Shown here piece after piece: positions 1 to 63,791 of a stretch of DNA of 63,791 nt (the stretch's first letter is position 1; the number at the start of each line of letters is the position of its first letter). The notes beneath the pieces are model-generated. The model saw nothing but the letters and a program-made list of their open reading frames with translations, was not told the DNA's origin and did no database searches. The stretch spans positions 210 to 64,000 of the forward strand of contig MU057719.1 in assembly GCA_013265495.1 (NCBI GenBank), given 5' to 3'. The position numbers were made by a program, and so were the translations under genes. The stretch is from Vicugna vicugna. Taxonomy: Eukaryota.

Positions 1-11095: not shown

Positions 11096-14000
11096 CAATA
11101 CAATGCATGTCTCCCAGGCCCCGTGAAGACTCGTCAGGTGGAAGAGACCGAACAGTGCCGCCTTCACACGTGCCTGAACATCCTGGTGCCGAGCGCTTCC
11201 AGACAAACCGGGGGCCCAGACGGGAACCGGCTGGCATGACTTCCCATGTCCTCGGAGATCAAGGTGGCAGCAGCCATCAAAGGCCTCTGACGAACGCTCT
11301 GCTCTGCAGGGCCGTCAGAACGCCCCGCCTCCCGGCCCCTCCAACCCCGGGGCGCCTTCGGCAGGGGACACCAAGCCTTGAGAGCCAACCCCGTCCAGAG
11401 ACCTCCTCCTGAGGTGGTGGACGGGTTCACAGGGCGATTCTCCCTGCAGACGCCGGCCTGGGGAGCCCCCCCACCTCAGAGGGGTCTCATCACGCCCACA
11501 GCCTCACAGCCACAGCCCTGCACACGGTCTGCAGGGAGGACGGAATCCAGCCCCTCGTCCACCTGCAGACCCTCGCCCCCTCCAGCCTGCCCACCGCAGG
11601 CAGGGCGGTACCCACAGCCACGGGACCGTTACTGTCACAATAACCGAGGTAGGAAGCACCCCCCCTCCCCAGGTGGCCAGGACCGCCTGCAAAGTCACGC
11701 GTCGCGCGCGCGCCCCAGGGCCCTCCCGCGGCCTGCGGGCCACCAGGCACCCAGCCTCCCACCGGACCCACAGTGCAGAAAGTCCCGTGTGAGCCGCGGG
11801 AAGGGGCCCTGCTGCTCCCGGTCTCCAGGGAACAGCCTGCAGCCCTCTGGGCCAGGCAGCGGGAGGTCCCAGGTCCGCAGCTCGCGGGCAGAAGCAGGGC
11901 CCGCCTGACGCTGTGGGGTCTCTCCGGCCCCCTCCTCGCCAAGCCCCGGGTGGAGACACCCCTCCCCTGACCCTGGCTGCTTGACTCCACAGGGATCCCG
12001 AGCACCCAGGGGGACCCAGGCCGGCATTCCCCACCCCCGGAAACCCCTGCTCACCTGAGGAGCGATTCCAGACGAAAGCCCCTGGCCCAGACATCAACAC
12101 GAGACTGTGCAATCTCGCCACCGTCACCCTGCCCCCGCCGGCCTCTGCTGAGGGTCACACCCTCCCTGATGCCCCGCTGGCCACTGGCCCCACCCCGCAG
12201 GCTCCCAGCCATCTGCCCCAGGCAAGGGTCCAGGCCTTCCTGGACCTGAACCGGAGATCGAAACGCACCTCCAACTCCCGCACGTGGTCCTCAGCGGCCC
12301 GTCAGCCACCCACACAGACCAGAAGCTGCAGAGGTGGCACTGGAGCAACAGACGGGGTCAGACTGACAAAGCCGTGGGGAGTGGACAGATGGAGAAAAGC
12401 GCCAACGAGGCGCGCCCAGCCGCCCTCAGCCCCCGCAGGAGGAGCGCGCGCCCAGCAAAGCGTCCCCGAGTGTGGCGGGACCCAGGGGGCCCACACAGCC
12501 CGGCCCCGCAGCAGCCCCACACCACACCCCTCGCCACCCAGGTGCGCGCTGGTCAGCTCGCGTTCACCAGACTGGGTCCTGCACCCCAGGGGGCCCGGGA
12601 CAGGCTGCTCCTGGAGGAGTCCGGGGTCAGAGGTCACAGCCTCGGCCTGACACCCGCTCACGGCACCCTCTCCTTCGAGACCTTGCTGCCAGGTCCCGTT
12701 CACGTCGCAGAGGAGGAATCCCGGGCCGCCTCCCCGGCGGTGGCCCCGCTCCTGCCCCAGGAAAGCTCAATTCCAAGGCCATGTGAGTGGGAAAGCCAGG
12801 CCCCCGGAAAAAGGGACCCAGGGATCAGGTAAGGCACCGGGCCTCTCCAAACGGCTGAGGGAGGGCAGACGGAGCCGGGCTGGGTGGCGCAGGCAGCGCC
12901 GTCACCTCCCCGCCAGCACCGGGGGTGCCGCGAGGAACGCTCTAGTTCGCAGTGTTTTGTCTGCTGCCCCTTGGAACGTTCAACAGCTGAAAAGCAGATC
13001 TGGATCTTGGCCCAGAGCTCACGGGCTCCCCGCCCCCCGGGGCAGGCTCCGCCTCCAGGCCCGCTCCTGTTTAAGGCTCGCCCCAGAGGAGGGTCCCTCC
13101 ACCGCAGAGCCCCTCCCCACCGTCCCACCCTCCAGACCCCTGCATGGGGAACACCAGACACGGGCCAGCTCCAGACCCACGGAGGAGCCAAGGGATGTGC
13201 GGGGCCCACCAGGCCGTCCCCACATTTCACAGCCCAGGCCATTGAGGGTGCAGGGCTGGCCAAGGCCACCAGGCACACAGGGAAGGCCAGCTCGGACAGC
13301 CAGGCCCCGGCAAGCAGCTTGTGCTGGCCCCTCCTGGAAGGCGCCAGGGGGTTCCGGTGTCCTCAGGGCCAGTGCAGGACGAGGGCCAGAGCCAGGCCAG
13401 GCACCCACCAGCGCCACCAGACCTCAGGGGATGCGCCCTGGGGGGGGGGGTCCTGTTTCCTTGGTCAGGTGGACAGAGGTGCCAGGGAGGCTGTGACCGT
13501 AACACCCACCCTCCGTCGCAACATCAGGACAGGCATCGGCCCTCAGCAACCACAGACCTGGGGACCAGCCCCGCTGTGCTGCAGCTGTGCTGGGTGACCT
13601 GCGGTGGGTGACTCAGCCTCTCGGGCACTGGCTTACCGAGTGCGGGAGCTGTGTTGTCACGGGGCCCTGCTGGCGGCCCTGACTGGCTTCCCACCCAGCT
13701 TTGCCACTCCCCACGTCCTGCCGGACGCGCTGGCCCTCCAGGCAGTCTTGTCTGCGCTTCCGAAAACACAGCGCCCGTTCCTAAGCCCACGCAGGGAGGC
13801 GTGCGAGGCACCTCTGTAAGGACCTGACGCTCGGCCCCGACCTCCCCCAGCAGCAGAGCCTGGGCGGGGCAGGACAAAGCCCTGGGGCCCCCAGCTGCTC
13901 ACAGTCCCAAGACACAGGCGCATCCCAGAAAAGGTGACGCGGGACACGCAGCGCCCCGGGAACACCACCGTGGGCGCCCCCCACCGGCAGCTCCTCGGGC

Positions 14001-14409
14001 AGCCCCTCAGGGCGCCCCCTCCAGAGCAGGGCCACGCCTCTGGGGACCAAGGCGGCAGGGCCCCCTGCCAGGCCTTTCCCTTTGGGCTTCTCGGCACAGG
14101 GGGCTGCCCGTGAGCCCAGGTGGCTCCATTGTCTGAGCTCAGCGTCCTGTCTCTAAGGCGGTGGGAGCCCCAGCACCTAACTCGCCAGGTGAGTCTGGAA
14201 AAGCAGAGATAAAGGACAGCTCGTGACCCTGCACGAGAGAGAGAGCACCCCTCGGTCACGGCCACTACCACGGCTGATGTCGCTGGCAGGTGGACGCTGA
14301 CATGGGCCAGGACGGCCACGGCTCTGCCCACCAGGTCCGTGTGGTTCGCTGTGGCCCTCGGGGGTCAGACCCCACCTGGCCGCCCCGCGACCCACGGCAC
14401 TGGCCCCGC

Positions 14410-14460
14410 TGCGCCGTTTTACAGATGAGGACACTGGGCTTGGAGACATGCAGTGTGGGC
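14410..14460 (-). mobile_element. MIR core fragment
   Basis: CCGTTTTACAGATGAGGACACTGGG. Confidence 0.5.
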
Positions 14461-16569
14461 TCCAGGCCACCAGCTGTGGGGACTGGGCTGTGCACCCCAC
14501 TTCCTCCCCAGGTGGCTCTGGAAGGACTGGATGTCCAACGTCCCTACAGCAGGGCAGCGCCATCAGGATCAGGCTCACACCAGGGCTGGTGAGGCCGAGG
14601 GAGCCCGGGGCCGCTGCCCCCCGTCCCAGCCACACACGCGGGGCTGCACCGCAGGAAGCATTTATTTATCTTGGCCCTGAGGGCCTCCATCTCTGACTCT
14701 CACCCTCAGTGTCACTTCACTTTGGACAAAGGGGGCCTGTGGGGGCCACGCGCACCCCAGGAAAAACCCCGGTGGCCCCTACATTCTCTCGAGAGTTGGG
14801 TAAATCCCTGTTTGGAAACCGCACAAAACACACCACTCAGCATGTGCCGGCGGCGACTTGGCCCCGCACCAAAGTACCCAGAATCCTTCCGGCTCCCCTT
14901 GCCTCACTTCAGGACAAACTGGCTTTTAATGAGAGGAAGTCCGTCCAGGGGAAGGATGTGGCTGCTGGGGAAACAGTTTTCAGCGGTGCTGGCCCCTCCT
15001 TTTAAAGAGACGGGAATTCCCAAGAACCAAAGTGGTTAAAACAGCAAGTGTGTACTTGGGATCTGCTGGAGCATGAAGAGTTACATCACTTTAATAGCAA
15101 AAGAAATAAAAACTCTCGTCTCACTCGGCCTGAGACAGAGTGGCGGGGACACGAGGACACCCAGCCAACCTGCTCCTTGCGCTGGGAGGGGCACCCGAAG
15201 GCATTGCCGCCTTCCATTGGTCTTTAGGGAAGACGGCACATTTTCCAACGTGAGCACATCCGACAGCCAGGGAGGCCCGGAGCGAGGGAGATGCTGCCTC
15301 CAGAACGTGAACGCCTTGCGGCTCACAGAAGTCTGGTGCCCGGCGGCCACTCCCGCTCAAGTTGAGAGCCACGACCAGGAAGAAGGGCTCCCCGGAGTTC
15401 TGAACATCTTCCTGGGCCACTGAGTCCGTCCAAAGCCCGCCTGCCTTCAGCCGCAGAACGGGACCTACCTTGTGTGCCAGAAGGCCAGGCAGAGGGGGAA
15501 ACCCGGCGCTCTCCGGTTCAAGACCCGTTCTTCCTGAAAATGACAAATGGGCTTCCTTCTCTGGTCTTGAACGTGGGTGACCACAACGGGATGCTGGCTG
15601 CGGGCCAGGCACAGGCGGCGGTTCTCACGCACGCCTCGCGCGCACGAGCTTCCCGGGGAGGCGAGGCAGCCACCCAGGAGCTCACGGCATGTGAGCGGCG
15701 GAGCCAGGCTCCGCCCCCAGCGCGTCCCTCCAGTGACGGAGACTCGACAGGCCTGTGCTCACGGCAAAGCAGCTGTTCTGGCTCTTCGTTCAGGATCCTG
15801 ATTTTTTTTTAAGATGGGTAACGCTTGTTTCTGGATCTTTACAGTAAGACACCCTCTCCGCTCACCAAAGGCGCTAGACATTAGAAAGAGATGACCGCAC
15901 AGAAAAGCTGCCACACAACCCGTGAAATCAAACCCCGCGCACGGCCCGCCTGGGCGCACCCACCCGCCTCCGCGTTCAGACCTCGAGCAGAACAGGCAGC
16001 GGCAGTGACCCCGGCTTCCGGGCGCCCAAGCCCAGCGCGTCCCAGCTGAGCCCGGTGAGCCCAGGTGAGCCCCACTGTCTCTCAGTGTAGAGTCTTGGCA
16101 CCCATGTTTTACAGGTGAGTCTTGAAGCTCCCCACACCACCTGCTTTACCTGGATCCTCCTGCCAGCAAGATGTCTACACCAGCAAAAGCCCAGTCCCAG
16201 TTCATGAGACCCCCCCCCAGAAGCCGCGCCAGCCTGGCCATCCTGCAGTTCATCCCGTCTCTGGGCAAGTCTGACAGTGCCAGCCGGATCGAGGCACCCA
16301 GCCGTCCCGGACGCCTGCTCCGCAGAACGGCTGCCAAGATCAGCAGGACCACAGACCGCCCCCCTTCACGTGCTGCCCCGCCCCCCTCACTTCCACGTGA
16401 GGCGGCCGTTCTGGTCTCTCCCTGAGGCTCCACGTCCGACCTACTGGGCTCCAGGCCGCCCTTCCACCTGCTCCAACGTGGATTTATCAAGAACAGCTGG
16501 CTGCCACGTGCCAAGTACTTATTACAAGCATTCAACCTCGTGTAATTTTTGCCACGTTCTTCAAAGTAG

Positions 16570-16665
16570 CTGCCTTCATGACCCCATTTCACAGATGGAG
16601 ATACTGAGGCTTAGAAAGGTCAGAACACCCTGCCCGAGGCCTGGGATCAGCACAGGAGAGAATGG
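16570..16665 (-). mobile_element. MIR fragment
   Basis: CCCATTTCACAGATGGAGATACTGAGGCTTAGAAAGGT...CTGCCCGAGG. Confidence 0.7.
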
Positions 16666-16889
16666 AGAGTTTGGCCCTGAGCCCGGCCAGCCCCTGAAGT
16701 TCGCCAAATCCTGCCACGTGGCCCCAGTAGGACCCAGTAGAGAGATGAGGCCCAAACTTCATTCTCCCCACGTGCTCAAAGCCCGACAGCCCGTTCGACC
16801 ACCTGTTTCCACTGGCAGATACTCCTCCTACCGTTAAATAGAAGCAGCTTTCCTTCCCCGGGGCCCCCGGCTTGGCTGGCCCCAGGTCA

Positions 16890-17180
<291 letters not shown>

Positions 17181-17699
17181 TCACAAAATAGCGGCATGAG
17201 GGACCCTGCTGCCAAAGCCCTGCAGACCTGGGAAGGAGTCCTGCTTCCCGCAGCGTGGCGGGGGCCAACTGCTCCGCGCTGACTCCCTACAGTCAGGTAG
17301 GCTTGGGCACGGGTCCACACCGCGTGCACGTGAGACCCCCGCACTCAGGCCCCAGGTGTCTCACGTCTGGGGCGAGGCCAGCCGTCCAGCCCCAAGCAGA
17401 GCCGTGAAACCGGGCGTGGGCTGGTCAGCGGGTCAGAGGCGGGGAGGCCTGGTGGTGCACCCTTGTGCTGCTCGGCTTCTCCGACAGCAAACTGCAGGCT
17501 GTCAGAGAAGCTGAGTCTGATGGGAAATGGTGGAATTGACGGGCCTCCGTGAAACTCTCGATGAGAAACGCGGGAATCACAACCTGGGGTCTTCAAGGAT
17601 CACGACACGTGGCCTCAGACGTGTCAGCCACAGAAGAGGTGACTTCCAAGCTACCAGGGTTTAGGGGTGCAGCCAACAGAGAATTCTGGAAAGACTTGG

Positions 17700-17830
17700 C
17701 TTTTTTGGGTTTTGTTTTTTAAAGTCACTCACTCCCACACCTGTGTCTGTATCCTTAAGGGTACAGTTTTAAATCCTTTCAGGACAGTCTGGGTGGAACT
17801 ACACAATCTCCCTTGTCCCCTTGGACACTA
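17700..17830 (-). mobile_element. Possible L1 3'-tail fragment in intron 3
   Basis: T-rich start followed by TTAAGGGTACAGTTTT...AACTACACAATC, resembling antisense L1MB tails; highly diverged. Confidence 0.35.
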
Positions 17831-18091
17831 AGAGGCCAGCATCTGATGTAGTTCAGTGCAGTTTACAAAGGGGACATGGAAGTCGGGGAGAAGAAAGGTT
17901 CCCCAGAGCCACAGAGGGTGACCCAAGACCAAGACGCAGCTCCCAGGACCCCCAGCCTGGCTCTCTCTCTGCCTGGCGCCCACCTGTGGGCGTGCCGGCA
18001 CCATCCTGCTATGATGCCCTCGGTTTGGCCAGGGAGCTTTATGGCCTCCCCTGACCCCCAGCGGGAGAGGTGTGCTGAGTGATGCCACTTA

Positions 18092-18607
<516 letters not shown>

Positions 18608-21600
18608 CTAATGAGAACTTTCCAGAACGTGAGCTTCCTCTGGGCAGGGGCTGTTTCTGCCATGCCTACAGCTGTGCCTGGCAGAGTGTGACTCCTCTGG
18701 CGCCCTCTGGAGGGAGAGAGGAGCAGGAGACGGGGAAGGAAGGCAAGGGGGGATCATGGCTAGAACCACGCTTTTTGACATTTCGCGGCTGATATGCAAA
18801 CCAGAGAAAAAGAAAATAAACCAAAAGACGTCAATTCAAACTTAAAAAGGAAAACCAAACACTGGTACGTCTGGGGCAGGGAAAGCGCCTTACAACACAG
18901 GCTGGAAACGGTCTGAAGGTGCGTGTTAAAAGCCAGACCCAAGCTGGCCCGGCCGAGGGCGCCAGGCCTGCTGTAACCCAGGGCACTCCACACCCACAAA
19001 CAGCCCCCGCGCCCTTGGTCCGCGGCGTGACCGGAAACCCGGCCCCTCCTCCCGTCCATCGACCCTGGTGGTGGCGTCAGTGGCTCTCTCTCCGGCTGAA
19101 ATCTGGAGTTGTGCTGAGAGCGAGGGCCGGGCTGAGCGCTGGCGAGTGGATCATCTCAGTGGATCATCACCAGGCATCTCAGAACCCGGCAGAGGGAGCC
19201 GGCCCCGAGGGGCCGCAACGGGGACACGTGGCTGGGGAAGGGCTGGAGCCCAGCTGCTGGTCCTGGGCGAGGCAGAGCCCACGCCAGAGCCCCCACTCCG
19301 TCAGACCAAGGTCACAAGGTCAACCAGGAGGCCTGGAAGGCCTTCGGGGCCCCTCGGGGCAGCAGAGCAGGGGCTGGCTCAGCTTCCCGCAGGGAGGTCA
19401 TTATCCGTGGGTGCCCTCTGCTGGCGGAGCCGCCGTGCGGCCGGGCAGCCGGCCTCTGCTTCTGGTCCCTGGATGGGGGATGCTGCCGGTGCCCCCTGGG
19501 GGGAGCGGCTGCCAAGGCCCGCGAGCGGAGGAGAAACCCCCTGCAGCCCCGGAAGACCCGGGCAGAGGGGTCTTGCTAGGGCGACGGCCAGAGGGCCCGC
19601 AGCCGAGAAACCCGCTGGGGCCCAACAGAGTTGTGCGAGGTCTCAAGGCCGTGACGAAGGCCGGTGGGAACCCGTCCCGAGGACCCCAAGCCCTGGCCAA
19701 GGTGAGGACTCCGAAAGGCCCAGGGCTCGCAGCCCAGGCTCCAGCACCGCGCTGAGGAGCTGGATGTTGTAATCTGTTTGCTGTGCTCAGCTCTGCGGCC
19801 CGGCCCTCCCCCACAGGGGGCCCGGCTCGAGGTCCCCAGTCCCGGAGCAGAGGGACAGCTCCAACTGGCAGGTGATGGTGATCAGCGTGGCCATCTCTCT
19901 GAGGAAAGGCCAGCTCCACTGAGGAACCCGCTCAGACCGCCCATCCACAGACGGACGCCATTTGGAAAGGGGGCTGCTGAGGCCACTAGTATCACTCAGC
20001 TGTCCCTCCACACTGTCCTCCAAACATGGGAAGTGAGGGAAATCGAGGACCCCGGCCTTCGTGAACAGCCGTGGGCAGGGAGGGGCTCTGCATGCAGCCC
20101 CGGGGGAGACCCCGGCCAGGCCAGCGCCAGGACCTCATGGCCCCTTCAGTCCTGGGGGTGAGCGGGCACTGAGGGCCCAGCTGGCGTTTGACCCGAAGGA
20201 TCCCAGAGGTCACTGCCCACGTCTGCTGCCCCGTGTTTCAACTGCTGCGGGGACACAGTCTCAGCCCAGGCAGCCCGGAAGGGTAGATGGCACTTCACGA
20301 CCACCTCTGTCCTGGCAAAACGACGGCAGATTCCCTGCCACTTCCGATGGTCCACTCTAGTCCTGACCGGGCCGGGCGCCGACACGCTTCACAATCCCCG
20401 CTGTCTGCGGAAGCTCGCCTGCTGTCGGACGTGTCGTATTTTATTTCTCAGAGAAGTCGAAGTTGAGGGGCACGCTGGGCAAGAGGCCCGCTTACGTCCT
20501 TAGATCATTTCCTTGTCACTTGGGCTGAGGCCCAAAGGCACTGCGGCCGTGTAGGTAGACAGTGGGAGTTTAATAAATGCATTTGCTATTAAACTGAATT
20601 CTACTCAGCCCACGGTTTGGGGCGAGATGTCCTGCTGGACGGAGGCAGACTCCGCAGCCCCGCCCACGGCGGGAGTTGGGAGAGGGAACGCCACTACGCC
20701 TGCCCCGCCTCGGACCCTGAGCAGGACCGGAGCCTCAGGAGGGAGCACAATGGGGCGAGGACCCCAGTTCTGGGCAGGAGGACAGAGGAGGGGGCTGAGT
20801 GGTCACTGGGACACTGCCCTGTCTGGGTGTGTTTAGAGGGGACGGCTTGGACCTGGGTGATGGCAGGCGGCCACGCTGGTTCAGTGGACGCGGGGGCACC
20901 CCACCAGGGGCCGGGGAGTCCCCGGGATGTCAGGTGGCCTCACGTGACACACTTGCCTGCTGTATTCAAGGAGGGCCCTTAACGGCTTCTTCTAGGGCCT
21001 CAGCCGGTCTCACCCTGGTGTGACGTCCTTGCCCCCACGTCAGGCAGGTGGTGACAAGGCCCGGGAACCCCTCCAAGGCAAGCAGTGAGACCCTCTCTGG
21101 TTTGTTGGTGGCGCCCACTCCCCGCAAAGCATCACGGGCCTGGCTTCTGCTTCCATCCTCCCAGCTTGGCCTTCACGGTGCCGGGCCGCCCGGCGCCAAC
21201 CCCCGGGAAAGGCCAGCGACTCAGAACCCAGCTCCCAGTCCCAATGACCTCAGAACCTGGACACGGGCTCTAAGCAAGACTGGAAAATCCTCTTAGAATC
21301 GGGATGGGGGAGGGGCAAGAGTTTGGGATTAACACGTAAAACAGGTGACCAGCGAGGGCCCGCTGGGCAGCGCGGGGGCCACAGGCAGCAGCCTGGAACA
21401 ACCCCCGACAGCGAGAATGGGGAGAGCAGGTGCACACAGCTGAGCCGCCTGTGCGCCCGCAGCACTGGACCACCGCGCTCACACCCAAAACTCAGCATCA
21501 AACCTTAAAACCAGAAGACATGAATCAGGGAGGAGGTGGTCTCCGTCTGGCTGGCAAGCGCAGAGTACACCGGACGGCCCCGCTTCACCTGCTGGGATGG

Positions 21601-24059
21601 GGGGGGGCGAGGCCTCTGAAGGCTCCCAGCCCAAGGAATCCCGATTTCCCAGCCAAGACACGGCCCAGACTGCAGGCAACCCACACAGAGCCGGAGCCCC
21701 GCGAGCTGGGGGGGCCGGCGTGGTAGGCACTAGGGGGCAGCTGGCGCCTGGCCTGGGCTGGGGAAGGGGGCAGGTCCCCACAAAGGCTCCCAAGCCCTCA
21801 GCCTCGGGCGCCGAGCCCTGACTTATGGCCCAGACCCCCTCGGCCTGCAGGGCTGGGGCACCTGCGTCCTCAGAGAGGCTGGAAGACGCTGGGGCCCCTC
21901 TCCTTACGGAGAGAAGTCACCGGGTCGAGACTCCGTTTGCACTGAGACGTTTAAAACAGTTACGCTTAACTCAGGCCACTGGGACCCCGGCCTCGCTGTG
22001 GTCCCCTGGGCCCACGGCCCCTTTCCCTGCAGCTGCCCAGTGGACACGGCATCTAAAACGCAGCCGGACACCACCCGTCCCCGGGAGGTGGGCCTCCAGG
22101 CAAAAAGCACGACAGGGGGTTCTCACTCCAAGGCTCCCACGAGAGAAAGGACGGAGGGGCCGCCACGCTCCATCAGGCCCGAGGGCCACAGAGCCGCACC
22201 ACGCTGACGACGTGCGGGATGTCCAGTCACGGGCCCCTGACCCAGCACTGGGCCTGCAGGAAGGACCCCACGGAAGCTCCCTAAAATCACCCGGAATCAA
22301 GCCCCAGTTTTATTTGGCATTAATGAGGCGAGCGCGAGGTACAGACCCCGTGTGCTCCGTAAGTTAGTTACGGCCGGAAGGCCCTGCGGCGCCTTTTAAA
22401 CTCGTTGCGTGTCTAATCCAGCTCCTGGCGTGACGCTGAGGGAGAAGCGAGGTCTGGCTGCTTCAGGGGTTCAGGCTAGATCTCCGGTAACTGGCCTGTA
22501 TTCTGAGACCCTCTGGTGTTCTCTCATCGTGAGATAACACAAGGGGGCAGGTTCAAGGACTCCGACGCCAGTGAAGTGGCCGTGACCCTGAACCGGGTGG
22601 CAGGGGTCAGAAGAAACGGTCAGCAAACCGACTCCAGCGGACCCCGGGGTGGGACACCGTACCCGCAGACGGCCTCAGAGGGTGGCCACACCGTGCACAC
22701 ACCATGCAGCGGTGTCCGTGCCAGAGGACACCGCCACCGAGGCCCTGGGCCGTCGCTCCCAGGAGCCTTCCCTGCACCCGGCCCTCAGTCCCTCCAGGAC
22801 AGGAATTCTAAACTGGGGACGCGGCGCAGGACAGCAGGCAACTTCTGGGTGACTCTGAAAGACACGTTTGCTCCAGAAAGGCCAAGAAACGCTCCTCTGG
22901 ACGCTGGGGAAATGAAGTCCCTGCGGTTCTTTGTGCCAAGTGGACCCAGGAGCCCGGGCAGTGACCCCCGCCCGCGGTGATGAGGCAGGTGGTCTGGTGG
23001 GGGAACATCGGGCCCTCAGGGGTGGGGGCTCCTTAAGAGGGGGAGCCGGGGCTCGGCACCTCTGAGGGGCGGCACCCACCCCTCATGACATTCCTGCAAA
23101 CAGCAGACTCAGCCTCTCTTCCCAAACTCTCGAAAGTCCCCAGGGACTTACAGGGAGGCTGAGAAAGTCGCTGGGGTGAAGCACGAGTTATGAGTGAAGG
23201 GGCGAGGGGAAGAGAAGGTGCAGCCCCTGAGGGGCGTGTCCTCGGGGCCAGTGGGGGCTTGAGAAGACAGAGACGCCAGCACTTGTCAAAGGACTGCCCG
23301 GTTCTGGTTCAGCGTCGGGGGCACACCCGGTCACCAGAAAGGCGGCGCGCAGCCTTCCGGTAATCACAGGACGAGGTGAGCTCGCCTGCCCGAGGTCCCC
23401 GGCCCCCTCCTGACCTGGACCAGAAAGGGGAGCTCGTGCGAGGCGGGGGAGAAGTCACAAACCACGGGCCCACCGACGCAGCGCAGGGCGGCCCGGGGGT
23501 GGGGGGGTCGCACACGGCCCCTCGGCCGGAGACGGGGCTGGCTCGGGTGCTGTCTCCTAGCTGCTAACGTCGCTTCCCGCTCTGGGAACTTAATTAAAGG
23601 CAGAGATCTGACACTTGGCAATTGAGTCTCATTAAGAGCCTGCGCTCTCTCGCCGGGAGCCCTGAGGTTCGATCCGTGTGTCTCTTAATGTCCTTGCCCC
23701 CAATTAGCGTCTGTCGGGAAGCGCTTCCTTCCCCGTGACCAGGGCTTTCTCTTCACCTCGTCACCCGAGACCCATGCATCGCCTTTCTGCACCTGGAGTC
23801 CCGGCAGCCCGTCTCCAGCCGGAGACACACCTGCCCGAGAAGCAGCGGGAACAGACGAGGCCCCACTCCCACTTTGCTGGTGGGGGTGGTGGCCGCTGGG
23901 GCTGTGCGTCCACTGCACGGGGATCAAACCGGGCTCATCTGAAGGGCCTCCCGGAAACCCAAGCATGTTTCTCCCACCACACAGGCCCCGCTCTGCTCCC
24001 TGGCTGAGGACGGGAAGGGGGAGTGGCACCCCCGCCGGGCACACACGCACGCCTCTTAC

Positions 24060-24227
24060 CAGGGTACAGCTGCTTGGTGGGCGCGCTGAGCTGGGCGTCC
24101 TTTGTGACTCTGTAAGCCACGTCCGGGCCTTTGGAAGATCGCCGCGTTGCACAAAAGCCTGTGGTCTTGGTTATGCCGTCAGGCAGGTTGTGAAAATCTA
24201 GAACCTTCAGGAGATCTGCTGGCTGAG
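24060..24227 (-). CDS. COL5A1: COL5A1 exon 2 (168 nt), start of TSPN/LamG-like (PARP) domain
   Basis: Acceptor TCTGTCATTTCAG|CT, donor CCTG|GTAAGA. Translates (A)[55 protein letters not shown]; phase 1 at both ends. Confidence 0.98.
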
Positions 24228-27010
24228 CTGAAATGACAGAGGGGAGGTGGGGGGTCAGCCACGAGCAGGAGAGGCGCAGCCGAGGGCTAGGGGAACTGGG
24301 AGACCCCTCCCCGCCCGCACCACGACAACCTCTGACCCTCAGCAGGCGCCGAGGGACCAGCCCAGAAGCCAGGGCTGCAGGGGGCAGGACGCCCCACTTT
24401 GCTGACATGCACATCGAGCTCCGCAGAGCTGGGTCCTGGCCCAGTCCCTGCGAGCAGCCGCCTGGGCACACCCGCCCCCGGCTCACACTTAGTCGGTCCT
24501 CTCCTCCCGTGGCCCCGGCTGGCACGCGCCACGCAGCCCCTGGGCTCCTCAACAGCGCTTCTCGTCATTGTCACAGAAAACCCACCTCAACCCAAGCTGC
24601 AAGGCGGTGCGAGGTCCCCCACGGATGGAAGAAGCAGCCCTGCCCAGGGTGGCCTTGAGGAGCAGAGTGACCGACAGCTCTGGGGGCCTGCTACGTATCG
24701 GCCGGAGCGCCTGCCCCCACCGGGCACACTGTCTCATCCTCACCGATTAAATGTGATTCTCCCGTCACAGCTGACACGAAGAGCCAGCTTCCGCTTGCCC
24801 CCAGAAGACAGACAGCTACAGGGCAAGACGGGGCAGAACCAAGAGCGAGGGAGGGGCAGCCCCTGCGTCTCTTCTGGAAAGTTCCTGACCTCCATCCATG
24901 GCTCCCCAGAGAAGGGGAGCAGCCCCTGAGGACGGGGAGAGTCTGACATTCTGGGGAGCTCAACCGTTCCCCCTCCAAATGCCAAAGGTGGCCTTCACGG
25001 GACTGTGCACACCCCCTCATCGCGGAGACCCCAGGCCTCCAGCCCAGGACGACACAGGCTTGGGGGCCACACACCCACCGCCCTCAATCACAGCCGGCCT
25101 CGTGTGCAGAGTCCTGCCATGTCACTGCCAACAGGACGACCTGGGAGTCCAGGCAGAGAAAGTCGGTCAAGCGTGGAGTCAGAGCGCCCTGTCACTCCAT
25201 CGCAAAGCACGTCCCCTGTCCAGTTTCCTGCAAGGCACCCTGTCACCCAGATTCCAGAGCTCTGAGGTGCCCCGCCTCCAGCCGTGTCACTTCCACAGCC
25301 TGGCTTTGCTGCAGACCTCTGCCACTTTAATCAAGGGGCCAGAACATAGCGTGTGAGGGTTTCCCACCCCTGCAGAGGGAGGGGCGTGGGGGGACCCAAG
25401 ACACTTCCAGTGCAGGCTGGCATCCGCCTCCTTGTGGCCTACTTTTCCCGAGAGGTTCCAAGCTGCTACCCAGAGCCCCGCCCCCACACAGGGTGGTCAG
25501 CACCCCTCATCAGCGTCCTCCCCGAAGCGCTGGGCACTGGCGACCCCCCTACCGGCCCCCAGAGGCCTGGCTGGTGCCTGTCCACTTGACACCAGAAACA
25601 GATGCCGGCACAGCCCGGGGCCTGGACGCGGCCCGTGGGAAGGGGCGGCCGTGCCAGCTGCTGGCTCACCTGCCCTGGGGACGCAGCCGAGCTGTGGCTC
25701 ATCTTTGGGCTTCGTCTCTGAAGCCAGCTGGGCCAGGGGAGGCACCAGAGCCGCCGGCTGGGCGCCTGGGGCTCACGCCCAGCCGCCGCGATGCTCTCGC
25801 CAGACGCAGGCCTGCTTTCCCCATCGCCGGCGGGAGGGCCGGTCTCCAGAAGCCTTCCGGGCCATGTTCATGGCGCTCTGTGGCAACGAGCTGAAAGGCC
25901 ACTGACCTTCCCAGGCCCAGCGCCACCCCTCCCGCCGGCCAGGGGCTCCCTGCGCCAGGGCTAAAAACAGCAGTTTTGCTTTACAGAAGGTGTGGCGAGG
26001 GCCCGAGAGGCCTCTGGCGGCACAGCCTCCGTGGGCTCCTCCCGGGGCTGCCAGGCCTGCGCCCCCCACCGCCCTGCTTCGACGCAGGCTCAGGAGGAAT
26101 CGGGGTCTCAGCTCCTCTGTCCCAGGAACTCCGCTGGGAGACCGCCCCGGCGGTGGGGCTGAAGCCTGCGTCCCCCCACTACAGAGGTCTCGAGGTCACG
26201 TCCTCTCTCGAGGTCAGAGAAAGACGCTGTAGCGTCTGGACCCAGGCCTGGACCCAGCACAGTTGCCTGGACCCAGAGCCCGACACACGAGCCCCGCTCC
26301 CGGCTCCTCCCTGCGAGCGGAGAGCACCCCGGAACGTCGCGTGTCCGCCGAGTCAGGGAGAACAGACAAGGCACTGCCCGTGTGGCCTGCGCACCGACCA
26401 GCGGACCCTCGTGCCTGAGAGCCACGGCCGTGACCTGGCTGTGACCAGGGCTGCCCCAGTGGTGGGAGCAGAGCCCCCAGGAGTGCGGGCACCAGGCCAC
26501 GGCTCACCCATGCTCTTGCAGGGCCTTCCTGCTCCGTGGAGCCCGGGGAGCCGAAAACCACGTTTCCCAGATCCCTCTGCAGGAAGGGCTCAGGCGGCAG
26601 GGCGCGCTCCACACGCAGAGTGGAGCCGGAGCGTGAGGGGCCTGCAGGGTCTGCGCCCACGTGCCGGGGCCTGGGACCGGGCCGGGGGCCACTCCTGGTG
26701 ACCCCACCCCTCCAGCGCGGCCAGCGGCGGTGGGCCCCAATTCCTGCACTCAGTCTCCTTCCCCTGCGGCAGCCCCCTCCCTTTCTGCTTCTGCACCGAG
26801 CCTGCCTGGGACCGGGCAGATGACCAGGTGTTATACCTCCAGGCCTGTAAAGGAATGGACTCAGGGGAGGTCAGTTCTAAGGCAGAAAGGAGGCACCTGA
26901 GAAAGGATTTGGAAACACAAAGTTGAGTTCCAGGTGCCATGTGCCAAGATGGCAGCGTGAGGAGCCTGGACAGCAGAGGCACAAAGGCGGAGCTCAGATA
27001 TAGGAGGGCA

Positions 27011-27125
27011 GGATGGATGGATGGACAAACGGAGGGACAGATGGATGCACAGATGGCTGGATAGACGGATGGACGGATGGATGGATGGATGTTTGGATGG
27101 ACAGACAGACGGATGGATAGATGAG
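27011..27125. repeat. (TGGA)n-type simple repeat
   Basis: Degenerate GGAT/GGAC tandem tract. Confidence 0.9.
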
Positions 27126-30100
27126 TAACACCTACATCAATGGTGAATATCAAGAAGCAGATGCACCAGAGACAAATTTTACAACTGACCAGCTAAGTAG
27201 TCAAACATTTCAGCTGCCAATGGCAACGCCCCCACCAACCCCACGAGGACGACCTCCCTGCCTCCTGCAAAAGGCGTTTCCACAACCAGCCCTGAAAGCC
27301 AGCTGTTCTGTGCTCCTCTGGACACAGGATAACAATACTGGAGCGCCCCAGCAGCCGGGGTCCCATCGGCCCTCACTTCACAGCGGCAGGACACGAGACG
27401 CCAAAGTAGCCATCCAGAATGACCGCAGTGCGCCACGTGCCCAGGGCAGCCATGGACTTGACCACAGTGGGCCCCTGTGACCCAGTGTGTGGAACCAGAG
27501 ATGGCAGGACTAAAACCGTGCCAGTGAGCCTGGGAAGCCAGCACACAGCCCTGCTGAGAAGGCTCCAGCTTGGGGACACGGCCGGGCAGCATCGCTGCGC
27601 CTGCCCAATGCCCCACTCCCCTCCCCGGAACCAGCAGAGATGTGGGGGCTGGCGCGGGCAGCCAGCACCTAGGAGGGCAGATGGAATTAGGCAATTGCTT
27701 TCAGCAGGAATTTAAATTGGCGGTCAGCTGGCCTGGGAACACCGCTCCAGAGGTGCTCAGATCAAAGAAGGGGCCCCCGGGGGTGGGGTGCCAGCGTCCC
27801 CAGGCTTCAGGGCCCATCTCTGACTCAGCAGCCCCTGCTTGGCAGCTGGAGCCCCTCACGGAAGGAAGCACCTCTGCCGACAATGTCTGCTCTCAGGAGG
27901 GGATGGAGGAGGGGAAGCAGGGCGAGGGCCTGGGGTCACCACCCTGAGCTGCAATGGAATCAGGATGCTGCTGACCAAGGCCGCCAGGGCGCTCTCGCCA
28001 AGTGCTGACGTCAGCGCCTCATCTCCCCAGCCCTTCCCAGCCCTCCGAGACCGGTGCGGGGCCTTCAGAACAGAAGTGACCCAGCCACAGACCCGCCTGA
28101 GCCCCGAGGTCCCGGCGGGGGCACCAGGCAGCAGCAGGACGCGGGGCTGCGCCGCCAGTGCGGGCGGGGCTTGGTCGTCAGCGGTGCGGGAGCTGTGCAC
28201 ACGCCGGGCACTCAGCCACGTTTGCTGAGTGACTGAGTGAGGGAACCACAGCTCTCACACACGCCAGGTGGCAGGGGCAGGTCGGCAACGGCAACAGCAC
28301 AACTCCTACCTCACCTCGGCGCCTGCCCTACGGTCACGGTACCACACCGGGCTTAAGCAGCTGTAGGCAGGGGACACACGGCCGTTCCACCTGCTGGGGA
28401 GGGACGGGGCCGAGGACCCGAGGGTCAGGGCCTGCACGAGGCGCTCTGGGCTGGCATCCACTCTCGCTCGAATTCCACTTCCGTTTTTGCCTTTCACCAA
28501 ACCAGCTACAAACGTCCTTAAATACTTGCTGTTGGTGAAGCCCGCCCGGAGGCCCAGGGCGGCCCTGCGCGGGCTGTGTCTGCTCACTGCCCCCACCCTA
28601 GGGGCCCCGGCAGGACTCTGAGCTTCACCAGCACCTGCTCACCACGCGCCTTTGGATCCCACTCGTGACGGAGTCCCATCGGAGGTGGCCTCTTCTTCCA
28701 GCCCCCGAGCCCCGCCCATGGTCACCTGGACGGCCCCCCACCTGCCGTCGCTGGTCCAGAGGGCCCTGTGACACATGCACAGCACGCTCGGGTTCCAGGC
28801 AGCACCGCGGGGTGAAGCAAGGCAGGTGGCCGAGCCCCCAGCGCCCAGCAGGGACAACGCCGACCCCTGCGGGGGCCCCGCAGGCCTCCTGGCCCTGGGG
28901 CGTGGGATTCCGTCCCCCCAGGGCCGCCTCCCGGCGTTGCCGCGCCGAGCCCTCCGACGCCCAGCCCAGGGCCGAGTCCCGCCAGGGTCTGGGGGCGCCT
29001 GGAGCAGAGGGAGCGGACGGGCGCTCCGGGGAGCCGGCAGTGGGGGGAGCGGAGGGAAGGTTTTGGCTCACGCCAGGGTCAACACCCTCGGTTCAAGAGA
29101 AACCGGAAGTGCCCTCCCAACACCCACCAAGCCCAAAGCCTTCGGACGCCTCACGACTGCATGAGTTGGAGCCAGGAGGGTCGCTAGTAACAGCTGGCTG
29201 GCAGCCTTTACTGGGAAAGCAGAGCCGCAGGGAGGAGGGGGTGACCACCCGGGATCACACGGCCCCGGTGCAGAGCCGCCCGCAGCTTCTGATCCACCCC
29301 AGTCCCGAGCTTCCTTCCCCTCAGCAAAAGCAGATGCAACACTGGGCCAGTGGTGGCCCTTAAACTGCAGCCCCCGACCCTCCCCACCCTGCTGTGTCAG
29401 CCTTCTCTAAGTGTAAACACAGCTAATTCCCTGGGTAAGAGGGGTCTGCCTTCCTGGGCTGCGAACCTCAGGAGGGCAGGGGCCCAGGCTGCAGTGTCCC
29501 TGCTGAACCCCCGGCACCCCGTGGACACCCGCAGTCACTGCCACCAAATGGCACATCTGCCCCGTGCTTGCAGGGCGCATGGCGCAGACCCCTGGAAGCA
29601 CGCCTGCGCTTCCCACTGCCCCTCCTGGTTTCCACCTCGCGCTTCCAGGAGTGAAGAGAGGCAGGGCTCTCACAGGAGCAAGGGGCAGACGGCGAGGGGG
29701 GCGGGGAGCACGGAGGCTCCCCTGGCCCCGGCTGAGGCCTCCCACCCTGGCACCATCCCTCCCCGCCAAGCACACGCACGAAGCCCGTGACCCCCCCCTC
29801 CCAGAGGGCAGCCCAGCAGGCTGCAAAACAAACAGGCCGCTTGGGAGGCTCCGACTGAAATTCCTCTCCAGTGACCCAGCCTCGGAACAAAGCGCTGGGG
29901 CCGGGGTGGAAAATGTGTGCCGCCCTCCTCCCACCCTGGACCCTCCCCGCTGCTGCTCACCCAGGGCTGTCACGGGGTGCAGGTGACCTCAGGGCAAGTC
30001 CTCAGGCTCACAGGCTTCTGTGCCTCCGAAAGCCACTGCCCTGAACTCTCATCGGTGCCTCCCTCCCCGAGAGCTTCCGACCCCTCTGCCCAACACCCAG

Positions 30101-31399
30101 GCCGCCCTTCACCCCAGCTCTCCGACCCCAGTCCTGCCCAGGGGTTCCGGCTCTCCCCGGACACCCCCTCACCAATGCCCCGCGTTACAGGGTCCCCGAG
30201 AACAGCGCCCCGGGGTGGGGTGCCAGGCAGCGCGCCCGCCCTGCGCTGGGGCTGGAAGGCTGGATGCAGGGACGAGCCTGAGGTGCCTGCTCGGGAGGAG
30301 CCCCCGGCCTCTGCCTGAACCCCGCCCACCTCTGCACCACCCTGACCTCCTGTCAGTCTCAATGCTTCCTGGGGACAAGGAATGGCCACAGTGAGCCCAG
30401 GTCGGGCCCGCGGTGCTCGGTGACACTGCTGTCACTCGCCTCTGGCCCATTTTCCCGTTTCTGAAGAAGGGCTGAGGACCCAGCAATGCAGCTTCCGCAG
30501 AGATTTTTACCAAAGGAGGCGACACTGTCTCACGTAAGCCTCCGTCTCCCAGACCAGCTGTCCACCCAACCCCTGCACCCCAGGGGCAATGCAGAGCTCC
30601 AGGGTTCAGGCGTAGCGGACGTGGCTGATTCCAAACCCCCTCGGGAGCCCTGTGGCCCTGGGCAAAGTGGGCTCCATACGGAACCGTCACTGTCTATGAA
30701 AAGGAAGGGACACCCTGCAAGGAGGAAGCCCCGGGACGGGACGGGGGCTGCACAAGTCTGGGGCACGGCTGGCGGGCGGCAACGGCAGCTCACCTGCACC
30801 GAGCCTCGGGGAGGGCGCCCACTGCGCCCACACACCCTGGGCTGTCTGCCTGACTACCCCCCCACACACTCACCCAGACACCTCACAAAGCAGACTCCTT
30901 CCTCTGTCGATGAGGAATCTCAGGCTGAGAGAGTTTAGGTGAGTCGCCCAAGGCCCTACTGAGATACAAACAGCTGTCTGGCCTCAGCGTCCCCCCTCCT
31001 CCCCGACACGAGGAGGAGAAGGCAGGAAGCTCCCCGAGATCCCACCAGGCACCCAGCTGCAGAGCTCACCCTCCTTCCAGGGAGTGACGAGGAGAGTGCA
31101 CGGAGGCAGAGGGAGGTCACCGCAGGGCAGAGGGGAACTGCTCCGTCTGGAGGTTCAGGACCTCAGGAAGGCCTGGGGGGAGGAGATCCTCAGCCTCTGA
31201 GCCAAGAGACTAGGGAGACTCTCAAAGCACCGGGTAAGTGGGAGAGTGACAGAGCAGAGGATGCCTCACCTCTCTTACTTCCCACACAGACTGATCTAAA
31301 CGTCAACTGAGAAAGCGTCCTGGAGACACAGTCTTCTCGTTTTCACTATGTCTCTTCAAAGTACCACATGAGATGCTCAGCAAACCCTCACTGAAGGAT

Positions 31400-31779
31400 G
31401 GACACATGGGCACAGGGATGAAGAGAATGGAAGAACAGAGAGATGGATGGAAGGATGGACGGACAAATGAATAGATGGATGGATGGATGCATGGAGAAAG
31501 ATGGATGGATGGATGGAGAAGAATGGATGGATGGATGGAGAAGGATGGATGGGTGGGAGGATGGATAGACAGACAGATGAATGGATGGATGGAAAGGTGG
31601 ATGGATGATTGAACAGATAGAAGAAAGGATAGAAGGATAGAGATGATTAATGGGAGGGTGAACGAAAGGAAGGATGGATGAAGAATGATTCCATGGATGG
31701 TTGGATGCATGAATGGAAGAATGGATGGACAGATGGATGATTGGATGGTTGGATGGATGGATGGGTGGATGTGAGGATG
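31400..31779. repeat. (TGGA)n-type simple repeat running into an assembly gap
   Basis: Degenerate GGAT/GAAT/AGAT tract preceded by an L2-like end (GAGATGCTCAGCAAACCCTCACTGAAGGATGG). Confidence 0.9.
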
Positions 31780-31941
31780 NNNNNNNNNNNNNNNNNNNNN
31801 NNNNNNNNNNNNNNNNNNNNNNNNNNNNNNNNNNNNNNNNNNNNNNNNNNNNNNNNNNNNNNNNNNNNNNNNNNNNNNNNNNNNNNNNNNNNNNNNNNNN
31901 NNNNNNNNNNNNNNNNNNNNNNNNNNNNNNNNNNNNNNNNN
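31780..31941. other. Assembly gap (162 N)
   Basis: Run of N directly after the TGGA tract. Confidence 1.
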
Positions 31942-34329
31942 GGAATGCTATATCTTGAAGATTTAGTTGATGAACTTTAATTTCCCAAAGACTTTAGATG
32001 CCTACTCTTCTCCCGACCACTCCCCTGCCCTGGGTGGCCCTCCTCTCCCTTCTGGGCCAGAGGTGAAGGCCGGTGCAATGCCTGTGTCTTATTCCACAGC
32101 AGAAGCAAAGTGCATTCTGGCCCCACGCCTCAGCGAAGGGCCTGCCTGGGGGTCACCTGTGGTGTGTGCTCGATGGCCCAGATGTGCTCAGTGTTCCAGG
32201 CCCTCCAGGGAGTGAGGCAGTGCAGAAGGGACCCCAGGCCCTGCCGCCCAGCCCCCACCACCGCAGGGGGCTGGGAAAAGGTGCCAGATCTGGGAACTGA
32301 AACCACTGTTGACCATCCCTCTTCATCCTCTCCCAGCCTGACAACTCTCCTTTCCTGGCCCAAAAGTTAAGAGCTCCGAGCAGCTTTTGATGGATGCTGG
32401 TGGGAAATTTTATGGCGAAATTTCAGCGGGTGGGGGCGCCACCTGCTTATGAACACAATGTCACCAAGGAGGGGCCTCCAGGAGGCAATTCCCTCATCCA
32501 TGCGTTCAGACATGGGACTTGGTCTGAAACTTGCTCCCCGGGCTGTGACCATTCGTCTTCCCCTTCTCGGCGAGGCTGACCCTAGTGTCCGGACACCCGG
32601 CACCCCCACATCAGCTCACTGTGAGCCCAGATGCCGGCCGTGTCTCTGCTGGGTTCCAACCACCCAGCCAGAGGCACCTACGATCCAGCCTGGCCACCCC
32701 TCCAAACACACGCCGGCACTTGGAAGTAAGTCACGCTGCCCACGGGGCTCGCACGGGGGACAGGTGACTGCAGAGCACCTGGGAAGGAGCCACGCAGCAG
32801 GGGATGGGAGGGGCTGACAGAGCCCCACTGGGTGGTCTGGGCCACGTGAGGAGCCTCGTGGTCCGGGCCCGGGCGCTCCAGCACCCGGCAGGGCAACACC
32901 GGGATGTCCCGGCGGGTGGAGCTGGGCCACGGAGAGGAGGCTCGTTCCCGCAGCCAGCAGGAAGACAGGAGACACTAAGGCTCTACTCTGAGAACTGGGA
33001 GGAAATGTCACAGCCAAGGAACAAGAGGAACCTTCCACCTGACCCCTGAGAAGTAAGGATGTGTCCGGCTTCTCCCTGCATCCACGCGGCACCTCCTTCC
33101 TCTTGCCATCCCTGCTTCCCTCTGTTTTTACGAAAACACACGAACATGTATGTCCCTCTCCCCTGCCATCCGTCAAGGAGCAGAACAGACGTGGCCGTGG
33201 TCATCAGTCCCGCATCCAGCTGCCGAAGACGGCGCAGGGCAGAGCGGGCGGGCGCTAGCAGGGGCCGGCCCCAGAGCCGAGCCCGCTGGCGTGACGGGGA
33301 ACCAGGTGATTCGGGCAGCTCCCTTGGAGATAACGGATCACCTCGTTCTGGAGAAGAGAGTGGGTTCGGCACCAGGCACCAGACTCCGCGCACTGGGGTT
33401 GCCGGCTTGGGCGGGGAGGCTCCGCACGGCCCCACCTGCTCCCAGGAGGCCCGGGGGTAGGGGTGGCGCCGTGAGGCCAGCTGGGGTCACACTGGCAGAG
33501 GGCCCTCTGCATCCAGGGCCTCGCCCAGGCCCGGCACCCAGGGAGCTGAGCTAGGGAGCTACGCGGGCCAATCACAAAACAGCCCCAGCTGCCATCAGAC
33601 CCCCAGGCGGCACCTGGAAAGGGGCCGGCAGCACCAGCCACTGAGCCGGCCGGGCTGCCCGGGCTCCGTCCACCCAGCAAGGCTCTACAAGGCCTGCGGC
33701 ACCCCGCGCGGCGCAGGCCACGCCGCTTCTGACTCACCGCCGTCCCTGCGAGGCCAGGCGGGGCCCCGGCCGCACTGACCTGCGCGTTTGCTGCTGGGCA
33801 GCACCCCCTTCCCCCTGGAGGACCCTGGGCTCCCCGCAGGGGTTAGCGGGGTCCTCGGGACCCAGGACTACAGGCGGTGACATGTGCGATGGAGACACTG
33901 CCAGCACACCCCAAACCCGCAGTGGCTCCCCCACCCTGGGCCTCGGTTTCCTGCCATCAGCGGGGCAGAGTAACAGGCTCTGCCTCTCCTGGGAAGCCGG
34001 GAATGGCAGCGGGAGCCAGTGGCACTGAACCGCAGGTCTCGGCGCCTTCCCTCCCTCAAGAGCTACGATGACAAGTCAAAGTGGTGTCGCCAGGAGCCCC
34101 TTCACTTAACGAGGCTGGAGGCGAACACGAGGCCACCACACGCGGGGAGGGCCACGCCGCCTCGGGGTCACTCCAGCTGCCCCCGCAGCCTGGACTGGCA
34201 GGAGGCGCTTCTGCGGCCCTGCCGTCTCCCGGCGGTGAGCCCCTGAGAGGACGACAGTGTCCCCTTCGTCACAGCGGAGGAGAGCGCTGAGCCTGGAGCA
34301 GACGCTCCGTGCAGTGAGCAAAGACAGGC

Positions 34330-34930
34330 CCCCCCCAGCACGGAACCAAGCAGCGCGCAAAGGGGTGTGCGTCCTGGGCATTCAAGTTAAACGCCAGAGG
34401 GAGAGAAGCCTTGGGCGGGGGGCAGTTCTGCAGCATCTCAGCCTGGACGGCATTAACCTGGCAACCCCCTCCCCCCGGGGCTACATCCCGCAGAGAGGCT
34501 GGAATAGGTTCGGGGACGCCCAAGGCAGTGCCGCCTGTAACAGCAAAGAACTGGAAACCGGGTAAGTGCCCATCAGTCAGGAGCGGGCTCAAGGAACAAG
34601 GCTCGTCTGCGACACACTCTGCAGGGGCTGCAGGAGGGGGCTGGTCTAGGTGGCCTGACACTGAAAGGCAGCCGAGACGTGGCATTAGGGAAAAGACCGA
34701 GTCACAGAGCAGTCACACAGCACCGTCCCGTGTGCGCCAAAATAAACCGGAGATGGCTGTGCCACCTGAGAGCATGCCAGGTAAATGCGCCCAGCGCGAG
34801 ACCAGCCCGCCAGCGGGGGGCCCCTTGGGCAAGGGGCTGGTGGCAGAGGGACGAGGGGGGTCTACTCACCTCTGCCCACCTCCACTTCTGAAAAATGCTG
34901 TAAGGATACACCCACATAGAACTTGCAAAA
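34330..34930 (+). mobile_element. Old L1 (L1M-type) 3' fragment, strongly diverged
   Basis: GCAGTGCCGCCTGTAACAGCAAAGAACTGGAAAC...AAGTGCCCATCAG resembles the conserved L1 3' region as recalled. Confidence 0.55.
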
Positions 34931-34933
34931 TGT

Positions 34934-35033
34934 GGGGGTGGCAGGTACAGCTCACTGGTAGAGCGTGTGCTTGGCATGCACGGGGTCCTGGGTTCAATCC
35001 CCAGGGCCTCCGCTAAGGGAGGTTAAAAAAAAA
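34934..35033 (+). mobile_element. tRNA-derived SINE (camelid type, Vic-1-like)
   Basis: A-box-like TACAGCTCACTGGTAGAGC, B-box GGTTCAATCC, A-rich tail. Confidence 0.85.
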
Positions 35034-35114
35034 GAGAGAGAAAACCAAGTATCATAATGCTAAAAAAATCTTGCATAATTTTATTAACAAAAAAATACCA
35101 AAACACTTTTTCAG

Positions 35115-35592
35115 CGTGGCAGTTTTAAAATGGCCGCAAGCACTTTAGCATAAGGGCCCATGAAGAGGCGGGCTCTGCGGCGGCAGGGATGCGCACAGGC
35201 TTCTGTGTCTGGGCTTTAAGAAGCTGGTACGGTCGAGCCCTGTGCCTGGGGTACCCTTTCTGAGAACCCGACACCACGCTGTGAGGAAGCCAACCAGCCC
35301 CCTGGGGGGGCGCCACGCAGAGAAACCCAGGCCTCCAGCCAACAGCCCCGGCCAAGCGCCCAGCCAACAGCCAGGACCCACGCACCGGCCGTGTGGGAAA
35401 ACCGCCCTCGAAGTGGACCCTCCAGCCCCAGCCGCGCCGCTCAGTCTGACATCACGGAAGCAGACAAACGGGCTCCGCCAGGCCCCGGCCCAGAAGCACA
35501 GGCACCCGCGAGCTAAGGCTGCTGCGGTGAAAGGCTGCTTGGTCTTCAGACGCGAGGTTTGGGTGGTTGTCACACGGCGATAGATGACCACA
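35115..35592 (+). mobile_element. MaLR solo LTR (MLT1 family)
   Basis: Starts (C)GTGGCAGTTTTAAAATGGCCGCAA, contains GCTGTGAGGAAGCC, ends GATAGATGACCACA; typical MLT1 layout and length. Confidence 0.7.
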
Positions 35593-35739
35593 AACTCCAG
35601 CAAGTGATAACGGGAGATGCTTGTGATCATAAAGAGGAGACTCTCGTAACTGAGGAAAGGGGAGCAAACAAGCAAATAATGTGCTATGTCACTAGCAGTT
35701 CAACAAATCGAGGTAAATGGAGCCTCCTTTGTCTCCCAT

Positions 35740-37650
35740 CCAGCTGGCCAGGTGGTGGGGAGAGGGACAGGAGGGGACTTTCACGTCCCTCTCCCCAGCC
35801 ACCGGCCTCTGGCAACTGCTGGTCTCTTTTCTGTTTCTCTAGTTCTGCCTCTTCTCGAATGCCACGTGAGTAGAGCCGGATCACACAGAGCCTTTCACGT
35901 CTGCTTTTTCACGTAACACAACGCTTCCGTGCCCAGGCAGTTTCCTGGATTCATGCCTCTTGCCGCCCAGCAGGAGCCCACTGAATGGGCGTGCCACAGT
36001 CTGTTCATCCGTCCCCAGCGGGTGGACCCTTGGGTCACCCCCAGGTTGGCGGGACAAAGCGGCATGTGAACATTCACCCGTATGTCTGTCTACGCACACG
36101 TTTTCACTTCCCTCGGGCAGATCCCAAGGAGTGTGAATGCTGTGTCCTCTGCAAAGTGTACGATTAACTGTGTGGAAACCTGCCAAACTGTCTCCCAAAG
36201 TGGCCGCACCAGTTCGCGTTCCCGCCCCTGACGGAGGACAGCTTCCCTGAGTCCTCGCCGAGACTCCTGGGTGTGATGGCTCTCCTTGCGGCTTTAATTT
36301 GTGTTCCCTGCTGAGGACAGTTGCCCAGCATCTCCCTACACGTGCATTGGCCACTCACACAGCTTACTTGGTGACATGTCTGTTCAACTCTTTTCCCAGA
36401 TTTAACTTGGGTCACCTGCCTTCTCACTTTGAGTTATAATATTCTTCTGTATGTTCCAGAAGTAAGTGTTTAAACGAGATGTGTCTTACTAATCCTTTGT
36501 CCCAATCTGTGGCTTGCCTGTTTTCTTAACAGCGTGTTTTGGAGAGCAGAAGCTTTGAACGTGATGAAATCCAATCTATCCATTGTCCTATGGCTCATGT
36601 TTCTTGTGGATTTTGTAGGAAATTTTTGCCCAATTCAAGGTCATAAAATGGTGATCTCCTTTATACTAGTAATGCTCACCTTTGGGTCTATGATACCTCC
36701 TATTTTTCACATATGATTAAGAAGCAAATTTTTTATTTTTGCTAATGGATGTCTCAGTGTTCCAGCACCATTCATGGGTAAAAACTATTTTCACCATTGA
36801 ATTTTCTTAGTGCTTTTGCCAAACATCAAACGATCATATATGTGCGAGTCTACGCTGTTCCATTGGTCTACATGCCTATCCTTCCATCAACCCCATAACA
36901 CCTTGATCACTGTAGCTTTATCGTAAGTCCTAAAATCACAGACTATGAGGCCTCCAATACTCATTGTTTTGGTTTGGTTATTTTAAGTCCTTTGCATTTT
37001 CAGAAAAATTTCAGAGTCATCTTGTCAATATATTTCTTAAAAACGCATGCTAGGATTTTAAATGGTATTGCATTGAATCTGGAGAAAATGGTATCTTAAC
37101 AATGCTAAACCTTTTTGTCCATGAGAATGGTATATCTGTCCAGTTCTTCACATCTTCTTTAATATCTCTAAGTTATGTTTTGTCACTTTCAGTGCACAGG
37201 TATTTTGTCAAATGCATCTCTAAGTATTTCATATTTTTGCTGGTCCTGTAACGGCTATTTACGTTTCTATTTCTAATTGTTCATTTCTACTATCTAGACA
37301 GAGAACTGATTTTTGCATGTTGGTTTTGATTCCTTTGACCATGCTAAACATACCCATTAGTTCTAGAAACTTTTGTGTAAATTTCCTAGTATGTTTAACA
37401 TAGAAATCATGTGCTCTTCAAATAAAGACAGTTTTATTTCTTCCTTTCCAATTACATGCCTTTTGGTTCCTTTTCTTGCCTTATTGCACTGGCTAGCATC
37501 GCCACACAATGTTGAATAGGCGTAGTAAGAGCAGATATTTTTGCTTTTTTCCCTAACCTTCAGCGGGAAATGCACTCTGTATGTAGATTTTACAAAGACA
37601 TCCTTTATCAGATGGAGGAAGTTCCCTTTTAGTCCCCATTTACAGGGATT
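35740..37650 (-). mobile_element. Old 5'-truncated, internally deleted L1 (ORF2 remnant plus 3' end)
   Basis: AT-rich. The minus ORF 37363-37575 contains IGKEEIKLSLFEEHMI, a decayed form of the L1 RT motif IGKEEVKLSLFADDMI. Typical L1 3' region at 35900-36300. Confidence 0.88.
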
Positions 37651-37689
37651 TGCTCCTCATATTTTTAGTTTAAAACAATTACACAGTAG

Positions 37690-37925
37690 TATGCTTTCCT
37701 AATTTTATAAAAGCAGGCACAAAAAAAGTACTGGAAAATAAATACATCAAAATGTTCAATTGGTAATTTATTTGGCTGCACTTAACAGAAACCTTCACAG
37801 CACCATGAGCAGCAGCACTGTGGTTTAAAAAGTAAGGGATTTTGATGAACTTTTATTTCCTTCTTTACACTTTTTAGTAGCTTTTAACAATTTTATGGCG
37901 GACGTATGTTGCTTTTATAACAAAT
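37690..37925 (+). mobile_element. L1ME-type 3' tail fragment
   Basis: TACTGGAAAATAAATACATCAAAATGTT...TTTTATTTCCTTCTTTACACTTTT...GCTTTTATAA pattern. Confidence 0.55.
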
Positions 37926-39689
37926 TAATGGCATAATGAATGCCCATTAATGTCCAGCAGGAAATGGCATTACATAGCTAAACAACTGCCCTTTCCCAGG
38001 CCTTCCTAAAAACGCAGGAGTCACAGATCCTCTGGCCTTTGCCTGGGTAACGGGGTACTTTTAACTGGTCTTTGTAAGACAAAACACCATTTGCACTTCT
38101 CAGGAATGTCTCCATTGGGCAGAGTCTGACATCTGAGGTGGGACCCCCACACCAGGCGTTGTCATGGGGCCCCCTCAGTCAGGCCCCTGCCCTTTGGACC
38201 GACAGGTGGACAGAGGCAACAGCATCTGCTGGCCCCTCGTTTTCCTGCCCTGCCGTCAGCTGGGATTCGCCTTGAAATTCTCTTTCAAAAAAGACAGCTT
38301 TAGAGGCAGATGATGGTTTTAACACCTATTAAATGTCACAAAGCAAACAATGTGGCCGACAAAGTTAAAGGATTATTTCCTGGTACTTAAATAAAGCCAC
38401 TGTCTGGACCGTCAAGGCCTTCAGACACTCACCCAAAGGTGCCGATCCTCATTCAGCCCCTAAGGATGCTGCGGGCAGAGCACAGGTGCAGAAGGGTGCT
38501 GGTGTCCCGGTGGTTCTACAGATTCGACTCTGAAATCACGTTATTCAATTACGGGATTCCAGTCAAAGAACACTGCACCAGTCACTCCCACATGGCACGG
38601 TGCGTCCCCCAGGATCGGAAGGCATCTTTCAATCACTATGAGCTATGAAAGTTTTCAAGACTCTAAATAGGACTCAAAACAGGTGCATGGACATCACATG
38701 AACACAGAAGCGTGTGATGACTCTATCCAAGTCCTGCTCCCCCCCGCCCAGAAGGTACCACTTCAGGCAGCCAGACTCAGAGCCAGCGTCCACAGCCATC
38801 ACCGACAAGTCTGCATCTCTAGTCGCGGCTGGATTTTCTGGCTTAATGAAGTCAAGCTTCAGGGCCCCCCGCCCCGGGTGGACAGCTGCGGGCTCTCCAG
38901 GTAGGCTCACACCCTCAGCCCTCCTGGACGTAGGTGAAGGACAAATGTGCATAGACCCCCGTGAGCCCACGTCCACCACTGGAAGATTCACGGACAAGAA
39001 TCCCGCGTCCACCCCTGCAGCTGAGCAGACTGCTGCCCGAAAGTGAGAGCACGCTTCCCTCTCCCCTGCCCGGCCGGGCCCAGCACTCATCTCCGTGGTC
39101 CTCCCCGCCGCGAGCCCCGCCCAGCCCGCTCCTCCCCGCTCCTCCAGTGCGGACACCAGCACACACATCCAATGTGACTGCCTCGGTGGGAATGAGACCC
39201 AATCATCAGCAGGACCCTGACAGCGCTGTCCACTCAACCAGCCACGGCAGCGGCTCGGCAAACGCACAGACGGCCCGGGAGACGGTGGGGGGGGGGAACA
39301 ATTAGCATCTGTTGACTGTGAGGTTCGAGAAGATGCCCTCATGGTTCTGACTGACTGAAAGCAGCGTCTAAAGCTTGGAAGGCATGTGCGCTGAAACTCT
39401 TAGTAATAATCCAACACCTGTCAGCAACTCCGTGGGGTAGGAGGTGCCACTCCGCTCTCCAGACGAGGAAACGTCGGCGACCCTAAATGCCCAGGTGACC
39501 TGGGATGGGTCACAGGCCCAGCGATGGCCATGTCAGTTCCCAGGTATCGCTGCCTCCCAGAAGCAGAAGAGGGGGGTGACCGGCCTACGGCAGGGTGGGT
39601 GTCCCGGTGCTATCCGTGGGTCCACCCGGGTTTAGCTCCCGAGGATAAGGCTGCCAGGGCGCAGCAGCCGGGCAGGAGCTGCCAGTGGT

Positions 39690-40020
39690 TAGCGGGAATG
39701 CAATTCTGCAGTAAACGGGCTTGAAGTCCTTCCTGCTCTGACGCAGTGACTCAACGTCTAGGAACCCACCCTGAGGAAACAGTCACAGAGGCACAAAGGA
39801 TTCACCAAAAGATGTTCATCCAGGTGTTATTTATAATCCGAGCAGCCGGCAACAGCCCCGGCCCAACGCGAGAGGGGCTGCAAAGCGAGCCCAGAACAAG
39901 CCCCCAGCGGGACGCCGGCAGCCCCAGTCTGCCGGCAGAGGGCCTGCTGCGAGCGGCGCGGGAAGTGTCCGCGCGTCCGGACGCACAGCACTGTTTCCAC
40001 ACGTGCGCTCAGCCACAAAG
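39690..40020 (+). mobile_element. Old L1 3' fragment
   Basis: CTAGGAACCCACCCTGAGGAAAC...AAGATGTTCATCCAGGTGTTATTTATAAT resembles the L1 3' region. Confidence 0.6.
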
Positions 40021-40034
40021 GGGGGGGTGGGGGG

Positions 40035-40292
40035 CAAGTCTGTGTCCCCCCAAAGTCCCTACGGCGAAATCCTGAGCCCCAACAATGACAGTTCTAGAGA
40101 ATTCTCCCGCCCCTTCCATCGTGTGAGAACACAGCAAGGAACGCCAGCTATGGACCAGAAAGGGGGCCTCCCCCACCCAGGCTGGTGGCTTGACCTTGGA
40201 CGTCCCACCCACCAGAACGACAAGAAATAAATTTCTGTTGTTCTTAGGCCAATCTGGGGTGTTTTATTGCAGCAGCCCAAGCAGACCAGACA
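40035..40292 (+). mobile_element. MaLR LTR (MLT1A-C type), internally deleted
   Basis: TGTGTCCCCCCAAAG...GTGAGAACACAGCAAG...GACCTTGGAC...CCAGAAC...AGAAATAAATTTCTGTTGTT...GCAGCCCAAGCAGACCAGACA. Confidence 0.8.
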
Positions 40293-40879
40293 GAAAGGAA
40301 AGAAAAGGGCATTTTCATATTTCCCAAATTTGCTGTAATGAGTATGCTTTATTTTCACAGTCAAGGAAAGTCAGTAAAAACACTTGGAGCGTTAGTCTAA
40401 TCTCTGAGTCTAGGACCAAATATCTTGAAACGTGGACTCTCCGCCTCCCAGTTCCCAAGGTGGACTTTATCTTATCTTTGACTGCCAAATGGAGGCCTTC
40501 TCTTCCCCACCTGTCCATGCCCTCCTCTGCTGAGAGCCCCAGTTTACCTCCCACAGCTGCTCCAGAGCCATGGGCTTCCCATCTCTCCTGAACTCTTAAA
40601 AAGCTGTCAGCACCCCACTGTTACCCTGACGGCACTGCCCACTGCTGCTGCAGTGGGATTTATCCTGCCTCTCAACTCAAGCCAATAAACCTGAGGAGGA
40701 GCTAGCTGTGCCCGGTGCCATGCTAAGCACGGCAGATTCCGAAGTGAGTTAGTGGTTCCCTGCCCTCGGGAGCTCTAGTGTAGAGAGTGGAAGTCTCGGA
40801 TGGTATGGTCCTATACAATCTGATGCAAAAATGGAATGTGGTTTCGTGGAGGGGGCACCCCAGAGCTCTGATGAAAGAA

Positions 40880-41170
40880 TAGATGGATCAGTGGGTGGGT
40901 GGGTGGATGGATTTATGATCTGGATCAATGGGTGGATTTAAGGTGTGGGTCAGTGGGTGTATGAATGGATGGATGGATGGATGGACGGTTGGATAGATGA
41001 ATGGATGGTTGGTTGGATAGACAGATGGCTGGCTGGCTGGCTGGCTGGATGGATGGATGGATGGATGTTTGGATGGATGGTTGGTTGGATAGATGAATGG
41101 ACGGTCGGTTGGATGTGTGGACGTTTGGTTGGATGGACAGATGTCCGGATGGATGGATGAATGAATGGAG
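40880..41170. repeat. (TGGA)n-type simple repeat
   Basis: Degenerate GGAT/GGTT/GGCT tandem tract. Confidence 0.9.
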
Positions 41171-41569
41171 GGTTAAGACAGACAGTGCCTATAGGGCTCT
41201 GCCCTCCATCTGCTGTGTGACTCTAGGGCCCTCCCTATCCCCACCTATAGACTGGGTGGATGGGGGTTGTTGATTTCAGTTCTGAAAACCTGCAAGTGTG
41301 TGTTCCTATTTTCAAATGATCACTGAATGTTACGTGCTCAATCCATCCAGTCTGCCCCTTCCTGAGTAGGTTTTATTTCTTTTCTTTTCTTTTCTTTTTT
41401 TGGACCACAAACCTTTTTAATTGACCGAATCATTCCAGCCAAAAGCATCTGCCCACCTGCAGGAGAGGCACACAGCACCCAGGGCCACCAACCCAACCAG
41501 CCCACCTGTTTTAACAACACACTCACCCAACTCAAAAGGTGCTGGAGAGAAGCGCACCCCCACGTACTC

Positions 41570-42695
41570 AGATGCCCCTCTAAAAAAAACCACGAGTCCC
41601 AATTTTAGTGTGTCCTTCCTTGCCATCTGCAAATATGCAGGCCTGGATTTCGGTGTCTGTTTGACAGAGGTGGATTCATCCTGAGCGGCACATTCTTCGC
41701 GTGGCCTTCCTTTACTTGTGCGTCTTGGAGACTGATCCATTTCAGGAAGCGTGAAGGCATTTAAACCCCACTCTCGTAGCTGCTGCTCCGTGTTCTCTTC
41801 CAGAACCGCTCAGTCACTTGTCTGAACAGCTCCCAGATGTGCACCTGGATATATCAGCCCTCTGCCCTTGCAGGAGGGCTCCATGGCTGCTCTAAGCACC
41901 GGTGTCTGCACACTCGTGTGCGCGTATCGACAGGAGGCACCCCCAGCTGTGGAGTCGCCGGTCAGAGTACGTGCATTTTAAGATTCCGACAGACACTGCA
42001 AAAGCCTTTTGTAGACGCACAGCCCAGGAGGACACCCACCACCCCCTGCTAGAGCCAGCAGTGCACGTTCCCCGTGGTTGCTCTTGGCCCGCGGGGCCGG
42101 AGGAGAAGCGGGTCTCCCTGGGCTTCACCGGCGCTCCCTTCCTGTAAGCGCGGCGAGTAAGGCCAAGCGCAGCCCCACACGTCCAACAGCCCCTGGGCCC
42201 TTCTGAGAACCACTGGTGTCTTCTGTCCACTTTTCTTTTTTTTTTCGCTTTGGGTCCTGGCTGTTTCTTACTGATTTGCAGGAGTCTTTGAATATAACAG
42301 CGTGACACCCCCTTTTCTGCGAGACACGTATTTTCTTACTCTTTTCTTATGGTGATGGGTTGTTTGGGGGGTTGTTCTGGCCAGAGAGAAAAGTCTTGAT
42401 CTTACAGAGTTAGTTTGTTTTTCTTTTATAACTTCTCCGGCTTATGTCATACTGAGAAAGACCTTCTCATCCCGAGATCACAAAGCCCAGTCTGCCATAT
42501 TTTCTTCTAGTGGTTTGATGGTTTTGTTTTTAACGTTCACAATCACTGATCCATCTGGAATACGTTTTGGTGCAAGGGTGAGGCAGCATCCAAGTTCTTT
42601 TTCCCAGATGGCTTCTTCATGATCCCAGCCCATTTCAATGACTAATCCTTTCTTTTCCAGCCAATGTGAAAGGTCACCTTTATCAAACTCTAAGT
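41570..42695 (-). mobile_element. Old L1 fragment (ORF2 C-terminal region and 3' end)
   Basis: The minus ORF 42478-42741 (FSHLEFDKG...NVKNKTIKPLEENM) resembles L1 ORF2 YSHLIFDKG...NVRPETIKLLEEN. Confidence 0.8.
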
Positions 42696-43244
42696 GACTG
42701 AAAGGCCAGAGTGATGGCTTTGCACCCTCTTCATGTCCCACATGGAAGGGAGGTTCTGCTGCTCACCCATCCCCCTAGGACACTCTCCTCCCCCAGGACG
42801 GTATGTGTGAGCCCCCACAGTGGAAGCAGGTCAGGTGAAGCCCGAATCGGTGTGCTTCATGAAAGCACAGCCACCTACAATATCAAAAAGTGGGAAATGC
42901 CCCCACGCCCAGCAATGGGAGGCTCTTGAAGTAAATTAGGCTGTTTGCCAGCTGTCACAGGTGGGGACAGAGTGCCTTCCGTACCACGCAAACTGAGGAC
43001 GCCCCAGCTGGGCTCCGAGGCCTCCCTCTGCAGGGAGGGGGTGCCGGTGTGGGCAGGGCCCCTGGCCCAGCGTGCCCCCGGGAGCTTCCAGGTCAGACGC
43101 CGGGAGGTCTCTTCCCTCCTTGTTCTCTGTGCGCAGAGCCAGCGGAGTTGGAGTCTGGGCGTTATGGGTGATCCTTATTTTCTTCTTTCTATTTTATCTG
43201 ATTTTCCAAAATGCCTCTAATGAACATGTAAGTTTTTCGCTAAA

Positions 43245-43290
43245 ATATATGTATGTACATGTATGTATATATACATATATACATATAGAG
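43245..43290. repeat. (TA/TACA)n low-complexity tract
   Basis: ATATATGTATGTACATGTATGTATATATACATATATACATATAG. Confidence 0.8.
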
Positions 43291-46200
43291 AGTTAAAGGC
43301 GAAAAGGCGGAGGAAGACACTGAAGGAGAGGGACACAGAGCTGGACAGTCAGGGCCCAGCCTGGCCCCGGCCCCGCCCATGCCGTCAGCGTGGGTCTGAC
43401 TGACCTCTGACCTCCAGTGTCCGGCACTCAGAGGACGCGACTCTTCCTTCCTCGGGGACTGTCATGTAAACGGAGCAGCACAAGGGAAGTGAGGCTAGCT
43501 GAGCCTGGGAACAGCCAGGGGTCATGGCTCACTGACCCCAGGATGGGGAGCCCTGGTTTCCAAGGCCAGGGGCTCAGCCCGTGTTGGGCAAGGGCGCCCC
43601 CTCCCACCGGGCCCAGGGTGTGAGGCTTCCCAGCACGGCCACATCCAATGGCCCCGGCACAGCAGTGTGCATACAGCAGGTGCTCATTAGTTGCTGAATT
43701 GCATTTGGGGATGACGATCTCTTCAACCACCCCCTTGGCAAAGCCACACACGCTGCCTTCAGCCCTGCAGGCGCCCACAAAAACGTTAGGGGGGTGTAAT
43801 TCAGAGGCAGCGTCTCGCGTGCGTTTCCCACCAAGCGCCTAACCCAGCAGGCAGGGCACGCAGAGGTGCGCACGGGCACAAACAAGGCTCAGTTCACGAG
43901 GCAGCGAGCTCCTCCGTCGCCAACAGTTCCAGAGTTTCGAGTCACAGATGTGGTCACAGAATCTGTGGCCCAGGGAAGACGTGATTAACAACAGACCCCG
44001 GGCATCGCCTCCGCAGCCCGGGTGCTCCACACACGTTAGCTCCTGCCACCCAGGCTGCCGGGTGCCCACATCTCCCTGTCCCTCTGAGGAGGGAGAGCTG
44101 AGGCCGGGAACAGGGCTGGGGGGAGCTGAGGTCCCACGGGCAGCGAGGACACAAGGGGGAGACCGAGCCGGGGAGTTCTCCAGCCGGGCCGCCCTGCTGC
44201 TTGGCGGCCCCTCTGCCCGCCGCCCAGGAATAGGAACGGCCCATCAGGGAGCCTGGAAAGGCCCAGACAGAAAACGCTGTGTGCCCGGCCAGCACCAGGC
44301 CGCATCTGTCCTGCTGGCACCAGCATGACAGTACCAGCCCGGGGCCTCCCAGGACGCTAGGAAGTCAGCGTGGAAGGCGGGATCTGGGCAGTAGGATGAG
44401 GGGAGCAGCGGGTCGTCAGAGAAAAGTGCACTAAAAGTGCAGCTGACACACCCCAGAGATGGGAGGCTGCTCAGCACAGCAGGATGTCGGGGCCCCTGGG
44501 GGGGCAGAGATTCACGGCTGCAGCCACTACTGCAGAAATCAGACCGGACAGCACCGTAGCAAGTGACAGGGAGAAGGCCAGGCTACCCCTCTTCAGAGCA
44601 TTTCTCTTTCTCTTTCTTTTTTTTTTTTTTTCTGCCGAGATATCAAGCAGACACGCCTTCCCAGATACTGCGGGAGCCCAGTGCTTTTTGTCCAGGCTTA
44701 AGTTCAGCACAGGAAGGCAGACCGTGGAAACCAAGAGGCAGACGCGACAGAACAGCCGGCCCGGGGAGGGCAGCTCTGAGCACGTGGTGCTCACGACGCC
44801 GGCGTCCGCGCTCCCGGTGGAGAAGCAGGAGACGGCGTCCCAGGGCAGCGTGAGTGATGCTGTCACCCCCCGGGAAGTCCTGGAGAACAGAAGCCATTCG
44901 AGGTGAGGGCTCAGAAGTGAAGAAGAACAGGCCGAGACCGGCAGTATGTAAAGAATTCCAAAACATGGCTGCAAGAGTTTCTGGAAGTTATTTACAGGGT
45001 AAGACGTTGATCCTGGAATGAAAGGAGCCTGGCGTGAAAGGGCCTGCGAAGAGTCATCTGGAGCGATCACAGATAAGGAGCAGGGTGACAGCTGGGCAAA
45101 CTACCCAGAGGGCGGGGCGGGTGGGGTTCTCGGAGGGGGCAGCCGCGGTGCCGCACAGAGCCGCGCTCAAATCAAAGCCTCTTCCCTGTCTGCTGAGTCA
45201 CTGGGACAAATCCTCACGCGACTGACCTCAGGGGCGTGTTGGGTAAAGTAAAGAACCGTGGGTGTCAGGCACGCAACATGCAGGAGGCGGCCAGCGCCGC
45301 GGCCAGCGCATCAGTGCCCGTGTGACCGGAGACCCCAGGACGGGGCTCAAACCCGCCTAGGTGCACCTGACACGCACCGCGCACCCTGCCGCAAACAGGC
45401 CATCTGCTTGGGCGTCCGCGAAGGGTCGGGGTGGCCCAGACTGCCCGCGAAGCCTGGAGGTTGACGTCGGCGTGCGACCACCCAGCAGACTCCACCCGGC
45501 GAACGCCGAGGGGCTCGCCCCCCCCCCCCCCATGACCGCGCTCCAGAGCGACCCTGGCAGGCCCCTGCCCCCTCTCCCCTCTGGCCTCTCCAGGGGCACC
45601 AGGGCCAGGACACCTGCCTCTGCCAGAGGGCGAGGTCCTCCCATGCCCCCCGGAGCAGCCCGGCCCCCGCACGCCCGCCCACTCTGCTTGGGAGAGCCGC
45701 TCACACCGCGTGGGCCGACGCCCTCCGGGTTTACCGAGCACGCTCAGCTCCATCCCTGGCTCTCTGTTGAGCCCCCGCCCTACCGGCAGCCGGCACCGCG
45801 GGAAGCGGCAGATCCAGAGAGACGCTGCCCGCCTGGAGGTCTGAACTGTGCCTCTTCAGCCCCCACCCAAACCTGCAAGGAAGACATCCTCGGCTCCGTC
45901 CTGCACGCGAAGAGGCTGAGGCACGGGACAAAGGACGCTCTGGAGGTCACGGCACCGGAGCGTGGCAGCCCCGCCCCCGCCACGCCGGGTGTCGGTCCCG
46001 CAGAGCTGGGCTGCAGTACCGCCCCGGGCCCCTAGGTGGGGCGCACCACACTTGGCCTGAAACATGACGTCCGAACAGTGAGCCAGGGTCTTGCCTCCCC
46101 GTTGTTTCCCGTGACCTCGGCCAACTGACGTGACCTACACCTAGAAATGTCCGGGACCACCTCTGCAGGCTGAGCCCTATTCCCTGCAACTCCCCAACTT

Positions 46201-47126
46201 TTCCCAGCAGAACCTGCCCGGCCCGGTCAGTGGGAGAGGTGGGCCTCCCAGGAGCAGAACTTGAGGATGCTGACAGTCCTCGAAGACTCAGGAGCCACCC
46301 CACGGGAAAACCGAGAACAGGCCTCTCGCGCCCGGTCCCCGGCAGGCCGCCGACTCGCCGGCGTCGGGCTCCGGACAAGGGCGCGCTCAGGAATCAGGCC
46401 GCTGGGCAGGCTCCCCTCAGGGCGGTTGATTGTCTCCTTTGGAAACGCTGATGGTTTAAAGCCGTGGATGCTGTCCTGGTCCAGCTGCCCTGACCCGGAA
46501 GAGGTGATGGCTGAGCCACACCAGCCTCACCCGGGAACATCTGCTCAACTGCTCGACCCCGACCTTGCCCTCCGAGGGGGAGTGGTCTGAGTGTTCCCCA
46601 CCTGCACCTCTTGCAACATTTGGTTTGCTGGCACAGGGTCCCAGGGGTCTCTCTCTTCGTGTGTGAACTGACATTAAACAGGCAGGGCTTACCTGGCTAG
46701 CATCCTCCCCATCACTCTTTCCTTCCCCCTAAAATGGAAAAACTGACTCAGAACAAGGGCCCCCCTCCGCCGACCCCGTATACAAACATGCCACTGGCAG
46801 CTGAACGCAGGGCTCAAGACCTAATCCTGTAGGTCTCATCTGAGCAGCATGAGCAGGACACTGAGGGCCCAGGACTCAGGGTGGCTTTGCAAAGTGGGGG
46901 CTGAATGCAGCGCTGCATCCCCCTGAACCCAGGCCTGGCACCCACCCCCAGCCTGGACCCCAGGGGACAAGTGTGGGCGGCCACCAGGTTTCACCACCCT
47001 CCTCACTAAGAGACAAAAGAGGCCAGGCCTCTGAGGGGGCCAAAGCTCACTGTGACGTCTGCTATCCAAAGGCCCAGTTCCCAGGAGGCTGGATGATACC
47101 CAATTTTGACAACTCAAATGCTATTA

Positions 47127-47236
47127 TTTTTAAGTGGGAGGAGGTAATTCGGTTTATTTATTTATCCATGGGGGTTGAACCCAGGACCTCATGCATGCTA
47201 AGCAGGCACTCTAGCACTGAGCTACACTCTCCCCCC
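47127..47236 (-). mobile_element. tRNA-derived SINE (camelid type)
   Basis: Reverse complement reads GGGGGGAGAGTGTAGCTCAGTGCTAGAGTGCCTGCTTAGCATGCATGAGGTCCTGGGTTCAACCCCC...TAAATAAATAAACCGAATTACCTCC. Confidence 0.88.
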
Positions 47237-47259
47237 GCCTTCAAATGCCATTTTAAAGG

Positions 47260-47390
47260 CTCTAACTCTGCCACTTGCCAGCTGTGGGGCTTCCGTGAGC
47301 CTCAGTTTTCTTGCCTGCAAAATGGGGATGCCTCAGACGCTGGAAAGATGCCATCAGGGATAAAACAATGTGAAAAGGCACTCAGGATAA
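47260..47390 (+). mobile_element. MIR fragment adjoining a SINE
   Basis: CTCTGCCACTTGCCAGCTGTG...GCCTCAGTTTTCTTGCCTGCAAAATGGGGATG. Confidence 0.75.
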
Positions 47391-50248
47391 AGTTAAAGAA
47401 AGGAAAACATCCCAGAGAATCCGACTCTTCGCCTTCGGAGAAAATTCTCAGGCAGACACTCCTCTCTCCTGTGTCACGCACTCCTTCTACTCAGTTCTCT
47501 GGGTTAAGGCGAGGCCTCCGAGGGGCCAGGACCCCAGGGCTGACTCGGACCAGCAGCCCCTGGACCCCCCAGGTCCAAAGGCTGATGACGATCCTTTAGG
47601 CTCATCTCCATGCGCTCGCAGAGTGATGGATGCACCCGAGGGCCTGCAGGACGGCCAAGCCAACTGGCCCGCCCGGCAGCTCCCAGCTCTCCAGGGTGCA
47701 GAAGCCCCCCACGCCACCCTGGGCCTTCCCGCCCTCGACAACAGTCCTCCCCAGTGTCTGCGAATCCTGCTCGCGGGCCAAGCAGCTGTTTGTAATCGGA
47801 CAGGCCCCGGCCAGGAAGGGGAGGTGGGAGCCCGTCCCCGCTGCGGGGCCCAGGGCGCCGCAGGGTGTGTGAGGACGGGCGGCCCCCCGCACCTCCTCTG
47901 CCCCACCGCGGCCCTGGCAGCGCTGAAGCCATGGGGAGGGCATGAACAGGAAAAATGGAGTGAACATCTCCACTTAAGAGCAGCTTTCAATTTAGTTCTT
48001 CGAGCACGGAAGCTTGAAGCCCCCAAGCCCACGTTTGGTGGCACAAGAGCTAAACCCACGGCCCTGGAGGCTGGGCTGCAGTGCTTTCCATCTGGGCACC
48101 GCCACCTGCACAGGGGAAGCTCCCCAACAGGGTGCTCGGCAGACAGGGGGCGCCAGCTCTGCCCTGGACAGGAGGGACCCTGAGACAGATCTGAACGCCC
48201 CTCCGGCCGCGGGTCTCAGAACAGGTCTGCGCGGCTCAAACACAGCCCCAACGGCGGCTTCCAACCGCAGGGCACCGGACTCCGGTCCCTCGCTTCTCAG
48301 GGGCCTGTGCCCCTGGGGACCTCGAAGTCCTCCAGGTCTGAATTTATTTGTCCGCAAAACGACCCCAAGGCCAGAGGCCCGCCCCCTGGCTCAGTGAGGC
48401 CTCCCGGTAAGACGCTCGACTTGCCTTCAGGGCTCCCTTGCTGCGCCCCCTCACAGCCCACCTGGCAGGACACCGGACCTGCCACCAGCCCCCTACGCTC
48501 CCAGGTAGCCCCAGGCCAGGGTCCTGGAACTGGAGGACTCCACCCTCAGCAAAATGCCAGCAAAGCTGCTGTCTGGGGCCAGCCCTCCAGCAGGGACATT
48601 CCTGGGGGCTCCAGCTGAAGTGACCCTGAGCAGAAAGCTCCCTCTGGTCCCCACCCACAGCCTCCAGGCTGAGCCAGGCCTGGACCCACGTTGTCCCCTC
48701 TGCTGCTTGGCCCGGCCTACTCTCGGTGGCGGCCTGAGACCCCGGGGACTAGGAGCTGCCCAGCTCTGAGCCCGGGAGGAGGGACTCATCACTGCGGTCA
48801 AGTCACTCAGGGGCAGCTCACACAGTGAATCCAGGCCCCTCCCAACAGCAGACAGCGGGGTGTCCCGCCTCAGGAGTGTCCCCTTCCGTGGCTGTAACTG
48901 GCAGAAGAGTCCAGAGTCTGCACCAGGAGCCCAGCCCGGGTCTTCCTCAGGTCTGTACAGGACCGAGGGTGGTCTCTGAGTTCTCTCCTGAGGCCCCTCG
49001 ATGAGCCACGGCGCCTGAACACTGACCTCGTGCCTGAAACTCACAGCAGCATGAAGCCAAGACCCAGCGCGAGTGCTCTGAGGGCCCTGAGCAACCTACG
49101 TGCTGAATGCCTGCGTTCCCCGCAGCGGCCGGTGAGACAGGTGCAGTTTGTGCCCCTTTCACAGATGGAGGACTGCGGCATGGTCACTTCTAGGTGTCTT
49201 AGCACCTGTACTGAGCCCAGGCACATTGGGACGGGGAGGAAGCAAGGTCCCTGCCCTCCCAGCTCACAGAGGGGCTGAGAGCCTGGGGGTCAGTGGCGCC
49301 AACTCCTTCCCTCCCCACTCAGTGTACTGGACTGGCTGAGCCCCTCTGTGTCCCTTAGGTGGGGATGCCCTCCCGCACTGATGGCGCCACAAAGACAGAA
49401 GTGCACGTGCTTAACACGCTGTGAACGCAGATGAGAGTTGTGTGGGACGTGCCGTCAGGGACCAACTTCACGGTGACTGGGTGGACAAGGGCGGGTGGGG
49501 GCTGGACCACAGGAAAGGGCTGGCCAAGGGCCGATCCTTGTCAAACCTGCGTGGATCGTGGGGATCTGCTGTGCTGTGTTTGAAATGTGCCCTGACGACG
49601 ACAACAACACAACAACAACAACGCTCTGGAGCTGAGCGCGAGTCCTCCCCTCCTCTCGAGGGTCACCTTCCCCGCCCCGCAGTCTTCTGATCTCTGTTCT
49701 GCGCTACTGCAGAACAGCAGTCCTTCCTTAGGGGAAGGGCGAGCCCGCCCTCCAGGCAAGAAGGCAGGTGAAGCACCACTGCCCCTCCAGAGGTGGGGCG
49801 CTGTGAAGACAGCGGGGAGGACACCGGGGTCAGGGAGCACCTACCTCTCCCTCGCTTCCCTCCTGGCACTTCTCCCCCTTAGGTGTCCCTACCCCATCAT
49901 TTATGCTGATACCTGCACTCCACCTGTTTCAGGTGAGAGAAGAGGTCCTGCAAGATCGCTGGCCTCCCTCCCACACCCCTCCACTCAGCCAGCTGGCGCC
50001 AGCTCCTCCCCCCCCGGAGACCCTGGCATCACCGGGCCAAGCCGCCCCACCGCCCTGCCCAGGTGTGAGCCCTGCACCACCACCTCAGGCCCTCCAGAGC
50101 GGAGCGCTGGCGCCACCACACTGAGGGCCCCGGAATCTCCATAGGATCCCAGAGTTCACTGAAACGGAGCCATGGCCCCAAACAGCCATCATTTAAAGTA
50201 TGAACCTAAATAACATAAGCAAATTTTCCCTTGAAAAGAATTACACTT

Positions 50249-50422
50249 GTGGGGGAGGGTGTAGCTCAAGTGGCAGAGCACAGGCCCGGCGTGCACAGGG
50301 ACCTGGGCCCAGGTTCCAGCCCCAGCACCTCCTCTAAAAATAAATAAATCAGCCTAATTATCTCCCTCCCCCCCCCAAATTTTTTAAATGAAATTTTAAA
50401 AAATTATTACAATTTAAAAAAA
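50249..50422 (+). mobile_element. tRNA-derived SINE (camelid type) with target-site duplication
   Basis: Head GGGGGAGGGTGTAGCTCAAGTGGCAGAGC, AAATAAATAAAT/CTAATTA tail; flanked by AATTACACTT at 50239-50248 and 50423-50432. Confidence 0.9.
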
Positions 50423-51470
50423 AATTACACTTAGAAACCCTGTTCCCTGCACTTCCATCCAAGAACATGCTCTTCGTCCCACCTGCTCAACGTGAACGTT
50501 TTCTGGTCCATGAGCTACGGAAGATGCAGCCCCCTTCCTCCTTCTTTGCATGAAAGCAACCGGTCGAGGGACCCTCTCCCCCTAGAAGAGCAAATTCTAG
50601 ACTGAACACTGACAATGGAGGCTGCCTCCTCGACCTCCTGTCCCAGGAGGACACAGAACAGCCTCAAAGAAGGAAAGGTTTCAGATTCTCCCCAAAGGAA
50701 AAAGAAGAGTGCAAAAGAAGAGACGTGACTGTAAAGACGGGTCCCAGAAACTCCACCCCAGCAGACACCGCCCCCCGAGCGGGGCCCTCACAAACTGAGC
50801 CTGGGGCTCAGGGCCGGTCTTTCTTTCCCCACCGCACCCTCCCCTGTGCAGGACACCTGCCACCCAACAGGCTCCTGCACTGACCCACGTGGTCCAGGGC
50901 CCCAGGGCCCACTGGCTCACAGCTGTCCTCCCAAAGAAGGCCTCGACGTTCAGCAAGCTGAGCCTACGCCGCACTCCCAGCTTTACGCGTCAGAAACGGA
51001 GGAGGAGGAATCCAGGCGGAGGGGCAGAGGCTACTCACGGCTGGTGGCGGCCGGGGGCCTCTTCCTGAAGCACAAGGACCCTGCCGCCGCGGGGCTGTCC
51101 CACAGCGAACAGGAGCCAGGAGCTGCCAGAGCCCCGGCCTGGCTGTGACAACGGCAGCTAATAGCAGCACACACGCCGGTAACCGGTGTGCCTTCGCCTG
51201 GGAGGCGGAGGGCGACCGTCACTCCTTCGGGCCTGCTGGGCTCACAGAGCCGCCTCCGCGCCTGTCCCGGCAGGTGTGGGGGTCACGGGCACTGCACAGG
51301 TAAGACCAGAGCAGGGTCTGCTTACATATGAACAGCACCAGGGGAAGGGCACACACGGGAAAGCGCCACCTGCGTCCACAAGCGACACCTCCCTTCAAAC
51401 TCATGGGGTGGGACCCCAAAAGCCAGACCCTGACAAGACAGGCTGGTATCCGCCTGGCCAGAGCCCCACT

Positions 51471-52342
51471 GGGCTAGCAGGTGCCTCCCTCTGATTGGCT
51501 GGTTTTCCAGGGGCTGGCGGGTGCCTCCTTCTGATTGGCCAGTGGCCCAGGGGCTGGCGGGTGCCTCCCTCTGATTGGCCAGTGGCCCAGGGGCTGGCGG
51601 GTGCCTCCCTCTGATTAGCCAGTGGCCCAGGGGCTGGCGGGTGCCTCCCTCTGATTGGCCAGTGGCCCAGGGGCTGGCGGGTGCCTCCCTCTGATTGGCC
51701 AGTGGCCCAGGGGCTGGCGGGTGCCTCCCTCTGATTGGCCAGTGGCCCAGGGGCTGGCGGGTGCCTCCCTCTGATTGGCCAGTGGCCCAGGGGCTGGCGG
51801 GTGCCTCCCTCTGATTGGCCAGTGGCCCAGGGGCTGGCGGGTGCCTCCCTCTGATTGGCCAGTGGCCCAGGGGCTGGCGGGTGCCTCCCTCTGATTGGCC
51901 AGTGGCCCAGGGGCTGGCGGGTGCCTCCCTCTGATTGGCCAGTGGCCCAGGGGCTGGCGGGTGCCTCCCTCTGATTGGCCAGTGGCCCAGGGGGCTGGCG
52001 GGTGCCTCCCTCTGATTGGCCAGTGGCCCAGGACCTGTCAGTGCCTCCTTCTGATTCACCAGTGGTGCAGGGACTGGAAGGTGCCTCCCTCTGATTGGCC
52101 AGTGGCCCAGGGACTGGCGGGTGCCTCCCTCTGATTGGCCAGTGGCCCAGGGTCTGGCGGGTACCTCCCTCTGATTGGCCAGTGGCCCAGGACCTATCAG
52201 TGCCTCCTTCTGATTCACCAGTGGCGCAGGGACTGGAGGGTGCCTCCCTCTGATTGGCCAGTGGCCCCGGGGCTGGCGGGTGCCTCCCTCTGATTAGCCA
52301 GTGGCCCAGGGGCTGGCGGGTGCCTCCCTCTGATTGGCTGGT
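51471..52342. repeat. Minisatellite/VNTR with a 40-bp unit, 22 units
   Basis: Unit AGTGGCCCAGGGGCTGGCGGGTGCCTCCCTCTGATTGGCC. I counted 22 CTGATT cores at ~40-bp spacing from 51491 to 52330. Confidence 0.98.
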
Positions 52343-52409
52343 GAGTGTTTCACTACCTCCCACTTTGCACTTCACCAGATACAATCACCTGTTCAGGAGT
52401 CTGATTCCC

Positions 52410-52520
52410 GCAGTGCACCAGAAGCTCCCCCAGGGCAGGGGTGCTCGCCCCCTGCTCACCTGTGCACCTGCTGCCCATACCTGGCACAGGCCTGACTCGT
52501 GTTAGAGGTCCACAAGCACT
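52410..52520 (+). mobile_element. L2 3' fragment next to the VNTR
   Basis: AAGCTCCCCCAGGGCAGGGG...CCCATACCTGGCACAGGCCTG pattern. Confidence 0.5.
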
Positions 52521-53699
52521 CGAAACACAGCCAGTCAGCCCCGAGTTCTCCACACAGGGGCCAGCCTCCCCTGAGGTCCCCCGCCGCCACCCAGGGAAGA
52601 TCCCCGCTAACGCCTCGCCCGCCACCCTCCCGTCACCCTGCCGGCAGAATGCAAGACAGTCGCTTCCCACCTCCATTCAGGTTGAAATGCTCGCTCTTCT
52701 GCACTGACAGATCGCTATTTTTCCAACACAAGGGTCAGAGTTTTTACAGTCAGATCACTCCCACTGCGTACACACATTTCAATGTCACTTTCGGCATTTA
52801 CTTAAAAAATCAAAGAGGCCAGTAAAATCCCTATTGCAAAGGTGCTGGCAGGAAACAACAGGACAGAAGAACGGGTTTCCTCCCAAAAGGACACAGGCCT
52901 AGGAAACAGAAAACAAAGGAACTCCCATTTCACCCGCAGAAGCATCACAGGAAACAGGGTGGGCGCCTACCCCTGGAGCTCTGTGTAACGAAATTTGGAG
53001 AAAAGTAGGTCAGACTGTGTTCCCATTTCTTAGGTCTGAGTCACCAAAGAGTGGCGACATTGCTCCTCGTGCGGGCTATTCCTTAGGTTGGGAATCTGCC
53101 TGAAAAGCCAGCGGGTGAGTCGAAGCTAACAGGATGATGGCCCAGACCGTGGGATGTACGTGACACGAAGTGCCCCAGCGCCCACCGCGAAGCCACACAC
53201 ATCTGACCAAGAATTTACTCATTCTATGGACCCCGTTCCAGCCGCCTGGGGCCGGGCGGGGAAAGTAATGGCGTCTGAGTTAGCAAAGTCCCTGCGGGGA
53301 CCCATCCTGGATGCGCCCTTCAGATGGTCAGCCATCGCTCACGGTCCTGTCTCAGAGGGAAGACCACAGCCCTGGAGGCAGGATGTAGGCACATCCATTC
53401 CTATCACTGGGCCCCAGTTCCTCCTTGAAGTAGAGAGTGGTCCAAGGGGAAAGGGAGGGGTGTGCTGACCATGAAACGTCCCATGACTGCCCCAGGATGC
53501 AAGTTCCACGCTCAGGCAAGGGGTCAGATAAACCCACCCATGGGCACTGCCCGGGTCACCTCTGCTGCTTACACGTGAGGAGGCACCAGTGTGAAAATTC
53601 CCAGGACAGAGGGAGCCACTCATAAGGCCAGCCAGTGAGCAGAGCCAGGAACTCCCACCGGGCCCCAAACCTACTGCCTCCTGCCGCCTCAGGGCCCGG

Positions 53700-53885
53700 G
53701 GAGGACATAACAGTGACACAGTGAGAGGGGCTTGCTCTGTGCTTTGTACACACTGTGCACAGAACAGTCTTGAGAATCCTGCAGGAGCCACAGTCAAAAC
53801 CCCTTCTTACAGATGGGGAAAGAGGCCAATTGCACAGCTGGTGGGAGTGGAGCCGAGATGTGAACCCAGGCCATCCCGCTCCTGC
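53700..53885 (-). mobile_element. MIR fragment
   Basis: CCCTTCTTACAGATGGGGAAAGAGG...CACAGCTGGT...GAGCCGAGATGTGAACCCAGG. Confidence 0.7.
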
Positions 53886-54299
53886 TGCCCACCCAGGACG
53901 ATCACCCGCACTGTGTCTCCAGGCCACGTCCTGTGGCACCAGCAGCTCTGCCGGTGGTACCAGTATCTCCACGAGCCCGGCCAGAATCTTAACACTAACA
54001 TTTGGCCAAGTGCAGACATCAGATGAGCCGATTAGAGGGGAGAAACAGAGGGAAAGGCAGAGGCTCTAAGAAAACATTGCCTCCCAGGAGTGAAAAAGGA
54101 CTCGTCAGGTTCTCAGACCCCGCTGGACCTCACTTGTCCCGGGGCTGGACCCACAGCCTCGCGGCCGCCCAGCTGGCTCCGCGGCCACGTTTCCATCTCC
54201 TCCTCTTCCATCTGGCAGGGGTGGGGCGCGATAAGGAGGGAGACGCAGCCTCGCCAGGAGTTCCGCCAAGACATCAGGCCCTGCCTTGGCAGAGGGTGA

Positions 54300-54440
54300 A
54301 AACACACGTACCTGTGCCTGGACGTGTGTGTGCACATTTGTGTACACCCACAAACACAAACACACATGTGGGTCCACACAAACCCGCACGTCACATGCAC
54401 CCACATGCTTCAACACATACACGCAGACACATGTGCACAA
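54300..54440. repeat. Degenerate (CA/TG)n alternating purine-pyrimidine tract
   Basis: ACACACG...GTGTGTGTGCACA...ACACATACACGCAGACACATGTGCAC. Confidence 0.7.
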
Positions 54441-54564
54441 CCCTCGACTGGGCTTGTAAAGCATTTTCACGTGTGTAGCCCCAAGGATCTCACCAGCCCC
54501 AGAGCCTCCTTGGACAGACATGCTCCCTACACTGGGCTCCCTCTGGAGTACTTGCATTCAAAGA

Positions 54565-55190
54565 GCATCGTAGCTATGGCCCAGCAATCCCACTCCTGGG
54601 CATGTATCTGGAGGGAGCTCTAATGTGGAAAGACTCATGCACCCCAGTGTCCACAGCAGCACTACATACAACAGCCAAGACACACAAGCAACCTAGATGT
54701 CCAGACAGATGACTGGATAAAGAAGTTGTGGTGTATTTATACAATGGAATACTACTCAGCCATAAAAAAGAACAAAGTAATGCCATTTACAGCAACATGG
54801 AAGGACCTGGAGACTGCCATTCTAAGTGAAGTCAGAAAGAGAAAGAAAAATACCATATAACATCACTTATATGTGAAATCTCTAAAAAAAAAAGACACGA
54901 GTGAACTCATCTACGAAACAGAAACAGACTCACAACATAGAGAACAGACTCATGGTTACTGGGGAAGGAGGTGGGAAAGAATAAATTGGGAGTTTGAGAT
55001 CTGCAGACACTAACTACTATGTATAAAACAGACAAACAGCAGTTTCATACTGCGTAACACAGGGAACAGTACTCAGCATCTCGCAGTAACTGCAGTGGAG
55101 AAGCATCTGAGAGCGAATGTATGTGTGTGCATGTGGCTGAAACATGACGCTGTGCACTGTAAACTGACTATACATCAGTTTAAAAAAGAA
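54565..55190 (+). mobile_element. Younger L1 3' end (about 0.6 kb, 5'-truncated)
   Basis: CCCAGCAATCCCACTCCTGGGCAT...ACAATGGAATACTACTCAGCCATAAAAAAGAA...ACTGACTATACATCAGTTTAAAAAAG; little decay. Confidence 0.92.
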
Positions 55191-58100
55191 AGAAGGGAGG
55201 AATTTTAAAGCCTTTTTTAAATACAGAAGAACTGTGGCAACAGTGCTTTTCCCTTCTGTAAACACCGCCCCCCAAGACAGCAGACGTAAGACCCTCCATT
55301 CATCAGGTGTTTCCCGTGTCTCAGCAACACGCTGTTCCCGTGGACTGACTCAGCCGGTCTCCACAACCACCCTCAGAGCAAGAAAGAGGTTTTCCGGCAG
55401 GGAAGGCCGAGGCACGGTGACTGGCCCCGGCCCAGCCAACCCTCAGGGGCAGAGGAACTCAGCGCACACTGGCCTCCCAACCATCCCCGCTGCCTTGGGT
55501 TCAACAATCTGACCGCCAAGGACTGGCCCCTCCCACGGCTGGCTGCTTGCGCCCAGCATGGGGACCCAACGTGGCCAGGACCCCCCAGGCCTGGGCAGGC
55601 GGCGCCCGTCAGAACATCTCCGTGCGGGGCCCAGAGAGAGTTAAGGAAGGCCCCGGCCTCCCTCCTGTCCCCTCAGAGGCCCCCTCATTCTCACAGCGGC
55701 CACTTTTGCTGGCACAGCACTCCCGGGCCAGGCAGTGCCGGGGGCGCCCCGCCAACCGAGTTAATGAGGGGCTTTCCAGCCAAGGGAAGTGGCCCCAGGA
55801 GAACAGTGGAGCGGGGCTGGGGATGTCCTGCCAGGAAGGAGGCCCGGACGAGACCAAAGCCAGAGGTGGATGATGAGGGCACTTGCTAAGGAGGCACTCT
55901 GGGGTGCTTCTGGGACAAAAGGAAGGGAGGAAGAGGGGAAAGGCCAAGTTTAGCATCACCTCCTCCAAGAAGCCGCCCCAGATCTCCCCAGTGGGGCCAC
56001 CCTCCGACTGTCCTCAACGACGTTCAGCCAGAGGACGAACAGTGAAATGAACAGTGGCTACGTGTGTGCCTCCCACCAGCCTGCCGGCCCCTGGGGCCAG
56101 GGCCGCCACCTTCACCTCTGCCTCCCCACAACCGGCCCAGTGCAGGCAAGCCTCGGGAGGCCAGCAGGTCCTGCAGGTGAGCATGGGCCTGGTAAAAGAA
56201 GAAGTGGAGACAGCAGGCCACGTTGCAGTTGCAAGTTGATGACTTTCAGATAAAAACGGAGTAGGGAGGAGAGGAACAGACAAGGGAAGGAGGGAGGGGG
56301 GACACGAGGGAAACAGAAACACTCTGCTGGCCAAATGGACCGCCCCTCTTGTCCCTGGGCTGCATCTGGGCTGAGCCCCAGGCCGAACGCAGCTCCAGGC
56401 AGCGGGCCTCTTGGTGGGGGAGGGGGGCTGGTAAATGATGGGGAAAGACAGATGGAGTTCACCCAGGACCCAAGTGCCCAGAATCCGGGGTCCCAGCCCC
56501 CGGCTCCCTGGGCCGCTCAGAGCACCAGCCCCCCTCACCTTGCAGGTCGGGGTGAGGGTCCAGTGAGACAGTGTGGGCACATGGCTAAGAACAGGCCATT
56601 CCTATGGGCACCCACCACATGTGCCATCTCCCAGCTGCTGGGACCCGCCCTGCCCCCTGCTGCAAATCCGGGCTCCAGGGCGGGCGCAGCGACGGAGCCG
56701 TGGGCTGTGGGTGGCGCACCTCGACCCTTGGGGGCTCAGAGCTGGCCTGTGCTCACTGTCACTCAGTAAGTGAGGGGCGGGGGCAGCGGGCGTCTGTCCC
56801 CCACACCCCTCGGCTCCACCCAGCAATGTCTGTGACCCGGGGAGGAGGCAGAGACCGGGGACAGGGCCAGACAGCCAGAAGGCAAGGGCGGGGCAGGCGG
56901 GCATCAGCTGTGCTCGGCTAAGGGCGGGCCGTGGTGAGAGTCCAGAAACTCCGCCGGGCGCGTAACGGGCAGGCTCTGGCTGGCACCCCAGAAACAGCCC
57001 TGGAGCGACATCGTCAGAGAGGGGACTTCGTGCCTCCACACGGGGAAGGCCCACCCGCCCGCGGCCACTGCCGGCGGTCACAGCGCTGGGCAGTGACGGC
57101 AGCTCCGAGGCCTCCAGCCACCGAAGTCTGGACCAGAGGAGGGAGAGGCCTGGGGGAGCTAGCTTGGCTTCTCAGCCCCTCCCACTGGCTGTGCCTTTAC
57201 GGGAGGGGGGTGGGAGGAGGAGATGGAAAAGGCTGTCTTTCCAGCCAACTTGATTGAGTCAGAGGGAACTTAACCATTTGCTGCCTGTCAAGCCCCACAG
57301 AACTTGGACAACTCTTCCCACCAAATCATTGCAGAAGGCAGTCACGTGACCAGCGCCAACCAATGACACGCCAAGGAGATGACCTCAATTTCCAAATATT
57401 GGGGTCATGTTTCATTTCACATACTCCCCTTTGCCCGTTACAATGTGAGGCGGCCCCAAATGCAACCTTCCTTCTCACTCCTTCACACACTTGGCCAAGA
57501 AGCAGGTAGGAAAAAGAGCCGTGTTCAGGGAGAACTCGGGAAACATCTGGCGAGTCCCAAAATGGAGAGGAGCGAGTTGCTGGAGGACGGCCTCCCCTGT
57601 ATCTCCGCGGACAGCCGCTCCCGCTGGCCTAGCACTGAGGATGACTTCAAAACGGGTCCCACCCTGGGAGGGCGGGGGAGCTCTGTGAAACCCACCCAGA
57701 GAAGGGGCTTTTTCACAGGCTCTCAACATCTTCTGGACAAAAGCAACATGTTCAACTCCACAGCCACGGTCCAGGCAGCTACCCCGTGCCACGCTCAGTC
57801 AGGGAGAGAAAGTGGGGGTGGACGGGGGACAGCGATGGGGGGTGGGGCAGACAGCCAACCCCAAACCCAGGTAAACGCACGCTGTGTGCTCCCCCGCCTG
57901 CACCCAGCCCCGGACGAATTCCTACCTGAGTTCCTGAAGGAAGGCCCAGCAGAGGAGCTGGGACAGGGCTGTGTCCCTGGGCCAACATGGGGTCCCCTGA
58001 CCACCTCGCCCACCCTGAGCCACACCACTTTCCTGGAGTCTACTATTGTCCCCAGCTTCAGTGACCCCGGGAAAAACACAAGGCTCGGTTAGCCTGGGGC

Positions 58101-58389
58101 CCACGGGCACGATGGTGGCAGCTAGGGATAAAGACCCCAGGTCCCCAGGGCCATGCCACTCTCTCCTCCCCTCCCCCAGCCCCTGATTGGCCAGACACTC
58201 CGACTCCTGTTCACCCGCTTCGGCCCACCAAGCACTCGCAGAGCCAGGAAGAGAGGGACTAGCTCAACTGGCAAGTGGAACATGGGAAGTGATGCTTCCC
58301 ACACGTCCTCAAGTATGAAGCGGAGGAGAGAAGGGGGAGGATGGGGAAGCAGTGCCTTCTCAGTGGACAGCTGTGCACGGAGCCACTGC

Positions 58390-58450
58390 CCCATCCCTCT
58401 GCCCGCACTGTGGCTCTGAGCCTCATCTCCCCACCTGTTAATGGGGACTC
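58390..58450 (+). mobile_element. MIR core fragment
   Basis: CTCTGAGCCTCATCTCCCCACCTGTTAATGGGGA. Confidence 0.5.
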
Positions 58451-59398
58451 AGGGGACCTCTGGGGCCTCGAGCGCCAGCAACTGAGGGTGTATGAAGACG
58501 CATCCCACAGGCGACCACAAAAGGGGATGGCGTAGGAGGTCCCCGTGGGGGACCGAGTCAGGGCTGCAGGCACCCAGGCAGGCCGCTGTCAGTGCCGGCA
58601 CGCCTGGTGGAGGCCGCCCGCTGGAGACGGCTCCTTCTAAGGGCAGGCTTCTGGCAGGAGGGGTCCCACATCTGCACATCATCTGAACCCTGCACTGCCC
58701 AGACTCCAGGACCATCTCCCCGCTTTCCTTCATGAATCCCGTCTCTGGGTGGCAAACCCAAGAAAAACTGCCTTCCAGGAGGTCAGGAGGTGGGCGTAAG
58801 AGCAGGGCTGCTCTACCACCCCCTGGGGCCCCTCAGTATGTCTCACTGAGTACTTAGGTGGCAGGGACTGCAGGAAGCCCTGTTCCCTGGGAAGAGAGGC
58901 AGCAGAGTCTGGAGGCAGTGGGAGAGGATGCTCGGGAGAAGTCCAGGGCTGGGGGCCCGGCTCCTGGGATGCCCCTCAATGGCCCCTCATCCCAGGAGGC
59001 CGGGGGAGAACTGACCCCTCTGTGACTCTAGGGGGCGACCCTTCCCGGGTTTCAGGAGACGAAGCTCTGCAGCGGGGCCAGAGCAGCGCTCTGGTGATGC
59101 GGGACAGAGAACGCCAAGTTTGGGGACAAAAGTTTGCCTGCCGGGTGGACAGCCCCTCTGGCTGATCCAACACGGAGCCCTTCCTCGGCTCCCCGACAGC
59201 CCCGCCGGCGCACGGGGTACCGTATCGGCGTGTCTCCCTCCCCGGGGCCCCCAGCTAATGGCATTTGGAGTCTCGGCCCGCGCATTCCACAGCCAAAGGG
59301 GGAAGGTTGTGCAGGCGCAAAAGAGGCCGGCGGCGCCCGGGGATGACAGCCGCGCTGGCCGCGCGCCCGGCCCCGCCGCCCCGCCGCCCCGGCCCCCG

Positions 59399-59531
59399 NN
59401 NNNNNNNNNNNNNNNNNNNNNNNNNNNNNNNNNNNNNNNNNNNNNNNNNNNNNNNNNNNNNNNNNNNNNNNNNNNNNNNNNNNNNNNNNNNNNNNNNNNN
59501 NNNNNNNNNNNNNNNNNNNNNNNNNNNNNNN
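59399..59531. other. COL5A1: Assembly gap (133 N) expected to contain the COL5A1 start codon, signal-peptide coding sequence and intron-1 donor
   Basis: 5'UTR-like sequence lies on the high side and intron-1-start-like sequence (GCTGTCATCCCCGGGCGCC...TTGGCTGTGGAATGC) on the low side. The gap length is close to the ~109 coding nt expected plus flanks. Confidence 0.85.
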
Positions 59532-59883
59532 GGGGCGCGGGGCGCGGGGCGGGCGCGCGGGGACGCGCGGGGCGCGGGGCACGGCCGGGGCAGCGGACTC
59601 AGCGGGGCCGGCACAACTTTAGCAAGTCATGGGAGCAGGCGCTGGCCCGTTCTCTTTGTGGCGGTGGCTCTCGGGAGGGTCGGCTGGCGGGCTCGCCCAC
59701 GGGCGGAGGGCTCGACCCTGGCCCGCGGGGCGGCCCGGGCCCCGCTCGGCTGGCTCGCCCTGGCCTCCCCGCCTCCTCCAACTCCTGCTCGCCTGCTCCT
59801 CGCCGCCGCCGCCCCGCGACTCGCTCCCCGTGGGCGCTCCGCCCGAGTGAGGTCCTGCGCCGGCCGCGGGGACGAGGAGTGCG
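59532..59883 (-). other. COL5A1: COL5A1 exon 1, visible 5'UTR; transcription start approximately 59883
   Basis: Minus strand reads CGCACTCCTCGTCCCCGCGG...AGGACCTCACTCGGGCGGAGCGCCCACGGGGAGCG...GCCACAAAGAGAACGGG...CCCATGACTTGCTAAAG, closely resembling the human COL5A1 mRNA leader as recalled. The TSS is inferred by homology only. Confidence 0.85.
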
Positions 59884-59906
59884 GACCTCGCCTTGGGCGC
59901 CGAGCA

Positions 59907-59937
59907 CTCTCCCCCTTTCCCTCCCTCCCTCTCCCCT
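59907..59937 (-). promoter_or_regulatory. Polypurine GA tract immediately upstream of the TSS
   Basis: Minus strand reads AGGGGAGAGGGAGGGAGGGAAAGGGGGAGAG. Confidence 0.6.
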
Positions 59938-59978
59938 GGAAGGCACCCGCGGAGGCTGTCGCTCCCCCACGGCCGCAG

Positions 59979-59986
59979 CAAATCAG
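59979..59986 (+). promoter_or_regulatory. Degenerate CCAAT-like box CAAATCAG about 100 bp upstream of the TSS (candidate NF-Y/CBF site)
   Basis: Sequence GCAGCAAATCAGAG. A functional CAAAT NF-Y site is recalled for the human COL5A1 proximal promoter. Confidence 0.6.
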
Positions 59987-60089
59987 AGCGGGCGCTGGGC
60001 TCGGCCAGGCCGGCCCCCGCCTCCCACTGGGCGCCGCGGGCGAGGGGGTGGGGACAGCGGGCGAGTGGCAGCAGGGAAGGGGCCGGCCC

Positions 60090-60107
60090 GGGGCGGGAGC
60101 TGACTCA
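60090..60107. promoter_or_regulatory. GC box followed by a consensus AP-1 site in the proximal promoter
   Basis: GGGGCGGG then TGACTCA at 60101-60107; motif match only. Confidence 0.45.
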
Positions 60108-61526
60108 GGGCGCGCGCGGCGTCCCCGCTCTTTCGGCGAGTGCGCGCGGTCGGAGCCCCGCAGCCCACTCGGGACCCCCACGCTCCCCGCCCCAGGTGCC
60201 TGCACCCGGCCGAGCCCGAGAAGCAGCGTGGAGGGGCCCTGATTGCCACCGTTTGGGGCTAGAAAAGTTGCAGTTCCCCCCGCCTAACTTTTTCTTTCAC
60301 TTGCAAGAGTACAGAGCTCCTCTTCTGGGTGGAGGCTGAACTTCCAATCCAGCCAGATCGGGGCGCCCAAGGCTGTGGCAGACATGTCCACCCCGACAGC
60401 CGACCCGCCCTCCACCGCCCCCCAGCTTCTCCTGCCCCAGCTGAGGTCTAGGCTCCCAGGAGGTCCCCAGGGAGCTCGGATGCCACACATCTGGGATATT
60501 AATCAGGCGAAGTTAGCCGGCAGCCCCTCCCCCCTCGCTTCCTCCTACTGTCTGCTGACCCCTTTGCATCGAAAAGGAAAGCAAAGAAGACACCCCTCTG
60601 GGAGGTGACAGCAGGCAAAGGATGAGGGGTTAGGGCCCCTGCCCTGGGACGGCCTCTGGGAGCTGCCTTTCTGTCTCCACTTCTTTGAGCCTTGGCGAGG
60701 TCCCCCTGGAGCAGGAGCCTGCCAGGCTCTGGTGGCAGGTGGGAGCTCCCTCCATGAGGCTCCCCAAGCTCAGAAAGCCCCCCTGCTCAGAACCCTTCCG
60801 GGAAGAGCAGTAGGGCTAGCTTTAAAGAGCAATGGAGGTGGATCAGGAGGCCTCCAAGCCCTAAGCCATCCCCATCCCCTTCGAGCAAATAACTCAGCCG
60901 GTGGTACCGAAGCACGTCGGGGACCCCTATGCTCCCTGTCTCCCGTTACCCCCCCAGACCGGGCTGAAATTCCCCAGATGCCCTTTGATTCCTGTCACCC
61001 TGGGAACAGGAAGGGAGGGGAGGGGGTAGAGGGGAGGTTTGCTGAGATGGCCCCATGCTGCCCCCTGAGCTGGGTGATGGGGCGCTGGGGCGCTTCTGGC
61101 CCTCAGGCCCCCTGTTTGCCCCGTGTGCTCTTCGAGGTGTTAAATATTGCACCGGAAAAGGACGAGACACATGAAGTGCAGCAGAAATGCTCCTCTGGCT
61201 TTCACGGTTCCTCGTTGCTGTTGTTTTTGCTCCCTGTAAAACCCCACGTACGATCCGGGGAACATGTATGACTTGTGAGTCGTGTGAGCTGGTTCAGCTG
61301 GAGAGCTGGCCCTTTACTGTCCTATGTCTCAGTGAGAGAGAAGTTCTATTGGACTCTCCCTGAGCCCCCAGCCCCGCCCCACACTGGGAAGGCCAGCTTC
61401 TCCTGAAGTCTTGGGGGCCACCGTAGGTCAGGGGTCTAGGCAGCAGAAGACAGCACAGCTTTCAGAGCTCCAGCTCTCCCCAAGGACGTGGGGTGCACCT
61501 TCAGTGACAGTCACACATGCCTCTCT

Positions 61527-61690
61527 GGGAGAGGGCACAGCCCAGTGGTAGGGTGCGTGCCGAGCATGCAGCCGGTCCTGGGTTCAATCCCCAGTAACTC
61601 CATTAAAAATAAATAAATAAACCTAATTACTTCCCCCCAAAAAAAACAAATCAAAAAAAAAGCCAAAAAATGTTTTAAAAACTAAAATTC
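61527..61690 (+). mobile_element. tRNA-derived SINE (camelid type) upstream of the promoter
   Basis: GGGAGAGGGCACAGCCCAGTGGTAG...CCTGGGTTCAATCCCCAGT...AAAAATAAATAAATAAACCTAATTACTTCCCCCC plus A-rich tail. Confidence 0.88.
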
Positions 61691-62934
61691 AAATGGTACC
61701 TGTATGCTTCAGGCATTGTGCCTTACTGGAAATATCACCAGAGCTGCGTCCCTCATCCCTGATAACTGCACCGTCCTCACACGTGCCTGTGTGCTGGCTA
61801 GCCCACCCTCCCGACACCTGGGCTCACAGTGGGCATCTGAACTTCCGCTTGGCTCAACACAGCTGGTCCCTCAAGAGCTCCCAGTGTCCCTTGGAGAGCT
61901 GACTTCACAGTGACGAGAAGGCTTTGGCCTCCTGGCTGCGAGCGGACTGGGTGGCTGCACCTCATCCCCTCCTGAGAGCCGGGAACGCCGTGGCTTGGCC
62001 TTCCAGCTCATGCACGCCTGGGGTCTGTCCCACCAGGAGACTCAGAGAGAAACCCCCAACCTGAGCAGCCAGACCCCTCTGCCCGGGACCATAGGAGGGT
62101 AACCATGATCCAGACTCTAGTGGGCGCAGCCGGGACACTGGCCAGCACTGCAGGCGCTCAGGCTGCCCTTGGCCATGCCTCCCAGTTGAGAGACGGACTT
62201 GCATCAGGTCGCACATAACAGTAGGGACCCCTGTCACGGCTCCCCTCACCAATGAGGAGGAGCTCTGGGTTCAAGTCCGGCTCAGCCACACCCTGCTGTG
62301 GGCCTGGAGCAGGAAGTCTCAGCGCTTGGAGCCCCAGGTCCTCCTGTCCCGAGGGGAGGGATTTTACTGGATCAAGCGAGGTGGTGCGCATGGCCGGGGA
62401 GCAGCTCCTGCCTCGGGCCCCAACCCCGTGTGAGCCCGCTCTCCAGGAGGAGGGACGCTGTCCATCACTGGAGGGCCGCCCTGCCGGCTCCAGGAGCCCC
62501 CACTTCTGCCTTCCCGCCCTCGGCCCTGCCCACCGCCCCCTGCGGGCTGAGGCCTCAGCAGCCAGGGCTGCTGCCTGTCCACCCGGCCAGCAGGGCGCTC
62601 CCCCCGCCTCGGACGAGGCATGAGCTCCACCACCTCCACTTTGACACAGTTGTGGGGGAGCCCAGGTGGGCCGGCCGGCGGCCAAGGGCAGCACCTGAGA
62701 CGCCAGGCCTCCCGGGACAGCAGGTTGCCCGGGGCTCTGACAAGGCGCCCCAGGCCGGGCGGCCTAGTGAGCCGCCCCCTCTCGTCCTGGGGACTGGAAG
62801 CCGCGGGCAGCGCTGCTTCTCCCGAGGCGGCCCCCGGGTGTGAAGACGGCCGTCTGATCCCCGCGTCTGCCGTTTGCGTGACTCCGTCCTAACGTTCAGG
62901 AAGGACAACCAGCCTAAAATGCAGGGGCTTCCTT

Positions 62935-63045
62935 TACCTTTATCTTCCCTGTAAAGGCCTTTCATCAAAGACAATCGTGCCTGAAGTGCTGGGGGTCAGG
63001 GTTCAGTATGTGAATTTGGGGGGGCATAGCTCAGCCCCCAACGCC
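62935..63045. mobile_element. MLT1-like LTR terminal fragment
   Basis: CTGAAGTGCTGGGGGTCAGGGTTCAGTATGTGAATTTGGGGGGGCATAGCTCAGCCC resembles an MLT1 terminus. Confidence 0.55.
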
Positions 63046-63791
63046 CTGGCAGCCCCAGTCTGCAGGCCTTTTGGAGAACCCCAGGGATGGAGGCACGCTG
63101 TTCTCCGGAACAGTAGGGGCATTCTGATGCCCGTGGGGGTGGGGACCCCGCCCAGCGGGAGCCCTCAGATGGCATCTCACCTGACGGTTCCTCCAGCCCA
63201 GCTGACAACCTCGCTCCTTTGGCAGGCAGAGTGGTCTGTCTGTTCTGTGACGCTGTCCACGCTGGGCAGGGGAGGGGGGTCCGGGGGCAGGACGCAGCTG
63301 AGACACAGCCGCCCCTGCAGAGGCTCGGTCCGGGGTCTCCTCCCTCCCTGCAGCCACTCGCCCTTACCGTCCTGTGAACCAGTGTCCCCAGCCTGAGTCC
63401 CCAGGGTGCACAGGGGAATGCCCACAGTCTCTGTGACAAGCACGGGGGCCGGCAGGCACAGCAAAGCACAGAGGGCAGAGCCGGGCCCGGAAGGCCACGT
63501 GGTTACACAGGTGCCTCCCTGCACGGGGACCTGATCTCCGCATCCCACGACCGGCCCCCAGTCTGTGCTCAATCAAGCTCTGCTGGGTGAACGAGAGAGC
63601 ATGTGGGCTGTGCGGGGAAGAGCCGGCACAGGGAGCCAGGAGCGTGTGCTCTGGCCCTGGTTGTCACTTGAACTCCAGGGCTCCAGGCTTTCTCAAATGG
63701 TACCCATGAAGCTGCCCTCCACCATGTCAAAACTTCCAAACGCCAACAAATGAGGGCTTCCCCTCCACCCACCCACCGCCAGCCAATGCAG

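Follow-up and report, generated by a model that had tools for sequence, protein, structure and literature searches.

The window analysed here, a stretch of 63,791 nucleotides from Vicugna vicugna, holds the promoter, intron 1 and exon 2 of COL5A1 on its minus strand (Table 1). A six-frame motif scan located COL5A1 N-terminal sequence near 24.2 kb on that strand, where it translates cleanly as an exon. The 56-aa exon 2 piece had no match in PDB or Pfam. A large protein search returned 24 fragments for it, with 'collagen alpha-1(V) chain-like' (80% identity) as the sole named match, and the naming of the exon rests on this one labelled homologue. The GC-rich promoter and 5′UTR lie at ~59.6–60.1 kb, inside the only strong CpG island of the region (observed/expected ratio, o/e, 0.95–1.01), and the coding part of exon 1 falls within a run of N at 59399–59531. 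With a presumed transcription start site (TSS) near 59850–59900, intron 1 is ~35 kb long. The minisatellite considered below lies within it, between promoter/5′UTR and exon 2 on the gene's strand, so that the intronic position 7.5–8.4 kb downstream of the TSS, given in a preliminary description of this DNA, holds. Long (GGAT)n, (GATG)n and (ATGG)n microsatellites occur in or near intron 1 at 27011–27123, 31442–31771 and 40961–41169, one of them adjoining a run of N (31780–31941). At 34941–35012 (+) Rfam gives a tRNA match of 38.7 bits where ARAGORN calls no tRNA gene; this is probably a relic of a tRNA-derived repeat.

Table 1. Features of the COL5A1 locus, in window positions (strand left empty where none applies).
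Feature	Positions	Strand	Basis
COL5A1 exon 2 (translation ending QLYP)	24061–24228	−	six-frame motif scan, clean translation, one named homologue
40-bp minisatellite, 22 units	51455–52342		Tandem Repeats Finder, anchors and units, RRCCAATSRG in 18/18 intact units
Edge unit 1, GGCTGGT replacing GGCCAGT	51483–51522		unit alignment
Homogeneous young core, units 3–13	51563–52003		unit alignment
Older 4-unit higher-order block A, units 14–17, with ATTCA unit 52043–52082	52004–52162		151/159 identical to block B
Higher-order block B, units 18–21, with ATTCA unit 52202–52241 and ATTAG unit 52282–52321	52163–52321		block comparison
COL5A1 CpG-island promoter, 5′UTR and exon 1 region	59001–60500	−	CpG o/e 0.67–1.01; sequence
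Promoter CAAAT-type box CAGCAAATCAGAG	59976–59988	+	sequence; mouse Col5a1 CCAAT-like motif in literature

Tandem Repeats Finder (51455–52338, period 40, 22.1 copies, 91% matches, score 1456) and unit alignment agree on an array of 22 units of 40 bp. Its 22 CTGATT anchors stand 39–41 bp apart, and the units run head to tail within the ~10–100 bp that define a minisatellite or VNTR. The + strand of the array contains CTCTGATTGGCCAGTGGCCCAGGGGCTGGCGGGTGCCTCC, and the sense strand of COL5A1 reads CTGGCCAATCAGAG, that is, with the box in CCAAT orientation. ATTGG is intact in 18 of the 22 units; the others have ATTAG (unit 4, start 51603, and unit 21, start 52282) or ATTCA (unit 15, start 52043, and unit 19, start 52202). 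The exact sequence CTCTGATTGGCCAG is present in 15 units, and every one of the 18 intact units fits the extended NF-Y (CBF) consensus RRCCAATSRG, pentamer and flanks together. Standard units have in addition a GC-rich half, GGGGCTGGCGGG, with one CpG; 19 CpG are found across the array. The unit number, the four broken boxes, the fit to the consensus and the GC-rich half had all been noted in the preliminary description, and all were confirmed. A 23-mer from the unit gives 18 matches, compared with 0 expected in shuffled sequence.

The units are not equally diverged. Nine of them (3 and 5–12) are identical, which indicates a young core, and units 2, 4 and 13 differ from the identical core by one change each, in unit 4 the ATTAG variant and in unit 13 an extra G. 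The promoter-proximal part, 52004–52321, consists of two four-unit blocks that are 95% identical to each other and is older. Judged by the alignment, ATTCA is a single event passed on by duplication of the block, and the ATTAG of unit 21 is later than that duplication. The first unit and the last (52322–52342) have the GGCTGGT variant in common, which marks the original sequence as it was before the array expanded. At 52337–52345 (+) the last unit passes into GGTGAGTGT, which is much like a good 5′ splice site on the strand opposite to COL5A1 and for which no sign of use was found.

The array itself goes far beyond what chance would give. Its 18 boxes are not to be reckoned in the same way: all descend by amplification from a single seed motif and do not count as 18 separate events. 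In the remaining 62.6 kb of the window there are 41 CCAAT/ATTGG pentamers and a single extended consensus, and when local 40-mers are taken as repeat units, 2.7% contain CCAAT and 0.077% the extended consensus. Mammalian genomes hold very many minisatellites and many windows have been scanned, so a handful of such arrays is expected by chance. In the unit alignment the five CCAAT columns have 6 changes, compared with ~1.1 per column overall, both being small numbers, and the broken boxes trace to 2–3 independent events. The pentamer columns are as variable as the other columns of the unit and show no sign of selection for CCAAT.

The one extended consensus outside the array (CCCTGATTGGCCAGAC, 58183–58192) is also found in intron 1, at a distance of ~1.7 kb from the presumed TSS, and the 12-mer CTGATTGGCCAG is common to it and the array unit. 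This may be a real, solitary NF-Y/NFI site close to the promoter.

The quality of the motif in the array is high. Binding of NF-Y depends on all bases of the pentamer and on its flanks (PMC3730095). The optimal flank is CAG directly 3′ of CCAAT, as found here, and NF-Y ChIP enrichment is strongest at repeats that hold several CCAAT boxes (PMC12065363). A spacing of 40 bp would leave room for adjacent NF-Y trimers. The units hold a second motif, TTGGC-CAGTG-GCCCA, which the preliminary description missed and which occurs in 15 units and nowhere else in the window. It resembles NFI/CTF sites in having the perfect half-site TTGGC, the correct 5-bp spacer and a near half-site, and differs from them in its second half, GCCCA in place of GCCAA, and in flanks that do not show the preferred A and T. 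The preferred form of the NFI palindrome is TTGGCANNNTGCCAA (PMC3082249). The full palindrome TTGGC(N5)GCCAA is absent from the array, where one perfect half-site is paired with one imperfect one. This NFI-like site overlaps that of NF-Y, so that NFI and NF-Y would compete for the unit and could not occupy it together. Both sites are broken by ATTAG and by ATTCA. Judged by the motifs, the array may well be bound by NF-Y, or by NFI at the overlapping TTGGC.

Most NF-Y-bound repeat sites are without active chromatin marks, and those in LTRs mostly lack both histone marks and transcription (Fleming et al., PMC3730095). The array could be of this kind, occupied by NF-Y and transcriptionally inert, with neither an effect on COL5A1 nor any meaningful titration of the factor. 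The quality and multiplicity of the motif favour such occupancy; dense methylation and closed chromatin in the intron could, on the other hand, exclude NF-Y altogether, and we consider inert binding a rather unlikely outcome. The preliminary description had also proposed a sink for NF-Y. Bound NF-Y sites number 5,000–15,000 per cell type (PMC3730095), of which 18 would be ~0.1–0.4%; genome-wide titration is implausible on these numbers, and the sink was rejected.

The COL5A1 promoter was said in the preliminary description to have only a degenerate CAAAT box, and this box was found again as CAGCAAATCAGAG. Set against the array edge unit in the reading CAGCCAATCAGAG, it agrees at 12 of 13 bases, with the same flanks as the array units and in an orientation relative to the gene opposite to that of the array. 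The match would fit both being NF-Y-type sites with optimal flanks. A CAAAT-type box in mouse Col5a1 has been reported to bind CBF/NF-Y (Sakata-Takatani 2004, as cited in PMC5768380).

Promoter box and array could be imagined to work together. The array would then be a new intronic enhancer, on which many NF-Y trimers, possibly with NFI at TTGGC-N5-GCCCA, open the chromatin and loop to an NF-Y-dependent COL5A1 promoter 7.5 kb away, the output scaling with the number of units in the way claimed for the ABO repeat of humans. The 18 full-consensus sites at 40-bp spacing, their CAG flank, the 15 units with an NFI-like site and the promoter box argue for such an enhancer, as do two precedents. In human ABO, a minisatellite of four 43-bp units binds CBF/NF-Y and enhances transcription in reporter assays (Kominato et al. 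1997, as summarised in the review PMC7187371), and the CCAAT/GATA repeats of the ERV-9 LTR act as a long-range enhancer (PMC3730095). Against it are the lack of better conservation of the pentamer than of the rest of the unit, the low CpG content of the array, which is not island-like, the apparent presence of only about three units in a relative (see below), the chromatin silence of most NF-Y sites in repeats (PMC3730095) and a dispute over the in vivo role of the ABO repeat (PMC7187371). With these points on both sides, an enhancer at this position seems unlikely.

The precedents do bear out the earlier statement that CCAAT arrays in repeats can act as enhancers. The COL5A1 array is like the ABO repeat in its tandem units of ~40 bp, each with a CCAAT box, a few kb from a promoter and, it appears, in alleles that differ in copy number (1 vs 4 in ABO). 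It differs in that ABO has 1–4 units upstream, at −3.8 kb, whereas COL5A1 has 22 units in intron 1, at +7.5 kb, and the unit sequences are unrelated; for ABO, moreover, NF-Y binding and reporter enhancement have been demonstrated experimentally (PMC7187371). With the U3 repeats of ERV-9/LTR12 and the related R66 tandem repeat it has in common multiple close CCAAT boxes in tandem units. The ERV-9/LTR12 repeats are strong NF-Y binders and can act as long-range enhancer or promoter (PMC12065363, PMC3730095). They belong to a retroviral LTR of primates that is present in many copies and has R/U5 and GATA motifs. The COL5A1 array, in contrast, is found at a single locus in a non-primate, close to a tRNA-derived SINE, and has neither GATA motifs nor features of an LTR. 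In architecture, then, the array resembles ABO and ERV-9/LTR12, and it is not a member of the LTR family. A literature search found no paper on a minisatellite in COL5A1 intron 1, and the locus seems to be undescribed; the kind of element is known, and with the ABO 43-bp NF-Y minisatellite as precedent it is not novel in kind.

Ordinary GC-rich intronic or subtelomeric VNTRs are a third point of comparison. Like them, the array is rich in GC, with a unit of this length, a young homogenised core and blocks of higher order, and its copy number appears to change rapidly between close lineages. What sets it apart is a unit with a full NF-Y consensus overlapping an NFI half-site, as would be found in ~0.08% of random local 40-mers.

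The likeness to ERV-9 raises the question of whether the array derives from a solo LTR, as its U3 enhancer repeat, or from a fragment of another transposable element, with a possible cryptic promoter. Its unit class of ~40 bp and its CCAAT content, both as in the ERV-9 U3 repeats, would suit such an origin. Its flanks, however, are unique in the window and have a single-copy depth of ~20–25 in DNA runs; pieces of the array itself stand at a depth of 8–39, which means that the unit is not a genome-wide family. For comparison, a nearby SINE reaches ~68,000. The array has neither TATA nor poly(A) signal, a single GATA-like match and no U3-R-U5 organisation of a multi-copy LTR of the LTR12/ERV-9 type, and the relative has the same flanks with apparently fewer units. 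With flanks that are unique in the window and of single-copy depth, and with no LTR signals, an origin from a transposable element was rejected; we regard it as very improbable.

The SINE in question, at 50235–50401, is a very high-copy tRNA-derived element with an A-rich tail, where the summed contig depth in DNA runs is as given above and that of its neighbours ~20. It appears to resemble camelid SINEs.

Searches of larger collections also failed to find relatives of the array. An exact 21-mer of the unit had 0 matches in metagenome contigs. A degenerate pattern with two CCAAT boxes found 62 loci there, none of them homologous, the best being a 22-nt match at the array edge. The 327-aa open reading frame (ORF) that runs through the array had 6 weak matches among 1.84 billion representatives, the best of which (P0026) proved to be an unrelated 37-bp minisatellite on a contig of 45% GC, with no DNA similarity. 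Rfam has nothing at the array. Among the metagenome contigs, eight (L007, L010, L016, L022, L035, L038, L051 and L054) hold unrelated tandem repeats, spaced ~41–50 bp, that pair CTCTGATTGGCTGG (CCAAT box) with CACGTGAC (E-box). These are probably eukaryotic DNA in environmental samples. Tandem modules of CCAAT and E-box seem to recur elsewhere, in a set that the search pattern had selected for two CCAAT boxes.

As to promoter activity, the array has a CpG o/e of 0.18 at 69% GC vs 0.95–1.01 at the real promoter, and it falls short of the o/e of at least 0.6 at high GC expected of a CpG-island promoter. The CpG content of the array is set by its seed unit, so that this argument is a weak one. 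RNA runs hold 0.32/0.30 of the promoter-side flank, compared with 0.15/0.08 of the flank downstream in the sense direction. In the RNA contigs, presence of RNA shows no step across the array, and in these contigs and index shares, where starts, strand and level are invisible, there is no hint of a transcript arising at it. A cryptic promoter at the array is unsupported, and the RNA result adds to the points against an LTR. An apparent zero depth at 52406–54242 in a DNA run was traced to a filter artefact; the same run holds 0.94 of the words of this flank.

The age of the array was approached by comparing contigs from public reads over the interval 49400–54400. DNA contigs from two organisms, A and B, are nearly identical to the window (3–4 differences per 0.9–1.2 kb). 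On their way in from the promoter-distal flank they break at the edge of the array, at 51559 and 51536 respectively, just before the core, and none crosses the core. Inside the array there are only short pieces, one of which, an exact 46-mer, covers the ATTAG of unit 4. The breaks and the pieces together indicate that the long array and its variants are real and common to both of these close organisms. In the older part, at 52120–52267, the contigs of A and B differ from the window at several positions of unit variants, among them 52196 (A>G in both) and 52150–52166 (in B). These differences are either polymorphism at the level of units or mis-placement from one higher-order block to the other.

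RNA-seq contigs from two studies are 3–5% diverged from the window and would therefore come from a related species. In each study one contig bridges the locus, joining 51509 to 52269 with 759 bp skipped and 62 letters ambiguous at the joint, which leaves ~129 bp, or about three units. The skipped segment ends in GG..CC, which is not splice-like. At k = 31 and a period of 40 bp a long homogeneous array would have broken the contig, as it does in A and B, and the bridge is read for this reason as a truly short allele. That the relative carries such an allele is likely, though contigs built from k-mers can misrepresent repeats. Two further contigs of the relative, L063 and L064, were found by way of the ORF at 52356–52676 (−) (P0025) and are 96.7% identical to the window over 52309–54609. 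They end inside the array at 52309, where 31-mers cease to be unique, and are silent on its length. An ORF piece at 51404–51553 (minus strand), which extends from the first array units into the promoter-distal flank, had no match in the protein search. The preliminary description had left open whether the array is specific to a lineage; the short allele at ~3% divergence points to a recent, lineage-specific expansion from about three to 22 units. With about three units in the relative, a large array would not be needed for basic expression of COL5A1.

An account that takes in the observed repeat structure, motif quality, gene context, young core and the apparent short allele of the relative is that of a neutral or nearly neutral, young, lineage-specific, GC-rich intronic VNTR, and this we hold to be the probable one, neutrality being our inference from the sequence. 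Some three 40-bp units in COL5A1 intron 1 would have formed a short proto-repeat that expanded to 22, likely by replication slippage and unequal exchange, a mechanism that we infer; a block of four units would have been duplicated first, and the run of near-identical units would have grown afterwards. The seed unit would by chance have held the optimal NF-Y site GGCCAATCAGAG, overlapping the NFI half-site TTGGC, and amplification would have copied that one NF-Y site 18 times. The array would be transcribed within intron 1 and spliced out with it. It may be occupied by NF-Y or NFI, and the most likely net effect on COL5A1 expression would be none or small.

Several facts speak against neutrality. 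The first introns of fibrillar collagen genes often hold enhancers. The 18 full-consensus units with the optimal 3′ flank, the NF-Y-type box with the same flanks in the COL5A1 promoter, and the enhancing capacity of the ERV-9 LTR array (PMC3730095) and of the ABO array (PMC7187371) all point the same way. An effect of the array on COL5A1 that depends on copy number is unsupported, and on balance we consider it unlikely. Bolder still, and quite unlikely, is the proposal that an expansion in this lineage only made 18 composite NF-Y/NFI sites that now form an enhancer, tunable by copy number, of a dosage-sensitive collagen gene, the length of the array being a heritable dial for COL5A1 output in skin or connective tissue. 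COL5A1 is haploinsufficient in classical Ehlers-Danlos syndrome.

As things stand, the array looks like an ordinary VNTR, specific to its lineage, with a unit that by chance is an optimal NF-Y site, and it serves as a caution against taking the number of motifs within a tandem repeat as independent evidence of function. Should the array modulate COL5A1, repeat expansion would here have given rise to a regulatory element, a clean example from nature, in which close lineages with about three and with 22 units provide a built-in comparison and the units with ATTAG or ATTCA are ready variants.
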